From positions 66,522 through 130,521 of the forward strand of contig JBBQJI010000013.1 of assembly GCA_038325765.1 (NCBI GenBank): DNA of 64,000 nucleotides, written 5' to 3'. Below, piece after piece: positions 1 to 64,000 of the stretch. This stretch comes from Nannocystales bacterium (GTDB lineage Bacteria > Myxococcota_A > Polyangia > Nannocystales > Nannocystaceae). Both the position numbers and the translations under genes were made by a program. Positions within the stretch are counted from its first letter, which is position 1. Each line of letters opens with the position of its first letter. The notes below the pieces were generated by a model. It saw nothing but the letters and a program-made list of their open reading frames with translations, was not told the origin of the DNA and made no database searches.

Positions 1-115
1 GGCGTGCACGTCGATGTCCCACACGATCGCAAGTGACGGCACAACATCCGACGAGATTGCACGACCACCCGTCGCTGACGCGGTTATGACGGGCCTTTCG
101 TGTAGCGTGTCCGCC

Positions 116-745
116 ATGGTGTCGCGCATCGCTCGCCCCCTCGCGATCACGGTCCTCGCCGTCGTCGGTGCTGCGTGCCAACGCGAGCCGTCGTCTGCGG
201 ATCCGTGCAGCAATGGCGCCTGCGATCCGGCGCCGGATTGCGAGCTCGGCGGATGCATCGAGTCGCTCCCGACCTTGGCCTCGTCGCACAGCCCCATCGC
301 CGGCACCGAGGTCGAGACGGGCGCCGCGTGTCCGTATGTCGACGGCGTGCTCCCCGAGCGCGACGCGCTGCTCGACACCCGCGACATCCCCGAGTTCAAG
401 CGCGGCCGAGCGCGTCGGACCAACATGGACACCGGCGAGTCGAAGCCACAGAACATCGATCTGCACGCCCATCTCATGCCGGTGCAGGGGCTCATCTTCG
501 AGTGCATCGATATCGCCGCCTGTTACTCGAGCGGCATGGATCCATACGTCAGCGGCGACCTCGAGTTCCAGTTCGAGCTCGAGGCCGACGGACGCATCAG
601 CGCGGTCTCGGTGTCGCCCTCACCCACCCTGGCCGATCCGCTGGTCACCGCCTGCGCCCGCCGCTCGCTCTTCGAGTTCAAGCTCCCCGGCTACGACGGC
701 GCCCGCATGACCGTCAGCTACCGCGTCGAGATCGGCGAGGGCTGA
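116..745 (+). CDS. Putative lipoprotein with AgmX/PglI-type (TonB-C-like) C-terminal domain
   Basis: Part of ORF 14..745. The internal ATG at 116 gives signal peptide MVSRIARPLAITVLAVVGAAC with a lipobox Cys. The C-terminal ~90 aa (IFECIDIAACY...GDLEFQFELEADGRISAVSV...ACARRSLFEFKLPGYDGARMTVSYRVEI) fit the myxobacterial AgmX/PglI tail pattern. Confidence 0.6.
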   Translation: MVSRIARPLAITVLAVVGAACQREPSSADPCSNGACDPAPDCELGGCIESLPTLASSHSPIAGTEVETGAACPYVDGVLPERDALLDTRDIPEFKRGRARRTNMDTGESKPQNIDLHAHLMPVQGLIFECIDIAACYSSGMDPYVSGDLEFQFELEADGRISAVSVSPSPTLADPLVTACARRSLFEFKLPGYDGARMTVSYRVEIGEG

Positions 746-766
746 TCCTGTGTCGCGATTTTGGCC

Positions 767-2263
767 TCACCGGTCGAGTTCGTGCTCGAACGGCCAGGCC
801 ATCGGCTCGCTGACGAACAGTCGGCCCGGCGCGCGGGCGAACTGCCACGCCCCCCAACCTTGGATGAGCGCGCCGACGACCACCAGCACGCGAAACCGCG
901 TGCGGGCGGCCGCGCCGGCGAACGCCATCGCGACGAGCACCAGCGGCAACCAGTCGACGGCGAATCGATACGAGAACTGCACCTGGCCGCTGTTCTGGTA
1001 GGCGAGCGACGGCACGGCCGAGGCCGCAGCGGCGAGCCACAACGCCGCGCGCCCCTCGAAGCGGGCACGGTGGAGCGGCGCGAGCAGCAACCATGGCGAT
1101 CCGAGCCACAGCGCCGTGCCGTGGATCGACACGCGCACGTGGGGTGCCACCCCGGAGAACTGCGGCAGCAGCGAGAGCAGACACTGCAGGTTGCGCGGCA
1201 CGTACTGCAGGCTGAACAGACCGATGTCCTGGATGCGTGCCTGCCAGCGGGTGTCGAGGAACCGGTGCCCGAACTCGAAGGGGTCGGCGAAGCGCACCCA
1301 GTTGAGCCAGGCCACCGCGCCGCCGATCGCCGCCAACGGCAGCGCGAACCGCAGCAGCAGCCGCGGATCCCGACCGCTGCGCCACCACCAGAAGCCGAAC
1401 ACGATCACGCAGGGCAGGTGATTGATGGGCCGGCACGCGATCGCGAGGCCGAGCCATAGGCCCGCAAGCAGCGGCTGGCGCATGCGCCAACATGCGGCGA
1501 GATACAGGACCAGCGCCGCGGCGCCGATGATCTGCGCGGTGAACCACACGCGGCCGTTCGCCGCGAGCAAGACCGCGGGGCTCGCCAGGGTCCACGCGAT
1601 CGCGATCCAAAGGTGCTCGGCGGCGCGTCCTTCGTCCAACCCGCGCTCGCGGTCGAGCAAGCGCACGAGCACGACCGGGATGAGGGCACCGAGCAGCAGT
1701 GTCAGCAGCACGTCGGGAGTGCGCAGCCCGAGCGCGGCGACAACGGGCAGGAACACCGCCGCGGGCCCGGGCGGAAAGCTGACGTACCAGGTCTCGGTGC
1801 GGTCGACGATGTCGCGCCGTGCGATGTCGGTCCAGCCTCCACCGAGGATCCACCAGCGCTCGGTGCCGCCACCGCGCCGCGCCTGTACACACTCGGCGGT
1901 GCGGCAGGGGAAGCCGCGCACCCCACCGCCGCCTCGCAACTCGAGCGTGGTCACCACGGCCCAGTCGTCGTAGCGATGGACCTTGCAGCGCCCCGCGGCC
2001 CGGGCACGGGCCTCGCAGTAGCCCGGTGGCGTGCCCTCGAGGGCGAGCTCGCCCGCGAGCCAGCCCTGGGCCATGTGTACGAAGTGGTTGTCACGACTCG
2101 CGCGCGACCACTGCCCGCCGGCGAGCACTGCCAGCACTGCGAAGGCCGCGACGTAGACCAGGACGCCGAACACGAGCGGTCGCCGGCGCAACGCTGCGCC
2201 GCCCCCGTACGCGCGACGCAACCCAGCGCCGATGCGAGCGCGCCACGGAGCCGCGGCGAGCAC
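767..2263 (-). CDS. Polytopic membrane protein, GT-C-fold glycosyltransferase-like (GT39/ArnT/PMT-like); function uncertain
   Basis: Part of ORF 767..2437. It has many hydrophobic helices (FLPVVAALGL, WIAIAWTLASPAVLLAA, IIGAAALVLYLAAC, WLGLAIACRP, LPLVLVAMAFAGAA) and a large first loop after TM1. The start is uncertain; GTG at 2263 avoids overlap with the upstream gene. Confidence 0.45.
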   Translation of the reverse strand: MLAAAPWRARIGAGLRRAYGGGAALRRRPLVFGVLVYVAAFAVLAVLAGGQWSRASRDNHFVHMAQGWLAGELALEGTPPGYCEARARAAGRCKVHRYDDWAVVTTLELRGGGGVRGFPCRTAECVQARRGGGTERWWILGGGWTDIARRDIVDRTETWYVSFPPGPAAVFLPVVAALGLRTPDVLLTLLLGALIPVVLVRLLDRERGLDEGRAAEHLWIAIAWTLASPAVLLAANGRVWFTAQIIGAAALVLYLAACWRMRQPLLAGLWLGLAIACRPINHLPCVIVFGFWWWRSGRDPRLLLRFALPLAAIGGAVAWLNWVRFADPFEFGHRFLDTRWQARIQDIGLFSLQYVPRNLQCLLSLLPQFSGVAPHVRVSIHGTALWLGSPWLLLAPLHRARFEGRAALWLAAAASAVPSLAYQNSGQVQFSYRFAVDWLPLVLVAMAFAGAAARTRFRVLVVVGALIQGWGAWQFARAPGRLFVSEPMAWPFEHELDR

Positions 2264-2291
2264 TGGCGGCCGGTCGCCACCGCCCCGGTGG

Positions 2292-4322
2292 TCAGCCACC
2301 GCAGGCGTCGGCGAGGTTGTCGGTGACGTCCACCGCGCCGCCCACGGCGACCTGGCCGAGCAGCCCCGTGGCCTGACACGTCGGCAGCGCAGGATTGTCG
2401 CGAACCCGGAAATCCAACGCGATCGACCCGAGCGCACCGAAGCCTGCGAGGGTGCCGAGGCTGACGTTGTCGCGGATCGTGAAGCTGCCGCCCACCGAGC
2501 TGAGATCCGTCGCCGCCGAGACCACCGTCATCACCGGGTTGTCCGCGATGTAGAAGTAGTCACCGACCGACTGCAGCGTCCCCAAGCCGGTCACGCTGCC
2601 CAGCGCGTCGCACTCGCGGATCTGGAACCCACCGCCGACCACCTGCAGCGACGGCAGGACCACCGTCTGCAGACCGTCGTTGTCCTGGATCACCACGTCG
2701 TCGCTGACGAACGCCACCGACGCCAGTCCGTCGAGATCGAGCAACGAGTCGTTGTTCAGCACCGTGAGCTGGCCGCCCACCGCGGTGATGCCGGCCAGCC
2801 CGTCGACGTCCTGCAGCGCACCGTTGCCCTGGATACGCAGATCGTCGGGGGCGCTCTCGAGGCCGATGAGCCCGTCGATGTCGAGCAGCGCGTCGTTGGC
2901 GATGACCCGCAGCAGACCACCGACCTCGGACACGCCCGCGAGTCCGTCGATGTTCGCCAACGACGGATTCGACTGCACCGAGAGCACGCTGCCGACCACC
3001 TGCAGGCCGCTCAGGCCGTCGAGATCGGCGAGCGAGGCGTTGTTGTGGATCCACAGCGAGTTGCCGATCGACTGCACACCCGCGAAACCATCGATTTCGG
3101 TGAGCAGCGGGTTCGCCTCGACCACCAAGAAATTGCCGACGGCGTCGAGGGCACCGAGCGCGTCGACGCTCTGCAGCGCGGTGTTGTCGAACACGATGAC
3201 GTTGCCGCCCACGGCGTCGATGCCTTCGAGACCGACCAGCGAGGTGAGTTGGGGGTTGCTCTGGATGGTGACCGAGCCCGCGACCAGCCCCAGCGCGCTG
3301 AGGCCGGTGAGGCCGGTGAGCGCTGTGTTGGCCTCGATGCGCACGTCGCCGCCCGCCTGGGTCAGGCCGCCCAAGCCGGCCAGCGACGTCATCGCGCCGT
3401 TGCGCAGCACAAACAGCGTCTGCACCCCACCGGTGATGCCGATGAGGCCGAGCACGTCGGTCAGCGCCGGGTTGTCGCTCACGACGATGTCGCCGGTGAC
3501 GCCGCCCAGACCCCCGAGGCCGTCGATGTTGTCGAGCATCGCGTTGTCGCCGATCTCGACGCCGCCTACGGTGCCGCCGATGCCTGCCAGCGGGGCGGTG
3601 TCCTGCAGGCTGTCGAGATTCCACAGGCGGATGCGTCCGCCGACCGTCGTGACCGACTGCAAGCCATCGAGGGACGGCAGCACCGGGTCGTCGGTGATGA
3701 AGAGGAAATCGCCGACGCTGGTGAGCGACGCGAGCGCCGACATCGACGTCAGCTGGGGGTTGTTCGTCACGTAGGCGTAGCCACCGACGCTCTGCAGATC
3801 GTCGAGGCCGTCGAGCGCGAGCAGGCCGGGATTGTCGCGGATGTCGAGCGAGCCGCCGATCGTCCGCAGGCACTGCAGCGTGTCGAGCGCGGGGGCGTCG
3901 AGCTGCTGCACGAAGAGGCTGCCGGAGATCGCGTCGTAGCCCTCGAGGGCGAACGCCTCGTCCATGTCGCGGATCACCGCGTCACCCTCGAACGTGCCCA
4001 GGCTGCACACCGGATCGAGCGTCGTGCTCGACGACTCGCTCGACGATTCACTCGACGATGCGCTAGAGGACTCGGTGGTCGACTCGGTGAAGGTGTCCGA
4101 GCCCGACGTGTCGGCGAGGCTGGGGTCGCGCGACGTCGAAGCGTCGCCACTGTCGCCAGCGCTCGTCGTGTCGTCGTTGCCGGCATCGAGCGACAGCTCG
4201 AAGTCGCTGCGCCCGCAGGCAGGGCCGAGCAGCGCGAAGGCGAGCGCGACGCTCAGGCCCCGCGCGTGGGTCCACCTGGGAAAGGACGACGAGGGCTCGC
4301 AGGCCGGCGTGGAGGCCAACAC
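2292..4322 (-). CDS. Secreted lipoprotein with about 20 leucine-rich (receptor-L-domain / LRR_5-like) repeats
   Basis: Lipobox LSVALAFALLGPAC, then a Ser/Thr-rich linker (ESTTESSSASSSESSSESSSTT), then ~23-24 aa repeats of the form L..L..VGG.L.I..N..L..L.GL. Confidence 0.75.
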   Translation of the reverse strand: MLASTPACEPSSSFPRWTHARGLSVALAFALLGPACGRSDFELSLDAGNDDTTSAGDSGDASTSRDPSLADTSGSDTFTESTTESSSASSSESSSESSSTTLDPVCSLGTFEGDAVIRDMDEAFALEGYDAISGSLFVQQLDAPALDTLQCLRTIGGSLDIRDNPGLLALDGLDDLQSVGGYAYVTNNPQLTSMSALASLTSVGDFLFITDDPVLPSLDGLQSVTTVGGRIRLWNLDSLQDTAPLAGIGGTVGGVEIGDNAMLDNIDGLGGLGGVTGDIVVSDNPALTDVLGLIGITGGVQTLFVLRNGAMTSLAGLGGLTQAGGDVRIEANTALTGLTGLSALGLVAGSVTIQSNPQLTSLVGLEGIDAVGGNVIVFDNTALQSVDALGALDAVGNFLVVEANPLLTEIDGFAGVQSIGNSLWIHNNASLADLDGLSGLQVVGSVLSVQSNPSLANIDGLAGVSEVGGLLRVIANDALLDIDGLIGLESAPDDLRIQGNGALQDVDGLAGITAVGGQLTVLNNDSLLDLDGLASVAFVSDDVVIQDNDGLQTVVLPSLQVVGGGFQIRECDALGSVTGLGTLQSVGDYFYIADNPVMTVVSAATDLSSVGGSFTIRDNVSLGTLAGFGALGSIALDFRVRDNPALPTCQATGLLGQVAVGGAVDVTDNLADACGG

Positions 4323-4434
4323 GGAGCGTAGTGTGGGGCGTCGGCTGCGAAACTGTCAAACCGCACGGGATGGCGTCGGCGCCGCCGCATCACGGCGACG
4401 GCGCGCCGCGAACTCGCCCGGCGACCCCGGTGGC

Positions 4435-5616
4435 TCAGGCCCGCTCGCGCACGCAGATGACTCGCCCGCCGTCCCAGCCCGATGGGATGGCGCTGATGCG
4501 GTCGCGCTTGATCACCAGCACCAGCCGGAGGTCACCGAACGTGTCGCCCTTGGTGAGACTCCAAAACGATCCCTTGCGGACCATCTTCGCCCGCGACATC
4601 GACATCAGCTCGCCGATTTCGGGCAGGCGCCAGTCGCTGATCCCGGCGACCGTCAGCGCGGCGCAGTAGGCCGTCGCCCCGGCGAAGTCCGCCGGCTTCT
4701 TCGCCTCTGCCGCGACCACGAAGACATCGAGCGCACGGATCTCGCGGCTGCGCAGCGCGGCGACGATCGCCGCGGAATCCTCGACGGGTAGCGTCGGTGC
4801 GGGCGACGGTTCCATCGCCGCGGCTGCAGCCAACGGCGGCGGGAGATCGGCCGGCGGATCGACCGCCGCGGCGTCGGTCGGCGAGGGCACGGTCCCCGCG
4901 TCGGCAGGCGCCGCATCGGCGGTTGGGTGACGCGGCACGAGCACGAGCAGGGCCGCAGCGGCGGCAGCCAGCACTGCTGCGCCGATCATCGCATGGCGGC
5001 GACGGGGTGCGGGGCTCGCGTCGCCCAGGCCCACCGCGACCGCAGCGGCGTGCGCCCCCGCGATCCCCGGCGCCGTGGCGGGCGACGCCAGTCCTTCGGC
5101 GGACTCGAAGTTCGGCGGGACGACGGCATACCCGCGGACCGCCGCGCTGGCATCCGCGGCAACGGTCGAGGGCGGAAGGTGACCGGTGACGCGACCGGTG
5201 GCATCGCGCACCGTGATGCGGCGACCGACGCTTGTCACCCGATCCGCGAACACACCCGCCGGGATGCCACCCATGCCCAGGGCCAACGAGCGCGACATCG
5301 GCACGCCGAGATCGCGGAGCACCGCCCGCAGCACCTCTGCGCGCTCGGCCCCGAGGGCCGCACCGCGAGCGATCACGAACAGACCGCGGCCGCCGAGCTT
5401 GGCGCACGCTTCCATGATCGGCCCATCGACGGGCGCATCACCGTCGGTGACGATCACCTCCACCACGTCCTGACCCCGCGCGCAGAGCTCGTGGGCAACC
5501 GACGCCGCGGCCGCCGCATCCGCTGCAGCATGCGCCAGCACCACCGTGAATTCCCCTGCACCCTCGGACATGGATCGTGCGACGCGCTCCGTCGCCTCCA
5601 GGGTAATGCTGTGCAT
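4435..5616 (-). CDS. Single-pass membrane protein: cytoplasmic alpha/beta (possibly TIR-like) domain, TM helix, Pro/Ala linker, DUF1566 (Lcl C-terminal)-like domain
   Basis: ATG at 5616 (MHSITLEAT), 2 nt after the htrA stop. TM helix HAMIGAAVLAAAAAALLVLV. The C-terminus ATAYCAALTVAGISDWRLPEIGELMSMS...FWS...RVICVRE fits the DUF1566 motif pattern. Confidence 0.6.
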   Translation of the reverse strand: MHSITLEATERVARSMSEGAGEFTVVLAHAAADAAAAASVAHELCARGQDVVEVIVTDGDAPVDGPIMEACAKLGGRGLFVIARGAALGAERAEVLRAVLRDLGVPMSRSLALGMGGIPAGVFADRVTSVGRRITVRDATGRVTGHLPPSTVAADASAAVRGYAVVPPNFESAEGLASPATAPGIAGAHAAAVAVGLGDASPAPRRRHAMIGAAVLAAAAAALLVLVPRHPTADAAPADAGTVPSPTDAAAVDPPADLPPPLAAAAAMEPSPAPTLPVEDSAAIVAALRSREIRALDVFVVAAEAKKPADFAGATAYCAALTVAGISDWRLPEIGELMSMSRAKMVRKGSFWSLTKGDTFGDLRLVLVIKRDRISAIPSGWDGGRVICVRERA

Positions 5617-5618
5617 CG

Positions 5619-7112
5619 TTACGGGTCGCGACGCAACAACACGTAGTGTCCGAAGCCCCCGCGCTCGACCCGGAGCCGCAGGCCGCGGGCGAGGTTGGCC
5701 CCGTCGAGCAGCTTGCGGGCCTGTTTGGCCGATTGCACCGGTTGGTCGCCGATCTCGACGAGCACGTCGCCGGGCTGGAGCTCGCGGAGCGCCACCGAGT
5801 GGGGCGCAACATCCGTCACCACTGCACCCTTGCGCACGTCGAGGCGCCATCGCGCCCGTAACTCGTCGCTGGGATCGGCGAGTTCCAGGCCGTGGGCAGG
5901 CGTGGCGGGGGCCTTGGGCTTGGCCGTCGGCGTCCGACGCTTGGCAGCGGGCTCGTCTTGGCCCGGCAGCGTCCCGAGCACGAGCGCGATCATGCGCGGG
6001 TCGCCCCCGCGACTCACCGTGAGCTCGACCTTGGTGCCGGGACGGCGCTGGGCCACACCGTTGCGCAGCGCCACCATGTCGCGCAGCGGCCGGCCATCGA
6101 GGGCGGTGACGATGTCGCCGGCCCGCAGGCCCGCCGCGGCCGCGGGCCCCTTGGGATCGATGTCGTCGACGAGCACGCCGTCGGCGCCCGCGTGTCCGAA
6201 GCTGAGCGCCAGCGCCGGGGTGAGCCGGCCCATCACCACGCCGAGCCAGCCGCGCTCGACCGAGCCATGGGCGATGAGCTGGGCCATCACGTCGCGGGCC
6301 AGATCCGAAGGGATCGCGAAGCCCACGCCGCTGCTGCCGCCGCTTTGCGAGGCGATCGCGGTGTTGATGCCGATCACGTGACCACGCAGATCGATGAGCG
6401 GCCCGCCCGAGTTGCCCTGATTGATCGCGGCGTCGGTCTGGATGAAGTCACCGTAGTCGGTGATGCCCATGCCGCCGCGTCCCACCGCGCTGACGATCCC
6501 CGCGCTCACGCTCTTGGCCAGGCCGAACGGGCTGCCCGCCGCCATCACCCACTGCCCGACGCGCACATGCTCGGATGCGGCGGTGTTGGCGGCGACGAGG
6601 CGGTCGGCCTCGATGCGGATCACGGCGAGGTCGGACTTGGGATCGGTGCCGATGATCTCGGCGGTGAGCTCACGCTCGTCGTTCAAGCGCACGCGCAGCG
6701 ACGTGGCCCCGGCAACCACGTGGTTGTTGGTGAGGATGTAGCCGCGAGCATCGAGGATGACGCCGCTGCCCAGGCCGCGCACGGTACCGTCGGGGGGCCC
6801 CAGCGGCCGCAGGAACGCGGGGACGTTGCCCTGCTCCATCGCGCGCTCGCTGGTGATCGAGACCACCGAGGGGGCGATGGTCTGCGCGGCGCGCTCGAAG
6901 GCGCGCTCGAGCTCGCGCACACCGGCGACCGCGGGCGGGCCATCCTCGGCATCCGCAGCAACGCGACTCGCGGCGGTCGCGACCGGCGATCGGTTCGTGG
7001 CCGGCGTCGTTGCGCAGCCGCACACCGCGGCAGCCGACAACAACGACGCCAGCGTCAGTGAACGAAGCACGCGGGTGCGTGACACGTGATGGACCTCCGA
7101 TGTGCGCAGCAT
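5619..7112 (-). CDS. htrA: HtrA/DegP-family periplasmic serine endoprotease with two PDZ domains
   Basis: Trypsin-like catalytic motifs TNNHVV (His), DLAVIRI (Asp) and GNSGGPLID (Ser). Two PDZ-like segments follow. Lipoprotein-type signal LASLLSAAAVCGC. Start taken at ATG 7112 (MLRTSEV). Confidence 0.9.
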   Translation of the reverse strand: MLRTSEVHHVSRTRVLRSLTLASLLSAAAVCGCATTPATNRSPVATAASRVAADAEDGPPAVAGVRELERAFERAAQTIAPSVVSITSERAMEQGNVPAFLRPLGPPDGTVRGLGSGVILDARGYILTNNHVVAGATSLRVRLNDERELTAEIIGTDPKSDLAVIRIEADRLVAANTAASEHVRVGQWVMAAGSPFGLAKSVSAGIVSAVGRGGMGITDYGDFIQTDAAINQGNSGGPLIDLRGHVIGINTAIASQSGGSSGVGFAIPSDLARDVMAQLIAHGSVERGWLGVVMGRLTPALALSFGHAGADGVLVDDIDPKGPAAAAGLRAGDIVTALDGRPLRDMVALRNGVAQRRPGTKVELTVSRGGDPRMIALVLGTLPGQDEPAAKRRTPTAKPKAPATPAHGLELADPSDELRARWRLDVRKGAVVTDVAPHSVALRELQPGDVLVEIGDQPVQSAKQARKLLDGANLARGLRLRVERGGFGHYVLLRRDP

Positions 7113-7182
7113 GGACGGATCGCAGTATAGCGGCTGCCATCGGCGGGGCCACGGCGCCGACATCGGTGGCCCCGCCGAGCCT

Positions 7183-8184
7183 TCACCCGGACGGCTGCAT
7201 CACGACGCGACCACGGCAGTCCTCGGCGATGTCGCCGGCCCACACCACGCTGCGCTCCACGGTCGTCCCCGCGCGCACGACCACGCCGGGGCCGAGCTGC
7301 ACGTGGGGCCCGACCCTGGCGCCGGCCTCGATGCGCGCGCCCGGACCGACCCACACCGGCTCGGTGACGATCGCACCGGGCTCCACCGTGGCCTCGGACG
7401 AGACGCCGCGCACCGGCCCGGGCGCATACGGCAGCGGCACCATCCCGTCGAGCGCGTTGCACACCCCTTGCAAGTAGCGCTCGGCCGTCGAGTGCTCCCA
7501 CCAATAGCGCCGCGTGACGAAGCCATGCAGCCCGCGGCCCTCATCGAAGAGCGACAGGTATGCGGTTCGGATCACGCACTGCTCGCCCAGGGCCGGGATT
7601 CGATCGAGGAAGCGCGGCGTGACCACGTGGATGCCGGTGAACATCATCGGCTCGGACACCGGGGCGGGCGCGGACACTGCGGGCTCGCGTCCGAGCAGCC
7701 GCACGATGCGGCCGTCGGCGGCGAGCTCCTGGCTGCCCCAACGCGCCGCCTCGGCGTCGGGACGCACGACCATCGTCGCCTCGGCCCCGGCGGCGCGGTG
7801 AGCCGCGAGCACGGCGGGCAGATCGAGGTCGACCAGGAGCTTGGCGTTCATCACCACGAGCGGCACGTCGTGGCCGTCGTCGAACAACGGCCGGGCATGC
7901 CGCAGCCCACCGCCGGTGCCGAGGATCTGGCCGTCCTCGCGCGAGTAGGCGATCGCCACCCCATCGCGGGAGCCGTCGCCGAGCTCGGCTTCGATCTGTT
8001 CACCGAGGTGGTGGAGGTTGACGACGATCTCGCGGATGCCGTGGTGATGCAGCCAGCGCACCGCCCATCGCACGAGCGGCACGCCCAGCACCGGCAGCAT
8101 CGGCTTGGGGCGGACGCGCCCCAGATCGCCGAGGCGCGAGCCGAAACCCGCCGCGAGAATCATGGCCCGGACCGCACGTGGCAT
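7183..8184 (-). CDS. NDP-sugar pyrophosphorylase (sugar-1-phosphate nucleotidyltransferase) with C-terminal left-handed beta-helix
   Basis: N-terminal ILAAGFGSRLG...KPMLPV signature. The C-terminal hexapeptide-like region runs IVTEPVWVGPGARIEAGARVGPHVQLGPGVVV. Confidence 0.8.
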   Translation of the reverse strand: MPRAVRAMILAAGFGSRLGDLGRVRPKPMLPVLGVPLVRWAVRWLHHHGIREIVVNLHHLGEQIEAELGDGSRDGVAIAYSREDGQILGTGGGLRHARPLFDDGHDVPLVVMNAKLLVDLDLPAVLAAHRAAGAEATMVVRPDAEAARWGSQELAADGRIVRLLGREPAVSAPAPVSEPMMFTGIHVVTPRFLDRIPALGEQCVIRTAYLSLFDEGRGLHGFVTRRYWWEHSTAERYLQGVCNALDGMVPLPYAPGPVRGVSSEATVEPGAIVTEPVWVGPGARIEAGARVGPHVQLGPGVVVRAGTTVERSVVWAGDIAEDCRGRVVMQPSG

Positions 8185-8208
8185 CCCCCTCGGTCTACCA
8201 GCTCCGCG

Positions 8209-9900
8209 TCAGAACACCCAGACGATGCGCTCGAGGATGAACATCGTGAGGGCGATGCCAGAGGCCATGATGCCGATGACGCCGAAGCCACGGAGCATTC
8301 CCGCCCGCGCCGCGCGTCGCAGCTCGCCCTCGAGCTCCGCGCGCTCGTCGGGGGCCATCGCAGTGTCGAGGCGCAGCTCGCCGAGCGTGACGTCGGCGGC
8401 GCGCCGGTGGCTGCGGATCATGCCGACCGCCATCGCGCCGAGGAACAGCGCCCCGCCGCCGAGCAAGAACACGCGCATGCCGATCCGCGCGCGCCCCTGG
8501 GTGCGGGCCAGCTCCTGCTCGAGCCGCGGCCTCGTGACCAACGCGACCGGCGGGCCGAAGATCTCGGTCGGCAGCGTGCCCAGTAGCATGCGCCGGCCCA
8601 CGTCCACCTCGGCGGGGCCGAGCGTTGCGACGGCGACCGCGTCGAGCCAGCCGCGCTCGAGCGTGGCATCGTAGTCGCGCTCGATGCGAGGACGTTCGAC
8701 GGCATCGCGATGCGCGGCGATGAGCGGCGACAGGCTCGCGGCGATGGTCGGATCGGCCGCGGTGATCTGCACCATCGCCGTCGCGGTCGACTCGCCCGGG
8801 GCGGTGAGATGGTTGTGCGCCTCGATCTGCAGCAGCCCCGCGGGCATGCCGACCGGCACCTGCCACGGGCGAGGGGGCTCGCGTCCCACCACCGGCGGAT
8901 GCATCACGTCGGCGAGCCCGCCGCCCGAGCCGTGGATGTCGACGTGGATCGCGAGCTTCGCCGAGAGGCCCCACGCCTTGACGTCGATGGTGTCGCCGGG
9001 GGCGACGGCCGCGGGCTCGGCGACGACGTCGACGGCGCCGGCGAAGCTCACCATGCGCAGGCGTCGACGCACCGCGGCGCCGTCGGGGCCCTTGGCGCGG
9101 ACCTCGACGCGGAGCAGCTCGCTGCCCAGCGGTCCCTCGAGTCGTGCCACTCCCAGGGGATCGGGAACACCGCGGAACAGTGACGGCGGCCGCTCGACAT
9201 CGCCGACGTGCCCAGCATACTCGCCGTCGACCAGCACCACCTCGATCTCACCACGGTGCGGGCGCCCGGCCTCGTCGGTCACGCGGACGAACAGCTCGTT
9301 GTCGAAGCCCGCCAGCAATCGGCCCGCCGGTCGCACCACGATGCGCAGCCCTCGAGGTTGGGCATCGCTGTCATCGCCGTGCTGCAGGACCGATCCCGAC
9401 ACCACCGGCGTGCCGGCCATCGGCGCCCGCGTGGTGTTCACCTCGACGTCGATGCGCTCGTCGATCGGATCGACGCCCTCGCCCTCGACGTGGATGTGCA
9501 GCGTCGCGGTACCGGGGTGCAGCGGCGGCACCTCGAAGCTGACCTCGCCGATCGCCCCGCCCTCGACGATCCCCGGCGTCGGCAACGGCCACGTATGGCC
9601 GTCCTGCTCGACCGCGACTGCGATCGCGGTGTCCTCCATCGGGCCGGACCGCGTGGCGACCACGGCGACGCGCAGCCCCAGCCGCTCGCCGGCGATCCAC
9701 GTGCGTTCGACCTGGACCAGCAGGCTGTGACGGACGTGCATGGTCGAGACCCAGAGGCTCGCGACCAGGGCGATCGCGAGGCCGATGGGCCCGGCGATCA
9801 CGAACCCGCGACCGAACCGAACCCGGCGCAGCGGCGACGAGAGCAGATCGAAGCCCTCGTCGAGGTCACCCTCGGATCGCGCGTCGTGGAGCTCGTTCAT
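8209..9900 (-). CDS. Hypothetical membrane protein with beta-rich (Ig/macroglobulin-like?) periplasmic region
   Basis: N-terminal TM helix FVIAGPIGLAIALVASLWV, two C-terminal TM helices (VFLLGGGALFLGAMAVGMI and GFGVIGIMASGIALTMFIL), and coding-like composition. No family recognised. Confidence 0.55.
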   Translation of the reverse strand: MNELHDARSEGDLDEGFDLLSSPLRRVRFGRGFVIAGPIGLAIALVASLWVSTMHVRHSLLVQVERTWIAGERLGLRVAVVATRSGPMEDTAIAVAVEQDGHTWPLPTPGIVEGGAIGEVSFEVPPLHPGTATLHIHVEGEGVDPIDERIDVEVNTTRAPMAGTPVVSGSVLQHGDDSDAQPRGLRIVVRPAGRLLAGFDNELFVRVTDEAGRPHRGEIEVVLVDGEYAGHVGDVERPPSLFRGVPDPLGVARLEGPLGSELLRVEVRAKGPDGAAVRRRLRMVSFAGAVDVVAEPAAVAPGDTIDVKAWGLSAKLAIHVDIHGSGGGLADVMHPPVVGREPPRPWQVPVGMPAGLLQIEAHNHLTAPGESTATAMVQITAADPTIAASLSPLIAAHRDAVERPRIERDYDATLERGWLDAVAVATLGPAEVDVGRRMLLGTLPTEIFGPPVALVTRPRLEQELARTQGRARIGMRVFLLGGGALFLGAMAVGMIRSHRRAADVTLGELRLDTAMAPDERAELEGELRRAARAGMLRGFGVIGIMASGIALTMFILERIVWVF

Positions 9901-9954
9901 GATCGGGACAGCTCTGGCAGGCCCGCAGCGATTGTCGTATGATCGGCGCCGTCC

Positions 9955-11256
9955 ATGAAGGTCAGCGTCATCGGAACAGGGTACGTGGGTCTAGTCGCCG
10001 CCGCCGGATTCGCGGAGCACGGCAACGATGTGGTCTGCGCCGACATCGACGAAGAGAAGATCGCGCGGCTCCGTCGCGGCGAGATTCCGATCTTCGAGCC
10101 GGGTCTCGACGTCCTCGTCGAGCGCAACACGGCCGCGGGCCGTCTGCGTTTCACCACCAGCAACCAGGAGGCCGCGGGCCACGGCGAGGTCATCATCATG
10201 GCCGTCGGCACCCCGTCGGCGCCCGATGGTTCGGCGAACCTCGCCTTCCTCTTCGAGGCCGCCCGCGACATCGCCCGGCACCTCACCCATGGCGTGGTCG
10301 TCGTCAACAAGAGCACGGTACCGGTCGGCACTGCCGAGCGCGTGGCCCGGATCATGTCCGAGCTCACCACCCATCCCATCGTCGTGGCCTCGAACCCTGA
10401 GTTCCTCAAGGAGGGCACGGCCGTCGACGACTTCCTGTACCCCGATCGCGTCGTCATCGGCACCGAAGACGAGGCTGCCCGCGACCTGCTCACGCGCCTG
10501 TACCGGCCGTTCCTACGCCAGAGCGATCGCATGGTGTACATGGACGCGCGCTCTGCCGAGGTCACCAAGTACGCATGCAACGCGTATCTCGCGACCCGCG
10601 TGTCGTTCGTCAACGACATCGCGAATCTCTGTGACCTGGTCGGGGCCGACGTCGAGCGGGTACGCACGGGCATGGGCACTGACCCCCGCATCGGCAGCAA
10701 GTTCCTGTACCCGGGCGTCGGCTACGGCGGTTCGTGCTTCCCCAAGGACACCCGCGCCCTGCTCGACACCGCCCGCGCCCATGGCCTGTCGCTGAGCCTG
10801 GTCGCCGCCGCCGAGCGCATCAACGAGGCGCAGAAGCTCCTGCTGGTGCGCAAGGCCCGGCAGATGTGCGGCGATTTCGCCGGCAAGACGTTCGCCCTGT
10901 GGGGTCTGGCGTTCAAGCCGAACACCGACGATGTCCGCGAGGCGCCAGCACTGCGGATCGCCCGGGCCCTGCTCACCGATGGCGCCCAGATCCGCATCCA
11001 CGATCCCGAGGCCGGCAAGAACTTCCTCGACGAACTCGACATCACCGACGGCGTCACGCTGGTCGACGACATGTACGAGACCGCCAAGGGTGCACACGCG
11101 CTGCTGCTCGTCACCGAGTGGCGGCAGTTCCGGTCCCCCGACTTCGAGCGCCTCCGCGAGCTGATGGCAGAGCCGGTGCTGCTCGACGGGCGCAACCAGT
11201 GGGATCGCGCGCAGGTCGAGGCCGCCGGCTTCCGCTACGCCGGCGTCGGTCGCTGA
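9955..11256 (+). CDS. ugd: UDP-glucose 6-dehydrogenase
   Basis: MKVSVIGTGYVGLV Rossmann start, GGSCFPKD catalytic-Cys motif, and typical length of 433 aa. Confidence 0.92.
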   Translation: MKVSVIGTGYVGLVAAAGFAEHGNDVVCADIDEEKIARLRRGEIPIFEPGLDVLVERNTAAGRLRFTTSNQEAAGHGEVIIMAVGTPSAPDGSANLAFLFEAARDIARHLTHGVVVVNKSTVPVGTAERVARIMSELTTHPIVVASNPEFLKEGTAVDDFLYPDRVVIGTEDEAARDLLTRLYRPFLRQSDRMVYMDARSAEVTKYACNAYLATRVSFVNDIANLCDLVGADVERVRTGMGTDPRIGSKFLYPGVGYGGSCFPKDTRALLDTARAHGLSLSLVAAAERINEAQKLLLVRKARQMCGDFAGKTFALWGLAFKPNTDDVREAPALRIARALLTDGAQIRIHDPEAGKNFLDELDITDGVTLVDDMYETAKGAHALLLVTEWRQFRSPDFERLRELMAEPVLLDGRNQWDRAQVEAAGFRYAGVGR

Positions 11257-11293
11257 CCTTCACATCCTGCCCGCGGCAGGCGGCACACCTGCG

Positions 11294-11324
11294 AGAGGGC
11301 GAGCACCACCGGTGCCCGCCCTCT
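11294..11324. terminator. Strong GC hairpin in the convergent gap after ugd
   Basis: agagggcgagcacc-acc-ggtgcccgccctct forms a 14-bp stem with one mismatch, followed by tgcaatttcg. It lies between convergent genes, so it may act in both directions. Confidence 0.5.
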
Positions 11325-11352
11325 TGCAATTTCGCCGCCCGCAAACGTGGCG

Positions 11353-11871
11353 CTAGTCCTGCCACTCCGAGCCAGCGTCGAGCTCCGTCGAGAAGTCGAC
11401 GATCCGCGGCGCGCCGTCGTACGTGGGGAACGGCGCGCTGTCGACCGCCTCCTTGACGCACATCTCGAGTTCGTCGTCCTGGTCGTGCTTGCTCGAGATC
11501 GAGGCGTTGATGCCCAGCGGCTGCGAGTTCTTGGGGTTGAGCTTGACGCTGATCGAGATCTCCCCATCGAGCTGCTTGTCGGCCGACATGCCCTTGCGCT
11601 CCTTGTAAGCGGCGACGCAGGCGTCCATGCCGTCGAAGGAGGCGTTGAAGGCGGTGCGGATCGCGTAGTCGTCGGGCATCTCGCCACCGCCACCGCCGTC
11701 GCCGAAGTCGAAGCCGATGTCGGCGTTGGGGTCGAAGGCCTGGATGCTGGCCTTGACGGTGCGGTTGCTCTTGCGTCCCTTCTCGACGCCTTTGCAGCCG
11801 ACCACGGAGGCCGCCACCATCACGCCGAGGGTCATCGCACCGAGGGTCCGAAGGGTCTTGCGCGGGTTCAT
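11353..11871 (-). CDS. Lipoprotein with AgmX/PglI-type (TonB-C-like) C-terminal domain
   Basis: Only the 3-prime 519 nt of ORF 11353..13155 is used. ATG at 11871 gives MNPRKTLRTLGAMTLGVMVAASVVGC (lipobox). The tail is FDGMDACVAAY...DGEISISVKL...MCVKEAVDSAPFPTYDG. Confidence 0.7.
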   Translation of the reverse strand: MNPRKTLRTLGAMTLGVMVAASVVGCKGVEKGRKSNRTVKASIQAFDPNADIGFDFGDGGGGGEMPDDYAIRTAFNASFDGMDACVAAYKERKGMSADKQLDGEISISVKLNPKNSQPLGINASISSKHDQDDELEMCVKEAVDSAPFPTYDGAPRIVDFSTELDAGSEWQD

Positions 11872-11982
11872 CGTCTGGTTTGCCTCTCGCCGATCCTGAA
11901 TGTTAGCGTACCGCTGGGGCGGCGGTGGTTTCCCCAGACGGCGCCTGCTCCACGAATATTCCGGGGACAGACCCCCTGCCCC

Positions 11983-13167
11983 ATGATCGAGGCGACCTTG
12001 TCCGACCTCCACCCCCATGTGTCGGCCCAGTGTCCCGCCTGTGGACTCCACGAGCTCGTGGTCGTCCCGTTGCGGATGCGTCCCGACGGGAACTGGGTGC
12101 AGACCGACCAGAAACGCTGGTTCGAGCGGTCTGCGCCCGAGGATACGTTGGCGCGCGCCGTTCAGATCGACGCCTGCCCGGTGTGTTTCGGGGCGTGGTT
12201 CGACGCCGGCGAGCTCGACACCCTCGCCGGGGCGTTGGGGGACGTCGAGACGATCCTCGAGGATGCCGATGGGCCGTGCCGGCGGGGGTGTGTCCACGGT
12301 CACGGACCGATGGAAGAGCACCGGCTGCCGGGGATCATCTCGACGCCGGTCGAGCGCTGCCCCACCTGCGGCGGCCTGTGGCTCGACGGCAACGAGCGCC
12401 GCAAGCTCGCGGCCGCGTCCACCAGCGAGGGTCAGGGCACGAAGACCGAGCGATGGTTCAAGCGCGGCGCCATCTGGGCGGCGCAGGTCCTCACCCACCT
12501 GCCGGTCGAGGTCGACAACCCCGCGCGCGGCACTCCGTGGATGGTGTTCATCGCGCTCGTCGTCTTCGTCGGCATCTTCATCGGCCAGGAGCTGCTGCTG
12601 ATCGACACCGAGCACTACGGAATCGTCCCCGGGCGGCTGAAGATCGAGCACGACGTCTCGACCCTGTTCACGTACATGTTCTTGCACGGCAGTTGGGCGC
12701 ACCTGCTGGGCAACGCCTACTTCCTCTACACGTTCGGCGACAACATCGAGCATCTGTTCGGGCGGGTGCGGTTCGCGATCTTCTTCGTCGTGACCGGGAT
12801 CATCGCCGGGGTGGTGCACGTGTGGCTGACCAAGAAGACCGCCACACCGATCGTCGGCGCATCCGGTTCGATCGCGGGGGTGCTCGCCGCCTATCTGTGG
12901 GCGTTCCCGCGGCAGCGCCTGTTCCAGGTGATTCTGTGGATCCAGGTCAAGATCCCGGTGTGGGCCTACCTCTTCGTGTGGGTCGGCTTCCACATCCTCA
13001 TGGGGTTCTGGGGCACGGGCACGGGCGTCGAGGGCGTGGCGTGGTTCGCCCACCTCGGCGGATTCCTCGTCGGCATCGCCGTGGCGCCGCTGATGCTCGC
13101 GATCCGGCGCCGCGAGGTCGCACGGCGCGTGCGGGTCCCGTGGACGCCGCGGCACCCGGCGACGTGA
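11983..13167 (+). CDS. Rhomboid-family intramembrane serine protease with two N-terminal zinc-ribbon modules
   Basis: Rhomboid motifs HGSWAHLLGN, GASGSIAG (Ser) and AHLGGFLVG (His). The N-terminus has CPACG...CPVCFGAWFDAGELDTL and CPTCGGLWLDGNERRKL (zf-TFIIB-type). Start at ATG 11983. Confidence 0.85.
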   Translation: MIEATLSDLHPHVSAQCPACGLHELVVVPLRMRPDGNWVQTDQKRWFERSAPEDTLARAVQIDACPVCFGAWFDAGELDTLAGALGDVETILEDADGPCRRGCVHGHGPMEEHRLPGIISTPVERCPTCGGLWLDGNERRKLAAASTSEGQGTKTERWFKRGAIWAAQVLTHLPVEVDNPARGTPWMVFIALVVFVGIFIGQELLLIDTEHYGIVPGRLKIEHDVSTLFTYMFLHGSWAHLLGNAYFLYTFGDNIEHLFGRVRFAIFFVVTGIIAGVVHVWLTKKTATPIVGASGSIAGVLAAYLWAFPRQRLFQVILWIQVKIPVWAYLFVWVGFHILMGFWGTGTGVEGVAWFAHLGGFLVGIAVAPLMLAIRRREVARRVRVPWTPRHPAT

Positions 13168-13210
13168 GCCCTCGGGGTTCCGCGACGAGTCACCTCCGCA
13201 ACGTCAGCGG

Positions 13211-13252
13211 CGTGATCAGCCCGTGATCAGCCCGTGATCAGCCCGTGATCAG
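13211..13252. repeat. 11-bp tandem repeat (cgtgatcagcc) x3.8
   Basis: Direct reading of the sequence. Each unit carries the palindrome TGATCA. It lies in the convergent gap between the rhomboid and yggX genes and is followed by a 10-bp duplication aggcgcga(ct/tc). Confidence 0.9.
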
Positions 13253-13268
13253 GCGCGACTAGGCGCGA

Positions 13269-13583
13269 TCAGGCGGCCGGCGTGCCGCCCTCGCCGCCCT
13301 CGCCGCCGTCGGTGGGCTTCCAGGCAGTCGACGCCAACTCGCCCTGGTCGAACCCGAAGTACACGCGCATCTGCTGGCGCAGGAACTCCTTGCCCTTGTC
13401 GGTCTGCAGATCGACACCGTAGGTGTTGATGTAGCGCGGCGACTCCTTGAGCCACATCTGCCACGCCTGGAGGCTGACCTTGTCGTAGAGTTCCTGACCG
13501 AACGAATCGGTGAAGGGACGGAACGGCAGGCCGGGCAGCTCCTGCTCGAGCTTCTTGCAGAACACCATGCGCGGCTGGTTCAT
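13269..13583 (-). CDS. yggX: Fe(2+)-trafficking / oxidative-damage protection protein YggX family
   Basis: MNQPRMVFCKKLEQELPGL...PGELGQ-like segment, LYDKVSLQAWQMWLKESPRYINTY and LRQQMRVYF are typical of YggX. Start at ATG 13583. Confidence 0.8.
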   Translation of the reverse strand: MNQPRMVFCKKLEQELPGLPFRPFTDSFGQELYDKVSLQAWQMWLKESPRYINTYGVDLQTDKGKEFLRQQMRVYFGFDQGELASTAWKPTDGGEGGEGGTPAA

Positions 13584-13670
13584 CGCGTAATCCGGGCCGC
13601 AGGATACGACGGCGCACCGGGCGAGGCAACGCCCCGGCCTCGGATCCACCGTTTGCGCCGCCGGTGGGCG

Positions 13671-13726
13671 CTCCGTCCTTCCTGGGGGACCGGGCCGGCC
13701 CCCTCCCAATCGCTCTCGCTCTCTCA
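13671..13726 (-). repeat. Short inverted copy of the REP-like element seen at 47439..47690
   Basis: The reverse complement reads TGAGAGAGCGAGAGCGATTGGGAGGGGGCCGGCCCGGTCCCCCAGGAAGGACGGAG. It starts at the glyQS stop codon and matches the ends of the 47.4-kb unit, but lacks the first hairpin. Confidence 0.75.
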
Positions 13727-15313
13727 GGCCTCGGCGAGGGCCTTGCGCACCACGTCGAGCGCAGTGCCGATCGGGATGCGCACCTGGCTGCGATCGTCGC
13801 GATTGCGCAGGGTCACGGTGCGATCCTCGAGCGTCTGGGTGTCCACGGTGATCGCGTAGGGCGTGCCGATCTCGTCGTGGCGCGCGTAGCGGCGACCGAT
13901 GGCGTGCTGCTCGTCGTACTTGGCGTTGATGCCGGCGGCGAGGAACGACGCGACGATCTCGCGGGCGACCTCGGGCATGCCGTCCTTCTTGACCAGGGGC
14001 AAGATCGCGGCCTTGATCGGCGCCAGCCGTGGGTGTAGCCGCAGCACGGTGCGCCCGCCCTTGCCCTCGGCATCAGCGGGCTCCTCGGCGTAGGCGTCGC
14101 AGAGCAGCGCGAGCAGGCCGCGCGTCGCACCGGCGGCGGGCTCGATGACGTGCGGCATGATGTGCCAACCCGTCTTGCCGGTCTCCGGATCGGTGGCCTC
14201 CTGATCGAACAGGGTGAGCTTCTTGCCGGACTCGCGGCTATGCGCGTCGAGATCGTAGTCGGTGCGGCTGGCGACGCCCTCGAGCTCGTCCCAACCCCAC
14301 GGGAACAGGTACTCGATGTCGTAGCAGCCGTCGCTGTAGTGGGCGAGCTCGTCCGGGCCGTGGGGGCGCAGCCGCAGGTTCTCGGGGCGGATGCCGAGCG
14401 ACGTCCACCAGCGCAGGCGCTCGTTCTTCCAGTACTCGAGCCACTTGGGGCCTTCGCCTGGCATCACGAAGAACTCCATTTCCATCTGCTCGAACTCGCA
14501 GGAGCGGAAGATGAACTTCTCGACCTTGACCTCGTTGCGGAAGCTCTTGCCCATCTGGGCGATTCCAAACGGCAGCTTGAGACCCATGCTCTGCTGCACG
14601 TTGAGGAAGTTGACGAACATCGCCTGCGCGGTCTCGGGGCGCAGATAGACGGCGCTCTCGGCCACCGCCGCGTCTACGCGGCTGCGCAAGGTGGCGTCGT
14701 CGACACCTTCGGCGAGGGCGCGGCGCACGACGTCGACCATGTCGCCGACCGGATCGACGGGGCCGAGGTTGGTGCGGAACATCAGGTTGAACTGGCGTTC
14801 GTCGCTGAGAAACGGCGAGCCGCAGTTGGGGCACGCGTAGCCGCGCGGATCACCGAAGGCGCCGCGGAGGTCCTTGCCGTCTCTGGTGAGCGTGACGCCG
14901 AGCGTCTTCTCGGCGCGCTCGAGCGCGGTCTTGGCCCGCTCTTTGTCGGCGAGGGTGATCGGCGCCGGGCTGCCGGGCTCGAGGCGCGGGGCCTTGTCGG
15001 CACGGAAGCGCTCGCCGCAGAGCTTGCAGTCGACCAGCGGGTCCGAAAAGTTGGCGAGGTGGCCGCTGGCCTGCCACACGCGCGGATGCATGATGATCGA
15101 CGCGTCGATGCCGACGATGTCCTCGCGCGCATGCACCATCGCTCGCCACCACTCGGCCATCAGGTTGCGCTTGAGCTCGGCGCCCATAGGGCCGTAGTCG
15201 TAGGCGCTGCGCAGGCCGCCGTAGATCTCCGAGCTCTGGAACACGAAGCCGCGTCGCTTGCACAGCGAGACGACCTTCTGCAGCGTATCGGTGGACTCGG
15301 CAGCCTGCGACAT
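13724..15313 (-). CDS. glyQS: Glycine--tRNA ligase (dimeric class II GlyQS type)
   Basis: VVSLCKRRGFVFQSSEIYGGLRSAYDYGPMG and the RPETAQ and FRNE motifs. The full length of 529 aa is typical. Confidence 0.93.
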   Translation of the reverse strand: MSQAAESTDTLQKVVSLCKRRGFVFQSSEIYGGLRSAYDYGPMGAELKRNLMAEWWRAMVHAREDIVGIDASIIMHPRVWQASGHLANFSDPLVDCKLCGERFRADKAPRLEPGSPAPITLADKERAKTALERAEKTLGVTLTRDGKDLRGAFGDPRGYACPNCGSPFLSDERQFNLMFRTNLGPVDPVGDMVDVVRRALAEGVDDATLRSRVDAAVAESAVYLRPETAQAMFVNFLNVQQSMGLKLPFGIAQMGKSFRNEVKVEKFIFRSCEFEQMEMEFFVMPGEGPKWLEYWKNERLRWWTSLGIRPENLRLRPHGPDELAHYSDGCYDIEYLFPWGWDELEGVASRTDYDLDAHSRESGKKLTLFDQEATDPETGKTGWHIMPHVIEPAAGATRGLLALLCDAYAEEPADAEGKGGRTVLRLHPRLAPIKAAILPLVKKDGMPEVAREIVASFLAAGINAKYDEQHAIGRRYARHDEIGTPYAITVDTQTLEDRTVTLRNRDDRSQVRIPIGTALDVVRKALAEA

Positions 15314-15354
15314 GCCGCGGGGGATAGCACGGATGCGGCCGGAGGGTCGAGCCG

Positions 15355-17247
15355 TCAGCGCCCTGCGGCGAGCAGCACGGGCGGAGGTGGGATTGGGGTA
15401 CCGAACTGGTCCTGGATCTGGTCCGGGATCTGGTCCGGGATCTGGTCCGGGATTTGGCCCTGGATCTGGTCCGGGATTTGGCCCTGGATTTGGCGGGCGA
15501 CCAGCCGCGCGTACTGGCCACCTCTGGCCATCAACGCGTTGTGCGTGCCCTGCTCGACGATACGGCCGCCGTCGAGCACGACGATGCGGTCGCAGTTGCG
15601 GATGGTGCTCAGACGGTGGGCGACGACCAGCGTGGTGCGCCCGCGCTGCAGCCGCTCGAGGGCGGCCTGGACCAGGCCCTCGCTCTCGGCGTCGAGCGCG
15701 GACGTGGCCTCGTCGAGGATCAGCACCCGTGGATCGCGGAGCACGGCGCGGGCGATCGCGATGCGCTGTCGCTGGCCGCCGCTGAGTTGGACGCCGCGCT
15801 CGCCCACCGGCGTGTCGTAGCCCTGGGGGAACGCGCGGATGAATGCGTCGGCGTTGGCCTGGATGGCGGCGTGCTCGATCTCGGCATCGTTGGCCTCGAG
15901 ACGGCCGTAGCGGATGTTGTCGCGGATGGTGCCGGTGAACAGCACCGGCTCCTGCGCGACGATCGCCATGTGTCCGCGCACCGAGGCGAGCTGCAGCTCG
16001 CGGAGGTCATGGCCGTCGAGCAGCACGCGGCCGCCCAGCGGATCGTAGAACCGCGCGACCAGCCGCACGATCGTGGTCTTGCCCGAGCCGCTCGAGCCGA
16101 CCAGGGCCACCGACTCGCCCGGGGCGATGTCGAGGTCGATGCCGTGCAGCACCGGGGTCTGGCGATCGCCGTACGCGAACTCGACACCCTCGAGCCGCAG
16201 CGCGCCCTGCACCGTGGGCAGCGGCCGTGCGTCTGGCGCGTCCGCGATCTCGGGGGTGGTGTCGAGGATCTCGAAGATGCGCGCGGTGGCGCCGAGGGTC
16301 GACTGGATCGAGGCCCACAGCTCGGTCATGGCGCTGATCGCCCCGGCCACGAGCATCGTGTAGAGGATGAACTCGGTGAGATCGCCGGCCGTGATGTCGC
16401 CGGCGACGACCATGCGACCGCCGAGCCAGAACACCGCAGCGATGCTCGAGAACGCGAAGAAGCTCGACACCGACCAGAACCAGCTGCGGGCCAAGGCCTG
16501 GCGCACGAACAGCGAGTAGGTGACGGCGATGCCGGCCTCGTAGCCAGTGTTCTCGTGGGACTCGCGGGTGAAGCCCTGCACGGTATCGATGGCGGCGATG
16601 CGCTCTTGCGCCTCGCCGCTGACCTTGGCGAGCTGGTCTTGGGTCTGGCGGGCGAGCGCGCGGATCTTGCGACCCCAAAAGCGCGCGGCGATCGACATCG
16701 GCGGCACCACGGCGAGCATCACAAGCGTCAGCCACGGGTTGGTGAAGGCCAAGATCGCGATGCCGCCGATGAGCGTGAGGCCGTTGCGCAGCGCCATGCT
16801 GAGATCGGTGCCGACCGTGTTCTGCACGCGGGCCACGTCGTCGGACAGCCGCGACAGCAGCTCGCCGGTGCGCTTGCGGTGGAAGAACGACTGCGGCATC
16901 GACAGCAGGTGGCGATAGACGCGGACGCGCATGTCGGCGACGACGTGCTCGCCGACCCAGCTCATGAGGTAGTGGCGGAAGAAGACGAACACCGCCTGCA
17001 GCGCGAACACCAGCACCAGCACGATGCTCGAGCGATCGAGGTCGGTCACATCGCGGTCGGAGAACGCAGCATCGATGACGTCGCCGAAGTACGCCGGGTA
17101 CAGCAGACCCAGGCCGCTGGCGCCGAGCAGGAAGAAGATCGCCAGGGCCAGGCGCGCGCGGTACGGTCGGGCGTAACCGAACACACGGCGGATACGCTCG
17201 CCCGCGTCGATTCGGGCCTCGATCGGGGTCTCGTCGTGATCCGCCAT
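15355..17247 (-). CDS. ABC exporter, fused permease/ATPase (ABCB/MsbA-like) with repetitive C-terminal tail
   Basis: Six-TM N-terminal half. Walker A GSSGSGKTT, signature LSGGQRQR, Walker B ILILDEATSALD. An extra ~45 aa tail reads QIQGQIPDQIQGQIPDQIPDQIPDQIQDQ. Confidence 0.9.
   Translation of the reverse strand: MADHDETPIEARIDAGERIRRVFGYARPYRARLALAIFFLLGASGLGLLYPAYFGDVIDAAFSDRDVTDLDRSSIVLVLVFALQAVFVFFRHYLMSWVGEHVVADMRVRVYRHLLSMPQSFFHRKRTGELLSRLSDDVARVQNTVGTDLSMALRNGLTLIGGIAILAFTNPWLTLVMLAVVPPMSIAARFWGRKIRALARQTQDQLAKVSGEAQERIAAIDTVQGFTRESHENTGYEAGIAVTYSLFVRQALARSWFWSVSSFFAFSSIAAVFWLGGRMVVAGDITAGDLTEFILYTMLVAGAISAMTELWASIQSTLGATARIFEILDTTPEIADAPDARPLPTVQGALRLEGVEFAYGDRQTPVLHGIDLDIAPGESVALVGSSGSGKTTIVRLVARFYDPLGGRVLLDGHDLRELQLASVRGHMAIVAQEPVLFTGTIRDNIRYGRLEANDAEIEHAAIQANADAFIRAFPQGYDTPVGERGVQLSGGQRQRIAIARAVLRDPRVLILDEATSALDAESEGLVQAALERLQRGRTTLVVAHRLSTIRNCDRIVVLDGGRIVEQGTHNALMARGGQYARLVARQIQGQIPDQIQGQIPDQIPDQIPDQIQDQFGTPIPPPPVLLAAGR
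15406..15489. repeat. 12-bp tandem repeat x7 inside the ABC exporter 3-prime end
   Basis: Units are ctggtcc(t/g)ggat or ttggccctggat, read directly. They encode QIPD/QIQG tetrapeptides on the minus strand. Confidence 0.9.
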
Positions 17248-17352
17248 GCTCGACTGCGGACGGTAGCACGGCCGATCGAGTTACCCCCTCCGGCCGCGGC
17301 GCGCCGCCCGATCGGGCGGGTGCCCGGGTAGCCACTGCCAGAGCCGTTTGCT

Positions 17353-18042
17353 ATGGTCCGCGCCGTGCAGCGGAGCGGTCCCGGGTTCGAAGTCAGCTAT
17401 CGTCGTCACCTCGCGGTGGAGCAGCGTCGCGCGGTGCTCGACGCCCTCGCCCGATCGTTCGCGCCCGACGCCACAGTGGGCGAGATCGTAGACGCGGCCG
17501 CCGCCCTGGGCTGGGCTGACCTGGGGGAGCTGTCGCTCTCGGATCTCGCCGACGCCTTGCTCTCCCCGGAGGCCGCCGCCGCGCAGCGGAGCGCCGTTGC
17601 GGCGGCAGAGTCGGACGACGACGACAACGTGGTCAGCGACGACGACGACGCGGACAGCGACGCGGACGACGACGGCGACGGCGACGGCGACGGCGAGGAG
17701 GCCCCCGAGCCTGCGTCCGCCCGCGGCGCGAAGGCTACGGCCAAGGCCACGGTCCCTGCGCCCGAAGCTGCCGTCGCCACGGCACAGCCCGCAAAACCGG
17801 CCAAGCGCAAGGTCGGCAAGCCGACGAAGATCTCGCTCGACGAGCGCATGAGCCTCGACGAGGCCGCCGCAGTGCTGCTGCCGCTGGTGCGCCAGATCGG
17901 TGAGGCGACGATGCAACAGCTCGAGCAGTCCACCGCGGGCGCCGGGCGCCGCAAGCTGCGATTTCACATCGGCCAGCTCGTGAAAAATGGCCGACTCGCG
18001 CGCCACGGCATGGGCCGGGGCACGTACTACACGCTCAGCTGA
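17353..18042 (+). CDS. Hypothetical protein: N-terminal helical domain, poly-acidic tract, Lys/Ala-rich linker, C-terminal winged-helix-like domain
   Basis: Coding-like composition. Acidic run ESDDDDNVVSDDDDADSDADDDGDGDGDGEE. The C-terminus LRFHIGQLVKNGRLARHGMGRGTYYTLS resembles wHTH tails. Confidence 0.55.
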   Translation: MVRAVQRSGPGFEVSYRRHLAVEQRRAVLDALARSFAPDATVGEIVDAAAALGWADLGELSLSDLADALLSPEAAAAQRSAVAAAESDDDDNVVSDDDDADSDADDDGDGDGDGEEAPEPASARGAKATAKATVPAPEAAVATAQPAKPAKRKVGKPTKISLDERMSLDEAAAVLLPLVRQIGEATMQQLEQSTAGAGRRKLRFHIGQLVKNGRLARHGMGRGTYYTLS

Positions 18043-18053
18043 GCGGGTGCCAC

Positions 18054-19184
18054 TCAGGTCTGCGCAGGGCTCCGCACCCGGGCCAGCAGCTTGCGGGTGA
18101 CGGCGGGCAGGCCGCCGGGCGGACGAGCCTCGGATTCGAGCCACACGTGCGGCGCGGCGGTCCGCGCCTGCGCCCCCGGCCCGACCTCGACGGTGACCAC
18201 CTGCAGCGACCAGCGCCGGTGGGTGAACACGTGGGTGACAGGTGGGCCGTGCTGCCCGACCGCACCGATCCGACCGCGCACGAGGGCCCCGATGTCGGCG
18301 CGCGCGGGCGCGGCGACATCGGGCCCTGTGCGCGGCACGAGCGGCAAGCACCACATGCCGGCGAGCAGGCCTTCGTCGGCGCGACGGGTGACGAGCACCG
18401 CGCCTGTACGCATGACCGCGAGCGCCCACAGCGACAGGACGGGCGCAGTGACCCGCTCGCGCGGCGCCGGGATGCGATCGGTCGAGCCGTCCTGCCGCGC
18501 GCGGCACTGCGCCGCCACGGGACACGCCGAGCACCGCGGTGCCCGCGGCGTGCACACCGTCGCGCCGAGCTCCATCAGCGCCTGCCCGAGCACACGAGGC
18601 GTCCCGCGCCGCAGGATCTCGGCGCAGGCAGCCCACAGCCATGGCGAGGTCGCGACCTGCAGCCGGGGATCGTCGACGGCCTCGAGGCGGCACAGCACGC
18701 GGGCGACGTTGCCGTCGACGAGCGGCTCGGGACGATCGAACGCGATCGAGGCGATGGCGCCCGCCGTGTAGGCGCCGATACCCGGGATCTGCCGCAGCGC
18801 GACCACGTCCTGGGGCAAGCGGGCGCCGAGGTCGGCGGCGACACGCTTGGCACCGGCGTGCAGCAGCCGCGCGCGCCGGTAGTAGCCAAGCCCGCTCCAC
18901 GCCGCGAGCACCTCGTCGTCGTCGGCGGCCGCGAGCGCGCCGACGTCGGGGAAGCGGGCGATGAACCCGGACCAGTAGCGCTCGACGGTCTCGACGCGTG
19001 TCTGCTGCAGCATGATCTCCGAGACCCAGATGGCGTAGGGATCGCGGGTGCGCCGCCAGCTCAGATCGCGGTGGTTGGCGGCGAACCACGGCTCGAGTGA
19101 CGCGGCGATCGACGTGGCTCGGATCGCAGTGAGCGAAGGTGCGAGGCCGCGGGTAGGGCGAGCTGCTGGGCGTTTCGTTCGCAC
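18054..19184 (-). CDS. mutY: A/G-specific adenine DNA glycosylase
   Basis: YAIWVSEIMLQQTRV, HhH-GPD segment IPGIGAYTAGAI, a 4Fe-4S Cys cluster CTPRAPRCSACP..C, and a NUDIX-like C-terminal domain. There is no in-frame ATG near the conserved N-terminus, so GTG at 19184 is proposed. Confidence 0.85.
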   Translation of the reverse strand: MRTKRPAARPTRGLAPSLTAIRATSIAASLEPWFAANHRDLSWRRTRDPYAIWVSEIMLQQTRVETVERYWSGFIARFPDVGALAAADDDEVLAAWSGLGYYRRARLLHAGAKRVAADLGARLPQDVVALRQIPGIGAYTAGAIASIAFDRPEPLVDGNVARVLCRLEAVDDPRLQVATSPWLWAACAEILRRGTPRVLGQALMELGATVCTPRAPRCSACPVAAQCRARQDGSTDRIPAPRERVTAPVLSLWALAVMRTGAVLVTRRADEGLLAGMWCLPLVPRTGPDVAAPARADIGALVRGRIGAVGQHGPPVTHVFTHRRWSLQVVTVEVGPGAQARTAAPHVWLESEARPPGGLPAVTRKLLARVRSPAQT

Positions 19185-19418
19185 GTCGAGAGGACTGGGC
19201 CGGCGGAGGTACGGGCCCGGTCGACGCGACCGTAGCCCGATGCTCGCGGCGGCGTCGAGACCGACCGACGTGCGCGGATCGGGGCGGCGGTGCCCGCCCG
19301 CGCCTCGCGGCCTGACCCTTCGTCCGGCCACGGGCGACGAGGGCGATGCCGCCACCCCCACGACGCCACCCCCATGCCGCCAGCTGCGTCCCTCCGATCG
19401 ATCGTCTACGCTCCTGTA

Positions 19419-20141
19419 ATGGTGCGCTCATCCATCCTGCCCGCGTCGGAGCCGCCGCGACGTCCGTGGTGGTTGGCGGCGCTGCTCGTTGCGACACAGG
19501 CGACGTGCAAGGCGCCGAACCCGGCGTTCGACGCCGGTGCCACCTCGGCGGTCGACTCCGCGCAAACCGATCCGACGGATCCGACGACCTCTGCGCCCGC
19601 GACCACCGACGGGACGACCGCCGATCCGGCGACCTCCCCGTCGACGACGGACGACTCGACGTCGACCGATCCGCCGCCCGATCCCGAGACCGAATCCACC
19701 ACGGCGGAGGCCAACCGCTGCTGCAACGCCGACGACTGCGACCCGCAGGTCATCGTATGCGTCTGCGCGCTGATGGAATCGTGCTGCGAGGAGTGGGGCG
19801 AGTTCTGTCCCGACATGGCGGCCGCGTGCGCCGGCACGTGCGATGGCGTGGAGGCGTCGTGCTGCAGACCCCGGCCCGACCATCCGGCGTGCGACGGCGT
19901 GGCGCTCGCGGAAGGGTTCTGCGCCACGCACGTTGCGTGCTGCGATGACGAGTGGACGCCGCGGTGCGTGGCGGAGTACGACGCGGCGACCGGCGAGTGC
20001 GACCTGGGCTCGTGTAGCCTGCCGCAGGACCTCCCTGGCTGCGCCGACCCCGACATCATGGACTGCGTCTGCGAAGAGCTGCCACAGTGCTGCACGGAGC
20101 AGTGGGACACCTCGTGCGTCCAGGCCTCCGCGGTGTGCTGA
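19419..20141 (+). CDS. Cys-rich secreted lipoprotein with repeated CC-x3-W-x3-C motif
   Basis: ATG at 19419 gives MVRSSILP...WWLAALLVATQATC (lipobox). An S/T/D/P-rich linker follows, then about 30 Cys, including CVCALMESCCEEWGEFC, VACCDDEWTPRC and CVCEELPQCCTEQWDTSC. Confidence 0.65.
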   Translation: MVRSSILPASEPPRRPWWLAALLVATQATCKAPNPAFDAGATSAVDSAQTDPTDPTTSAPATTDGTTADPATSPSTTDDSTSTDPPPDPETESTTAEANRCCNADDCDPQVIVCVCALMESCCEEWGEFCPDMAAACAGTCDGVEASCCRPRPDHPACDGVALAEGFCATHVACCDDEWTPRCVAEYDAATGECDLGSCSLPQDLPGCADPDIMDCVCEELPQCCTEQWDTSCVQASAVC

Positions 20142-20166
20142 AGCGCCGAACCGGACGCCGACGCCT

Positions 20167-21717
20167 TCACCCGGGCCGCGGCCGCACGCGGCCATCGGGC
20201 GCGATCTCACCGGGCAACTCGAGTCCCGCAGCCATACCGGTGACCGCGTCGCACAGCAGCGCACGTTCGCGCCGGAGCCGGCCCACGGCGACCCACCGCG
20301 CCCGCCGCGTGAGGCGCACGCGGACGCTGCGGGCCACCTCGCGCGCCACCCTCAGATAGCGCACCGCGAACGCGCCGCCGAGTCCCGCCAACGTGCCGGT
20401 CAACACGCCGGCGAGCACCGGGGTGTCGGGCAGCGCCGGATAGAGATGATGCAGGTGCTCGTGCAGTTGCGCGGCCAGGATTCCCGCCGCGAACCACGTC
20501 GCGGGGAACAGCACCAGTCCGAGCAGCAGCTTGATCGTCGCCTCGTCCTTCTCGAGCTTGGCGCCGATCCGCGCCAGCCCACGCAGCAGCAGCGCGGTCG
20601 GCAGGTTGACGACATAGCCGAGCACGATGAGCGGCGGCAGCAACAAGAACACCGCGATCGCCTGCAGCACCAGCAGCACCGCCAACCACGGCGGCAGCAA
20701 TGGCGGCGCGCGGTCGAGGTCGTAGTCCTCGAGGTGCAGCGCGCGGAGATCGGCGTCGTAGGTGGCGACGCGGCGGCGCAGCGCGTCGACCTGTGCGGGC
20801 GCACGGGCGTGCAGCGCGTAGTAGCCCTGGCGCACCCGCGCGAAGCCCAACACGCGCTCGCCGATGGTGGTCGCGCCCGGATCGGCATCGACCCGAGCGG
20901 CCCGCTCAGCCCGCACCAGCCGGCGGGTGCGCTGCATGAGATCGTGCAGCGCCCAATCATCGGTGGCGTGCACGACCTCGCGCAGCGTCGACTCGACCGT
21001 CGCCGTGAGCGCCCGGGCGCGGGCGCTGGCCGCACCGTCGTCCTCGTCGGCCGCAGGCGTGACATCGAGTTCGGGGGGCAACGCGAGCGGCGGATGGAAC
21101 GCGATGAGGGCGTTCGAGCGGAACATCTGCTTGCGATCGTAGTGCAGGCCGACGGGGATGATGACCGGCGGCGACGCCCCTGCGCGCAGCATCCGGGCGC
21201 GGTAGTACAGCCGCGCCGCACCGGTCTTGAGTTCGGTGAGATACGGCGCGTCGTGGCTGATCCCCTCGGGGAACAACGCCGCGAACGAGCCGGCGGCGAT
21301 CGCCTCGGCCAGCGCGTCGAGGCTGCGACGGTTCGCGTCGCGACGCGCCTGGGGATCTCCGCGAGCGGCATCGATCGCGCGATAGATGGGCACCGTCCCC
21401 AGGCGTCGCAGCACGAACCCCAGCAGGGGCACGGCGAACAGACCATGACGCGCGCCGAACACCACGCGCCGCGGAAACCGGGTGAGGATGAGACCCGGGT
21501 CCACGAGGCCGTTGGGGTGCCACGAGACCAGCAGACCGCAGCCACCCGGCGGCAGGTTGTCGAGCCCCACGACCTCGACGCGGCGGAAGAACGCCCGCGT
21601 CGCCACGCGCAGCAAGAACGTGATGCCGCGGTACAGACCACCGCGTGCGCGGGCACGCTCGCGCAACGCGGCCGACGCCGGCGGTGGACTCAGCGGCACG
21701 CGACCTCGATCGAGCAC
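20167..21717 (-). CDS. Lysophospholipid (PlsC-like) acyltransferase with C-terminal membrane domain
   Basis: Acyltransferase blocks WHPNGLVDP, GTVPIYR and FPEGISHD. The C-terminal helices are LPPWLAVLLVLQAIAVFLLLPPLIVLGYV and LLLGLVLFPATWFAAGILA. Confidence 0.75.
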   Translation of the reverse strand: MLDRGRVPLSPPPASAALRERARARGGLYRGITFLLRVATRAFFRRVEVVGLDNLPPGGCGLLVSWHPNGLVDPGLILTRFPRRVVFGARHGLFAVPLLGFVLRRLGTVPIYRAIDAARGDPQARRDANRRSLDALAEAIAAGSFAALFPEGISHDAPYLTELKTGAARLYYRARMLRAGASPPVIIPVGLHYDRKQMFRSNALIAFHPPLALPPELDVTPAADEDDGAASARARALTATVESTLREVVHATDDWALHDLMQRTRRLVRAERAARVDADPGATTIGERVLGFARVRQGYYALHARAPAQVDALRRRVATYDADLRALHLEDYDLDRAPPLLPPWLAVLLVLQAIAVFLLLPPLIVLGYVVNLPTALLLRGLARIGAKLEKDEATIKLLLGLVLFPATWFAAGILAAQLHEHLHHLYPALPDTPVLAGVLTGTLAGLGGAFAVRYLRVAREVARSVRVRLTRRARWVAVGRLRRERALLCDAVTGMAAGLELPGEIAPDGRVRPRPG

Positions 21718-21930
21718 GCCGCACGCACGTCGATGATGGTGGGCGTGCCACCCAGCGGTGGCAAGCCAAGCGGCCGCTGCGGGCCGCTTGGCCCACCGGC
21801 GGGGCGCGGAATCTCGGGCTCGACGCCGCCCGTGGCGCTCCCACCGGCGTGAGCTTCACGGCGTCGCTGCGGCGCCCCAAGGCTTGGCCTGGAGACGACT
21901 TTTTGGCACAAGCTGCATCGGACGGGGTGC

Positions 21931-21967
21931 CCCGCGTAGAGTTCCCCCGCGTAGAGTTCCCCCGCGA
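21931..21967. repeat. 15-bp tandem repeat (cccgcgtagagttcc) x2.4 upstream of murC
   Basis: Direct reading of the sequence. It ends 37 nt before the murC ATG. Confidence 0.9.
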
Positions 21968-22003
21968 CGTGCCCAGCGAAGCTGCCCAGAGATCCTGACC
22001 GTC

Positions 22004-23413
22004 ATGTTCCGCAAGATCGACACGCACATCCACTTCGTGGGCACGGGCGGCATCGGCATGAGCGGCATCGCCGAGGTGTTGCTCGATCTCGGCTACCGCG
22101 TCACCGGCACCGACATCGTGGGATCCGACACGACGCGGCGCCTGGCGCAACGCGGCGCAACGGTGCACATCGGTCACGCCGCGGAGCACCTCGGCGACGC
22201 GGACGTGGTCGTGGTGTCGAGCGCGGTGGGTCGCGACAACCCCGAGATCATCGCCGCCCGCCAGCGCAAGATCCCGGTCATCCAGCGCGCCGAGATGCTC
22301 GCCGAGCTGATGCGCCTCAAGCAGGGCATCGCCATCGCCGGCAGCCACGGCAAGACCACGACCACCTCGCTCATCGCGTCGATCCTGCGCGCCGCCGACC
22401 TCGATCCCACCGTCGTGATCGGCGGCAAGGTCAACGCGCTGGGCTCCAACGCCAAGCTCGGCCAAGGTGATCTGCTCGTCGCCGAGGCCGACGAGAGCGA
22501 CGGCACGTTCTTGATGCTCACACCGACCTTCGCCGTCGTCACCAACATCGACAGCGAGCACCTCGATCACTACGGCAGCCTCGACGACGTCGTGCGCGCC
22601 TTCGTCGGCTTCGCCAACCGGGTGCCGTTCTACGGCATGGCGGTCGTGTGCATCGACGACGCCAACGTCGCCCGCAGCGTGCCCTTGCTGGGCAAGCGCT
22701 TCACGACCTACGGCATCGAGCGCACCGACGCCGACTATGTCGCCGCCTCCGTGCGGTACGACGGGCTGCTCACCCACTTCCGCGTGATCGTGCGCGGCCG
22801 CGATCATGGCGAGTTCACCTTGCAGATGCCGGGGATCCACAACGTCGCCAACGCCCTGGCCGCGATCGCGATCGCCGACGAGCTCGAGGTTCCGATCGAC
22901 GTCACCCGGGCGGCGCTCGCCGGCTTCGAGGGTGTGCAACGGCGCTTCACCATCCTCGGCGAGGCCAAGGGCGTGATGGTCGTCGACGACTACGGCCACC
23001 ACCCCACCGAGGTCCGCGCCACGCTGGCGGGCGCCCGCGCGAGCTTCCCCAGCCGCCGGATCGTCGCCGCCCTGCAGCCGCACCGCTACTCGCGGCTGCG
23101 GGACAACATGGACCGCTTCGCCGCGTCCCTCGACGCCGCCGACGTCGTCGTGCTCACGGACGTCTACCCCGCTGGCGAGGCGCCGATCACCGGCGTCGAC
23201 GCTGCGCGCCTGGTCGAGCTCGTGCAGGCGCGCAGGCCCGACCGCCTCGTCGTCCACGAGGCCGATGTCGCGACCTTGGCGGGACGACTCGCCACCCTCA
23301 CCGAGCCCGGCGATCTAGTGCTGACACTGGGCGCCGGCAGCATCACCCGCACGGGGCCCCAGCTCCTCGTGCAGCTCGAGACCCCCTTGCCCGCGACGGG
23401 AACCGAACGATGA
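22004..23413 (+). CDS. murC: UDP-N-acetylmuramate--L-alanine ligase
   Basis: IHFVGTGGIGMSGIAEVL and GSHGKTTTTS (P-loop), with Mur ligase middle and C-terminal domains. Start at ATG 22004; the upstream part of ORF 21758.. is rejected. Confidence 0.93.
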   Translation: MFRKIDTHIHFVGTGGIGMSGIAEVLLDLGYRVTGTDIVGSDTTRRLAQRGATVHIGHAAEHLGDADVVVVSSAVGRDNPEIIAARQRKIPVIQRAEMLAELMRLKQGIAIAGSHGKTTTTSLIASILRAADLDPTVVIGGKVNALGSNAKLGQGDLLVAEADESDGTFLMLTPTFAVVTNIDSEHLDHYGSLDDVVRAFVGFANRVPFYGMAVVCIDDANVARSVPLLGKRFTTYGIERTDADYVAASVRYDGLLTHFRVIVRGRDHGEFTLQMPGIHNVANALAAIAIADELEVPIDVTRAALAGFEGVQRRFTILGEAKGVMVVDDYGHHPTEVRATLAGARASFPSRRIVAALQPHRYSRLRDNMDRFAASLDAADVVVLTDVYPAGEAPITGVDAARLVELVQARRPDRLVVHEADVATLAGRLATLTEPGDLVLTLGAGSITRTGPQLLVQLETPLPATGTER

Positions 23414-23667
23414 GCAACCACGAAACCGACTTCCAAGGCGACGTCCACCATGCCATCCGCAGCGCGATCGAGTCCGTCATCCCCGACGCTACGGTGATCG
23501 TCGGCGGTGCCGGCGGACACTTCACGATCGAGGTCACCGCGGGCGTCTTCGAGGGCAAATCGATGCTGCAGAGCCAGCGGATCGTGCTGGGGGCGATCGC
23601 GCATCTGATGAAGGGCGAGCGCGCGCCGGTGCACGCGGTCGACAGCTTGCGGACACACGCGAGCTGA
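23410..23667 (+). CDS. bolA: BolA-family protein
   Basis: 85 aa. GGAGGHFTIEVTAGVFEGKSMLQSQRIV...LMKGERAPVHAV fits the BolA fold signature. Its ATG overlaps the murC stop (ATGA). Confidence 0.8.
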   Translation: MSNHETDFQGDVHHAIRSAIESVIPDATVIVGGAGGHFTIEVTAGVFEGKSMLQSQRIVLGAIAHLMKGERAPVHAVDSLRTHAS

Positions 23668-23800
23668 CGAGGCGCAACTGGGGACCCTCGGCCTGTCCCA
23701 CGATCCGAAACCGCGGGGGAAAGGGTCAACCGAACTGTGGCACGTAGGCCTTGCCGGGCGTGCCGCCGATGGCGAGGACCGTCGCGCCCTGCGCCCCCGC

Positions 23801-24328
23801 GTGCAGCGTGCGCGTCGTCGTTGGACCTACCCGCACCAACCAGCGCTAGCCTTCGACGTCGCGCGGCTCGAACGCGATGCACTCCGCTGCGCGGATGACG
23901 GCGACGCCTTCGCCATGATCGGCGACGCGCTGCGTCCGCTCGCACGCCGGCTCGACGACGCCGCGAACTCGGTGCGGGCGATCGTCGAGTTCGTCGCGGA
24001 CACACCGGGGGTGACCCGGGTCGGGCAGCTCGAAGACCGCTTCGATCTCGACGACCGCGCATTGCAACGGCTGTTCGCCCGCTGCATCGGCGCCACGCCC
24101 AAGTGGGTGATTCGCAGAGTGCGACTGCAGGAGGCGGCGGCGCACCTCGAGCGCGGCGAGACCTCCCTGGGAGAACTCGCCGCGACCCTCGGCTACACCG
24201 ATCAGGCCCACTTCGCCCGCGACTTCAAGGCGGTGGTCGGACTTCCACCGGGCGCGTTTGCTCAGCGGCTGCGCGCGACCTGGGGCGCCGGCGAGTTCGA
24301 CGGATTCGTCGCGGCCGGCTGTGCGTGA
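23801..24328 (+). CDS. AraC-family HTH regulator, apparently lacking the usual N-terminal sensor domain (possible 5-prime-truncated remnant)
   Basis: The C-terminal double HTH is ALQRLFARCIGATPKWVIRRVRLQEAA...LGYTDQAHFARDFKAVVGLPPGAF. At most 175 aa are available, from GTG 23801. The frame upstream is open but has no start codon and no sensor-like sequence. Confidence 0.5.
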   Translation: MQRARRRWTYPHQPALAFDVARLERDALRCADDGDAFAMIGDALRPLARRLDDAANSVRAIVEFVADTPGVTRVGQLEDRFDLDDRALQRLFARCIGATPKWVIRRVRLQEAAAHLERGETSLGELAATLGYTDQAHFARDFKAVVGLPPGAFAQRLRATWGAGEFDGFVAAGCA

Positions 24329-24334
24329 CGGACA

Positions 24335-25282
24335 CTACAGGCTCGTCGGCGGGCCCTGGCACTGCAGCGCGTCGGTCGGTGCGCAAAACGGCATCGCCTC
24401 GGTGCAGTTCAACCCCGGGGCGCAGCGATCGCGATCGAACACGCACACGACACCCTCCGCGATCGGCGGGCGGCAGCGGCCGCCATAATCGCACCACGTG
24501 CTCGCGCACTCGAGATCGCTGGCACAGCCATCGCCGTCGGTCTTGAGTGCGGCGCAGATCGACGGGTCGACCGAGGCGTCGCACCATGCGTCGCCGGAGC
24601 AGAGCGACCCCATCGCGCACGGGAGCCCGGGCTCCGGCAGGGGCGTGCACCGTCCGGTGCTCCGCGCGTCGCAGAACAGCCCATCGTCGCAGTCGCGCAG
24701 GACGTGGAAGCCCGGACCCTCGAGCGAGCACGGCTCGCCTGTGCCCTCGCGGAGGCAGGCCGGCGCGCAGACATCGACTGGATCGCCGTCGTAGGCCTCG
24801 CGGGTGATGCAGACCAGCCCCTGATCGCAGTCGCTGAACGCGCCATGGTGCCGGCATGGCCCGTCCTGCGGGACCGCGCCGTGGTAGGCGAAGCAGTCGG
24901 AGCAGGTCTCGAGCCGCGCGGGATCCCTCGAGCAGCCCAGCGCCGCGATGTCGTCGATCCGGGCGTCGACGCACGACGGATCGTAGGTCAGTCCGGCCGT
25001 GACCACCTCGAGCTGTTCGCCGAGGAGATCCCCAGACAGGTTCGCGACGCACGCCTCCTCGCTGGCGAACCCCGCGGGATCGAGGCACTGACACGCGAAC
25101 AGCTCGGCGCAGTAGTGGACCGCGACCTCGCGCGAGGCATCACGCTCGAAGATCGGGGGATCGGCTTGGCACGCCGCGATCGAGGCGAGCACGCCGAGAT
25201 ACAGCAGGAGCGGTGGGCGCCGGGGCGGTGGGCGTCGGGGCGGTGGGGTGAGGATCATGATTGCGCGGCGTGGACTCGCCAT
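24335..25282 (-). CDS. Cys-rich lipoprotein with about five G-x-x-C...C-x-x-G-L-x-C...C repeats (Dickkopf/colipase-like knots)
   Basis: ATG at 25282. Signal LLLYLGVLASIAAC (lipobox). Repeats include GEPCSLEGPGFHVLRDCDDGLFCDARSTGRCTP and GDGCASDLECASTWCDYGGRCRP. Confidence 0.65.
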   Translation of the reverse strand: MASPRRAIMILTPPPRRPPPRRPPLLLYLGVLASIAACQADPPIFERDASREVAVHYCAELFACQCLDPAGFASEEACVANLSGDLLGEQLEVVTAGLTYDPSCVDARIDDIAALGCSRDPARLETCSDCFAYHGAVPQDGPCRHHGAFSDCDQGLVCITREAYDGDPVDVCAPACLREGTGEPCSLEGPGFHVLRDCDDGLFCDARSTGRCTPLPEPGLPCAMGSLCSGDAWCDASVDPSICAALKTDGDGCASDLECASTWCDYGGRCRPPIAEGVVCVFDRDRCAPGLNCTEAMPFCAPTDALQCQGPPTSL

Positions 25283-25385
25283 GTCGCCTGCTCGTCCCCA
25301 CGTGGCCCGCCGTTGCACGCACGCGCGCGGGGGCACCCACAAAGATGGCCCGCACGGCCCTCAGCCCCTACGGGTCACCCCGCGC

Positions 25386-26258
25386 TCACAGGCGCGCGTG
25401 GATCCACGCCTGGATCATCTCGACCACCGGCGCGCGCAGCTGCGCGGGCTCGTTGTGCAGCTCGTGGTAGTACCCTTCGAAGGTGCGCAGCGTCTGGTCG
25501 CGGGCTGCGGCCTGCGAGAGCGAGTGGAACACCCGCTGGGTCGCGGCGGGATCGCAGATGCGATCGCCGGTGCCCACGTACCACAGGCACGGCAGCTCGA
25601 TCGTGGCGGCCTCGTGCTCGACCCGCGCGATCGCGGCGTTCATGGCCGCGAACCATGCGGCGGTGACCACGTCGACGCGGAGCGGATCGGCGACGTAGCG
25701 GGCGACCACCTGGGCGTCGCGCGAGATGCCGTCGGCCGGGATGCCAGAGGGCAGCGCGAGACGCGGCGCCAAGTGGGCCGCGATCTTGCCGAGCGCCAGC
25801 TTGAGCGGGTTGACCTTCATCGTGAGGCCGAGCAGCGGGCTGGAGAGGATCGCCCCCCGCAGGGGAATCTTCTCCTGGTGCTCGAGCAGGTGCACGAGGC
25901 CGATGAGCGCGCCCATCGAGTGCGCGAACAGGAACCAGGGCAGCGACTCGGGGCGCTCTTCGGCGGGGCCGCGGGCGATCTGCTCGTCGATGACCTGTTG
26001 CAGGTCGACGGCGTACTGCTCGAAGCGCTCGACGTGGCCGCGCAGCCCCCCAGAGCGCCCGAGCCCGCGGTGGTCGGGCCCGAACACGAGGCCGCCGACG
26101 GCGACGAGCTCGCCGGCGAGATCGGCGTAGCGCATCGCGTGCTCGGCCCCGCCGTGGGACACGACGACGACGAACTTCGGGGGGCCCTCCGGCCGCCACA
26201 CGTCGACGTGGATCGACGTGCCATCGGCGGTGCTCGAGGTGTGCTCGGTGTGGACCAT
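25386..26258 (-). CDS. Alpha/beta hydrolase (lysophospholipase / monoacylglycerol lipase-like)
   Basis: ATG at 26258 (MVHTEH). The HGGAEH oxyanion region, nucleophile elbow AHSMGA and a C-terminal His region are present. The upstream part of ORF ..26642 is rejected. Confidence 0.75.
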   Translation of the reverse strand: MVHTEHTSSTADGTSIHVDVWRPEGPPKFVVVVSHGGAEHAMRYADLAGELVAVGGLVFGPDHRGLGRSGGLRGHVERFEQYAVDLQQVIDEQIARGPAEERPESLPWFLFAHSMGALIGLVHLLEHQEKIPLRGAILSSPLLGLTMKVNPLKLALGKIAAHLAPRLALPSGIPADGISRDAQVVARYVADPLRVDVVTAAWFAAMNAAIARVEHEAATIELPCLWYVGTGDRICDPAATQRVFHSLSQAAARDQTLRTFEGYYHELHNEPAQLRAPVVEMIQAWIHARL

Positions 26259-26316
26259 TGCGCGCCAAGCGTCGCCTACCACCGTCCGCGCCGCAACCCG
26301 GTAGAGTGACGCTCGG

Positions 26317-27117
26317 GTGGGCGGCGCGGCGTCATCGATCATCGTGGGCATCGCCGGGCTCGGCAGCGCGCTGCACGAGTGGGCGTCGCGTGTGCCCCTG
26401 GCTTTCGCCGCCGCCGCGCCGGCGTTGGCGGTGCTCATCGCGGTCGACCGCTTCGACCGCCGTGGTGGCGAGCCGCGGTGGTTACTCCGTCGCGCCGCGG
26501 CGTTGGGTGCCGCCGTCGTGCTCCCGGTGCTCGCCGTCGAGCTGCTCCTCGCCCTGGTCGGGATGCCGGTGCGCGGCACGAACGCGTGGTCGCTCGCGCT
26601 GTCGAGCCTGGTCCTCGTGGCGATCCCCGAGGAGCTAGGCAAGGCCGCCTGCCTGGCGTGGCTGCTCGCGCGTCGCCTCGAGTTCGAGCGCTACGCAGAC
26701 GGCGCCCGCTACGGCGCGCGCGTGGGCCTGGGCTTCGCGGTGGTGGAGAATCTCTACTACGGTCTGCTGCCCGGCGACCCCGCTTCGATCGGGGCGCTCG
26801 TCGCGGGCCGCGCCATCCTCACGGTGCCGATGCACGCGGTGTGGGGTGCGATCATCGGCGACGCCATGGCGCGTCGGCGGCTCGGCGGCGGCGGACACGG
26901 GCTCGTGGGCGGCCTGACGACGGCGGCGGCGGGCCACGCCGCGTTCGACTTCGGCCTGGCCGTCGCCGGACTCGCGCAGCTCCGCGGCGATGCGCCGGGG
27001 TATCTGGCCGCGATCACGCTCGTCCTCGGCGTGGCCGCGGCCAGCGTGCTCGCGCTGCGTCGGCGGCTGCGGGCGGCGGCAGGGCGCGACGCCGATACGG
27101 CCGACCGCGCCCGGTGA
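26317..27117 (+). CDS. PrsW-family intramembrane metalloprotease
   Basis: Multi-TM protein with IPEELGKAAC, GFAVVENLYY and MHAVWGAIIGDA motifs, which are characteristic of PrsW. Confidence 0.75.
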   Translation: MGGAASSIIVGIAGLGSALHEWASRVPLAFAAAAPALAVLIAVDRFDRRGGEPRWLLRRAAALGAAVVLPVLAVELLLALVGMPVRGTNAWSLALSSLVLVAIPEELGKAACLAWLLARRLEFERYADGARYGARVGLGFAVVENLYYGLLPGDPASIGALVAGRAILTVPMHAVWGAIIGDAMARRRLGGGGHGLVGGLTTAAAGHAAFDFGLAVAGLAQLRGDAPGYLAAITLVLGVAAASVLALRRRLRAAAGRDADTADRAR

Positions 27118-27141
27118 CCCCGAGGCGGCGCAACGTCGGCT

Positions 27142-30009
<2,868 letters not shown>

Positions 30010-30078
30010 CGAACCCAGCGCGTTCCCCGGGGTGCCATCGCACCGGGCGACAGGCCCGCGTTCGCCCCCCCGAGCGAA

Positions 30079-31353
30079 TCAGAACATCTCGCGGACCCAC
30101 GCGCCGAAGCGGCGGGCGATGCCGGGCCCCTCGTCCTTCATGCGCCGCGGCGGCTCCGCGCGGACCGGTTCGTGGCCGGCGCCATAGAGCACGAGGCCGA
30201 GGCCAGTGGCGAACTTGGGGTCGGCGATCACGGCCGCGAAGCCGCCCTCCGCGAGGCGCACGTGGGGATGGCTGCGGTTGCCGGCGGTGGCCGTCGGCAC
30301 GCCGCGGCGCACCGGCATCTGGAAGATGTCCTCGGCGATCTCGAGCATGCCGTCCATCATCGCGGCGCCGCCGGTGAGCACCAGGCCCGACGCGGCGAGA
30401 TCGGCCGCGCCGCTGGCGAGCAGCTCTTGCTGCGCCATCAAGAAGATCTCCTCGACGCGCGGCTCGATCACCTCGGCCAGGAATCGGCGCTTGAACGATC
30501 GCGGCGGCCGCGGCCCGACGCCCGGCACCTCGATCTCCTCGTCGTCCTGGACCATGCTGATGAGCGCGCAGCCGTGCTTGCGCTTGAGCGCCTCGGCCTC
30601 GGGTACGCTGGTGCGCAGACCATGGGCGACGTCCTGGGTGATGCGATGCCCGCCCAACACGATCACCGAGGTGAAGACGTTGCTGCCCTCGTGATAGACG
30701 GCGATGTCGGTGGTGCCGCCGCCGATGTCGATCATCACGACGCCCAGATCGCGCTCGTCCTCGTGCAGCACCGCGAGCGCGCTCGCGAGGGGCTCGATCA
30801 CGACCTCGACCACGTCGAGCGAGGCCCGGTTGCAGCACTTGACGATGTTCTGCACGCTGGTGACGGCGGCGGTGATGACGTGAGCACGGACCTCCATGCG
30901 CACGCCGTTCATCCCGATCGGATCGCGGATCTGCCCCTGGCCGTCGATGATGTACTCGAGCGGGACGGTGTGGATGATCTGGCGATCGAGGGGGATGTTG
31001 ACGGCCTTGGCCTGCTCGATGACGCGGGCGACGTCGATCTCCTCGACCTCGCGTGAGCGCATGCTGACCTGGCCGTTGCTGTTGAAACCACGGATGTGGC
31101 CGCCGGCGATCCCGACATACACCGACTGCACGTCGGCCGCGGCCATCTGCTCGGCCTCTTGGATCGCGGCCTGGATGCTGGCGGTCGTCGCCTCGATGTT
31201 GACGACCACGCCCTGACGGAGGCCTTCGGACGGGCTGGTGCCCACGCCGAGGATCTCCACGCCGTTGGGCGTGACCTCACCGATGATCGCGGCGACCTTG
31301 GTGGTGCCGATATCGAGGCCACAGATGACTTCTCCTACCTCCGCCATGTTCAA
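30079..31353 (-). CDS. ftsA: Cell division protein FtsA
   Basis: Actin-like ATPase motifs GLDIGTTKV, DIGGGTTD and VLTGGAAM. C-terminal amphipathic tail. Confidence 0.92.
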   Translation of the reverse strand: MNMAEVGEVICGLDIGTTKVAAIIGEVTPNGVEILGVGTSPSEGLRQGVVVNIEATTASIQAAIQEAEQMAAADVQSVYVGIAGGHIRGFNSNGQVSMRSREVEEIDVARVIEQAKAVNIPLDRQIIHTVPLEYIIDGQGQIRDPIGMNGVRMEVRAHVITAAVTSVQNIVKCCNRASLDVVEVVIEPLASALAVLHEDERDLGVVMIDIGGGTTDIAVYHEGSNVFTSVIVLGGHRITQDVAHGLRTSVPEAEALKRKHGCALISMVQDDEEIEVPGVGPRPPRSFKRRFLAEVIEPRVEEIFLMAQQELLASGAADLAASGLVLTGGAAMMDGMLEIAEDIFQMPVRRGVPTATAGNRSHPHVRLAEGGFAAVIADPKFATGLGLVLYGAGHEPVRAEPPRRMKDEGPGIARRFGAWVREMF

Positions 31354-31361
31354 TCGCTCCG

Positions 31362-32420
31362 TCAGTGATGCCGGGGGATCCGTGGCGCGCGCTTGCGTGC
31401 GGCGACCTTCGGTTTCTCGTGGGATTCGTCGGCCGGCTGTACCTCGAGGGCGCCCATCGCCGCGCGCTCGTGGGCGTCGACGACGATCTGGGGCACGTCC
31501 TTGGCCGGGAAGAAGCTCGCGACCACGCGCTCGGGGCGGTCGGTCGTGGCGTCGCCGTCGAGGTGGGCGACCGCGAGCTTGTCGGATTCCTCGCCGAGCG
31601 CCGCGCGCAGGGCGTCGAAGCGGTCCATCGCGACATGCACGTCGCCACGACCCACCCGCAGCTGGGAGCCGACGTTCGCGGTGTACAGCGTGAGGCCATT
31701 GGCGCCGTCGACGTGGACCTCGGACAGCAGCGGGCGCCGCTTCTCGGCGTAGACGGTGATGGCCTCGAGCGCGCGGGCGATGCGGCGACGGGCGCCCTCG
31801 GGATCCGCGACGAGATCGGTGGCGTCGACGCCGGTCACGACCGGCAGCTGGCCACGCTCGCCGGACTCGAGGCGCTTGAACGGCTCGCCCTGGGCGTCGA
31901 CGAGCAGCATGGTGCCGGCGGCGAGGACGGCGACGGGCACGTGTTCATCGATGTCGACGCGCAGCGCGTCGGGCAGCTGGCGGTTGACCACCGCGTGGGA
32001 GACCCACGGGTCGGTGGTCACGCGGGCCGCGAGCTCGTCGAGCTGCAGCGCCAGGATGTTGGTGCCCGGCGCCAGCGACAACAGCTCGCGCAGCCGGGCC
32101 TCGTCGACGTGGGCGGTGGCGCGGAACTCGAGGGCGCGGACCTCGAAGCGCGGCGACGTCGTCGCGTAGGCGTAGCCCTCGCGCACGCCGACCAGCACAC
32201 CGTAGGCGAGGCCGACGCAGAGACCGATGCGCAAGGTGGCGCGCACTCCAGCGCGGGCGACGCGGTGCAGCCCCGATCCGCCGCCGCTGCCGGGCGCCCG
32301 AGCGGCGGTCGCAGAGCGCTCGCCGACGATCTCCGGCGCGCGGCGCGGCTTGCCGCCACGTCGCACATTGCCGGCCGCCCTGGTGCGCTTGCTGGTGGCG
32401 GTGGTGCTGCGGGACTTCAT
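31362..32420 (-). CDS. ftsQ: Cell division protein FtsQ (POTRA domain)
   Basis: ATG at 32420 (MKSRST). Basic cytoplasmic N-terminus, TM helix IGLCVGLAYGVLVGV, and POTRA segment FEVRALEFRATAHVDEARLRELL...VVNRQLPDALRVDIDE. It lies immediately upstream of ftsA. Confidence 0.8.
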   Translation of the reverse strand: MKSRSTTATSKRTRAAGNVRRGGKPRRAPEIVGERSATAARAPGSGGGSGLHRVARAGVRATLRIGLCVGLAYGVLVGVREGYAYATTSPRFEVRALEFRATAHVDEARLRELLSLAPGTNILALQLDELAARVTTDPWVSHAVVNRQLPDALRVDIDEHVPVAVLAAGTMLLVDAQGEPFKRLESGERGQLPVVTGVDATDLVADPEGARRRIARALEAITVYAEKRRPLLSEVHVDGANGLTLYTANVGSQLRVGRGDVHVAMDRFDALRAALGEESDKLAVAHLDGDATTDRPERVVASFFPAKDVPQIVVDAHERAAMGALEVQPADESHEKPKVAARKRAPRIPRHH

Positions 32421-32540
32421 GCGACGGATGACCGCGGATACGCGGGTATCTTCGCAATACCCTGGCCGTGGTGAGCTACGCAAAAAACCGGGCGCGGATG
32501 GCATCGCGCTGACCACTGGAACGCCAGCGCGCGCCGAGCG

Positions 32541-32578
32541 ACGAACCAAAGACGAAAGGCGGCACCAAGCCGCCTTCC
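32541..32578 (-). terminator. Intrinsic terminator-like hairpin about 50 nt downstream of ftsZ
   Basis: The minus strand reads GGAAGGCGGC-ttggt-GCCGCCTTTC followed by GTCTTTGGTT. This is an 8-9 bp GC stem, a 5-nt loop and a U-rich trail. Confidence 0.6.
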
Positions 32579-32628
32579 GCCACCGTTGCTCGTCACTGAT
32601 TGAAGGTCAGTCCAAGGGGCAAATCGAT

Positions 32629-34014
32629 TCAGCGCGCAAAGCCATTGTTCTCGTCGCGGCGGCGCAGGAACGCCGGGATCTCGGAGGGGTCGGAGGACAT
32701 GTCGGGACGCGTCTCGGCGCGCGGCTCGGGACGTACCTCGGTGCGGGTGTCGGGACCACGCCCGCGGCCGCTGGTCTGGTGCTGGCCATGGGTTTGGCTG
32801 GCCGACGCCGGGGGACCGGAGGGCCCGCGGAGCATCGACGGAGGAATCGACGCCTGCTGCGGACGGCTCGGTGCCTGCAACTGCGCGCCGGAGAACAGCC
32901 CCGGCTGACGGCCATTGCCGAGGGTTCCCTGGGTCACGATGTCCTTGCGATTGCCGGGGCCGACGGTGCCGACCGCGACCATCTGCGACTGGCGACGCCG
33001 CGCGCCGCTGTGGCTGCGGATCGCCTCTTCGAGATCCTCGTGCGCGGGCACGTGCTGATCGAAGCCGGTCGCGATCACGGTGATGCGCAGGGCATCGCCC
33101 ATGTGCTCGTCGATGACCGCACCGAAGATGATGTTGCAGTCCTCGTGCGCGGCCTCTTGGATCAGGGACGCGGCCTCTTCGACCTCGTGGAGCTTGAGGT
33201 CGGGACCGGCGGTGATGTTGATGAGGATGCCCTTGGCGCCCTGGATGGTGACATCCTCGAGCAGCGGGCTGTTGATCGCCTGCTGGGCGGCCGCGAGCGC
33301 GCGGCCCTCTTCGGTGGCGAAGCCCATGCCCATCAGCGCGCGGCCCTGGCCCGACATGATGGTTCGGACGTCCGCGAAATCGACGTTGATGATGCCCGGG
33401 ATCGTGATGAGATCCGAGACGCCCTGGGTGGCGTGCTGCAGGACCTCGTCGCACAGCTTGAAGCTGTCGAGCAGGCTCGTCGACGTGCTGGTGACGTCGA
33501 GCAGGCGATCGTTGGGGATCGTGATGAGGGTGTCGACGGCGCGCTCGAGGGCGGCGATGCCCTCCTCGCCGATGCGGAGGCGGCGACGGCCCTCGAAGCG
33601 AAACGGCTTGGTGACGACGCCGACGCACAGGGCGCCGCACTCGCGGGCGACCTGGGCCACGATCGGCGCGGCACCGGTGCCGGTGCCGCCGCCCATGCCG
33701 GCGGTGACGAAGACCATGTCGGCACCGCGCAGCACCTCGGTGAGCTCGGCGATGCTCTCGAGCGCAGCTTCGCGTCCGCGCTCGGGGTTCGCACCGGCAC
33801 CGAGCCCGCGGGTGATGGCCCCGCCGAGCTGGATGCGCACGGGCGCCCGGCTCTTCTCCAGCGCCTGGACGTCGGTGTTGGCGGCGATGAACTCGACGCC
33901 CTCGACCCCGTGGCCGATCATCGTGTTGATCGCGTTGCCGCCGGCGCCCCCCACACCGATCACCTTGATCTTCGCGTGGTCCGGGAACGCTTCCTCGAGT
34001 TCGAAGTACGCCAT
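32629..34014 (-). CDS. ftsZ: Cell division GTPase FtsZ
   Basis: [11 protein letters not shown], the tubulin signature [17 protein letters not shown], a disordered linker, and a C-terminal peptide DIPAFLRR-like segment ([11 protein letters not shown]). Confidence 0.97.
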
Positions 34015-34187
34015 GGCGAGTTGTTGCCTTCCCCCCGGCGCGGACGGGCCCAGTGGGGCCTCCGTGCGAGGTACGCTTCGATCGCCTTACACGGCCGGAT
34101 CGGGGCCGGCAAGAAAACCGCAAAGCTGGGGTGCGGACCGCAGCCCCGCGGGGCGCGCGCGGCCGGGGCGGGGCGGGCTCGTCCGAC

Positions 34188-34985
34188 TCACGTCGGCGCG
34201 GCCCGGGCCCAGGCCGCCGTCGCCGCGTCGATGGGGTAGTAGGTCTCGATCCGCAGCTCGTGCGCCGTCACGTCGACCGGCGTGCCCAGGGTCGCCAACG
34301 TGGTGAAAAACCGCAGCTCGAGCGCGCCGCGACGCAGGTGGACCGGCACCAGCAAGCGCGGCGCGGTGACGACGAGTTCCCGCGGCGCGGGCAGCGGACC
34401 ATACGCGGCCAAGGAATCGAGCAACTGAGCACCGGCACCGGATGAATCCCCCAGTCCCTCGGAGCGCAGCCGGCCGAGCACCGCGCCCGCGACCTCGTTC
34501 CAGTTGACGATCGATGGCCGGAATCCGCCGGGGTGGAAGAGCATGTGCATCGCGTTGTTGCCGATCGCCGCGAGGGCCTGCGGGTCGTCCACGAAGGCCG
34601 CGATGACGCGGCGGGCCCCGGCGTTGGTCGCGAGCACGCTCCAACGGGGGTCGACGACCAACGCCGGGAATGGATCGTGATGGTCGAGGATCAGATCGAG
34701 CAGGCGCCGCAGCTCGCCCATCTGCGGCGCCGCGAGGGCCTCGTCGCGGAACACGGGCGCGAAGCCGGCGGCCAGCAGCCAGCGGTTGCGCTCGCGCAGC
34801 GGCACGTCGAGCGTCGACGCGAGCAGCAGCACCATCTCGCGACTGGGCACCGACTTGCCGGTCTCGACGCAGCTGAGGTGCCGCGTCGACACCAGCGCGC
34901 GCTCGGCCAGCGCGAGCTGTGACAGGCCCCGGCTGCGTCGCCAGTGCCGGACCAGGTGCCCGACGGGCTCGGTGGTCAGTGGCAT
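34188..34985 (-). CDS. MmyB-like XRE-family transcriptional regulator
   Basis: The N-terminal HTH is LVRHWRRSRGLSQLALAERALVSTRHLSCVETGKSVPS, followed by an MmyB-type ligand-binding region (ERNRWLLAAGFAPVF...). Confidence 0.8.
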   Translation of the reverse strand: MPLTTEPVGHLVRHWRRSRGLSQLALAERALVSTRHLSCVETGKSVPSREMVLLLASTLDVPLRERNRWLLAAGFAPVFRDEALAAPQMGELRRLLDLILDHHDPFPALVVDPRWSVLATNAGARRVIAAFVDDPQALAAIGNNAMHMLFHPGGFRPSIVNWNEVAGAVLGRLRSEGLGDSSGAGAQLLDSLAAYGPLPAPRELVVTAPRLLVPVHLRRGALELRFFTTLATLGTPVDVTAHELRIETYYPIDAATAAWARAAPT

Positions 34986-35121
34986 GGCCGCGAGCGTACG
35001 GCGAAAGTATTCGCTGCGGCATGACGTGCGAGGTCATGGCGGGAGGGCGGGGCCGCGGACACGCTGCGTTCAACGGAGCGCTGGCGCCGTCGCGCCGGAT
35101 TCATCTCCGAGGAGCTCGCCC

Positions 35122-35415
35122 ATGACCCTCCGTCTCCCTGCCCTGCTCGTGCTCGTGCCGTTTGCTGCCTACTCGGTCTGGGTGGCCGCCACCCATGGTC
35201 CGCTGGGGTTTCTCGGACTCGCGGGTCGCGAGCCGTGGGCTATGCAGATGCTCGTCGATCTCGTGATCGCGTTCGTGTTCACCGGCGGATGGCTGCTCGG
35301 CGACGCGCGTCGTCGCGGTCGCACTGCGTGGCCGTTCGTCGTTGGATTGGCGCTTTTCGGGTCGATCTCGGCCTTGGTCTACGTGGTGACAGGGCGATCT
35401 CGGGCGGGCCGATGA
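35122..35415 (+). CDS. Small membrane protein with three predicted TM helices (DUF2834/DUF1475-like?)
   Basis: ATG at 35122. Helices LPALLVLVPFAAYSVWVAA, MLVDLVIAFVFTGGWLLG and FVVGLALFGSISALVYVV. It is divergent from the MmyB-like regulator. Confidence 0.55.
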   Translation: MTLRLPALLVLVPFAAYSVWVAATHGPLGFLGLAGREPWAMQMLVDLVIAFVFTGGWLLGDARRRGRTAWPFVVGLALFGSISALVYVVTGRSRAGR

Positions 35416-35475
35416 CGCTGCGCCGGACCCCGTGACGCCCGGGTCCCGCAGGGCTATCGTGCATGCGAGTTCCGC

Positions 35476-36009
35476 GTGACGACCAGCCCGCCGCCACCGC
35501 CCGAGATCCTTGCCATCACCCGGCCCCACCCCAAGCTGTGGACGCTGTACATCCTCCGCGCGCTCCTGACCGGGCCGGCGTTCCCCATCGTCGCGGTCAT
35601 CTTGTACTTCCGCTACTACACCATGCGCTTCCACTTCGATGCGCAGGGGGTGCACATGCGGTGGGGAATCCTGTTCCGCCACGAAGTCAACCTGACCTAC
35701 CGCCGCGTCCAGGACATCCATCTGCGCTCGGGGTTGTTCCAGCGCTGGCTCGGGCTGGCCGACGTGCTGGTGCAGACGGCGTCGGGATCGGCGAGCGCCG
35801 AGATGACCCTCGAGGGGCTGGTCGAGTACGCCCAGGTGCGCGACTTCCTCTACGCGCGCATGCGGGGCCACGTCGAGGGCGATGGCACACCGGGCGCGCC
35901 GCCGCTCGTCGCCGCGCTGCACCAGGTCACCCGCGAGCTCGCGGCGGTGCGCGTGGCCCTCGACCGTCTCGCCGCCGACCCCCGCCGCGCCCCGGCGAGC
36001 AGGGGCTGA
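35476..36009 (+). CDS. Bacterial PH-domain (bPH_2) membrane protein, YdbS-like
   Basis: Two TM helices followed by RFHFDAQGVHMRWGILFRHEVNLTYRRVQDIHLRSGLFQRWLGLADVLVQTAS, a typical bPH_2 core. Confidence 0.75.
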   Translation: MTTSPPPPPEILAITRPHPKLWTLYILRALLTGPAFPIVAVILYFRYYTMRFHFDAQGVHMRWGILFRHEVNLTYRRVQDIHLRSGLFQRWLGLADVLVQTASGSASAEMTLEGLVEYAQVRDFLYARMRGHVEGDGTPGAPPLVAALHQVTRELAAVRVALDRLAADPRRAPASRG

Positions 36010-36014
36010 CGCCG

Positions 36015-36758
36015 ATGTGGAATCGCTTCGTCACGCTGCTCTCCGAGGTCTGCGCAACGCCCGATCCGCCGCGCGCACGCACGGGTGCCTCGGTGTTCCG
36101 GGCCGCGCCCGCCTACCTCCGCTACCGCCTCACCCTGTGGCTGTTGCGGCGCCTCGCGGTCCTCGCCCCCATCGTGGCATCCGCCATCGTGTTCGAGACC
36201 GAGGCCCGCAGCGCCCTCGGGGTCTCGGACTTCGTCGCCGCCATCGTGCACGTCGTCGAGGGCTCCGCCGCCCTGGCGTGGCTGGCGAGCATGCCGGTCG
36301 GCTACGCGCTGGTACGGCTCGACTACGAGCAGCGCTGGTACGTCGTCACCGACCGCAGCCTGTTCATCCGCGAGGGCGTCACCCTGGTGCGCGAGATGAC
36401 GCTGACGTTCGCCAACGTGCAGAACGTGACGGTCGAACAGGGGCCGCTGCAGCGGATCTTCGCCGTCGCGGATCTGCGGGTGCAGACCGCCGGTGGTGGC
36501 GGCACCGAGGCGCCAGGGCAACCCTCGATGCACACCGGCTTTCTCCGCGGCCTCGATGACGCGGCGACACTGCGGACCTTGATCATGGCGCGGCTCCGGC
36601 TGGGGGCCGACGCGGGCCTCGGCGATCCCGACGATACCAGCACCCCTGCGATCGACGCCGCCCTGGGCGATCTGCTCTCACAGGCCCGGGCGCTCGGCGC
36701 CAGCGCGCGCCGGATCATCGCGGACGCCCACGACGCCGCGGCGCTGCCCCCCGCTTGA
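36015..36758 (+). CDS. Bacterial PH-domain (bPH_2) membrane protein, YdbT-like
   Basis: ATG at 36015, 5 nt after the ydbS-like stop. Core: RWYVVTDRSLFIREGVTLVREMTLTFANVQNVTVEQGPLQRIFAVADLRVQTAGG. Confidence 0.7.
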   Translation: MWNRFVTLLSEVCATPDPPRARTGASVFRAAPAYLRYRLTLWLLRRLAVLAPIVASAIVFETEARSALGVSDFVAAIVHVVEGSAALAWLASMPVGYALVRLDYEQRWYVVTDRSLFIREGVTLVREMTLTFANVQNVTVEQGPLQRIFAVADLRVQTAGGGGTEAPGQPSMHTGFLRGLDDAATLRTLIMARLRLGADAGLGDPDDTSTPAIDAALGDLLSQARALGASARRIIADAHDAAALPPA

Positions 36759-36779
36759 TCGGCCGCGCGGCCGGCCCCC

Positions 36780-38087
36780 TCACCGTGGCCCTACGCAGAT
36801 CGGCACCCCGCCGCTGGGCGCCATCGTCACGCTGCGCCGCACAGGCACGGGCGGCCGCGCGTCGAGCAGCGCGATGCGGTGGCGCGCGAGCGCAACCCCG
36901 AGCACGATCTTCATCTCGAAGGTGGCGAACGCGGCCCCGATGCAGCGGCGGTGACCGCCACCGAACGGCAGGTACTCGAACGGCGAGAAGCGGCGCTCGA
37001 GGAAGCGCGTGGGCACGAAGCGCTCGGGCTCGGGGTACAGCTCCTCGCGACGGTGGGCGAGCAGCGCGCTGGCCGACACGCCCGTGCCCGCCGGGACCTC
37101 GAACGCGCCGAGCTGCAGCGGCGCCCGCAGCACCCGCAACACCTCGGTCACCACCGGGTACAGTCGCATCGCCTCCTTGCACACGGCATCGAGGTACTCG
37201 AGCTTCGCTAGCGCCTCGCCGCCGGGATCCGGGCCCAACGCGTCGATCTCGGCCTGCGCACGCGCGAGGGTTTCGGGGCTTCGGTGCAGCAGCTCGATCA
37301 CCCAGGCGATCGTGATCGCGGTGGTCTCGTGGCCCGCGAACAGCATGGTCCGCAGCTCGTCGCGGATCGACGCGTCGGCCATCGCCTCGCCGTCGTCGTA
37401 CCGCGACTGCACGAGCAGACTGCACACGTCGGCGCCCGGGTTGTGTCGCGCCGCGTCGATCTGCGCCTGCAGGAGGGCGTCGACGGCGACGAAGCGGCGG
37501 CGGAACCGCGCCCATGGACCGACGCCACCGAGCTCGCGCTGCAAAAACGGCATGAAGAACATCAGCGGCGACGAGGCCTCGACCATCTCGACCACCGCCC
37601 GCTGCAGCCTCGCCGCGCTGGCGTCGTCGCGGGCCCCGAAGATCGCCCGGGTGATCACCTCGAGCGAGATGCCCTGCGCGAGCTCGAGGGCGCTCACCCG
37701 CGGCGCATCGACCACTGCACCGAAGCGGCGGCGCGCCACGTCGACGATGCCGTCGGCGTACGCGCGCATGCGATCGCCGTGCATCGGCGGCATCAGCAGC
37801 TTGCGCTCGCGGGTGTGCGGTGCGCCCTCGAGCATGAAGATCGAGCGCTGCCCGAGCATGGGACCGAGGGCGTCGACCGCCCACGGGCCGAAGATCTCCG
37901 GATCGGCGCCGAAGATGACCTTGATGAGCGCGGGGTCGCCGGTGAGGACGACCGTGCCGTTGACCGTCGGGATCGTGAATGGATCGCCGTAGCGCGACGA
38001 CCACCGCGGGAAGTCGCGGAACGGTGAGCGCAGCACGCGGTAGGTGCTGCGCAGCACGCCGGATGGACCGGGAGGGAGTTGGACCAT
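36780..38087 (-). CDS. Cytochrome P450
   Basis: Heme loop FGGGHRRCIGAAFA, I-helix FAGHETT, ExxR (ELYPEPERF region). Start taken at ATG 38087 (MVQLPPGP); the alternative is 38138. Confidence 0.9.
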   Translation of the reverse strand: MVQLPPGPSGVLRSTYRVLRSPFRDFPRWSSRYGDPFTIPTVNGTVVLTGDPALIKVIFGADPEIFGPWAVDALGPMLGQRSIFMLEGAPHTRERKLLMPPMHGDRMRAYADGIVDVARRRFGAVVDAPRVSALELAQGISLEVITRAIFGARDDASAARLQRAVVEMVEASSPLMFFMPFLQRELGGVGPWARFRRRFVAVDALLQAQIDAARHNPGADVCSLLVQSRYDDGEAMADASIRDELRTMLFAGHETTAITIAWVIELLHRSPETLARAQAEIDALGPDPGGEALAKLEYLDAVCKEAMRLYPVVTEVLRVLRAPLQLGAFEVPAGTGVSASALLAHRREELYPEPERFVPTRFLERRFSPFEYLPFGGGHRRCIGAAFATFEMKIVLGVALARHRIALLDARPPVPVRRSVTMAPSGGVPICVGPR

Positions 38088-38218
38088 GCTGATCACACGA
38101 GCGAGGCGCCGAGCACCGAGCCCGACGCGGAGGCCCACGACGTCCCGTGGGCGAGGATCCAGCCGCGGCTGGGATGGGACACGGCAAGGGCGCGACAGTG
38201 GGGACGGTTCATGGGCTC

Positions 38219-38255
38219 CTATCGTTCGATAGTCCTATGAACTATCGAACGATAG
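38219..38255. promoter_or_regulatory. Dual 14-bp operator-like inverted repeat in the P450/TetR divergent region
   Basis: CTATCGTTCGATAG (38219-38232), a 9-bp spacer, then CTATCGAACGATAG (38242-38255). The second is the exact reverse complement of the first, and each is itself near-palindromic. An AT-rich patch follows. Confidence 0.65.
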
Positions 38256-38317
38256 TGTCGAGCAAACCCGCCCGGATCCTGGAATTTTTCCTTTGAAATC
38301 ATGTAGATTGAATTTGG

Positions 38318-38953
38318 ATGGCGCGATCCCCGACACCCGCGACGGCCGAACGCGTCAACCCCGCGGTTCGCCGTCGCGAGGTGCTCGAGGCCGCCCTCGA
38401 GCTTCTCGCCGAGCACGGCTACGCCGGCGCGTCGCTGCGCAAGCTCGCCGCGAAGCTGGGGATCCAGCAGCCGAGTCTCTATCACTACTTCACGAGCAAG
38501 CAGGATCTCGTCGAGCAGGTGCTCGCGACGTTCGCCGACGACATGCTGACCGCCTCGACATCGGCACCCCCCGAGCGGATCGAGGACGCCCCGCGGTGGA
38601 TCCGCGACATCGTCGTGGCGATGTACGAACGCCGCACCCACCCGCTGTTCGTACGCGTGATGTTCGCGGTGGCGCGCATCGACCCCCGCTACAGCAAGAT
38701 GCTGCGCGAGCTCTTCGTGGATCGCACCGAGATGGCGATGCGCATGTTCGCCAAGCCCTTCGTCGATCGCGGCGAGATCGAGGAGTCGGTGGCAATCTAC
38801 AGCGCCCGCATGACCATCAACGCCATCGCCCTCACGTTGATGGAGGAGAAGGTGCTGTTCGAAGACCGGGCTCTGCGACCCGAGGTGCTCGCGTACATCG
38901 ACTACGTGGTCGAGGCGATGCGGGCGCACGTGATCCGCAATCGCCTGCGCTGA
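38318..38953 (+). CDS. TetR-family transcriptional regulator
   Basis: The HTH is RREVLEAALELLAEHGYAGASLRKLAAKLGIQQPSLYHYFTSKQDL. It is divergent from the P450 gene. Confidence 0.9.
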   Translation: MARSPTPATAERVNPAVRRREVLEAALELLAEHGYAGASLRKLAAKLGIQQPSLYHYFTSKQDLVEQVLATFADDMLTASTSAPPERIEDAPRWIRDIVVAMYERRTHPLFVRVMFAVARIDPRYSKMLRELFVDRTEMAMRMFAKPFVDRGEIEESVAIYSARMTINAIALTLMEEKVLFEDRALRPEVLAYIDYVVEAMRAHVIRNRLR

Positions 38954-39301
38954 CTACTCGCAGCCGAGGCCATCGCCATCGGCGTCGAGCCCGTATGCGT
39001 CCGGGCCCACCACCATCACGGGCGCCGCACCGAGGGCCACGACGTCGGGGCAGTCGAGCTCGTCGACGACGGGCAGACACGGCACGTACGACGGGTGGCA
39101 GTCGGGTTCGGTCGGCCCGTCGCCCGAGCTCGCGTCGTCGGCCTGCGACGTGTCGTCGATGCCATCGTCGATGTCGTCGTCGATGTCGTCGCCCGTCGAG
39201 CTCCCGCCGCCCTCGCCCTCAGCGTCCTCGGGGCCGAGCAGGGGCCGCGCGCAGCCGAGCACCAGCACGCACAGGCCGCCGACCGCCCCGGCCGGGCGCA
39301 T
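38954..39301 (-). CDS. Small acidic lipoprotein with C-terminal Excalibur calcium-binding motif
   Basis: ATG at 39301. Lipobox LCVLVLGC, acidic run DDIDDDIDDGIDD, and C-terminal DAYGLDADGDGLGCE (Excalibur D-x-D-x-DG-x-x-CE). Confidence 0.65.
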   Translation of the reverse strand: MRPAGAVGGLCVLVLGCARPLLGPEDAEGEGGGSSTGDDIDDDIDDGIDDTSQADDASSGDGPTEPDCHPSYVPCLPVVDELDCPDVVALGAAPVMVVGPDAYGLDADGDGLGCE

Positions 39302-40134
39302 CACCGGTACAGCGCCCTGCGCATCGTCGCGACCACCGACGCGGGCAGCGCGATCCCCAGCCACAGCTCGAGCCCGCGCACGCCCTGCCACAGCAAGGTC
39401 GCGAGGCCATCTTGTGTACGGGCGCCGCGGCGCGCGGCGTCGTCGAGCCAGCCGCCGTGGATACGGGGATAGACCATGTCGACGACTCGCGCGCCGTCGA
39501 CCAGCCGATCGAGCGGCAGCGGCGTGACGAAGTGTTCGGGGCCGCCCTTCATGCCGACCGTGGTCGCGTTGACCAGCAGCTCGCACGATCCCACGGCGTC
39601 GTTGAGTTCGCTGTAGCCGCAGCGCGCGACGCCGTCGAGCGCGGGTAGACGGCCCGGCTCGCGGCTGACCCACACGACATCGCAGGCCACCTCGCCGTGG
39701 CGCAGGGCGTCGATGACCGAGCGCGCCGCACCGCCGCCGCCGAGGACCACCGCGCGTTTCGGCGGCGCACCGCCGAGCTCGGCGAGGGCGTCGAGGAACC
39801 CCGCACCATCGGTGTTGTGCCCGACCAGCTCGCCGCGCCGGATCAGCACCGTGTTCATGGCGCCCGTCCGCGCCGCCTCGGGCGAGAGTCGATCCATGTG
39901 GGCTACCGCCGCGCGCTTGTGGGGCACGGTGAGGTTGAGCCCGCCCATGCCCATGCCGCGGGCGCCGGTGAGCGCGTTGGCCAGGGCGTGGGGACGCACG
40001 TGGAACGCGAAGTAGCGGTGCGGCAGGCCCAGCGCCGCGAACGCGGCATTGTGCATGTCGGGCGAGCGCGAGTGGCCGACGGGATCGCCGAACACTCCGA
40101 AGCAACGGCCGGCCTCGGCACCGAGATCATTCAT
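39301..40134 (-). CDS. aroE: Shikimate dehydrogenase
   Basis: FGVFGDPVGHSRSPDMHNAAF, NLTVPHK, and NTD...VVLGGGGAARS (NADP site). Confidence 0.9.
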   Translation of the reverse strand: MNDLGAEAGRCFGVFGDPVGHSRSPDMHNAAFAALGLPHRYFAFHVRPHALANALTGARGMGMGGLNLTVPHKRAAVAHMDRLSPEAARTGAMNTVLIRRGELVGHNTDGAGFLDALAELGGAPPKRAVVLGGGGAARSVIDALRHGEVACDVVWVSREPGRLPALDGVARCGYSELNDAVGSCELLVNATTVGMKGGPEHFVTPLPLDRLVDGARVVDMVYPRIHGGWLDDAARRGARTQDGLATLLWQGVRGLELWLGIALPASVVATMRRALYR

Positions 40135-41609
40135 GTCGTCTCCATGGGATCGTGCGCGTCGTCGGTGGTGAGATCGGGCGAGATCGCGGTGACGACGGCG
40201 GCGAGCGTACCGCGTCGCAGCCGGACATGGATCGCCTGGCCCGGCAACACGGCCCTGGTGTCGGTGAGCACGTGGGGCGTCTCGTCGGTCACGACGGCGT
40301 AACCGCGCTCGAGCACGGCGAGGGGTGACAGGGCGTGCAGGCTCGCGGCGGCGCGCGCCAGTCGCAGCCGGGGTCGCTCGACCAGGTGATGACCGCGGGC
40401 GAACAGCCGCTCGACCAAGGCGCGCAGCCGCGCCCGCCGGCTCGGCACCAGCTGCGCGATCGCTCCGCGCAGCCGCGCGTTCTGCCCGGCGAGCCGCTCC
40501 GCACCCGCGTCGGCGATGGTGCGGCCGTGGGCCTGCAAGCGAGCGAGCACCGCCGACAATCGCCGCCTGTCCCGGGCGATCCGCGCGCGTGGATGCTGCA
40601 CCGCCAACGCCCGCTCGGAGCGCCCGAGCCGGGCCCGCGCGCGCCCTGCCCTGCCGCGGACCACCGCGCCGAGGCGAACGATCCCGTGCTCGAGCCGCGC
40701 CCGCCGATCCAGGGCGTGGCGCAGCACCGCCGGGGCAAGTCGTGCGGCGAGACCCGAGAGCCGCTGCATCGCCGCACCTCGATCGGGCACCACCAGCTCG
40801 GCCGCCTGCGACGGCGTCGCGGCGCGGAGATCGGCGACGAGATCACAGATCGTCACGTCGACCTCGTGCCCGACCGCGCTCACCACCGGCACCGGGCACG
40901 CAGCGACGGCGTGGGCGAGACGCTCGTCGTTGAACGCCCACAGATCCTCGATCGAGCCGCCGCCACGACCGATGATGATCACCTCGACGCCCGGCCACGC
41001 CTGCAGGCGCGTGAGGGCCAGGCACAGCGAGCGCGGCGCGTCGTCGCCCTGCACCACTGCCGCGGCGAGCACGAAGTGGGTCGGGCAACGCCGAAGGGCG
41101 ACGCGCAAGATGTCGTGCAGCGCGGCGCCGTGGGCCGAGGTCACCAGCCCCACCGTGCGCGGCCACGGCGGCAGCGGCCGCTTGCGACCGGCCTCGAACA
41201 GCCCCATCGCCGCGAGCTTGGCCTTGCGCTGCTCGAGCTCGAGCATGCGCGCACCCAGACCGGCTGGCTCGGCCCGATCGGCGTACATCTGGAAGCGGCC
41301 CTGCTTGGCGAAGACGCCGACACGACCGGCGACGCGCAGCGACTGCCCGTCCTGGATGCGAAAGCGCAGCCGCTCGAGGGTCGAGCGCCACATCGCCACG
41401 GGCAGCATCGCCTCGTCGTCCTTGAGCGTGAAGAAGGCGTGACCCGCGGCGCCGACACGCAGATTCGAGACCTCGCCCTCGACCCAGACCATGCCGATGC
41501 GCGCATCGAGCGTCTGGTGGGCGAGGCGCACCAGCTGCCCGACGCTCAAGACGGTCGGACCGCTGCGCGCGGGCGCGCCGGGCCGGAACGAGAGCTCACC
41601 TTGTCCCAT
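40131..41609 (-). CDS. xseA: Exodeoxyribonuclease VII large subunit
   Basis: OB-fold N-terminus VWVEGEVSNLR...GHAFFTLKD, catalytic core IIIGRGGGSIEDLWAFNDE, and a coiled-coil tail. Confidence 0.9.
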   Translation of the reverse strand: MGQGELSFRPGAPARSGPTVLSVGQLVRLAHQTLDARIGMVWVEGEVSNLRVGAAGHAFFTLKDDEAMLPVAMWRSTLERLRFRIQDGQSLRVAGRVGVFAKQGRFQMYADRAEPAGLGARMLELEQRKAKLAAMGLFEAGRKRPLPPWPRTVGLVTSAHGAALHDILRVALRRCPTHFVLAAAVVQGDDAPRSLCLALTRLQAWPGVEVIIIGRGGGSIEDLWAFNDERLAHAVAACPVPVVSAVGHEVDVTICDLVADLRAATPSQAAELVVPDRGAAMQRLSGLAARLAPAVLRHALDRRARLEHGIVRLGAVVRGRAGRARARLGRSERALAVQHPRARIARDRRRLSAVLARLQAHGRTIADAGAERLAGQNARLRGAIAQLVPSRRARLRALVERLFARGHHLVERPRLRLARAAASLHALSPLAVLERGYAVVTDETPHVLTDTRAVLPGQAIHVRLRRGTLAAVVTAISPDLTTDDAHDPMETT

Positions 41610-41721
41610 CGCACGAGCCCGCGGCGCGAGAAGCCGTCATCCGCGGCGCATCCTAGCAGGTCTGCGGAAGCCGTCCCGCTGCTTTCTGGCCTTCGGGCCC
41701 GCGCCGCGCTCTACTTCCGCC

Positions 41722-42366
41722 ATGGACCTGCGAAAAGCCCTGGTGTGCATCGCCGCACTCGCGGGCGCGTGCTCGTTCTTCGAGGAGCTGCAGTCGGCCG
41801 AGTCGGCCGAGGACGGCGGCTCGGGCACCGGCAACGGCACCGGCAACGCGAGCAGCGGCAACGCGAGCAGCGGCACTTCCGACGGTGACGCTCCGTGCAC
41901 GATCGCCAGCCACGATCGCTGCCTAAATCAGGACACCTTGCAGACGTGCGACGAGCCCAGCGGCGAGGTCACGGTGTCGTCGTGCAACGCGCTGTGCACG
42001 GGCACGCTCAACTTCAGCTGCGTGATCGCCAGCGCCGAGGTCCAGCACGGCTGCTGGTGCGTCGTCCCTGGCGAGATCGAGCGGCTCAACTGCACCGAGC
42101 TCGAGGAGTGCCTGCTCGCGTGCTCGGCCGCGACCACCACCGCGTGCGCGGACGCCTGCTTCGATCGCACCGACGCCGGCACCATCCGCACCTACGGAGC
42201 GCTGGTCGCGTGCGCGCACCAGGGCTGCGACGACGGCTGCCGCGAGAGCCCCGAGGGGTGCTCTGCGTGCATCTCGACGGCCATCGCATCGGGCACCGGC
42301 GACTGCGCCCTCGAGCGGTCGGTGTGCGATGCCGATGCCCCGACCGACCCGTGGTTCCCGGAGTAA
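41722..42366 (+). CDS. Cys-rich lipoprotein
   Basis: ATG at 41722. Signal ALVCIAALAGAC (lipobox), a G/S/N/T linker, and about 24 Cys in 160 aa. Confidence 0.6.
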   Translation: MDLRKALVCIAALAGACSFFEELQSAESAEDGGSGTGNGTGNASSGNASSGTSDGDAPCTIASHDRCLNQDTLQTCDEPSGEVTVSSCNALCTGTLNFSCVIASAEVQHGCWCVVPGEIERLNCTELEECLLACSAATTTACADACFDRTDAGTIRTYGALVACAHQGCDDGCRESPEGCSACISTAIASGTGDCALERSVCDADAPTDPWFPE

Positions 42367-42369
42367 CCC

Positions 42370-43230
42370 ATGCCCGAGTGGATCGAGATCCCCGACGCCG
42401 CAGCGGAAGGCACTCGAGGCCGCGTCCGCGTCGACCGCCGCGCGCCGCCGCAGCCCTCGGACAAGGCCGTGGTCGTGCTGGTCGGCGGTATGACCCAGAC
42501 GCTGTCCAGCTGGGGCGCGCAGTTGCGGCCGCTCGCCGAGGATCGGCCCGTGCTCGCCTACGAGGCCCGCGGTCAGGGCTCGACCGAGCTCTCCCTCGAC
42601 GATTGCACCTTGGGCCGCCACGTCGACGACTTCGTCGCCCTGCACGCGGCGCTCGATCTGCCAGGCCCCGTCGATCTGTGCGGCTTCTCGTTCGGGGGCC
42701 GGCTCGCCCTCGCCGTCGCCGCGCGCTGCCCCCACCTGGTGCGGCGGCTGGTCCTCACCGGCGTGGCCCTCGACCGCGGCATCGTCGGCCGCCTGATCGT
42801 GCAGGGTTGGGTCGCCGCGCTGGGCACGGGCAATCTCGAGGCCCTCGCGCGCGTCAGCCTGCCCGACATCCTCGGCCCCGCGTACCTGGCCAAGCACGAG
42901 GCGCTGATCGAGCCGATGGTACGGGCGTCGATCGAGCGCAACCGGTATGCCGGCGTGCTCGCGCTGATGCGGGCCACGCTGGATCTGCCGCCGGACTCGC
43001 CGTGGGCGACGCTGGCCCTTGCCGCGCAGGTCCGCGCCGCGAGGGTCCCCACGGTGTGCATCGGCGGCGCGCTCGATCGGCTCGCACCCCCCGCCGACGT
43101 CGCGGCCCTCGCGACGCTGCTGGGCGCCGCCGCCGAGGTCATCGACGACGTCGGCCACACCGTCGCCATCGAAGCGCCGCACGACTGGCGCGCGCGCGTG
43201 GTCGCGTTCCTCGACGCGCGGGACGCCTGA
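42370..43230 (+). CDS. Alpha/beta hydrolase
   Basis: VVVLVGGMTQT oxyanion region, nucleophile elbow GFSFGG, and C-terminal DDVGHTVAIE (His). Starts 3 nt after the preceding stop. Confidence 0.75.
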   Translation: MPEWIEIPDAAAEGTRGRVRVDRRAPPQPSDKAVVVLVGGMTQTLSSWGAQLRPLAEDRPVLAYEARGQGSTELSLDDCTLGRHVDDFVALHAALDLPGPVDLCGFSFGGRLALAVAARCPHLVRRLVLTGVALDRGIVGRLIVQGWVAALGTGNLEALARVSLPDILGPAYLAKHEALIEPMVRASIERNRYAGVLALMRATLDLPPDSPWATLALAAQVRAARVPTVCIGGALDRLAPPADVAALATLLGAAAEVIDDVGHTVAIEAPHDWRARVVAFLDARDA

Positions 43231-43242
43231 TACACTCCGCCC

Positions 43243-44361
43243 GTGGCGGGTAACTCGTTCGGCCAGCGATTCCGCGTCACCACGTTCGGTGAGTCGCACG
43301 GCGGTGGTGTGGGCGTCGTCGTAGACGGCTGCCCTGCCGGCCACCCGTTCCCCAACGACCGCATCGCCGCCCAGCTCGCGCGCCGGCGCCCCGGCCAGCC
43401 CCTCACCTCGCAGCGCCGCGAGGCCGACGCCATCGAGGTGCTCTCGGGGATCGACCCCGACACGCAGCACACCCTCGGCACGCCGATCGCCATGATGGTG
43501 CGCAACACCGACGCCAAGTCCGGCGACTACACGTCGTTGCGCGACGGCTACCGCCCCTCGCACGCGGACTTCACCTACGACGCGCGCTTCGGTCTGCGCT
43601 TCGTCGCCGGCGGCGGTCGGGCCTCGGCCCGCGAGACAGTCGCGCGCGTCGCCGCCGGCGCCCTCGCCGAGGACCTGCTGCACCGCTGGCGCGGCATCGA
43701 GATCGTCGCGTGGGTGGACCGCGTCCACGACGTCGACGCGACGGACATCGATGGCGAGTCCCTCGACCGCACGCAGGTCGACGCCCACGCGGTGCGCTGC
43801 CCCGATGCCACCGCCGCGGCGGCGATGACCGCCGCGATCGAGGACGCGCGCCGGCGCGGCGACACCGTCGGCGGCATCGTGCGGGCGGTGGTGCGCGGCG
43901 TGCCGGCCGGGCTCGGCGAGCCCGTGTTCGACAAGCTCACCGCCGAGCTCGCCCACGCGATGATGAGCCTCCCCGCCTCGCGCGGCTTCGAGATCGGCGA
44001 GGGCTTCGCCGCCACCCGCATGCGCGGCACCACCCACAACGACGCCTTCATCCCCGCCCCCGAGCGGGCGCCCGGGCCACCGGTCGCCACACGCACCAAT
44101 CACAGCGGCGGGATCCAAGGCGGCATCAGCAACGGCGAAACCATCCGCTTCGCCGTGGCGTTCAAACCGGTGGCCACCGTGTTCGTGCCTCAGGACACCG
44201 TGACCCGCGATGGCGAGCCCATGGTGCTTCAATCGCGTGGCCGCCACGATCCGTGCGTGCTGCCGCGAGCCGTGCCGATGGTCGAGGCGATGGCGGCGCT
44301 CGTGATCGTCGACCAGCTCCTGCGCCAGCTCGGTGCGCGCGTCGAGGTGCTCGACCCATGA
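43243..44361 (+). CDS. aroC: Chorismate synthase
   Basis: GNSFGQRFRVTTFGESHGGGVG, RPGHAD-like segment YRPSHADFTY, and GRHDPCV. Confidence 0.95.
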   Translation: MAGNSFGQRFRVTTFGESHGGGVGVVVDGCPAGHPFPNDRIAAQLARRRPGQPLTSQRREADAIEVLSGIDPDTQHTLGTPIAMMVRNTDAKSGDYTSLRDGYRPSHADFTYDARFGLRFVAGGGRASARETVARVAAGALAEDLLHRWRGIEIVAWVDRVHDVDATDIDGESLDRTQVDAHAVRCPDATAAAAMTAAIEDARRRGDTVGGIVRAVVRGVPAGLGEPVFDKLTAELAHAMMSLPASRGFEIGEGFAATRMRGTTHNDAFIPAPERAPGPPVATRTNHSGGIQGGISNGETIRFAVAFKPVATVFVPQDTVTRDGEPMVLQSRGRHDPCVLPRAVPMVEAMAALVIVDQLLRQLGARVEVLDP

Positions 44362-44942
44362 GCTTCGAGGTGCTCCCTGGGGGCAAGCCGCGCCACGCCC
44401 CCGATCGGCGCATCCTCGCCGCCGGCGCGCCGCCATCGCCCAGCGTGGTGCCGCTCGACCTCGCCCGTCACCTCGAGTTCGGCCAGGCGCTGGCGTGGTG
44501 GGGCGACAAGTCGCAGATCGATCGCGGACCGATCATGGTCGCGGCGAGCCTCGTCGTGCTCCTGCTCGTGCTCGTCACGCTGTTCGTCCCGCAGTTCTGG
44601 CTGCAGCCCTTCGATCAGCTGTGGCAACCGCTGCTCGCCGTGAGCCTGCCCGTGGCCTTCGCCATCCTCCGCGAGCGCCTGAGCCGACGCGCGGTGATGG
44701 TCACGGACACCGCGGTGATCGAGGTCGACATGGAGGGCCGCAGCGCCAGGCTCGCCTTCGACAACGTGCGATCGGTGCGCCGCGACGTGCTGCGCGGCGG
44801 GCTACGGCTCGAGGGCGCCAAGGCGGTCGTGCGCATCCCCGGTCCGCTGGTCGACGACGCGCGGCTGGCCATCGCGAGCCAGCGACGCGGACGCGTGCAG
44901 ACCCGCGAGGGCCTCGACGATCCGACGCGGTGGCTGCCGTGA
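44358..44942 (+). CDS. Hypothetical membrane protein
   Basis: Its ATG overlaps the aroC stop (ATGA) and its stop overlaps the proB GTG (GTGA). Two TM helices: IMVAASLVVLLLVLVTLFV and LLAVSLPVAFAIL. No family recognised. Confidence 0.5.
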   Translation: MSFEVLPGGKPRHAPDRRILAAGAPPSPSVVPLDLARHLEFGQALAWWGDKSQIDRGPIMVAASLVVLLLVLVTLFVPQFWLQPFDQLWQPLLAVSLPVAFAILRERLSRRAVMVTDTAVIEVDMEGRSARLAFDNVRSVRRDVLRGGLRLEGAKAVVRIPGPLVDDARLAIASQRRGRVQTREGLDDPTRWLP

Positions 44943-46114
44943 CGCCGCCGCGCACGACGCTCGCCGCGGCACGCCGAATCGTGGTGAAGCTGGGCACGCG
45001 CGTGGTCACACACGACGGCATCGAGCTCGCCGCCGGTCGCGTCCACGGACTGGTCGAAGAGCTCGCGCGGTGGCGCCGTCGCGGGCTCGAGGTGGTGCTG
45101 GTCTCGAGCGGTGCGGTCGGCATGGGCATGCGCGCGCTCGCCCTGCCCGAGCGCCCGCAGTCGCTGGGTCTGCGCCAGGCCTGCGCGGCGGTGGGCCAGG
45201 GCCATCTCATGGGCCTGTACACCCAGGCATTCGCGCAGCTCGGCGTCACCGCGGCGCAGGTGCTGCTCACCCAAGATGATCTCGCCGATCGCGATCGGGC
45301 GCTGTGCGTGCGCACCACCTTGATGCGCCTGCTCGAGCTCGGCGCCCTGCCGATCCTGAACGAGAACGACAGCGTCAGCGTGCGCGAGTTGGTGACGGTG
45401 CGCATCGCCGACGGCGGTCAGGCGCCCGAGGTCGCGTTCGGTGACAACGACGGCCTGTCGGCCCTGGTCGCCCGCGCCCTCGATGCCGACCTGCTGATCC
45501 TGCTGACCGACGTGGATGGCCTGTACACCGCCAACCCCAGCGTCGATCCCGGCGCCACGCGGATCCCAGCCCTGGTCGGCATCGGCGGCGACGACGTCGC
45601 CCTCACCGGCGGCACCAGCACCGGGGGCACCGGCGGCATGGCGAGCAAGCTCGAGGCCGCACGATTGGTGACCGAGCACGGCATCCCGGCGGTCATCTGC
45701 AGCGGCGACACCCACAACGTGCTCGATCGGGTGCTCGCCGGCGACGACGTCGGCACCATCGTCTGGCCGTCGGCGCCCAGGCCGGCCCGGCGACGCACCA
45801 TCGCCCACGCGCCGCGCACCGGTGCACTCGTCGTCAACGACGGCGCTCTCGCGGCGCTGGTCGATCGCAAGGCGTCGCTGCTGCCGGTCGGAGTGCTCGT
45901 CGTCGAGGGCGCCTTCGAGCGTGGCGACGTCGTCGAGATCCGCGATCGATCCGGCCGCGTGTTCGGCCGCGGCCTGGTCAACTACGACGCCGCGGCCGCC
46001 CGCGCGCTGGCGGGCCACAATAGCGCCGAGATCGACGCGATCCTCGGCTATCGCGGCTACGATGCACTGATCACGCGCGACAACCTCGTGCTCACGGCGG
46101 GGGATCGCAAGTAG
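44939..46114 (+). CDS. proB: Glutamate 5-kinase with PUA domain
   Basis: RIVVKLGTRVVT, VVLVSSGAVGMG, ENDSVS, FGDNDGLSA, and a C-terminal PUA segment (GDVVEIRD...GRGLVNY). Start proposed at GTG 44939; the N-terminal extension of ORF 44333.. is rejected. Confidence 0.88.
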   Translation: MTPPRTTLAAARRIVVKLGTRVVTHDGIELAAGRVHGLVEELARWRRRGLEVVLVSSGAVGMGMRALALPERPQSLGLRQACAAVGQGHLMGLYTQAFAQLGVTAAQVLLTQDDLADRDRALCVRTTLMRLLELGALPILNENDSVSVRELVTVRIADGGQAPEVAFGDNDGLSALVARALDADLLILLTDVDGLYTANPSVDPGATRIPALVGIGGDDVALTGGTSTGGTGGMASKLEAARLVTEHGIPAVICSGDTHNVLDRVLAGDDVGTIVWPSAPRPARRRTIAHAPRTGALVVNDGALAALVDRKASLLPVGVLVVEGAFERGDVVEIRDRSGRVFGRGLVNYDAAAARALAGHNSAEIDAILGYRGYDALITRDNLVLTAGDRK

Positions 46115-46125
46115 GAGCAGGGGCG

Positions 46126-47436
46126 ATGGACGACAGACACGAGGCGATCGCACAGGCGGCCCGGGCCGCGCGCCGGGCGGGTTGGATCCTCGGCCAGATC
46201 GGCGGCCCCGAGCGCCGCCAGATCCTGCTGGCGATGGGCGACCTGCTCGAGCGACCCGATCTGCGCGGCGCCGTACTGCGGGCCAACGCCCTCGATGTCG
46301 AGGTCGCCGAGGCCGCCCGTCTTCGCGGTGAGTTCGGCCAGGCCCTCGTCGACCGCCTGGTGCTCGACGAGCGCAAGCTCGCGGGCGTGATCGACGGCCT
46401 GCGCCAGCTCGCGTCGCAGGCCGATCCGCTCGGCAAGGTCGCGGTCGACCGCGACCTGGACGATGGCCTACACCTGCGCCGCGTCGCCTGCCCGCTCGGC
46501 GTCGTGGCGGTGGTCTTCGAGGCCCGCCCCGACGCGGTGGTGCAGATCGCCGGGCTCGCCGTGCGCAGCGGCAACGCGGTGGTGCTCAAGGGTGGGCGCG
46601 AGGCCGCCCGCACCAACGCGGCGCTGGTCGAGATCCTGCGCCGCGCCGTGGCCGACCAGGGCTTCGATCCGGGCGCGCTGGTCCTGCTCGAGGATCGCGC
46701 CGACGTCGCCGTCATGCTCACGCTCGAGCGCGACATCGATCTCGTGGTCGCGCGCGGATCGTCGGAGTTCGTCCGCCACATCCGCGAAGTCAGCCGCATC
46801 CCCGTGCTCGCCCACGCCGAGGGCGTGTGTCACCTCGTGCTGCACGGCAGCGCCGATCCGACGATGGCCGCGCGCATCGCCGTCGACGCCAAGTGTGCCT
46901 ACCCGGCGGCCTGCAACGCGATCGAGACCCTGCTGTGGATGCCCGGGGCCGAGGCTGCGCTCGATGCATGCGTCGCCGCGCTGCTGGCCCAGGGCGTCGA
47001 GCTGCGGGCATGCGCAGAGACCCTCGCCCGCCATCCCCAACTCGTCGCCGCGGGCGCCGGCGATTTCGGCCACGAGTTCGGCGCGAAGATCCTCGCCATC
47101 GCCCGCACGGGCGATCTCGCCGGCGCGCTCGCGCACGTCGAGCAGCACGGCTCGGGCCACACCGACGCGATCATCGCCGACGACGACACGGCGGCGGCCG
47201 AGTTCCTCGCCCGCGTCGACGCGGCCTGCGTGTTCCACAACGCGAGCACGCGCTTTGCCGACGGCTATCGGTTCGGGCTCGGCGCCGAGGTCGGCATCAG
47301 CACCACCAAACTCCATGCCCGTGGCCCGGTCGGCGCCGAGGGGCTGGTCACCTATCGCTGGTTGTTGCGCGGCACCGGACAGATCGCCGGCGACTACGGC
47401 CCCGGACTGCGGCGGTTCAAGCACCGCGACCGCTGA
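46126..47436 (+). CDS. proA: Gamma-glutamyl phosphate reductase
   Basis: Aldehyde-dehydrogenase-like protein with VVLKGGREA, catalytic-Cys region AACNAIETLL, and GHTDAI. Confidence 0.93.
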   Translation: MDDRHEAIAQAARAARRAGWILGQIGGPERRQILLAMGDLLERPDLRGAVLRANALDVEVAEAARLRGEFGQALVDRLVLDERKLAGVIDGLRQLASQADPLGKVAVDRDLDDGLHLRRVACPLGVVAVVFEARPDAVVQIAGLAVRSGNAVVLKGGREAARTNAALVEILRRAVADQGFDPGALVLLEDRADVAVMLTLERDIDLVVARGSSEFVRHIREVSRIPVLAHAEGVCHLVLHGSADPTMAARIAVDAKCAYPAACNAIETLLWMPGAEAALDACVAALLAQGVELRACAETLARHPQLVAAGAGDFGHEFGAKILAIARTGDLAGALAHVEQHGSGHTDAIIADDDTAAAEFLARVDAACVFHNASTRFADGYRFGLGAEVGISTTKLHARGPVGAEGLVTYRWLLRGTGQIAGDYGPGLRRFKHRDR

Positions 47437-47438
47437 GA

Positions 47439-47690
47439 GAGCGACAGCGACAGCGACTGGGAGGGGGAAGGTTCCGCCGGGCTTTGCCCGGCGGAAGGGG
47501 GACCGGGCCGGTCCCCCAGAAGGACGGAGCGACAGCGACTGGAAGGGGCAAGGTTCCGCCGGGCTTTGCCCGGTGGAAGGGCGACCGGGCCGGTCCCCCA
47601 GAAGGACGGAGCGACAGCGACTGGGAGGGGCAAGGTTCCGCCGGGCTTTGCCCGGTGGAAGGGGGACCGGGCCGGTCCCCCAGAAGGACG
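47439..47690. repeat. Three tandem 82-88 bp REP-like units, each with two GC hairpins
   Basis: Units at 47439-47526, 47527-47608 and 47609-47690. Each contains ttccgccgggc-ttt-gcccggcggaa and gggggaccgg-g-ccggtccccc. The array starts 3 nt after the proA stop. A degenerate fourth segment with hairpin ccgcggaggc-gaa-gcccccgcgg follows, to about 47750. Confidence 0.9.
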
Positions 47691-47771
47691 GAGCCGAGGA
47701 GCGCAGCGACGGAGGGAGCGTCGGGCCGCGGAGGCGAAGCCCCCGCGGTGCCCGTGTCCACCCGCCCCGCG

Positions 47772-48140
47772 TTACGTGGGCAGCACCTCGGTGATCCGCA
47801 GGTTGGATCCCGACGTGCTCGGGTTGTGCCGCTCGACGTACGACTGCAGCTGCCGCTGCGCGGCACTGAAGGCGTCCCGTAGGGCGATGCCCATGTCCTC
47901 GTGCTCGGAGATCTGCGGATCGCGGGTCACGACGATCTCGTCACCAGGGACGGAGAGCTCGATCCGCACGTGGTACGTGTTGCCCTTGTGGTGATGCTTG
48001 TGGGGCGACTCGACGACCACCCGGCAGCCGGTGATCTTGTCGAAGAACTTGTCGAGCTTCGCGGCTTTCGCGCGAATCCGTTCTTCGATCTCGTCGGTGC
48101 GGACGACATTGCGGAACGTGATCTCGAGTGGCAGCTTCAT
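47772..48140 (-). CDS. hpf: Ribosome hibernation promoting factor / RaiA (short HPF type)
   Basis: MKLPLEITFRNV...EIEERIRAKAAKLDKFFDKITGCRVVVE...YHVRIELSVPG fits the YfiA/HPF S30AE fold pattern. Start at ATG 48140. Confidence 0.85.
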   Translation of the reverse strand: MKLPLEITFRNVVRTDEIEERIRAKAAKLDKFFDKITGCRVVVESPHKHHHKGNTYHVRIELSVPGDEIVVTRDPQISEHEDMGIALRDAFSAAQRQLQSYVERHNPSTSGSNLRITEVLPT

Positions 48141-48383
48141 TGGCGTTCCTTTCACATCGAGTGCTCGCGCCCACGGTGCGAAGGCACCGCATCACGTCGA
48201 GCCTCGTCATGGTTACACGGCAGGGGCAACCAGGTTTCATGATGAACCATGGTGGTGGCCATCTGCCAGGGAGAAACGTGCGCAGCGGTTGCAGAAGTTT
48301 CTGCGCCGCCGCGGCGTCGTTGCAAAACGGTGTTCGTTCGGCCAGCTGCATCACCGACGCGGCACTGCGTGGGGGGGTTGGGG

Positions 48384-48431
48384 GGCCGTGGCGGGTCGGG
48401 CCGTGGCGGGTCGGGCCGTGGCGGGTCGGGC
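48384..48431. repeat. 15-bp tandem repeat (ggccgtggcgggtcg) x3.2
   Basis: Direct reading of the sequence. It lies in the 394-bp non-coding stretch between hpf and the HAD hydrolase gene. Confidence 0.9.
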
Positions 48432-48534
48432 CCGGGCGCCGCGCGTCAGCGCGCGGGCGGGACGGCGGGGCCCGGGCGTGTCGACCCGCCCGCCCGCATC
48501 GGCCCGACATAGGCCCTGCCCAGCGTCTGGGCCG

Positions 48535-49119
48535 CTACAGGAGCCCGCGCGCGGCCAGGTCCGCGGTCAGGCTGGCGGCGTCGACGAACCGCACTGCGTC
48601 CATGCCGACCGCCCGCGCACCCGCGCAGTTGGCCTCCCGATCGTCCACGAACAGACACGCATCCGGCGCGACCCCGAGCCGCGAGAGCACCACCTCGTAG
48701 GCGGCGCGATCGGGCTTTCGCGCCCCCGTCTCACACGACACGAACGTCCATGGCACCCACCGCGAGAGCTCGAGCTTGGCCTCGATTAGTCGGTACCACG
48801 GCGGGTAGTTCGACAGCGCGTGCATGGCAACGTCGCGACGCAGCAGCGCATCGAGCACGGCGTCGATGCCCGGCAGCAGCACATAGGCGTCGGTCATCGC
48901 CCGCTTGAGACCGTCGACGTCGAGGCGGCGACCGTCGGCGAAGAACTGCTGCGCCAGGCCCTCCTCGTCGATGTGTCCGAGTTCGAACGACTCCCACGCG
49001 CTGGGGTGCTTGCGCGCCACCAACGTGCGAAGATCGGTGCCGAAGAACCGCGGTACCTCGACGAAGAACGGGTCGTGCACCAACGTGCCCATCACGTCGA
49101 ACAGCACGACCTCGATCAT
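48535..49119 (-). CDS. HAD-superfamily hydrolase (haloacid-dehalogenase-like subfamily)
   Basis: Motif I LFDVMGTL, motif II ALSN, and motif III/IV K...FVDD. 194 aa. Confidence 0.8.
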   Translation of the reverse strand: MIEVVLFDVMGTLVHDPFFVEVPRFFGTDLRTLVARKHPSAWESFELGHIDEEGLAQQFFADGRRLDVDGLKRAMTDAYVLLPGIDAVLDALLRRDVAMHALSNYPPWYRLIEAKLELSRWVPWTFVSCETGARKPDRAAYEVVLSRLGVAPDACLFVDDREANCAGARAVGMDAVRFVDAASLTADLAARGLL

Positions 49120-49149
49120 GGCACGACCTCGATCATGGCGTGACCTCGA

Positions 49150-49158
<9 letters not shown>
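49108..49158. repeat. 17-bp tandem repeat x3 spanning the stop/start junction
   Basis: gacctcgatcatggc(ac/gt/gc) at 49108-49124, 49125-49141 and 49142-49158. Each unit carries TCAT, which is ATGA on the minus strand. Confidence 0.92.
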
Positions 49159-50279
<1,121 letters not shown>

Positions 50280-50283
<4 letters not shown>

Positions 50284-50876
50284 GATTCGTCCTCCAACAG
50301 CAATCGTTCAGCGAGGGCGCGGGCGTGATCACCCGGGCCCCACAGTGGTCCACGGAGCTCCCCGGCGGCGACCCGCACCAGGCCGTCGGTCACGATCTGC
50401 AAGAGCGCCGCGCGCACCGGCAGACCGGCGCGCACGATGCCCTGCCCCTGCGCGCACACGAATCGCTCGACGAGATCGACCAGCGGCACGACCTGCTCGA
50501 GCAGGATCGCGGCCCCCGGTCCGGTGCCGTCGAGCACCTCGCGCAGCACGATGCGGGCGACGTCGGGCTCGGCCTCGATGAACTCTAGATAGCGATCGAG
50601 CGTCGCCCGCAGTCGATCCACGAAGGGTGCGGGCTGCGAGATCGTCGCGGTGAGTGCCGCCGCCAGATTGCCGAAGCAGCGCTCGACGGCGCGGGCGTAC
50701 AGCTCTTCTTTGGTGGCGAAGTGGTACAGCAGCGACGGGCGCGTGATGCCGGCGCGCGCGGCGATGTCGGCGAGGGTCGCGGGGCCGAAGCCTGCGGCGG
50801 CGAACTCCGCCCGCGCCGCGTCCAAGATCCGCTCGGGCGTGGCGGTCGCGTGGGCGCTCGCGGGGGGCCGTCCCAT
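50280..50876 (-). CDS. TetR-family transcriptional regulator
   Basis: ATG at 50876. The HTH is ERILDAARAEFAAAGFGPATLADIAARAGITRPSLLYHFATKEEL. Its stop overlaps the oxygenase ATG (ATGA). Confidence 0.88.
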
Positions 50877-50888
50877 GCAGGAGATCGT

Positions 50889-50908
50889 AATCGACCCACG
50901 GGTAGATT
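50889..50908. promoter_or_regulatory. Imperfect 20-bp palindrome upstream of the TetR gene (candidate operator)
   Basis: AATCGACCC-AC-GGGTAGATT has 16 of 20 positions symmetric and lies 13 nt upstream of the TetR ATG. Confidence 0.4.
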
Positions 50909-50986
50909 TGCAAGGGCGTGCCCGGACCTGCGGGCGCGGTGGAGCCCGAGCCGAGGCCGCCCGCCGCGGGCTGCTAGCCTGGGCCC

Positions 50987-51511
50987 GTGGCCGGACTTCG
51001 TCAGGGGGTGCGCACGCTGGTGACGCAGGCGGGCACGCCGGGCGGCATCGCGGGCGGTGTGGCGCTCGGCCTGTCGCTGTCGCTGGTCCCGATCCCCTTC
51101 GCGGGGATGTTCCTGGCCTTGGCCCTCGCGCCGCTGCTGCGGCTGAACCTACCGGCCACCTACGTCGGCACCGCGATCGTGAACCCGCTATCGGGGGTTT
51201 TCTTCTATTCGGCCGAACTGTGGATCGGCATGTGGCTCCTCGATCGACCGGCGCCGACGTTCGCGACCCTGCGCGCGCTCGATGCCGGTGGATGGTTCGC
51301 AACGCTCCGCGACATGCTCGGGCCGTTCGTGCTCGGTGCCGCGGTGCTGTGCGCCGCCAGCGTGACGATCGTCTACCCGCTGGTCTACGCCGCGGTGCAC
51401 CGCTGGCGCCGCGGGACGAGGCGCCGAAACGACGACGGCGCCGACCCGCGCACGCAGGCCGACGCCGATTCCGGGCGCACCGAAGCGCCCCCCCGTGTGC
51501 GCACGGACTAG
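50987..51511 (+). CDS. DUF2062-family membrane protein
   Basis: GIAGGVALGLSLSLVPIPFAGMFLALALAPLLRLNLPATYVGTAIVNPL is typical of DUF2062. Confidence 0.7.
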   Translation: MAGLRQGVRTLVTQAGTPGGIAGGVALGLSLSLVPIPFAGMFLALALAPLLRLNLPATYVGTAIVNPLSGVFFYSAELWIGMWLLDRPAPTFATLRALDAGGWFATLRDMLGPFVLGAAVLCAASVTIVYPLVYAAVHRWRRGTRRRNDDGADPRTQADADSGRTEAPPRVRTD

Positions 51512-52911
51512 CGGCGGGCGCGGCGGCGCGCCACGCCGAACGCCATCATGCCGAGCAGGCCGAAGGCCGCGCCGCTGCGATCGCCGTCGGTGGTGCAGCT
51601 ACAGCCGCCACCGTCGTCGTCGGCGCCGGCGGTATCGTCGGGCGGACCGTCGATGCCCGTGCTCGACTCGTCGCCACCATCGCCACCGTCGCCGTTGTCG
51701 TCGTTGCCGTCGCCACCCGAGGTGTCCGCAACCCCGCTCTCGCCCGAGCCACCCTCGACCGTGATGGTGGCGGTGACGGTCTCGGTGACATTGCCCGCGA
51801 GATCCGAGGCCTCGAAGGTGATCAGGAATTCACCGCCGAGCGCGCCGGCCGGTGCCAGCTCCGTAGCGCCGTAGTCACCGCCCTCGACCTGGAAGTACGG
51901 GATGCCGGTGCCCGCGAACTCGCGCTCGCAGATGCCGTTGTGCGACTTGCACACGCTGCCGTCGCCATTGCTGTCGAACTCCAGGAAGTCCGGCGAGTCA
52001 TTGGTGATGGTCCAGCGCACGAACACCAGGCCCGAGTCATCGGTGACGGTCGCCGTGAGCGGCAGATTGGAGCCCGCCGGCAGCACGATGCCGTCTTCGA
52101 TGCCGATCGCGTCGATGGAGGGCGGCGTGGTGTCCTCGACCACGGGGCCCGCACCGTAGACGCCGATGAGCTCGAAGTGGCTGCTGATCTGGTCCTCCTG
52201 ATCGTCACAGTAGCCCTCGTGGTAGAAGCCCGCGCACGCGGCGGGGTTGGACATCCCCTTCTCGTCGAGCGTCGGCACGAAGGTAGAGCACATCTCCTGG
52301 AACTCGACCGAGGGCGCCGTGAAATCCGGCGGGTAGAACATCGGATCGTCCGGGTTGTCGTTGTTCTCGAGCCCGGACATGTAGCCGACGGCGATGAGCG
52401 CGGCCATCACCGGATCGGGCGTCACGCAGTTCATCGTGCCGCCGCTGGTGTTGCCAATGTCGTTGCGGTTCGGGCCGTCGCAGTCGATGCGGGCGCCGGC
52501 GCACGTGCGCGACGTCCCCTCGGCGTTCACCTCGTCGCTGGGCAGCACCATCATGTACGGCACGTACTCGGGGGGGCGCGTGCTCGTGACGCGGATGTTG
52601 TAGGGGGCGAGCGCCGTCGTGACACCGCTGACGATGTCGTCGATGTTGGCCGGCGGCGCGTAGTCGCTGGCTTCCGCGAGGCCCGCGAGACAGCCCAGGC
52701 CAGAGTTGTCCGCGCCGCTCTGCGGAAAGGAGCACAGGTCGGCGGGCGTCAGCGGGATCGCCTCGGTGGGGATGTACAGCGTCGACGGCGCGGACTCGTA
52801 GTCGACGGCGCGCGTGGAGTCGGGCTGGCCCTGCAGTCCGCCAGCGTGCGCGACGTTGGCGATCGAGACGAAGGAAGACGCAACGAATAGGACGGCAATG
52901 GATCGCTTCAT
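51508..52911 (-). CDS. Secreted protein with Ig-like domain and MYXO-CTERM sorting tail
   Basis: ATG at 52911. Signal MKRSIAVLFVASSFVSIANVAHA. Acidic G/D linker, then C-terminal GGGCSCTTDGDRSGAAFGLLGMMAFGVARRRARR (GC-x-C, hydrophobic helix, Arg cluster). Confidence 0.75.
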   Translation of the reverse strand: MKRSIAVLFVASSFVSIANVAHAGGLQGQPDSTRAVDYESAPSTLYIPTEAIPLTPADLCSFPQSGADNSGLGCLAGLAEASDYAPPANIDDIVSGVTTALAPYNIRVTSTRPPEYVPYMMVLPSDEVNAEGTSRTCAGARIDCDGPNRNDIGNTSGGTMNCVTPDPVMAALIAVGYMSGLENNDNPDDPMFYPPDFTAPSVEFQEMCSTFVPTLDEKGMSNPAACAGFYHEGYCDDQEDQISSHFELIGVYGAGPVVEDTTPPSIDAIGIEDGIVLPAGSNLPLTATVTDDSGLVFVRWTITNDSPDFLEFDSNGDGSVCKSHNGICEREFAGTGIPYFQVEGGDYGATELAPAGALGGEFLITFEASDLAGNVTETVTATITVEGGSGESGVADTSGGDGNDDNGDGGDGGDESSTGIDGPPDDTAGADDDGGGCSCTTDGDRSGAAFGLLGMMAFGVARRRARR

Positions 52912-53081
52912 GTCAGCTCCTCGGGGGTATGCGGGACGCTGCCGCGAACGCGGCGGTGCTGTCAACCGTGCGCGGGACGGTCGACGCCGGCGACCATCGC
53001 CGCACACGGGTGCGATGGCGCCACCACCCGCACGTGCAACAGAGGCGTGCGTTCACTCTCGGGTCGACGGTCGCGACGGTC

Positions 53082-54116
53082 TCACGCCGCACGCAGGCGC
53101 GGGATCTCGAGGGTCGGGCCGCGCTCGATCCGGAGCTCGACGAACCCATGGAACATCTCGCCGTCGATCACCGGATCGATGGTCTCGTCGGCCCGCGGCA
53201 CCACGCGCATCGTCGTGGCAGGGCCGTCGAACACCGCGCGGCCCCAGATCGGCGTGCCGAGCACCATGTTGGGGAGATTCGCCACCATGCCCAGGGACGT
53301 CGACGCCACCGCCTGCGCATGCAGGACGCCGGGCGCCTGCGCCAGACGGAACGTTCGCACCACGCCGCCGAGGTTGATGTCGATCGATCCGACCTGCAGT
53401 GAGACGAAGCGGTCGAATTCCAGGGCGCGACCGTCGAGCTCGACCCGGGCGTGGGTCGGCGAGAACATCGCGTCGGCGTACTCGCGCAGACCCTCGGGCA
53501 CGAAGCCGGCGAGGCCTGGGGTGTGACCGGCGATGGCGCCGGCTACCGACTTGCCCAGCACCCGCGCGATCGACCAGGCATCCACGGGCCGGCGCTCGTA
53601 GAGCTTGCCGAACACACGCTGGGCGATGCCGCCTACCGCCGACGCGAAGCCCAGGTGCTCGAATGTCTCGCCGTCGCGGCGAACCCCGTGCATGCGCATG
53701 GTGTCGAGCGCCACCGTCTCGAGGGGCGCACCGCTCGCCAGGCGACCGGCGAGGGCCGAGGCGAGCCCGACCGCATCCCCGCGGATGCCGGCCTTGTGGG
53801 CGACGAAATCGATGCTGCCGCCGTTGCCCGGCAAGATGCGCGGCCACGCCACTTCCTCGCCCCGTGCACGACGGGCCCGCAGGCGCGCGTCGGCGATCGA
53901 CAACATCCAGTGCAGCGTGCCGTCGCCGCCGTCGCAGACCCAGTGCCGACAGCCGGCGTCGATGAACTCGTCGAGGACGGCGCCGACCTCGGCGAGATCG
54001 CCGGTCTGGCGCACGATGCCGCGGCGACCGACGGCGCGCTCGAGCGCAGCCAGCCGCCCCGCGTTGCGACGGTTCTTGCCCGAGTTCGGGTTGGTCAACA
54101 CGCCGACGTCAGGCAT
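53082..54116 (-). CDS. Diacylglycerol-kinase-family lipid kinase (DAGK_cat, YegS/BmrU-like)
   Basis: ATG at 54116. VGVLTNPNSGKNR and VCDGGDGTLH motifs. Confidence 0.7.
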   Translation of the reverse strand: MPDVGVLTNPNSGKNRRNAGRLAALERAVGRRGIVRQTGDLAEVGAVLDEFIDAGCRHWVCDGGDGTLHWMLSIADARLRARRARGEEVAWPRILPGNGGSIDFVAHKAGIRGDAVGLASALAGRLASGAPLETVALDTMRMHGVRRDGETFEHLGFASAVGGIAQRVFGKLYERRPVDAWSIARVLGKSVAGAIAGHTPGLAGFVPEGLREYADAMFSPTHARVELDGRALEFDRFVSLQVGSIDINLGGVVRTFRLAQAPGVLHAQAVASTSLGMVANLPNMVLGTPIWGRAVFDGPATTMRVVPRADETIDPVIDGEMFHGFVELRIERGPTLEIPRLRAA

Positions 54117-54237
54117 TCGGAGGCGGAGTATGACCGCAACCCGGCAGGCCGTCATCGTGCGCATTTCGATGCACGCGCACCGCGAAGACCACTGCGCACC
54201 GGCCAGCCCGCGCCGCTCCCGTGACGCGCGGGCGGCC

Positions 54238-55356
54238 TCAGCGGGCGTGCCGCGACCGCGACACGCTCATGAGGATACCGAGCGCGACCATCACGGTGAG
54301 CACGTTGCTGCCGCCGGCGCTGATGAACGGCAAGGTCACCCCCGACACCGGCAACAGTTGCAGCACCATCCCGACGTTGATGCCGACGTGCAAGAAGAAC
54401 AGCGTCGCCACCCCGACGCACAACAGGGCGCCGAAGCGATCGCGCGCCTGTGACGCGATGTTGATCGCCCACAGCACCAAGCTGGCGTACAGGGTCAGCA
54501 GCATCGCGCCGCCGACGAAGCCCCATTCCTCGGCGTACACGGCGAAGGGGAAATCGGTGAACGGCTCGGGCAGGAAGCCCAGGGCGCTCTGGGTGCCCTT
54601 GTCGACGCCGCGCCCGAAGAACCCGCCGTCGCCGACGGCGACCATCGCTTGGATGGTCTGGTAGCCCTCGTCGTCGGCGTACAGCTCGGGGTTGAGCCAC
54701 ACGTCGATGCGCTTGCGCTGATAGTTGAGCATGTAGCTCCAGCCGAGCGCGAAGCCGATGACGGCGGTCGACATCAACACCAAGAAGCTGCGCAGCGTGA
54801 GCCCGGTGACCGCGAGCAGCGACAACGCGATGACGCCGATCATCAAGCTGGTGGAGAGGTCGGGCTGGTAGACGACCAGCCCCATCGGCGCCAGCGCCAT
54901 GAGCGCCGGCGTGGCGAGCTCGCGGAGGTCGCGTTTGGTGCGCCGCGCCGAGCTGTCGTGCAGGTAGCGCGCGAGCGCGAGCACGATGAGCACCTTCATC
55001 AGCTCGGAGGGCTGCAGGCGCCAGTCGTCGTTGCCCAGCCAGCGGCGGGCGTTGTTCACCTTGATGCCGACCAACGGCACCAGGCCGAGCAGGCACACGC
55101 CGACGGCGTAGGCGGCATAGGCGCCGCGATAGATGACGCGGTAGTCGATCGCGGTGACGACGAACATCGCGATCGTGCCGAGCCCGACCCAGCGCAGCTG
55201 GGTGCCGACGCGACCCGTCCAGTCGCCCTTGCCGGCGCTGTTGAGGTTGATGAGCGCCAACGCGATGATCGAAAAGGTCACGATGACGACGACCCAGTCC
55301 ACCGATCGGCGCAGCCGACTCAGCAGATCCTGGGGCCGGTCGAGCGTGGATCGCAT
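54238..55356 (-). CDS. rodA: SEDS peptidoglycan glycosyltransferase RodA
   Basis: FtsW/RodA/SpoVE-family multi-TM protein (QPSELMK, AEEWGFVG, GVTLPFISAGGSN). It follows mrdA in the mre operon. ATG at 55356. Confidence 0.9.
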   Translation of the reverse strand: MRSTLDRPQDLLSRLRRSVDWVVVIVTFSIIALALINLNSAGKGDWTGRVGTQLRWVGLGTIAMFVVTAIDYRVIYRGAYAAYAVGVCLLGLVPLVGIKVNNARRWLGNDDWRLQPSELMKVLIVLALARYLHDSSARRTKRDLRELATPALMALAPMGLVVYQPDLSTSLMIGVIALSLLAVTGLTLRSFLVLMSTAVIGFALGWSYMLNYQRKRIDVWLNPELYADDEGYQTIQAMVAVGDGGFFGRGVDKGTQSALGFLPEPFTDFPFAVYAEEWGFVGGAMLLTLYASLVLWAINIASQARDRFGALLCVGVATLFFLHVGINVGMVLQLLPVSGVTLPFISAGGSNVLTVMVALGILMSVSRSRHAR

Positions 55357-57425
55357 CAGCGGCCGTCCTTGCCCGGCGTGCCCGGCGTGCCCGGCGTGCC
55401 CGGCGTGCCCGGCGTGCCCGAGGTGGCGGGCGGCGTCGCGGTGCGCCCCGGCAGCGGCGGGGGCACGCCGGCCGCGCGCGGCGCGACGCCCGATGCGGAC
55501 GTCGTGCTCTCGCTGCCCAAGTACTGGTCGATGACCTTCATGACGATCGGCGCGGCAGCGTCGGCACCGGTGCCGCCGTGCTCGACGACGGCGACGACCA
55601 CGATCCGTGGCGCCTCCGCCGGGGCATAGGCGGCGAACCACGCGTGATCTTGCGTGGTGTCCCAACCCTCGATCTCGATGCCGGCCTTGCTGATGTCGCG
55701 GCCGACCTGGGCGGTGCCGGTCTTGCCGGCCACCACGACGCTGCCCAGCCGCTCGCTGTAAGCGGTGCCAGCCTCGTCGTTGACGACGCCGACCAGCCCG
55801 CGGTGGATGCGGGCGCGATCGACCGCATCGATCACCGGCTTGTCGTTGCGCGGCTGCGGCTGGGTCGACAGCACCAGCTTGCCCTCGTTGGTCTCGATGC
55901 GATCGACGAGATACGGCGTGAGCACGAAGCCGCCGTTCGCGATCGCACCGTAGAGCACCGCGAGCTGCATGACGGTGACCTTGACGTTGCCCTGGCCGAT
56001 CGCGCTGTTGAGGCGCACGCCGCCTTGATAGGTGCCCTCGCGCGCCTCGAACTCCTCGGTGGGGATGGTGCCCTTGACCTCACCGTTGATGCCCAAGCCC
56101 GAGCGTTCTCCGAGGCCGAGCACCCGCGCGATCGGGGCCACCCGCTCGAGGCTCAGGGTGCTCTGGACCGCGAGGTTGTAGAAGTACGTGTTGCACGACT
56201 CGACGATCGCGCGCTCGAGGTCGACCGTGCCGTGCACGTGGGTGTCCTTGAAGCGACGACCACCGAACACCAGCGAGCCCGTACACTCGAAATCGGCGTC
56301 GGGATCGAACTCGGGATCCCACAGGGCCGCGAGCGCCGACACGACCTTGTAGGTCGAGCCGGGGAAGAAGTGCTCCTGCACGGTCTTGTCGATGAAGGGC
56401 TTGAGCGGGCTGTCCGACCACTCACGCCACAGCTCCGACGGGATCGGCTGCTCGTAGCGGTTGGGATCCACACCCGGCACCGACACCATCGCCAACACCC
56501 GACCGGTGTCGGCCTCGATCGCGACCACGGCCCCGGCGAGTCGTTCGGACAGCGCCTCGTGGGCGACCCGCTGCAGATCGAGATCGAGGGTGAGATAGAT
56601 GTCCTGTCCCGGGATCGGATCGCGATCAGGCGGCAGCGCGGCGATCGCCTCGGCCGGGGCGTTCGCCACCTCGTGACGCGCGGCGTTGACCACCCGCGAA
56701 CGCGACCCCAAACGCCCCCGCAGGTAGTTCTCCCACTGCCGCTCGATGCCGGTCTGACCCACGCGGTCGCCGGGCCGATACGACAGGTGATCGGAGCGTT
56801 CGAGCGCCTCGCGGCCGATGTTGCCCATGTGACCGGTGACGAACCCCGTCAGCTCGCCCTCGGGATAGTAGCGGCGCGAGCTCTCGCGGATCTCGATCCA
56901 CGGTTCGAGTGAGTCCTGGCGGGCCTCGATGCGGGCGTACTCGTTCCACGTCAGGTTGCGGCGGAGGATCTGGGCATATCGGCCGCGCTCCTCGTCGAGC
57001 CGGAGCTCCTCGAGCTTGGCGATCATCGCGCTGCGATCGACATCGTCGACGAAGTCGAACAGCGACACGAGCAGGTCGCGGGAGCCGTCGTCGATCGGGG
57101 TGCGGAGGCCCTCTTCGGTGGGCACGATGCCGCCGTCCTCGGAGGCTTGGAACCGGGTCCAGGCTGTGACGTACAGCGTGTAGCCCGGGCGGTTGGTCGC
57201 CAGCGAGCGGCCCTTGATGTCGAAGACGCGCCCACGCGGCGCCTCGACGTCGACGACATCCACGAAGTTGCGCTCGGCGCGGCGGGCGTAGTGATCGCCC
57301 TCGAGCACCTGGAGCTGGCACAGCCGCAACATGAGGCCGGCGAACACCGCGAACACGAGCAGGACCATGGCCGAGAACCGCGGCCGCAGCTCCCTCAAAT
57401 CGTCGGTCTGGCGCAGGTCGATCAT
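55356..57425 (-). CDS. mrdA: Penicillin-binding protein 2 (elongasome transpeptidase)
   Basis: ATG at 57425 (MIDLRQ), TM helix, PBP dimerisation domain, and the SxxK (STYK), SxN (SCN) and KTG (KTGTA) motifs. The C-terminal tail has (TPG)x5. Confidence 0.92.
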   Translation of the reverse strand: MIDLRQTDDLRELRPRFSAMVLLVFAVFAGLMLRLCQLQVLEGDHYARRAERNFVDVVDVEAPRGRVFDIKGRSLATNRPGYTLYVTAWTRFQASEDGGIVPTEEGLRTPIDDGSRDLLVSLFDFVDDVDRSAMIAKLEELRLDEERGRYAQILRRNLTWNEYARIEARQDSLEPWIEIRESSRRYYPEGELTGFVTGHMGNIGREALERSDHLSYRPGDRVGQTGIERQWENYLRGRLGSRSRVVNAARHEVANAPAEAIAALPPDRDPIPGQDIYLTLDLDLQRVAHEALSERLAGAVVAIEADTGRVLAMVSVPGVDPNRYEQPIPSELWREWSDSPLKPFIDKTVQEHFFPGSTYKVVSALAALWDPEFDPDADFECTGSLVFGGRRFKDTHVHGTVDLERAIVESCNTYFYNLAVQSTLSLERVAPIARVLGLGERSGLGINGEVKGTIPTEEFEAREGTYQGGVRLNSAIGQGNVKVTVMQLAVLYGAIANGGFVLTPYLVDRIETNEGKLVLSTQPQPRNDKPVIDAVDRARIHRGLVGVVNDEAGTAYSERLGSVVVAGKTGTAQVGRDISKAGIEIEGWDTTQDHAWFAAYAPAEAPRIVVVAVVEHGGTGADAAAPIVMKVIDQYLGSESTTSASGVAPRAAGVPPPLPGRTATPPATSGTPGTPGTPGTPGTPGKDGR
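55371..55415. repeat. 9-bp tandem repeat (gcccggcgt) x5 in the mrdA 3-prime end
   Basis: Direct reading of the sequence. It encodes GTPGTPGTPGTPGTPG at the PBP2 C-terminus. Confidence 0.9.
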
Positions 57426-57967
57426 CGCGGATCCAGGTGCAGCTCGCTCGGCGTCTGCGCGTCGAGGCGGAACACAGCGAAGATGCGCTGCAGCAGGGCC
57501 CAAACCGGCGGGGCGACCAGCACGGTCGCCAGCGCATGCCAGCGCAGCGACAGCGCCATCGGCCACAGCGCCTCGGTGCGGATGGAGAGGGGATCGGCGA
57601 GCGCGAGCAGGGTCAGCATGGTGAGGGTATCGACCAGCGTCACCGCCATGAGCGAGACCAGCGCCCGCATCGACCACCCCCGCACCGCGATGCGTCCCGC
57701 GGCCCAGTGCAGCACGAGGAACGACAGCGCGAACGCCAGGGTGAGCACGCCCGTCGGCGCGCCTTGGTGCAGGTCTTCGACATAGCCGAGCGCGACCGCG
57801 ACCGCGAGCCCCGGCACCAGCTCGCGCTGACCGGCGAAGGCGGCGTGAGCCACGACGACCGCCGAAGTCGCCGGCAGCATGATCGACAGCCCGAGGACGT
57901 CGGCGAGACCACCGACGAGCGCGACGAGCATCCAGCCGACGATGAGGTGGGTGAACGCGCGCAGCAT
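57422..57967 (-). CDS. mreD: Rod shape-determining protein MreD
   Basis: ATG at 57967. Small polytopic membrane protein located between mreC and mrdA. Its stop overlaps the mrdA ATG. Confidence 0.8.
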   Translation of the reverse strand: MLRAFTHLIVGWMLVALVGGLADVLGLSIMLPATSAVVVAHAAFAGQRELVPGLAVAVALGYVEDLHQGAPTGVLTLAFALSFLVLHWAAGRIAVRGWSMRALVSLMAVTLVDTLTMLTLLALADPLSIRTEALWPMALSLRWHALATVLVAPPVWALLQRIFAVFRLDAQTPSELHLDPR

Positions 57968-57974
57968 CGGGACC

Positions 57975-58859
57975 TCAGCGGATCGGCACCAGGCCGCGCG
58001 CCTGCGGCAGGGGCTGGACGACCTCGGCGCGCGGGTCGGGCTGCGGCGCCGCCGCGAGCACCACCCAGACCACGTCGATCCGATCGAAGCGCACCGACGG
58101 CACCACACGCAGGCGCTGCTGATCGCCGACGAGTTGTTCGATCGCGGCGACGTTGCCCACGGGGTGGCCCTTGGGAAACAGCTCATCGACGCCGCTGGTC
58201 TGCACGACGTCGCCCACCTGAACCTCGTAGTCCTTGGACACGTCGACGATGCAGCTGTCCTCGCTGTGGCCTTCGAGGATGCCCTGGGCGTGGTTGCGGG
58301 CGACCTCGACGGCGATCTTGCTGCGGGCGTCGGTGATGAGCATGACGTCGCTGTAGTCGTCGAAGCTCTTGTCGATACGACCGACGACGCCGTCGGGAGC
58401 GAGCACCGCCATGCCGGGCTCGGCGATGTTGGTGCCGCGGTCGATGCGGATGTTGACCACGCGGAAGAACGGCGACTGATCGACGCCGACGCGCTCGGCG
58501 GGGATCATGTCCTCGGGCACGCGGTCACGCATCTGCAGGGCGCGGCGCAGCTCGGCGTTTTCCTCGTCGAGCTGCACGAGGTCGCGCATCTTCTGTTTGA
58601 GTTCGCGGTTCTCGCCGGACAGCTCTTCGTTGGCGTCCTGCAGCTTGGCCTGCAGCACCCAGCGCTGGAAGAAGCCGCCGAGCATGCCGAACGAGTAGGA
58701 GACGCCGGCCTCGAGCGGCGCGCCGATGCGCCGGATCGCCCGGTCGAACGCGCCCATGTCGTGGGGGTCCTTGGCGCTCGCGCGCAGCAGCAGCACCGGG
58801 ATCCCGAGCAGGATCACCACCAGTGCGCCGTTGCGAACGCTGTGGAGTGAAACCGCCAT
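57975..58859 (-). CDS. mreC: Rod shape-determining protein MreC
   Basis: N-terminal TM helix, coiled coil ELSGENRELKQKMRDLVQLDEENAELRRAL, and beta-barrel domains (VVGRIDK, GHPVGNV). Confidence 0.9.
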   Translation of the reverse strand: MAVSLHSVRNGALVVILLGIPVLLLRASAKDPHDMGAFDRAIRRIGAPLEAGVSYSFGMLGGFFQRWVLQAKLQDANEELSGENRELKQKMRDLVQLDEENAELRRALQMRDRVPEDMIPAERVGVDQSPFFRVVNIRIDRGTNIAEPGMAVLAPDGVVGRIDKSFDDYSDVMLITDARSKIAVEVARNHAQGILEGHSEDSCIVDVSKDYEVQVGDVVQTSGVDELFPKGHPVGNVAAIEQLVGDQQRLRVVPSVRFDRIDVVWVVLAAAPQPDPRAEVVQPLPQARGLVPIR

Positions 58860-58992
58860 GGGAACCGCTGTACCGGCGAAGGCTCGCGCTGCTTCCGAAG
58901 CACGTCAGGGCAGCTCGAATCCCCCCGCGTGCGGGGAAACGCCGCGCGTCAGCGCGTACCGCGGCGGGCTGGGCGTTTCGAGGGGGAAAAGG

Positions 58993-60270
<1,278 letters not shown>

Positions 60271-60398
60271 TTATCATCGAATCCAATGGCTTGACGTCAC
60301 AACCAGCACGCTGGCGGACACCGAAGCGCCGGCGACGGCCGCGCGACGGCGCCACCTTGCGCCGCCGGCCCATCGGGGTACCTTCGCCCCCCACCACG

Positions 60399-62210
60399 AT
60401 GCTCAACTTCTTTCGTCGCAGCGCGTCGAGCGTGTTCGCGTGGATCATCCTGGGCGTACTCGCGCTCGTGTTCGGCCTCTCCTTCGGACCGGCGAGCGAC
60501 AACCTGTCGTTCGGCACGGGATCGTACGTCAAGGTCCACGGCGAGGGCCTCGGCGACGAGCAGTACCGCTTTCAGGCCAGCCTCATCGATCGCATCGTGC
60601 AGATCCCCAAGGATGCGCGCTACCAGCAGATGATGGGTCTCAAAGAAGAGATCCTCGAGTCGGCGGTGGAGCGCGAGGTCCTCTACGACGCGGGCCGATC
60701 CCTCGGACTCTCGGCGACCGAGGCCGACGCGGAGGAGCTGGTGCTCGCCGGCCAGTTCATCATCTTTGGCGAGACCTTGGATTGGCTCGGAAACCTCGCC
60801 TTCAACTACGACATCTTCACCAAGTCGTTCCTCGCCGGCCTGCAGATCTCGGAGCCCAACTACCTCGACATCCAGCGCCGCGAGCTCCTTGCCCGCACCG
60901 TCCGCGATCTCGTCGCAGCGAGCGTGGTGATCTCCGAGGGCGAGCTGCGGGCGGCGTATGAAGAGGATGCGAACCGGCTCTCGCTGCGCTACGCGCGGTA
61001 CGATGCGCTGGCCTTCGGCGATCTGGTCGACCCCACGCCCGTCGAGGTCACCGCGTGGCGCGAGGGCCACCTCGTTGCGCTGAAGCAGCAGTACGTCAGC
61101 CAGGGCAGCCGCTTCGCGAAGCTTCCCAAGCAGGCGCGCACTCGGATCATCGAGGTGCGCAAGCCCGAGCCCGCGGCCCCCGAGCCCGCGGCCCCCGAGG
61201 ACGCAGACTCCGAGGACGCAGACTCCGAGGACGCAGTCGAAGGCGCCAAGGCGGTCGCCGCACCCGATCTCGCCCGCGCCAACGCGACCATCGGCGGCGC
61301 TCGCTCGCGCATCATCGCCGGCGAGGACTTCCGCGCGCTCGCCCGCGAGGTCTCGCACCATGACAGCGGCATCCGCGGTGGCGAGCTCGGCTGGGTCCCC
61401 GAAGGCACCGGGACCGGCATCGATCCAGCCATCGATGCCCAGCTCGCGACGCTCGAGATCGGTGCCGTCTCGGAGATCATCGAGGGCGACAAGGCGCTGT
61501 ACCTCGTGCTCGTCACGGCGCGGCGAGAGGGCGACATCGACGAGGTGGCCGCACTGCCCGAGCTCGCCGAAGAAGCCGTGCGCCGCAACAAGGGCCGCGT
61601 GCTCGCCCGCGCCGCCGCCGAAGAGGACCTCGCCGCGGTCGCTGCGGGCGCCGCGTTGACGGAGGTGTTCGCCGGCGGCAGCGCGCTCGGTGGCGGCGGC
61701 GGCGGGATCGAGCAGGCGGGCAGCGATGCCCGGCGCAAGGTCCAGCTCGAGGAGACGGGCTCCTTCGCGAAGGGTGCCGCGCCGCCGGGCCTGGGCCAGG
61801 CGCCCGAGGTCCTCGCGGCCGCGTGGCCGGCGACCCCCGACCAGGGCCTGCTCGATCAGGTCTTCGAGATCGGCGACGACGTCGTGCTCGTCGGCCTCGT
61901 CGACAAGTCCGAGGCCAGCGACGTCGGCTTCGCCGAGGTCCGCGCAGATCTGTACCGCGCGATGCTAGAGCGCAAGGGATCGTTGGTGACGTCGCGGTGG
62001 GCGAACCGGCGCTGCGTCGAGGCCAAGGGCCGCGGCGAGATCACCAGCAACGACCGTCGCGTCTCGGCGCTCATGACCTACGACACCAAGGCCGAGGGCA
62101 CCGAAGGCGCCAATCCGCTGCTCGCACCCTACGAGGTCTGCGATCGCGTGGGCAACGGCGGCGGCATGTTGCGGAGGGGATTCGGCGGCGGGCCCGGCGG
62201 CGGCGGTTGA
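60399..62210 (+). CDS. PpiD/SurA-like periplasmic chaperone with parvulin PPIase domain
   Basis: ATG at 60399 (MLNFFRRSASSVFAWIILGVLALVFG membrane anchor). The parvulin segment is FRALAREVSHHDSGIRGGELGWV. Confidence 0.8.
   Translation: MLNFFRRSASSVFAWIILGVLALVFGLSFGPASDNLSFGTGSYVKVHGEGLGDEQYRFQASLIDRIVQIPKDARYQQMMGLKEEILESAVEREVLYDAGRSLGLSATEADAEELVLAGQFIIFGETLDWLGNLAFNYDIFTKSFLAGLQISEPNYLDIQRRELLARTVRDLVAASVVISEGELRAAYEEDANRLSLRYARYDALAFGDLVDPTPVEVTAWREGHLVALKQQYVSQGSRFAKLPKQARTRIIEVRKPEPAAPEPAAPEDADSEDADSEDAVEGAKAVAAPDLARANATIGGARSRIIAGEDFRALAREVSHHDSGIRGGELGWVPEGTGTGIDPAIDAQLATLEIGAVSEIIEGDKALYLVLVTARREGDIDEVAALPELAEEAVRRNKGRVLARAAAEEDLAAVAAGAALTEVFAGGSALGGGGGGIEQAGSDARRKVQLEETGSFAKGAAPPGLGQAPEVLAAAWPATPDQGLLDQVFEIGDDVVLVGLVDKSEASDVGFAEVRADLYRAMLERKGSLVTSRWANRRCVEAKGRGEITSNDRRVSALMTYDTKAEGTEGANPLLAPYEVCDRVGNGGGMLRRGFGGGPGGGG
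61164..61238. repeat. Two adjacent 15-bp tandem duplications inside the PpiD-like gene
   Basis: cccgagcccgcggcc x2.4, then gacgcagactccgag x2.6. They encode PEPAAPEPAAPE and DADSEDADSEDA. Confidence 0.9.
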
Positions 62211-62213
62211 GCC

Positions 62214-64000
62214 ATGACCGAGCCCGAGGCCCACGGCCCCTCGCTCGGAAACCTCCTCGGGTTCTCGCTCGTGCTCCGCGAGCACCGGGCGTTGCTCGGC
62301 CTGCAACGGCGTACGCTCGCCCCCGGCGTACACCTCGTCGATTTCGAGGCGTCGGTGCCCGGCGTTCGCTTCCCCCTCGAAGGGCCCGTGTCGGCCCGGC
62401 GGTTTCGTCACCGTCGCTGCAGCGTGCAGCGCATGACGCTCGAGATGGAGCACCACGCCCTGCAAGGGTGGCTCGCCGCGCGCCTTTCCGGCCGCGAGTT
62501 CGAGGGGATGCGCATCGACGCGGTCGGCGTCGAGTCGGCGACGCAGACGAACGCCGGCTCGAAGCCAACCGCGTCGCCGTGGATCACGCTCACGGGTCGC
62601 CGGCGCAACGGCGCTTTGGCCTGGTTCGGCTGCGCCCTGGGCCTGCGCGCCGAGGGCCGCGGGCTCGCGGTGTGGCCCACCCACCGCTGGTACTTCGGAC
62701 GCGCAGCGGTCGATGTCGACGCGCTGTGGCGTCAGCTCGCGCGGACGATCGATCCCGGCCGTCGCACCGACGCGATGACGATCGGCGTCGACCCGGTGCA
62801 CGAGGCCCTGCGCGAGCCCTTCGTGCGCGCCGGTTGGAAGATCCCCGCGCTCGAGCAGCTCGCGCTGGTGGAGCTGAGCTTCGACGAACGTCGTACGCGT
62901 GCCCGCTGGCAGGCGGGCACCGCTCCTTGGGGATCGACCGCGGCCACGGTGACCGACGACATCGTCGCCCAGCTCGCGGACCGGGTGCGAACGGCCCTGG
63001 GTCAGGGTGATCGCGAGCGCGCCTGCGACGAGATCGGCGCCCTCGCGAGCGCATCGGCTGGATTCGCGCCGGCCCAGATCGCGGCGCTGCGCTGGGGCCT
63101 GGAGATCGCCGCGAGCGACCGTGTATGGCGGGCGAGCTTCGCCCGCGCACGCCTTCGGCTGCAGCCCACCGAGGCCGCGGCGAGGCGCGCGTTGATCCCC
63201 GCACTATCGGGGCCGGGCGATCGCGACGAGTTGCTCCGGCACCTGCGGCTATGGGCGCAGCTCGCCGAGTCGCCGAGGCAGCGGGCCCGCTGCGACATGG
63301 CGATCGCCGCGGGCCTCGCTGCCGCCGGCCGCTTCGCGGAAGCCCGTGAGGCGGTGCGCGTCGGCCCGGGCGATCCGCTCACCGATGAGATCGCGCTGCT
63401 GTGGCCATCCCTGCTCCTCGACGATCCCACCGCGGCCACAGCCGCGGCGAAGGCGAGCTTCGGCGGGGTACAGACGCGCGGGCGGCTCGGCCTGTTGTGC
63501 GACTTCGCCGACGCGGCGCGGGCTGCCGGCGCCCTCGCCACGGCATGGGATGCGATCGACGCCGCGAGGCCTCACGATCCCGACCCGCGGTGGAGCGCGG
63601 CGGTCCGCGAGTTCGTCGAGGCCGGCGCCGCGGATCCGCAGCGGCTGGAGGCGCTCGCCGCGATCGCCGAGCGCCACGGCGACGCGGCGCTCGCCGAGAT
63701 CGTCGCGGCTGCGCGTGGCACCGATCTCGACCGCGCGGCCGAGTCCGAGCCGAGCGACGTCGACGGCTGGCTCGGCGCCCTCGATCGCGCGTTCGAACGC
63801 GGCGCGCTCGCCCACGCGGTGACGGTCGTGCATCGCATGCTGCAGACGCTGACGATGGGACCGGACGCGGTCGCAGCCACGGCGACCCGCGGCATCGATG
63901 CGGCGCTGGCCTGCGGCGACACTGGCGGAGCGATCGCGCTGCTCGACGCCGCTGCGGCGCGGGCCCCCGATCACGCCGGCGTGCAGCGTGCCCGCGCAGA
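62214..64000 (+). CDS. Large hypothetical protein, Ala/Arg/Leu-rich helical (TPR-like?), 3-prime partial at the window edge
   Basis: Not in the ORF track. I translated from ATG 62214 (MTEPEAHGPSLGNLLG...) and found the frame open to base 64000 with GC3-rich codons. It starts 4 nt after the PpiD-like stop. Confidence 0.6.
   Translation, partial: MTEPEAHGPSLGNLLGFSLVLREHRALLGLQRRTLAPGVHLVDFEASVPGVRFPLEGPVSARRFRHRRCSVQRMTLEMEHHALQGWLAARLSGREFEGMRIDAVGVESATQTNAGSKPTASPWITLTGRRRNGALAWFGCALGLRAEGRGLAVWPTHRWYFGRAAVDVDALWRQLARTIDPGRRTDAMTIGVDPVHEALREPFVRAGWKIPALEQLALVELSFDERRTRARWQAGTAPWGSTAATVTDDIVAQLADRVRTALGQGDRERACDEIGALASASAGFAPAQIAALRWGLEIAASDRVWRASFARARLRLQPTEAAARRALIPALSGPGDRDELLRHLRLWAQLAESPRQRARCDMAIAAGLAAAGRFAEAREAVRVGPGDPLTDEIALLWPSLLLDDPTAATAAAKASFGGVQTRGRLGLLCDFADAARAAGALATAWDAIDAARPHDPDPRWSAAVREFVEAGAADPQRLEALAAIAERHGDAALAEIVAAARGTDLDRAAESEPSDVDGWLGALDRAFERGALAHAVTVVHRMLQTLTMGPDAVAATATRGIDAALACGDTGGAIALLDAAAARAPDHAGVQRARA

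Follow-up and report, generated by a model that had tools for sequence, protein, structure and literature searches.

Short repeats with secondary structure shape the space between bacterial genes, interrupt assemblies and can alter the fate of mRNAs. An array of such repeats begins directly at the stop codon of proA and extends toward the convergent gene hpf in a Nannocystales bacterium, which raises the question of what the repeated unit is and how it came to lie exactly behind a stop codon. The window that was analysed comprises 64,000 nucleotides of one contig of the source MAG (G000; 7.95 Mb, 70.6% GC), and the family was followed from there through the remaining genome and into related genomes of the class Polyangia.

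The proA/hpf array

The sequence-only reading had described tandem double-hairpin units that start at the proA stop. Repeat detection bears this out: Tandem Repeats Finder (TRF) reports positions 47446-47694 as 3.0 copies of an 82-nt period (96% matches, score 470), and a repeat search of the window returned three in-register copies with identities of 95-98% (Table 1). Each unit harbors one 11-bp and one 10-bp hairpin. The two palindromes lie in unit 1 as they had been described, TTCCGCCGGGC/GCCCGGCGGAA at 47472-47482/47486-47496 and GGGGGACCGG/CCGGTCCCCC at 47497-47506/47508-47517, and hairpin 1 of units 2 and 3 contains a G.T pair (GCCCGGTGGAA). The array region is more stably folded than shuffled sequence on both strands (z = -4.3 for the plus and -4.0 for the minus strand). 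The flanking genes had been named correctly as well; the TGA of proA is directly followed by GAGAGCGACAGCGAC, and the hpf product scores under the cut-off of TIGR00741; an exact-match look-up of this protein gave no record. A degenerate fourth hairpin that had been counted as part of the array, at about 47722-47753, is native to the intergenic region, as G006 and G008, which have no element, carry its homologue GGGGTGCGGAGGCCCAACGCCCCGCACCCC in the equivalent position. The stretch before it (47692-47721) resembles a leader remnant and could be either an incomplete fourth unit or spacer sequence of native origin.

Table 1. Features of the proA/hpf region and of the second family member in the window (positions are those of the window; H0, H1 and H2 in the text denote hairpins).
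Feature	Position	Strand	Evidence or remark
Family member lacking hairpin 1	13671..13726	-	starts at TGA of glycine-tRNA ligase (13724-15313, minus strand)
proA, glutamate-5-semialdehyde dehydrogenase	46126..47436	+	NCBIfam NF001221, E = 1e-134; native stop TGA 47434-47436
CTGAG target pentanucleotide, left flank of the element, includes the proA stop	47433..47437	+	left-flank conservation over 66 loci; same in sister family
Leader start (AGAGCGAC)	47438..47445	+	one additional AGCGAC hexamer; TRF: AGCGAC x3 at 47440-47457
Unit 1	47446..47527	+	leader AGCGACAGCGACTGGGAGGGGGAAGG; hairpin 1 47472-47496; hairpin 2 47497-47517; tail AGAAGGACGG
Unit 2	47528..47609	+	hairpin 1 47554-47578; hairpin 2 47579-47599, one mismatch (GGGCGACC)
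Unit 3	47610..47691	+	hairpin 1 47636-47660; hairpin 2 47661-47681
Leader-like remnant or junction (AGCCGAGGAGCGCAGCGACGGAGGGAGCGT)	47692..47721	+	fourth unit here in the L182 assembly
Native proA/hpf intergenic hairpin (GGGCCGCGGAGGCGAAGCCCCCGCGGTGCCC), outside the repeat family	47722..47753	.	homologue in G006 and G008; seen in fold
hpf, HPF/YfiA ribosome hibernation factor family	47772..48155	-	Pfam PF02482, E = 2e-16; stop TAA 47772-47774; convergent with proA

An independent metagenome contig (L182) is 99.5% identical over 1805 nt and shows the array at this proA stop as well, with at least 3.6 units before the contig ends within the array. Hence, the number of units is uncertain, differs between the two assemblies and is polymorphic. 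The head-to-tail junctions are exact joins of a right end to a left end, which read GGACTGAG/AGAGCGAC at a period of 86 and the same without GAGA at a period of 82 (a slash marks the boundary here and below). In the window array, GGACGG/AGCGAC occurs twice and GCGACTGG in all three units. Since the junctions of one array share such private variants, they point toward local amplification.

A dispersed family with fixed boundaries

The proposal that the unit belongs to a family of structured elements dispersed between the genes of the whole genome is supported, with about 95 loci in the source genome: the 108 matches returned by nhmmer fall into 90 loci, to which five decayed or mini copies were added by a motif search. 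The full element is gene-less and measures 86 nt, AGAGCGACAGCGAWTGGGAGGGGGAAGG-H1-H2-CAGAAGGACTGAG, with a purine-rich leader, two GC-rich hairpins (H1 and H2) and a tail that ends in CTGAG. Copies are near-identical among the loci, and about 70 are located inside long contigs with unique flanks. Many copies are also found at contig ends, and many contigs of the MAG end in elements. Matches that cover only the 5' or only the 3' part are all internal deletions and not the ends of a longer element. The second copy that had been noticed in the window, next to the glyQS stop on the minus strand, is real and abuts the TGA; this variant without hairpin 1 recurs at eight or more further loci of the genome.

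Both boundaries are well defined. Across 66 loci, the 5' flank reads C (85%), T (83%), G (91%), A (85%) and G (89%), and the left boundary CTGAGAG/AGCGAC is conserved at 83-97%, with variable sequence upstream of the C. At the right boundary, GGAC is followed by T (71%), G (90%), A (84%) and G (76%), beyond which the sequence varies. Comparison of the 5' end (AGAGCGACAGCGA) with the reverse complement of the 3' end (CTCAGTCCTTCTGG) revealed no terminal inverted repeats in any register. Arrays are exclusively head-to-tail throughout the family; inverted doublets were not found.

An Rfam search of the region matched no family (the best model, M23, scored 19 bits with E = 0.56, where the gathering score is 41.2), and literature searches gave nothing specific on the element sequence or on a comparable myxobacterial repeat. 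When 185k genomes were scanned with the pattern CTGAGAGAGCGNCAGCGA, the matches listed included one clear relative, in a Nannocystaceae MAG, the rest being unrelated repeats and chance matches. The family is an uncatalogued relative of REP/MITE-type repeats.

Placement at stop codons

The unit had also been suspected to be a miniature mobile element with a preference for stop codons, and both parts of this idea are supported, the first by empty orthologous sites in congeners (see below) and the second by the position of the copies. The TGA within the flanking CTGAG serves as the in-frame stop codon of the upstream gene at 54 of 77 loci. This strict call requires an ORF no shorter than 60 codons and a GC3 of at least 0.8; roughly ten additional loci feature long ORFs with a GC3 of 0.7-0.8, which puts the total at 54-65 of the 77. 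Genome-wide, CTGAG occurs 725 times at stops, 1250 times in intergenic and 3021 times in coding sequence, so that a null model based on the target alone places 37% of insertions at stops, which the observed share exceeds (binomial p 2.7e-9). TGA makes up 78% of the credible stops in the genome, and elements occupy about 8% of all CTGAG stop sites.

The orientation is fixed: elements are inserted in one direction relative to the target strand and in the same sense as the upstream gene. Convergent gene ends account for 37 of 84 loci. Relative to local GC skew, the orientation is unbiased (35:30); genes are likewise unbiased, which gives this test low power.

Empty sites and a sister family

For all eight loci of the source genome that were tested, proA among them, each of the orthologous sites located among the 10 congeners is element-free, with the native stop codon in the same position. 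In the case of proA, the orthologues in nine congeners carry TGA at the same position and no element. Such element-free sites with a native TGA identify the copies as recent, oriented insertions. Among the strain-variant contigs within the MAG, no empty sites were seen.

A sister family, referred to as type B, has a length of 133 nt and the organization CTGAG/TTGCGG...H0...leader-H1-H2...TTGGTAG/. It is represented by at least 35 copies in G006 and at least 25 in G008 and is also present in G002, G004, G009 and the source genome. Type B inserts after (C)TGAG, ends in GGTAG and shares the leader/hairpin architecture with the 86-nt family. A pair of orthologous sites, filled in G008 and empty in G006, places the insertion directly after TGAG without duplication of the target. 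The 86-nt family of the source genome has CTGAG at both ends, which is compatible with a duplication of 4-5 bp (CTGA/CTGAG) or with a CTGAG end of its own. Long flanking duplications showed no excess over shuffled pairs in this genome, exceptions being C80:20432 (14 nt exact, or about 17 nt if the neighboring xAG is counted) and C5:212865 (13 nt). Given type B without target duplication and the lack of terminal inverted repeats, insertion 3' of a target, the mode of IS200/IS605 and REP systems, accounts for the pattern better than a classical MITE does. In other Polyangia families, gene-end duplications of 12-45 nt surround homologous modules.

Hairpin conservation and RNA level

The hairpins covary across the class Polyangia, and compensatory change is seen across genus and class, with double changes in 11 of 16 pairs. 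Substitutions are 3.7 times rarer in the stems (2.3%) than in leader, tail and loops (8.4%), which could reflect selection for a host function after insertion instead of pure selfishness. Owing to a G.T pair in the consensus, folding is better for the top strand (-43.3 vs -37.7 kcal/mol). Within the class, the distribution is patchy: elements were found in 24 of 151 genomes and 19 of 92 genera, often with at least 20 copies, and subfamilies differ in how they combine the modules H0, leader, H1, H2 and tail.

The array had been considered as a terminator. This was not borne out, as a U-tract is missing, the tail reads AGAAGGAC, and a promoter/terminator scan returned nothing, with no terminator-like sites in 47200-48000. 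The other role that had been proposed, stabilization of mRNA 3' ends, is putative. Hairpin 1 begins 36 nt past the stop codon, and the range reported for REP-induced ribosome stalling is 15 nt (PMC12306157). At C19:74812, C54:36128, C24:47772 and C59:22225, the AGAAGGA of the tail is located 3-15 nt upstream of the ATG of the next gene. A host benefit, either through 3'-UTR structure or through AGAAGGA as Shine-Dalgarno sequence of the downstream gene, is putative and would be secondary.

Candidate enzymes

The REP-like label of the sequence-only reading implied a RAYT partner, for which no counterpart emerged: Y1_Tnp was not detected in the source genome or in other carriers, and a GTAG- or CGTC-headed REP palindrome is lacking. 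Searches with the Y1_Tnp/RAYT model (PF01797) gave no match in the source genome, G006, G008, G002 and G004, an absence that is weak evidence in MAGs, as holds for all genomes compared. Weak matches were confined to G003, G005, G007 and G010, and their presence does not follow element load. The Y1_Tnp-free G004 is a genome of 10 contigs. TnpB was not found in carrier genomes either. Self-megablast of the source assembly revealed no multi-copy IS, only strain-variant contigs of 90-95% identity, and this absence, too, counts for little in a MAG.

Two other enzyme types are present. IS91-like Y2_Tnp (PF04986) yielded 10 matches in the source genome (best E = 2e-21) and was detected in 21 of 25 relatives and in none of 14 control genomes; one copy of the source genome spans C31:29552-30979. 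The flanks of the Y2_Tnp copies on G000:C31, G000:C143 and G004:C1 contained no leader, hairpin or CTGAG-bounded ends. IS91-like Y2 proteins are unusually common in the class. In addition, a small GIY-YIG gene (C30:6717-7106 in the source genome) is conserved as a single copy in every genome of the genus, and no element motif was found within 1.5 kb of it in 11 genomes.

Origin of the array

Taken together, the proA array probably derives from one insertion of an 86-nt non-autonomous mobile element that is directed by CTGAG in a strand-specific manner and was amplified locally. The dispersed family with its fixed boundaries, gene-sense orientation and empty orthologous sites supports this directly, as do type B without target duplication, the covarying hairpins and the local amplification of the array. 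Accordingly worded as a sequence of events, a single non-coding element would have inserted at the proA stop, with integration on one strand immediately 3' of CTGAG, and the inserted copy would then have been amplified to at least three head-to-tail units. Insertion would be best tolerated where the TGA is a stop codon, since the gene is not disrupted there and the element simply adds to the 3'-UTR or intergenic DNA; copies would accumulate on stop codons for this reason. We infer that the element may move as a folded single strand, cut and joined by a nuclease that acts in trans and recognizes the hairpins together with the xxxAG motifs at the ends. Such a route would work on the principle known from IS200/IS605, REP and other HUH-type elements.

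The same right-hand CTGAG could instead be a duplication left by an IS5-like (IS1031/IS427, TNA target) or similar DDE transposase after a staggered cut at TGA/CTGA(G), which would turn the family into a classical MITE. Both ends of the 86-nt family read CTGAG, and at C19:74812 the 3' copy is CTGA, directly followed by the ATG of the next gene, as expected for a duplication of 3-4 bp. Nevertheless, this origin is unlikely in view of the missing terminal inverted repeats, the single orientation relative to the target strand, the lack of a multi-copy IS in the assembly, and type B, which shares the left target, terminates in GGTAG and has no duplication in its filled/empty pair. A REP/BIME or REPIN system whose single-copy RAYT (TnpA-REP) was missed by the MAG assemblies would account for abundant short extragenic hairpins in mosaic modular arrays near stops, comparable to GTAG REPs (PMC3733652), and could refer to the weak Y1_Tnp homologues in some congeners (G003, G005 and G010). 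We regard it as distinctly improbable, because PF01797 is absent from the five element-richest genomes, including G004 with its 10 contigs, Y1_Tnp does not track element load, and inverted REP doublets are absent; moreover, the conserved end motif lies 3' of the hairpin, at a distance of about 8-12 nt, and there is no 5' GTAG/CGTC head.

If the elements were instead host-selected 3'-UTR RNA modules, be it as exonuclease barrier, terminator, device for ribosome release or re-initiation, or Shine-Dalgarno donor, their position at stops would itself be the function. The sense orientation behind stop codons, the 3.7-fold better conservation of the stems, the better folding of the top strand, which corresponds to the RNA, the AGAAGGA tail near the next ATG at several loci and the 37 of 84 convergent ends would suit such modules. 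All eight tested loci are lineage-specific insertions, though, the copies of the family are near-identical, U-tract terminator and Rfam family are lacking, and hairpin 1 at 36 nt is outside the 15-nt range of REP stalling (PMC12306157), which makes this explanation very improbable. As the primary explanation, an RNA role fails; it may have been added by exaptation. It is scarcely credible that the array is a collapsed or chimeric repeat of a short-read MAG. Many copies at contig ends and the unit number that differs between two assemblies would be in line with such an artefact, but the independent metagenome contig (99.5%) has the same array at the proA stop, and about 70 copies reside within long contigs between unique flanks.

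Beyond the insertion itself, the observations might be joined into one more speculative reading, to which we assign a low though appreciable probability. Here, transposition would be independent of RAYT/TnpA, and a trans-acting nuclease new to transposition, with IS91-like Y2 and small GIY-YIG as candidates, would paste the folded single strand behind CTGAG. The commonest stop context of a high-GC genome would serve as safe harbor, the element's own Shine-Dalgarno tail would permit stop/start junctions, and the gene-end duplications of 12-45 nt could represent a second outcome of the machinery.

Relation to known systems

Miniature elements derived from IS200/IS605 (PATEs) follow a "peel-and-paste" single-strand mechanism. 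The features by which they are recognized, namely oriented insertion 3' of a 4-5-nt target, subterminal hairpins and the lack of target duplications and terminal inverted repeats, are found here as well: orientation 3' of CTGAG is strict, and the lack of a target duplication is seen in the sister family. As in PATEs, the right end finishes in a target-like motif (CTGAG or GGTAG) and is itself usable as target, which yields head-to-tail arrays. Unlike PATEs, the two hairpins are dissimilar, and carriers possess no Y1 transposase or TnpB.

Chunjie of Geobacter is an example of a bacterial MITE that is tolerated inside operons. With bacterial MITEs such as Correia, ERIC and RUP, the family shares small size, non-coding nature and dispersal (PMC2229807, PMC10969869). 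Like these, it is co-transcribed with its neighbors, and some copies give the next gene a Shine-Dalgarno-like sequence. Terminal inverted repeats are absent, in contrast to MITEs, and target-site duplication is not seen in the sister family; a parent IS with the same ends was not found in the source genome, which is weak evidence in a MAG.

High copy number of extragenic hairpins, modular mosaics, contact with stop codons and lineage-specific bursts are common to the present family and REP/BIME/REPIN sequences (PMC2817692, PMC3733652, PMC6006769). Yet, REPs measure 20-40 nt, whereas the units described here span 86-133 nt, contain two or three dissimilar hairpins, have a fixed target and a fixed orientation to the upstream gene, and lack the GTAG/CGTC head and inverted doublets; no RAYT was found in their carriers. 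The GTAG of type B is situated at the 3' terminus.

Neither textbook class is suitable, be it MITEs with terminal inverted repeats and target duplication or REPs with a RAYT. A family outside both that is nevertheless patchily spread over many Polyangia families and has covarying hairpins marks a mobilization mechanism still to be found. It also exemplifies clean avoidance of harm by selfish DNA, as the target pentanucleotide includes the dominant stop codon. In practical terms, recent, datable insertion polymorphisms and VNTR-like arrays could be used for strain typing of uncultured myxobacteria.

A further parallel is provided by the Ssn (GIY-YIG) nucleases, small single-copy enzymes that recognize abundant SRM/NTS hairpin repeats as single-stranded DNA (Chenal et al. 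2025, PMC11893778). The genomes of the genus resemble this system in their abundant hairpin repeats and in the one small GIY-YIG gene that each of them has. In contrast to Ssn/SRM, the elements have no GTCWY head, and the GIY-YIG gene is not flanked by elements. Transposition of these repeats by Ssn is not known. The 18-mer CTGAGAGAGCGACAGCGA also occurs within GTCAT-headed SRM-like repeats of Planctomycetota MAGs.

The proA/hpf array and its repeat family

The gap between the convergent genes proA and that of an HPF-family protein holds three near-identical head-to-tail units, as a sequence-only reading had proposed: TRF reported a period of 82 with 3.0 copies, 96% matches and a score of 470, and a repeat search of the window placed the three copies in register at 95–98% identity, recovering both of the hairpins postulated for each unit, H1 and H2. 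The proposed contact with proA is also confirmed, its TGA (47434-47436) running directly into GAGAGCGACAGCGAC. Folding, which had been recommended as a check, found the region more stable than shuffled sequence (z = -4.3 and -4.0). A promoter and terminator scan of the region gave no sigma-70-like promoter and no U-tract terminator, the latter speaking against the suggested terminator role, and the region has no Rfam match. A second member had been claimed to abut the stop of glyQS, the glycine-tRNA ligase gene, and it does, though without H1; in a motif search, this copy and the array were the only family loci in the window. Beyond this mini element and roughly 400 nt downstream from the glyQS stop lies a perfect 11-bp tandem repeat (CGTGATCAGCC, 3.8 copies), with more short repeats at 13247-13311.

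Window features and architecture of the repeat units
Feature	Position	Strand	Details
11-bp tandem repeat	13211-13252		
Second family copy	13671-13726	-	Without H1; starts at glycine-tRNA ligase TGA
Glycine-tRNA ligase gene	13724-15313	-	NF003211, E = 1e-175
proA	46126-47436	+	NF001221, E = 1e-134
Repeat array	47446-47694		Between proA and HPF-family gene
Hairpin after array	47722-47753		Native spacer
HPF-family gene	47772-48155	-	PF02482
H1 of each unit			TTCCGCCGGGC-TTT-GCCCGG(C/T)GGAA
H2 of each unit			GGGGGACCGG-G-CCGGTCCCCC
Type B unit			CTGAG, then TTGCGGATGAACGC-GAA-GCGTTCACCCGCGAC (H0), GAAGGCAAG GAGCGAAGCGATGG..., H1, H2, CATTGCTTGGTAG, end

That the units belong to a genome-wide family of structured elements is borne out by an iterated nhmmer profile, which found 108 matches in 90 loci of the source assembly (7.95 Mb, 252 contigs, 70.6% G+C), i. 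e. 77 single copies, nine doublets, three triplets and one quadruplet, with many matches at contig ends; a motif search added five decayed or mini copies. Alignment of the copies of this family (type A) with their flanks revealed, on the left, variable sequence followed by C (85%) TGAGAG and AGCGAC, and on the right CAGAAGGAC followed by T (71%) G (90%) A (84%) G (76%) and again variable sequence, with no terminal inverted repeats. The full unit of 86 nt (AGAGCGACAGCGAWTGGGAGGGGGAAGG-H1-H2-CAGAAGGACTGAG) invariably stands behind CTGAG. Variants without H1, including the glyQS copy, are recurrent and can be explained by a deletion between two GGAAGG motifs, one ahead of H1 and one ahead of H2. 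Flanking duplications were clear at only two of 82 loci checked, C80:20432 (contig and position), with 17 nt (CGCGCGTGACGTCT plus xAG) on either side of the copy, and C5:212865 (13 nt). Many short contigs are 90–95% identical to parts of larger ones (C138 versus C1, C227 versus C240), and the MAG is probably a mix of closely related strains. At C60:39198-39402, low-GC sequence (ggatattccagatagtggcgtttatattaaaccaaaacataaaggat) directly follows an element copy up to the contig end, suggesting a chimeric join or contaminating sequence where the repeat broke the assembly.

When thirteen sequences representing six genera of the class were aligned, RNAalifold recovered both hairpins with 16 pairs, 11 of them with compensatory double changes. 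A G.T pair in the consensus H1 favours folding of the top strand, which corresponds to the upstream gene's sense strand, over that of the other (-43.3 versus -37.7 kcal/mol). Among 58 full-length copies of the source genome, substitutions reach 2.3% in the stems versus 8.4% in leader, tail and loops, and the stem changes are almost all one-sided. This conservation fits equally well a structure required for mobility, with recent copies stemming from few masters, or selection on each copy.

Insertion behind native stop codons

Searches with the final 250 nt of each upstream gene allowed ten loci to be compared on both flanks with ten other genomes of the genus. At the eight loci with recognisable orthologues (proA, C19:74812, C54:36128, C24:47772, C36:47833, C4:139814, C10:136955 and C40:56895), the element is absent from every relative, and the orthologue's own stop, nearly always TGA, is found at the same position. 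At the C40 site, for example, the congeners G006 and G008 read cccTGAGcc and cccTGAGtt, and the source genome cccCTGAG-element-TCCG. Their proA genes end in cgtTGAGgg and cgcTGACgg, respectively, with the hairpin GGGGTGCGGAGGCCCAACGCCCCGCACCCC about 35 nt further on. This hairpin of element-free genomes corresponds to 47722-47753, and what had been taken for a degenerate fourth hairpin of the array is thus native spacer. In these alignments, the stop codon is native and the element lineage-specific, with entry exactly behind TGA(G).

Besides these empty sites, the earlier suggestion of a miniature mobile element with a preference for stop-adjacent sites is upheld by the TGA of CTGAG being an in-frame ORF stop at 54 of 77 loci with readable left end (ORFs with a minimum of 60 codons and GC3 of 0.8 or higher); long in-frame ORFs with GC3 of 0.7–0.8 are seen at about ten more loci. 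As a null model, every CTGAG of the genome was classified by ORFs of at least 80 codons and GC3 of at least 0.8, which placed 725 on credible stops, 1250 in intergenic DNA and 3021 inside coding ORFs. Random hits on CTGAG with coding insertions purged would thus put 37% of the elements on stops, compared to the observed 70% (p = 2.7e-9). The target motif, together with purging of gene-disrupting insertions, explains much of the stop-codon pattern, and the remaining, roughly two-fold excess at gene 3' ends would be accounted for if insertions into 5' regulatory DNA were selected against more strongly. About 8% of the CTGAG stop sites are occupied; of the downstream neighbours, 47 are co-directional and 37 convergent according to a rough gene caller. 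Occupied sites have C before TGA in 85% of cases, and the orthologous empty sites of sister species often have G or T (three of four G008/G006 pairs, as well as proA, C36, C4, C24 and C54). The difference could stem from a strict requirement for the target that acts at synonymous third codon positions, or have another cause.

A sister family and the element ends

BLAST and a covariance model uncovered, within the genus, diverged relatives that keep this architecture and differ in their hairpin sequences. The best populated of these, type B, measures 133 nt and carries an extra hairpin, H0, which covaries between G008 and G004. G006 has no fewer than 35 copies and G008 no fewer than 25; type B also occurs in G002, G009, G004, G005 and G010, with few copies in the source genome. 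Its left flank is (C)TGAG, coinciding with a conserved gene's stop at 5/5 loci examined, and its right end GGTAG passes into unrelated sequence. The cleanest pair, filled in G008 (...ttcacCTGAG-133 nt-GCCGGCCGGTCGG...) and empty in G006 (...ttcacGTGAGCGCCGTCG...), shows insertion of type B directly after TGAG without duplication of the target. For type A alone, a terminal CTGAG belonging to the element and a target duplication predict identical sequence. Since leader, H1/H2 plan and target are common to both types, the 3' CTGAG of type A may be read as the element's own end. Tandem repeats of about 25 nt (gcgatcgagcggcgcgacgatcccc) lie directly upstream of one diverged family member (L003, on contig 205 of G008).

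Local amplification

Arrays with a period of 86 show exact right-end/left-end junctions, GGACTGAG-to-AGAGCGAC, on contigs C71 (three times), C24, C45, C72 and C78. Those with a period of 82, found on C2 (twice), C4, C15 and C39 and in the window, instead read GGAC(T/A/G)G then AGCGAC, i. e. the former junction minus GAGA within a (GA)n run. Junctions and private variants are common to the units of one array: both window junctions read GGACGG then AGCGAC, and in each of its three units GCGACTGG replaces the GCGA(A/T)(T/C)GG of other copies. The array in the window thus grew from one insertion that was amplified locally, and not from three hits. It recurs on an independent contig of a JGI metagenome (Ga0105045_10164781; 99.5% identity over 1805 nt), where 3.6 or more units show another mosaic of variants and the contig breaks off within the array. 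The proA array is polymorphic, with an uncertain length in the MAG.

Distribution

A covariance model built on the leader-H1-H2 core was run on 151 genomes sampled from the class and matched 24 of them, spread over 12 or more families and 19 of 92 genera, often with at least 29 matches per positive genome; it had no matches in other genera of the window's own family. Such patchy occurrence in bursts is what mobile DNA would be expected to show. One clear outside relative, a MAG labelled Nannocystaceae, was among the pattern-scan matches listed. In distant families, the core is embedded otherwise, with a leader GCGCGGCGCGG...GGTGGGGGGAGG and a tail CCCCC-TGA.... Several of these distant copies (L257, L258, L260 [genome G047], L261 [G122] and L271 [G089]) lie between direct repeats of 12–45 nt that duplicate the 3' end of the upstream gene with its stop codon and the stop/start junction, for instance gtgatcgtcaaccgcaagcgcgaggaagaaTAG on either side of L258. 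Such long, variable duplications are unexplained by any mechanism considered for the family of the source genome.

An 18-mer, CTGAGAGAGCGACAGCGA, recurs inside abundant repeats of unrelated phyla (L061-L140, from public MAGs). It stands in GGAGCCTGCC-CTGAGAGAGCGACAGCGACCGAAGGGCGCG... in Acidobacteriaceae and Sulfotelmatobacter MAGs, and in GTCATC-CTGAGAGAGCGACAGCGACCGAAGGATCT, with inverted-repeat arms and an SRM-like head, in those of Planctomycetota, WOR-3 and Omnitrophota. Either common descent or a chance match of a low-complexity motif could explain this.

Possible mobilisation and secondary role

A short target on one strand, fixed orientation, subterminal hairpins and the lack of terminal inverted repeats and, in type B, of target-site duplications, as well as a right end (xxxAG) resembling the target and exact right-end/left-end array junctions, suggest that the element would most likely be moved as a single strand by an HUH-type enzyme, like IS200/IS605, REP/RAYT or IS91. 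A classical DDE-type MITE is less likely, and an origin as a home-grown RNA motif is excluded. Its anatomy is like that of all three HUH groups, but on the enzyme the element could be assigned to none of them. The search for a RAYT that had been advised yielded no PF01797 domain (Y1 HUH, IS200/IS605 TnpA and RAYT) in the source genome, G006, G008, G002 or G004 (10 contigs), only weak matches in G003, G005, G007 and G010, and no PF07282 (TnpB) in the whole genus; all genomes except the near-complete G004 are MAGs, so these gene absences are weak evidence. PF04986 (Y2 HUH, IS91-like) has 10 matches in the source genome (best E = 2e-21) and occurs in 21 of 25 sampled class relatives, with up to 15 per genome, versus 0 of 14 control genomes. 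The flanks of the two best copies inspected contain ordinary genes or an integrase and no element-like ends. Many class-wide matches cover just the C-terminal half of the model. Prompted by a paper on Ssn (PMC11893778), GIY-YIG genes were also inspected: besides UvrC, a single small GIY-YIG gene occurs in each of 11 genomes (C30:6717-7106 in the source genome), with no element motif within 1.5 kb of the latter in any of the 11. No multi-copy IS is assembled in the source genome, and the elements are oriented 35:30 with respect to local GC skew.

A literature search found no paper on this family or a myxobacterial equivalent; the element is classed with the small structured non-autonomous mobile repeats, a kind already known. 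A secondary use at the RNA level, as opposed to an origin there, is possible. At several operon-internal loci, the AGAAGGA tail lies 3–15 nt before the next gene's ATG, where it may replace the displaced ribosome-binding site. Contact of REPs with stop codons is already known, GTAG REPs often supplying TAG stops (PMC3733652), and REPs no more than 15 nt from the stop influence translation (PMC12306157). In contrast to the latter, H1 here starts 36 nt after the stop.

Follow-up and report, generated by a model that had tools for sequence, protein, structure and literature searches.

A 17-nt tandem array on the stop/start junction between a di-iron oxygenase gene and a HAD hydrolase gene in a myxobacterial operon

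The operon and the anatomy of the array

The window (the whole stretch of 64,000 nt that was analysed) carries on its minus strand a three-gene operon, in which a gene for a TetR-family regulator is followed by genes for an AurF-like di-iron oxygenase and for a hydrolase of the HAD superfamily. The stop codon of the oxygenase gene and the start codon of the hydrolase gene are separated by a short tandem array. The features of this region are, from upstream to downstream:

50280-50825, minus strand: TetR-family regulator gene, first in the tetR-oxygenase-HAD operon (Pfam TetR_N; gene call in L001, a metagenome assembly described below)
49150-50283, minus strand: AurF-like ferritin-type di-iron oxygenase gene, 377 aa (Pfam PF11583, E=1.8e-9)
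49104-49165, minus strand: 17-nt tandem array, 3.6 copies (Tandem Repeats Finder, TRF; pattern search with shuffles)
49164-49148, minus strand: copy 0 of the array, GACGTCGCGCCATGATC, degenerate with 2 mismatches, identical with the native 3' end of the oxygenase gene
49150-49153, minus strand: ATGA junction 1, where the oxygenase TGA (49152-49150) overlaps the ATG of mini-ORF 1; this is the ancestral context
49153-49133, minus strand: mini-ORF 1, MIEVTP* (translation)
49147-49131, minus strand: copy 1, GAGGTCACGCCATGATC, which carries the ACG variant
49133-49136, minus strand: ATGA junction 2, where the TGA of mini-ORF 1 overlaps the ATG of mini-ORF 2
49136-49116, minus strand: mini-ORF 2, MIEVVP* (translation)
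49130-49114, minus strand: copy 2, GAGGTCGTGCCATGATC (pattern search)
49116-49119, minus strand: ATGA junction 3, where the TGA of mini-ORF 2 overlaps the HAD ATG (49119)
From 49113 into HAD codons 3-5, minus strand: partial copy 3 (TRF, pattern search)
48535-49119, minus strand: HAD-superfamily hydrolase gene, 194 aa, product beginning MIEVVLFDVMGT... (Pfam PF00702, E=6e-14)

The operon lies in a conserved neighbourhood. Across a clade of Nannocystaceae-like Myxococcota MAGs the order is a divergent DUF2062 gene, tetR-oxygenase-HAD, an HPF gene and the convergent proA/proB genes. At the upstream junction of the operon the tetR stop overlaps the oxygenase ATG (ATGA, 50280-50283), with a GGAGG 7 nt upstream in the window, and this -4 overlap is present in the window and in every relative checked. 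The oxygenase itself has 7928 homologues, the closest outgroup being 87% identical.

At the downstream junction the oxygenase gene ends in ...GAC GTC GCG CCA TGA, and the minus strand from 49176 to 49087 reads ...CTG GGC GAA GAC GAC GTC GCG CCA TGA TCGAGGTCACGCC ATGA TCGAGGTCGTGCC ATGA TCGAGGTCGTGCTGTTCGAC... TRF reports here a 17-nt period with 3.6 copies, 91% matches and a score of 96. The first-pass annotation had described a 17-nt unit that forms three ATGA junctions and two 6-codon mini-ORFs, an anatomy borne out by the sequence, by TRF and by the translations. Each of the three junctions, taken singly, consists of co-directional ORFs with a stop/start overlap of -4 nt, which is the arrangement of a termination-reinitiation pair. 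With up to 3 mismatches allowed, the unit GAGGTCGTGCCATGATC occurs three times in the window, every time at the oxygenase/HAD junction (0.29 occurrences expected), and none of 100 shuffled sequences reached three copies.

The length of the unit accounts for this layout. Six sense codons and a stop make 21 nt, and subtraction of the 4-nt overlap leaves 17, just as the first-pass annotation had calculated. Because 17 equals 2 mod 3, the ATG of each copy is in frame with the TGA of the next, which yields the two chained 6-codon ORFs. Any duplicated unit that contains an ATGA will chain starts to stops in this way if its length is 2 mod 3, that is, in about one third of cases; a length of 0 mod 3 would instead have given an N-terminally extended HAD protein. 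The insertion amounts to 34 nt, and the oxygenase and HAD genes themselves are now spaced by +30 nt. Both proteins are unchanged, since the first copy retains the C-terminus and stop of the oxygenase and the last copy the start of HAD, and a change in copy number leaves the reading frame of both as it is. The mini-ORFs have no plausible protein function, and it is likely that their only role is to hand the ribosome on.

The third ATG is the genuine start of the hydrolase. There is no in-frame start codon between the oxygenase TGA and this ATG, and the HAD proteins of relatives begin MISCVLFD, MSTVVLFD, MSTIVLFD or MKTVLFD, following the pattern M-x-x-x-V-L-F-D; these N-termini identify the third ATG as the true HAD start. 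Just downstream, at HAD residues 8-14 (49078-49098), motif I reads FDVMGT, with Met at the position expected for the second catalytic Asp of DxDxT. DVMG is kept in 88 of 120 HAD homologues (P0121-P0240), a conservation that hints that this HAD subfamily is not one of standard phosphatases.

Occurrence, ancestral state and origin of the array

Repeats carry a general risk of false expansion during sequencing or assembly, and nothing beyond this general risk suggests an artefact here. An exact-protein look-up recovered three further assemblies, from different samples: L001 (JGI metagenome 3300007517), L002 (Logan assembly of SRR19962013) and L163 (JGI 3300048516), which are 99.85%, 100% and 99.82% identical to the window, respectively, all without gaps and all with the same array. 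All four assemblies, the window included, contain exactly three copies with the ACG variant in copy 1, and they agree base for base across different projects and assemblers. Downstream of the array, at a distance of 10 nt, L001 and L163 differ from the window by a synonymous change (GTT/GTG), so that these two are separate sequences. In addition, the array measures 51 nt, which is shorter than a read, and the distinctive ACG variant would not come from an artefactual expansion. The first-pass annotation had named an assembly artefact among the findings that would refute its reading; the agreement of four assemblies from different samples rules this out, leaving it a negligible probability, and the array is real.

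We compared the junction in 11 outgroup lineages whose oxygenases are 72-87% identical to that of the window. A single -4 overlap is present in eight of them (L164 and L177, both GTGA; L178/179; L003; L166/167; L169; L173; L176), and in the other three the genes are spaced by +2 nt (L165), +9 nt (L170) and +135 nt (L004). No repeat is present at the junction in any of the 11 lineages, in line with the expectation in the first-pass annotation that relatives would carry one copy. Its proposal that the ancestor had one junction, CCATGATCGAGGTC, is thus well supported, with a single -4 overlap in 8 of 11 outgroups and a repeat in none.

The unit itself can be traced to this ancestral junction. It consists of the last two oxygenase codons and the first five HAD codons. 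In L166 the single junction reads CTCCATGATCTCGTGCGTGCTGTTCGAC, and the stretch homologous to the unit is CCATGATC...GTG; when the unit is written as CCATGATCGAGGTCGTG, it aligns to the single-copy junction of L166, CCATGATCTCGTGCGTG, at 13 of 17 positions. Since the unit is homologous to the single-copy junction of the orthologues, it represents local sequence and not an insert. No lineage with an intermediate state of one or two copies was found among the database matches listed. Among these matches the identities of relatives leave a gap from 87% to ~100% for the oxygenase and from 83% to 99% for HAD, and the genome and metagenome scans yielded, among the matches listed, mostly relatives at 72% or less. 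The missing two-copy intermediate is explained by this lack of any lineage between 87% and ~100% identity in the databases searched.

The reconstructed ancestor offers a candidate seed for the duplication. In it, GACGTCGCGC (oxygenase end) and GAGGTCGTGC (HAD codons 3-6) are identical at 8 of 10 positions and lie exactly 17 nt apart, a microhomology that also explains the extra 0.6 copy in the TRF report. This imperfect 10-nt direct repeat probably seeded slipped-strand mispairing, by which a 17-nt segment across the single ATGA of the ancestor would have been duplicated twice. In the most parsimonious history GTCGCGCCATGATCGAG would have been duplicated, then CCATGATCGAGGTCGTG in a shifted register, and one substitution would have changed GCG to ACG; alternatively, a clean triplication may have been followed by two adjacent substitutions. 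Under either history copy 1 has diverged (ACG vs GTG), and the array is older than the split of the four sampled strains. The mechanism and the order of events are deduced from sequence, and what we observe (head-to-tail local copies, their absence at orthologous sites, and flanking microhomology) is what defines a short tandem duplication derived from slippage.

The genome around the junction is rich in such repeats. TRF found 21 merged arrays in the 64-kb window. Under strict settings (period 9-30, at least 2.4 copies, at least 90% matches) nine short near-perfect arrays remained, that is, 1.41 per 10 kb as compared with 0.28 in 537 kb of related Myxococcota loci with more than 66% GC, a ~5-fold difference that sets one 64-kb window against heterogeneous loci of 2-6 kb. 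The nine strict arrays in the window (TRF) are:

13211-13252: period 11 nt
21930-21966: period 15 nt
25210-25247: period 15 nt
29424-29468: period 15 nt
41824-41875: period 15 nt
48383-48432: period 15 nt
49104-49165: period 17 nt, the array at the oxygenase/HAD junction
55370-55490: period 9 nt
61164-61236: period 15 nt

The high density of arrays points to a mutational origin by slippage. Six of the nine have a 15-nt period, and together they suggest a genome-specific tendency to slippage or duplication with a preferred length of about 11-17 nt. Over all the sequence fetched, periods that are multiples of 3 number 392, as compared with 54 and 42 for the other two classes, and the arrays with other periods lie outside ORFs or at gene ends, as judged from a crude GC3 gene map. 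This bias is the pattern expected if selection filters a general slippage process, and the 17-nt array owes its survival to a position that does not affect either protein. Within the 0.93 Mb scanned it is the sole array that chains at least three start/stop overlaps at a real gene junction.

Several other repeats of the window deserve description. The perfect 11-nt array at 13211-13252 (3.8 copies of CGTGATCAGCC) is a formal chain of four GTGA overlaps, 11 being 2 mod 3 as well, and it has the core TGATC in common with the 17-nt unit; we considered it as a second relay and rejected it, because the genes on either side converge and no gene follows it on that strand. The perfect 15-nt array at 48383-48432 (3.3 copies of GGGCCGTGGCGGGTC) lies in the intergenic spacer that runs from the HAD stop (48535) to the HPF start (48155), some 100 nt past HAD. 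Further downstream, proA and the HPF (Ribosomal_S30AE) gene converge, and the stretch between their 3' ends holds, at 47446-47694, 3.0 copies of an 82-nt unit with 95-100% identity. Each 82-nt unit contains two adjacent perfect GC-rich hairpins with stems of 11 and 9 bp (-44 kcal/mol), and it resembles a REP element or a bidirectional terminator. It has no Rfam match, and none of the related loci contains it, their proA-HPF spacer being only ~30-110 nt long.

Translation across the array

The duplication has altered the sequence upstream of the HAD start codon. ATG 1 is preceded by the ancestral type of sequence, GACG-N7-ATG, with no SD-like motif. The other two start codons each have a GAGG in front of them:

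49144-49147, minus strand: SD-like GAGG, 7 nt upstream of ATG 2
49127-49130, minus strand: SD-like GAGG created by the duplication, 7 nt upstream of the HAD ATG

With the canonical anti-SD, which is assumed for this organism, the predicted duplex energies are -3.5 kcal/mol for ATG 1, -7.1 kcal/mol for ATG 2 and -7.8 kcal/mol for the HAD ATG. The spacing in GAGG-N7-ATG equals that in GGAGG-N7-ATG at the tetR-oxygenase ATGA junction, so that this geometry is in ordinary use within the operon.

Published work on coupled gene pairs allows some expectations for the present spacing. In native E. coli pairs a distance of +14 nt costs 40-80% of reinitiation, and hardly any is left at +38 nt or, in Haloferax, at ~20 nt; as for the upstream ORF, its last 15 nt are enough for coupling (Huber et al. 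2023, PMC10666635). Of five E. coli pairs, three lost 60-90% of their reinitiation when the SD was removed (Huber et al. 2019, PMC6728339), and a short ORF can bring ribosomes to the gene coupled to it downstream (review PMC12548453). Given these distance effects, direct reinitiation at HAD, 30 nt from the oxygenase stop, should be poor.

Our analysis therefore suggests that HAD is probably translated via a relay of the mini-ORFs, via the new SD-like motif, or via both. Ribosomes would terminate and reinitiate three times in series, from the oxygenase to MIEVTP, to MIEVVP and to HAD, probably assisted by the GAGG-N7-ATG that each added copy supplies; some independent initiation at ATG 2 and ATG 3 is possible. 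Both the relay and the function of the SD-like motifs are proposed from the sequence, and the net effect on HAD output could go in either direction.

Other functions for the array at the RNA level found little to recommend them. In MFE folds the accessibility of the HAD start is 0.43, 0.34 and 0.32 for one, two and three copies, a small difference that offers no indication of mRNA structure as the purpose of the repeat. Positions 46000-52000 gave no Rfam match at E<=1, and we found no internal promoter (in a scan for the sigma-70 consensus only) or terminator at the junction.

Relation to known systems and interpretation of the array

All three junctions are canonical ATGA overlaps, as in the -4 termination-reinitiation pairs described earlier (PMC6728339, PMC10666635), they lie in a co-directional operon, and, like many coupled pairs, junctions 2 and 3 are preceded by an SD-like motif. 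Such pairs are represented in ordinary form by the tetR-oxygenase junction next to them and, in the ancestor, by the oxygenase-HAD junction. What differs here is that the coupling, if it has been kept, must traverse two serial 6-codon ORFs. Upstream ORFs that deliver ribosomes to a downstream gene are also known (review PMC12548453; the iraD uORF, PMC5574718), and the mini-ORFs resemble them in that they likely only hand the ribosome on. The known ones, however, are single, lie in 5' leaders and have initiation signals of their own, whereas the two mini-ORFs have an identical origin, lie between cistrons and are fed by the terminating ribosomes of the upstream gene. In the open-access literature searched we found no precedent for two chained mini-ORFs between cistrons, the nearest being the MIRUs of mycobacteria.

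MIRUs (Supply et al. 1997) are, as summarised in PMC12548453 and PMC3184786, tandem repeats that lie between the genes of operons and carry short ORFs with -4 nt overlaps to the genes on either side, and these overlaps are considered to make the insertion harmless to downstream translation. They have units of 40-100 bp at ~40-50 dispersed loci, apparently mobile with target-site repeats, confined to mycobacteria and strain-variable in copy number. The array studied here has the same layout: it lies inside a conserved operon, and the short ORF of each unit has a -4 nt overlap with the flanking genes or with the unit that follows. This likeness is the argument for a MIRU-like mobile element that inserted at the HAD start codon with its own coupled ORF. 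In other respects the two part ways. The unit is 17 nt long and not 40-100; it is made of oxygenase/HAD junction codons homologous to the single-copy junction of the orthologues, a local duplication as opposed to a foreign insertion at a start codon; in the sequence searched the array is confined to a single locus, with no further copy in the 64-kb window or in 0.93 Mb of related loci, in contrast to a dispersed family; its copy number is invariant at three in four of four assemblies (a small sample with <=0.18% divergence); and the host is a myxobacterium. The array thus fails membership in the MIRU class on four counts (size, dispersal, origin and variability), and a mobile element is rejected on unit size, local origin and the absence of dispersed copies from the sequence searched; we regard that reading as largely refuted and exceedingly improbable.

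A more fitting class for the array is that of tandem duplications derived from slippage, in this case one that by chance lies on a -4 coupling junction. It resembles short VNTRs formed by slipped-strand mispairing in its short head-to-tail unit, its flanking microhomology and its genomic setting, where similar arrays with periods of 9-17 nt are numerous. It differs from such VNTRs in that it coincides exactly with a stop/start overlap and leaves both frames intact with a period that 3 does not divide. The reading that we favour, at a probability of roughly 70%, is that of a lineage-specific duplication of the junction, a tolerated slippage product, nearly neutral or mildly altering expression, across which HAD is most likely translated via the relay, and not a dedicated regulatory device. 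One point against neutrality is that the three copies kept in all four strains could reflect selection for the three-copy state.

The more ambitious reading of the array as a ribosome relay proper, in which the duplicated ATGA and GAGG (HAD codons 3-4) would have kept the genes coupled across a 34-nt insertion that should otherwise put an end to coupling, making it a non-mobile, locally born counterpart of MIRUs, is possible, though not the likelier one. If true, it would indicate one way in which coding sequence can give rise to new ribosome-binding sites and to intergenic repeats that preserve coupling. Still less likely is that the triplication was selected as a putative tuner of the HAD:oxygenase ratio, either downwards through multiplied reinitiation losses or upwards through the new SD-like motif; that the array could tune this ratio had been raised in the first-pass annotation. 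Exactly three copies are found in four of four strains, where two adjacent identical copies should invite slippage, the duplication turns GACG-N7-ATG into GAGG-N7-ATG at the HAD start, and the effects of distance and SD on coupling in the literature are strong (PMC10666635, PMC6728339). Yet the four strains differ by at most 0.18%, so that shared ancestry alone accounts for their common copy number. Moreover, comparable arrays are numerous at neutral sites of the same genome, arithmetic alone would turn about one in three duplications across a junction into a relay, and the accessibility near the HAD start barely shifts between one copy (0.43) and three (0.32).

The same uniformity bears on the suggestion in the first-pass annotation that copy number varies by slippage. 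As a contingency locus of VNTR type the array would switch its copy number frequently, so that HAD expression would differ between members of a population. It contains two adjacent copies that match perfectly, and the genome abounds in short arrays, both of which would suit such a role; MIRU arrays of similar architecture are variable in mycobacteria (PMC3184786). However, we found no copy-number heterogeneity among the four assemblies, which come from different samples and differ by <=0.18% (a small sample): four of four near-identical strains have exactly three copies with the same internal ACG variant, and the suggestion finds no support in these data. High switching is, besides, usually driven by long homogeneous arrays, and there are only three 17-nt copies here, one of them diverged. 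We therefore consider a contingency locus improbable.

It is also conceivable that the selected product is a putative oxygenase-HAD fusion, made by read-through of a single leaky stop. The frame relation behind this idea is real: because 2 x 17 = 34 = 1 mod 3, HAD lies in the oxygenase frame, and the two are parted by one Pro-UGA stop and 10 sense codons (...EDDVAP*SRSRHDRGRAMIEVVLFD; 49087-49176, minus strand), with no other stop in ...EDDVAP*SRSRHDRGRAMIEVV... UGA is the leakiest of the stop codons, and a C-terminal proline slows termination. Against this, an in-frame outcome has a prior of one in three, and we did not identify a read-through-promoting context. The 240 homologues listed for the two proteins include none as long as a fusion, so that a natural fusion was rejected as a candidate and read-through to a selected product appears very improbable.

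The locus offers versions with one, two and three junctions that differ only in the number of 17-mer copies. If the relay works, it would be a natural minimal test of whether post-termination ribosomes need an overlap to reinitiate, and of how much an SD-like motif of 4-5 nt contributes, both of which are debated. It would also mean that an insertion may, by its very make-up, do no harm to the coupled genes that it separates, and that an SD-like site can arise through duplication of coding sequence. If the relay fails, the array is merely one of many slippage duplications in a repeat-prone myxobacterial genome. The array is thus a neat natural construct for the rules of reinitiation, yet most probably a tolerated mutation in a repeat-prone genome.
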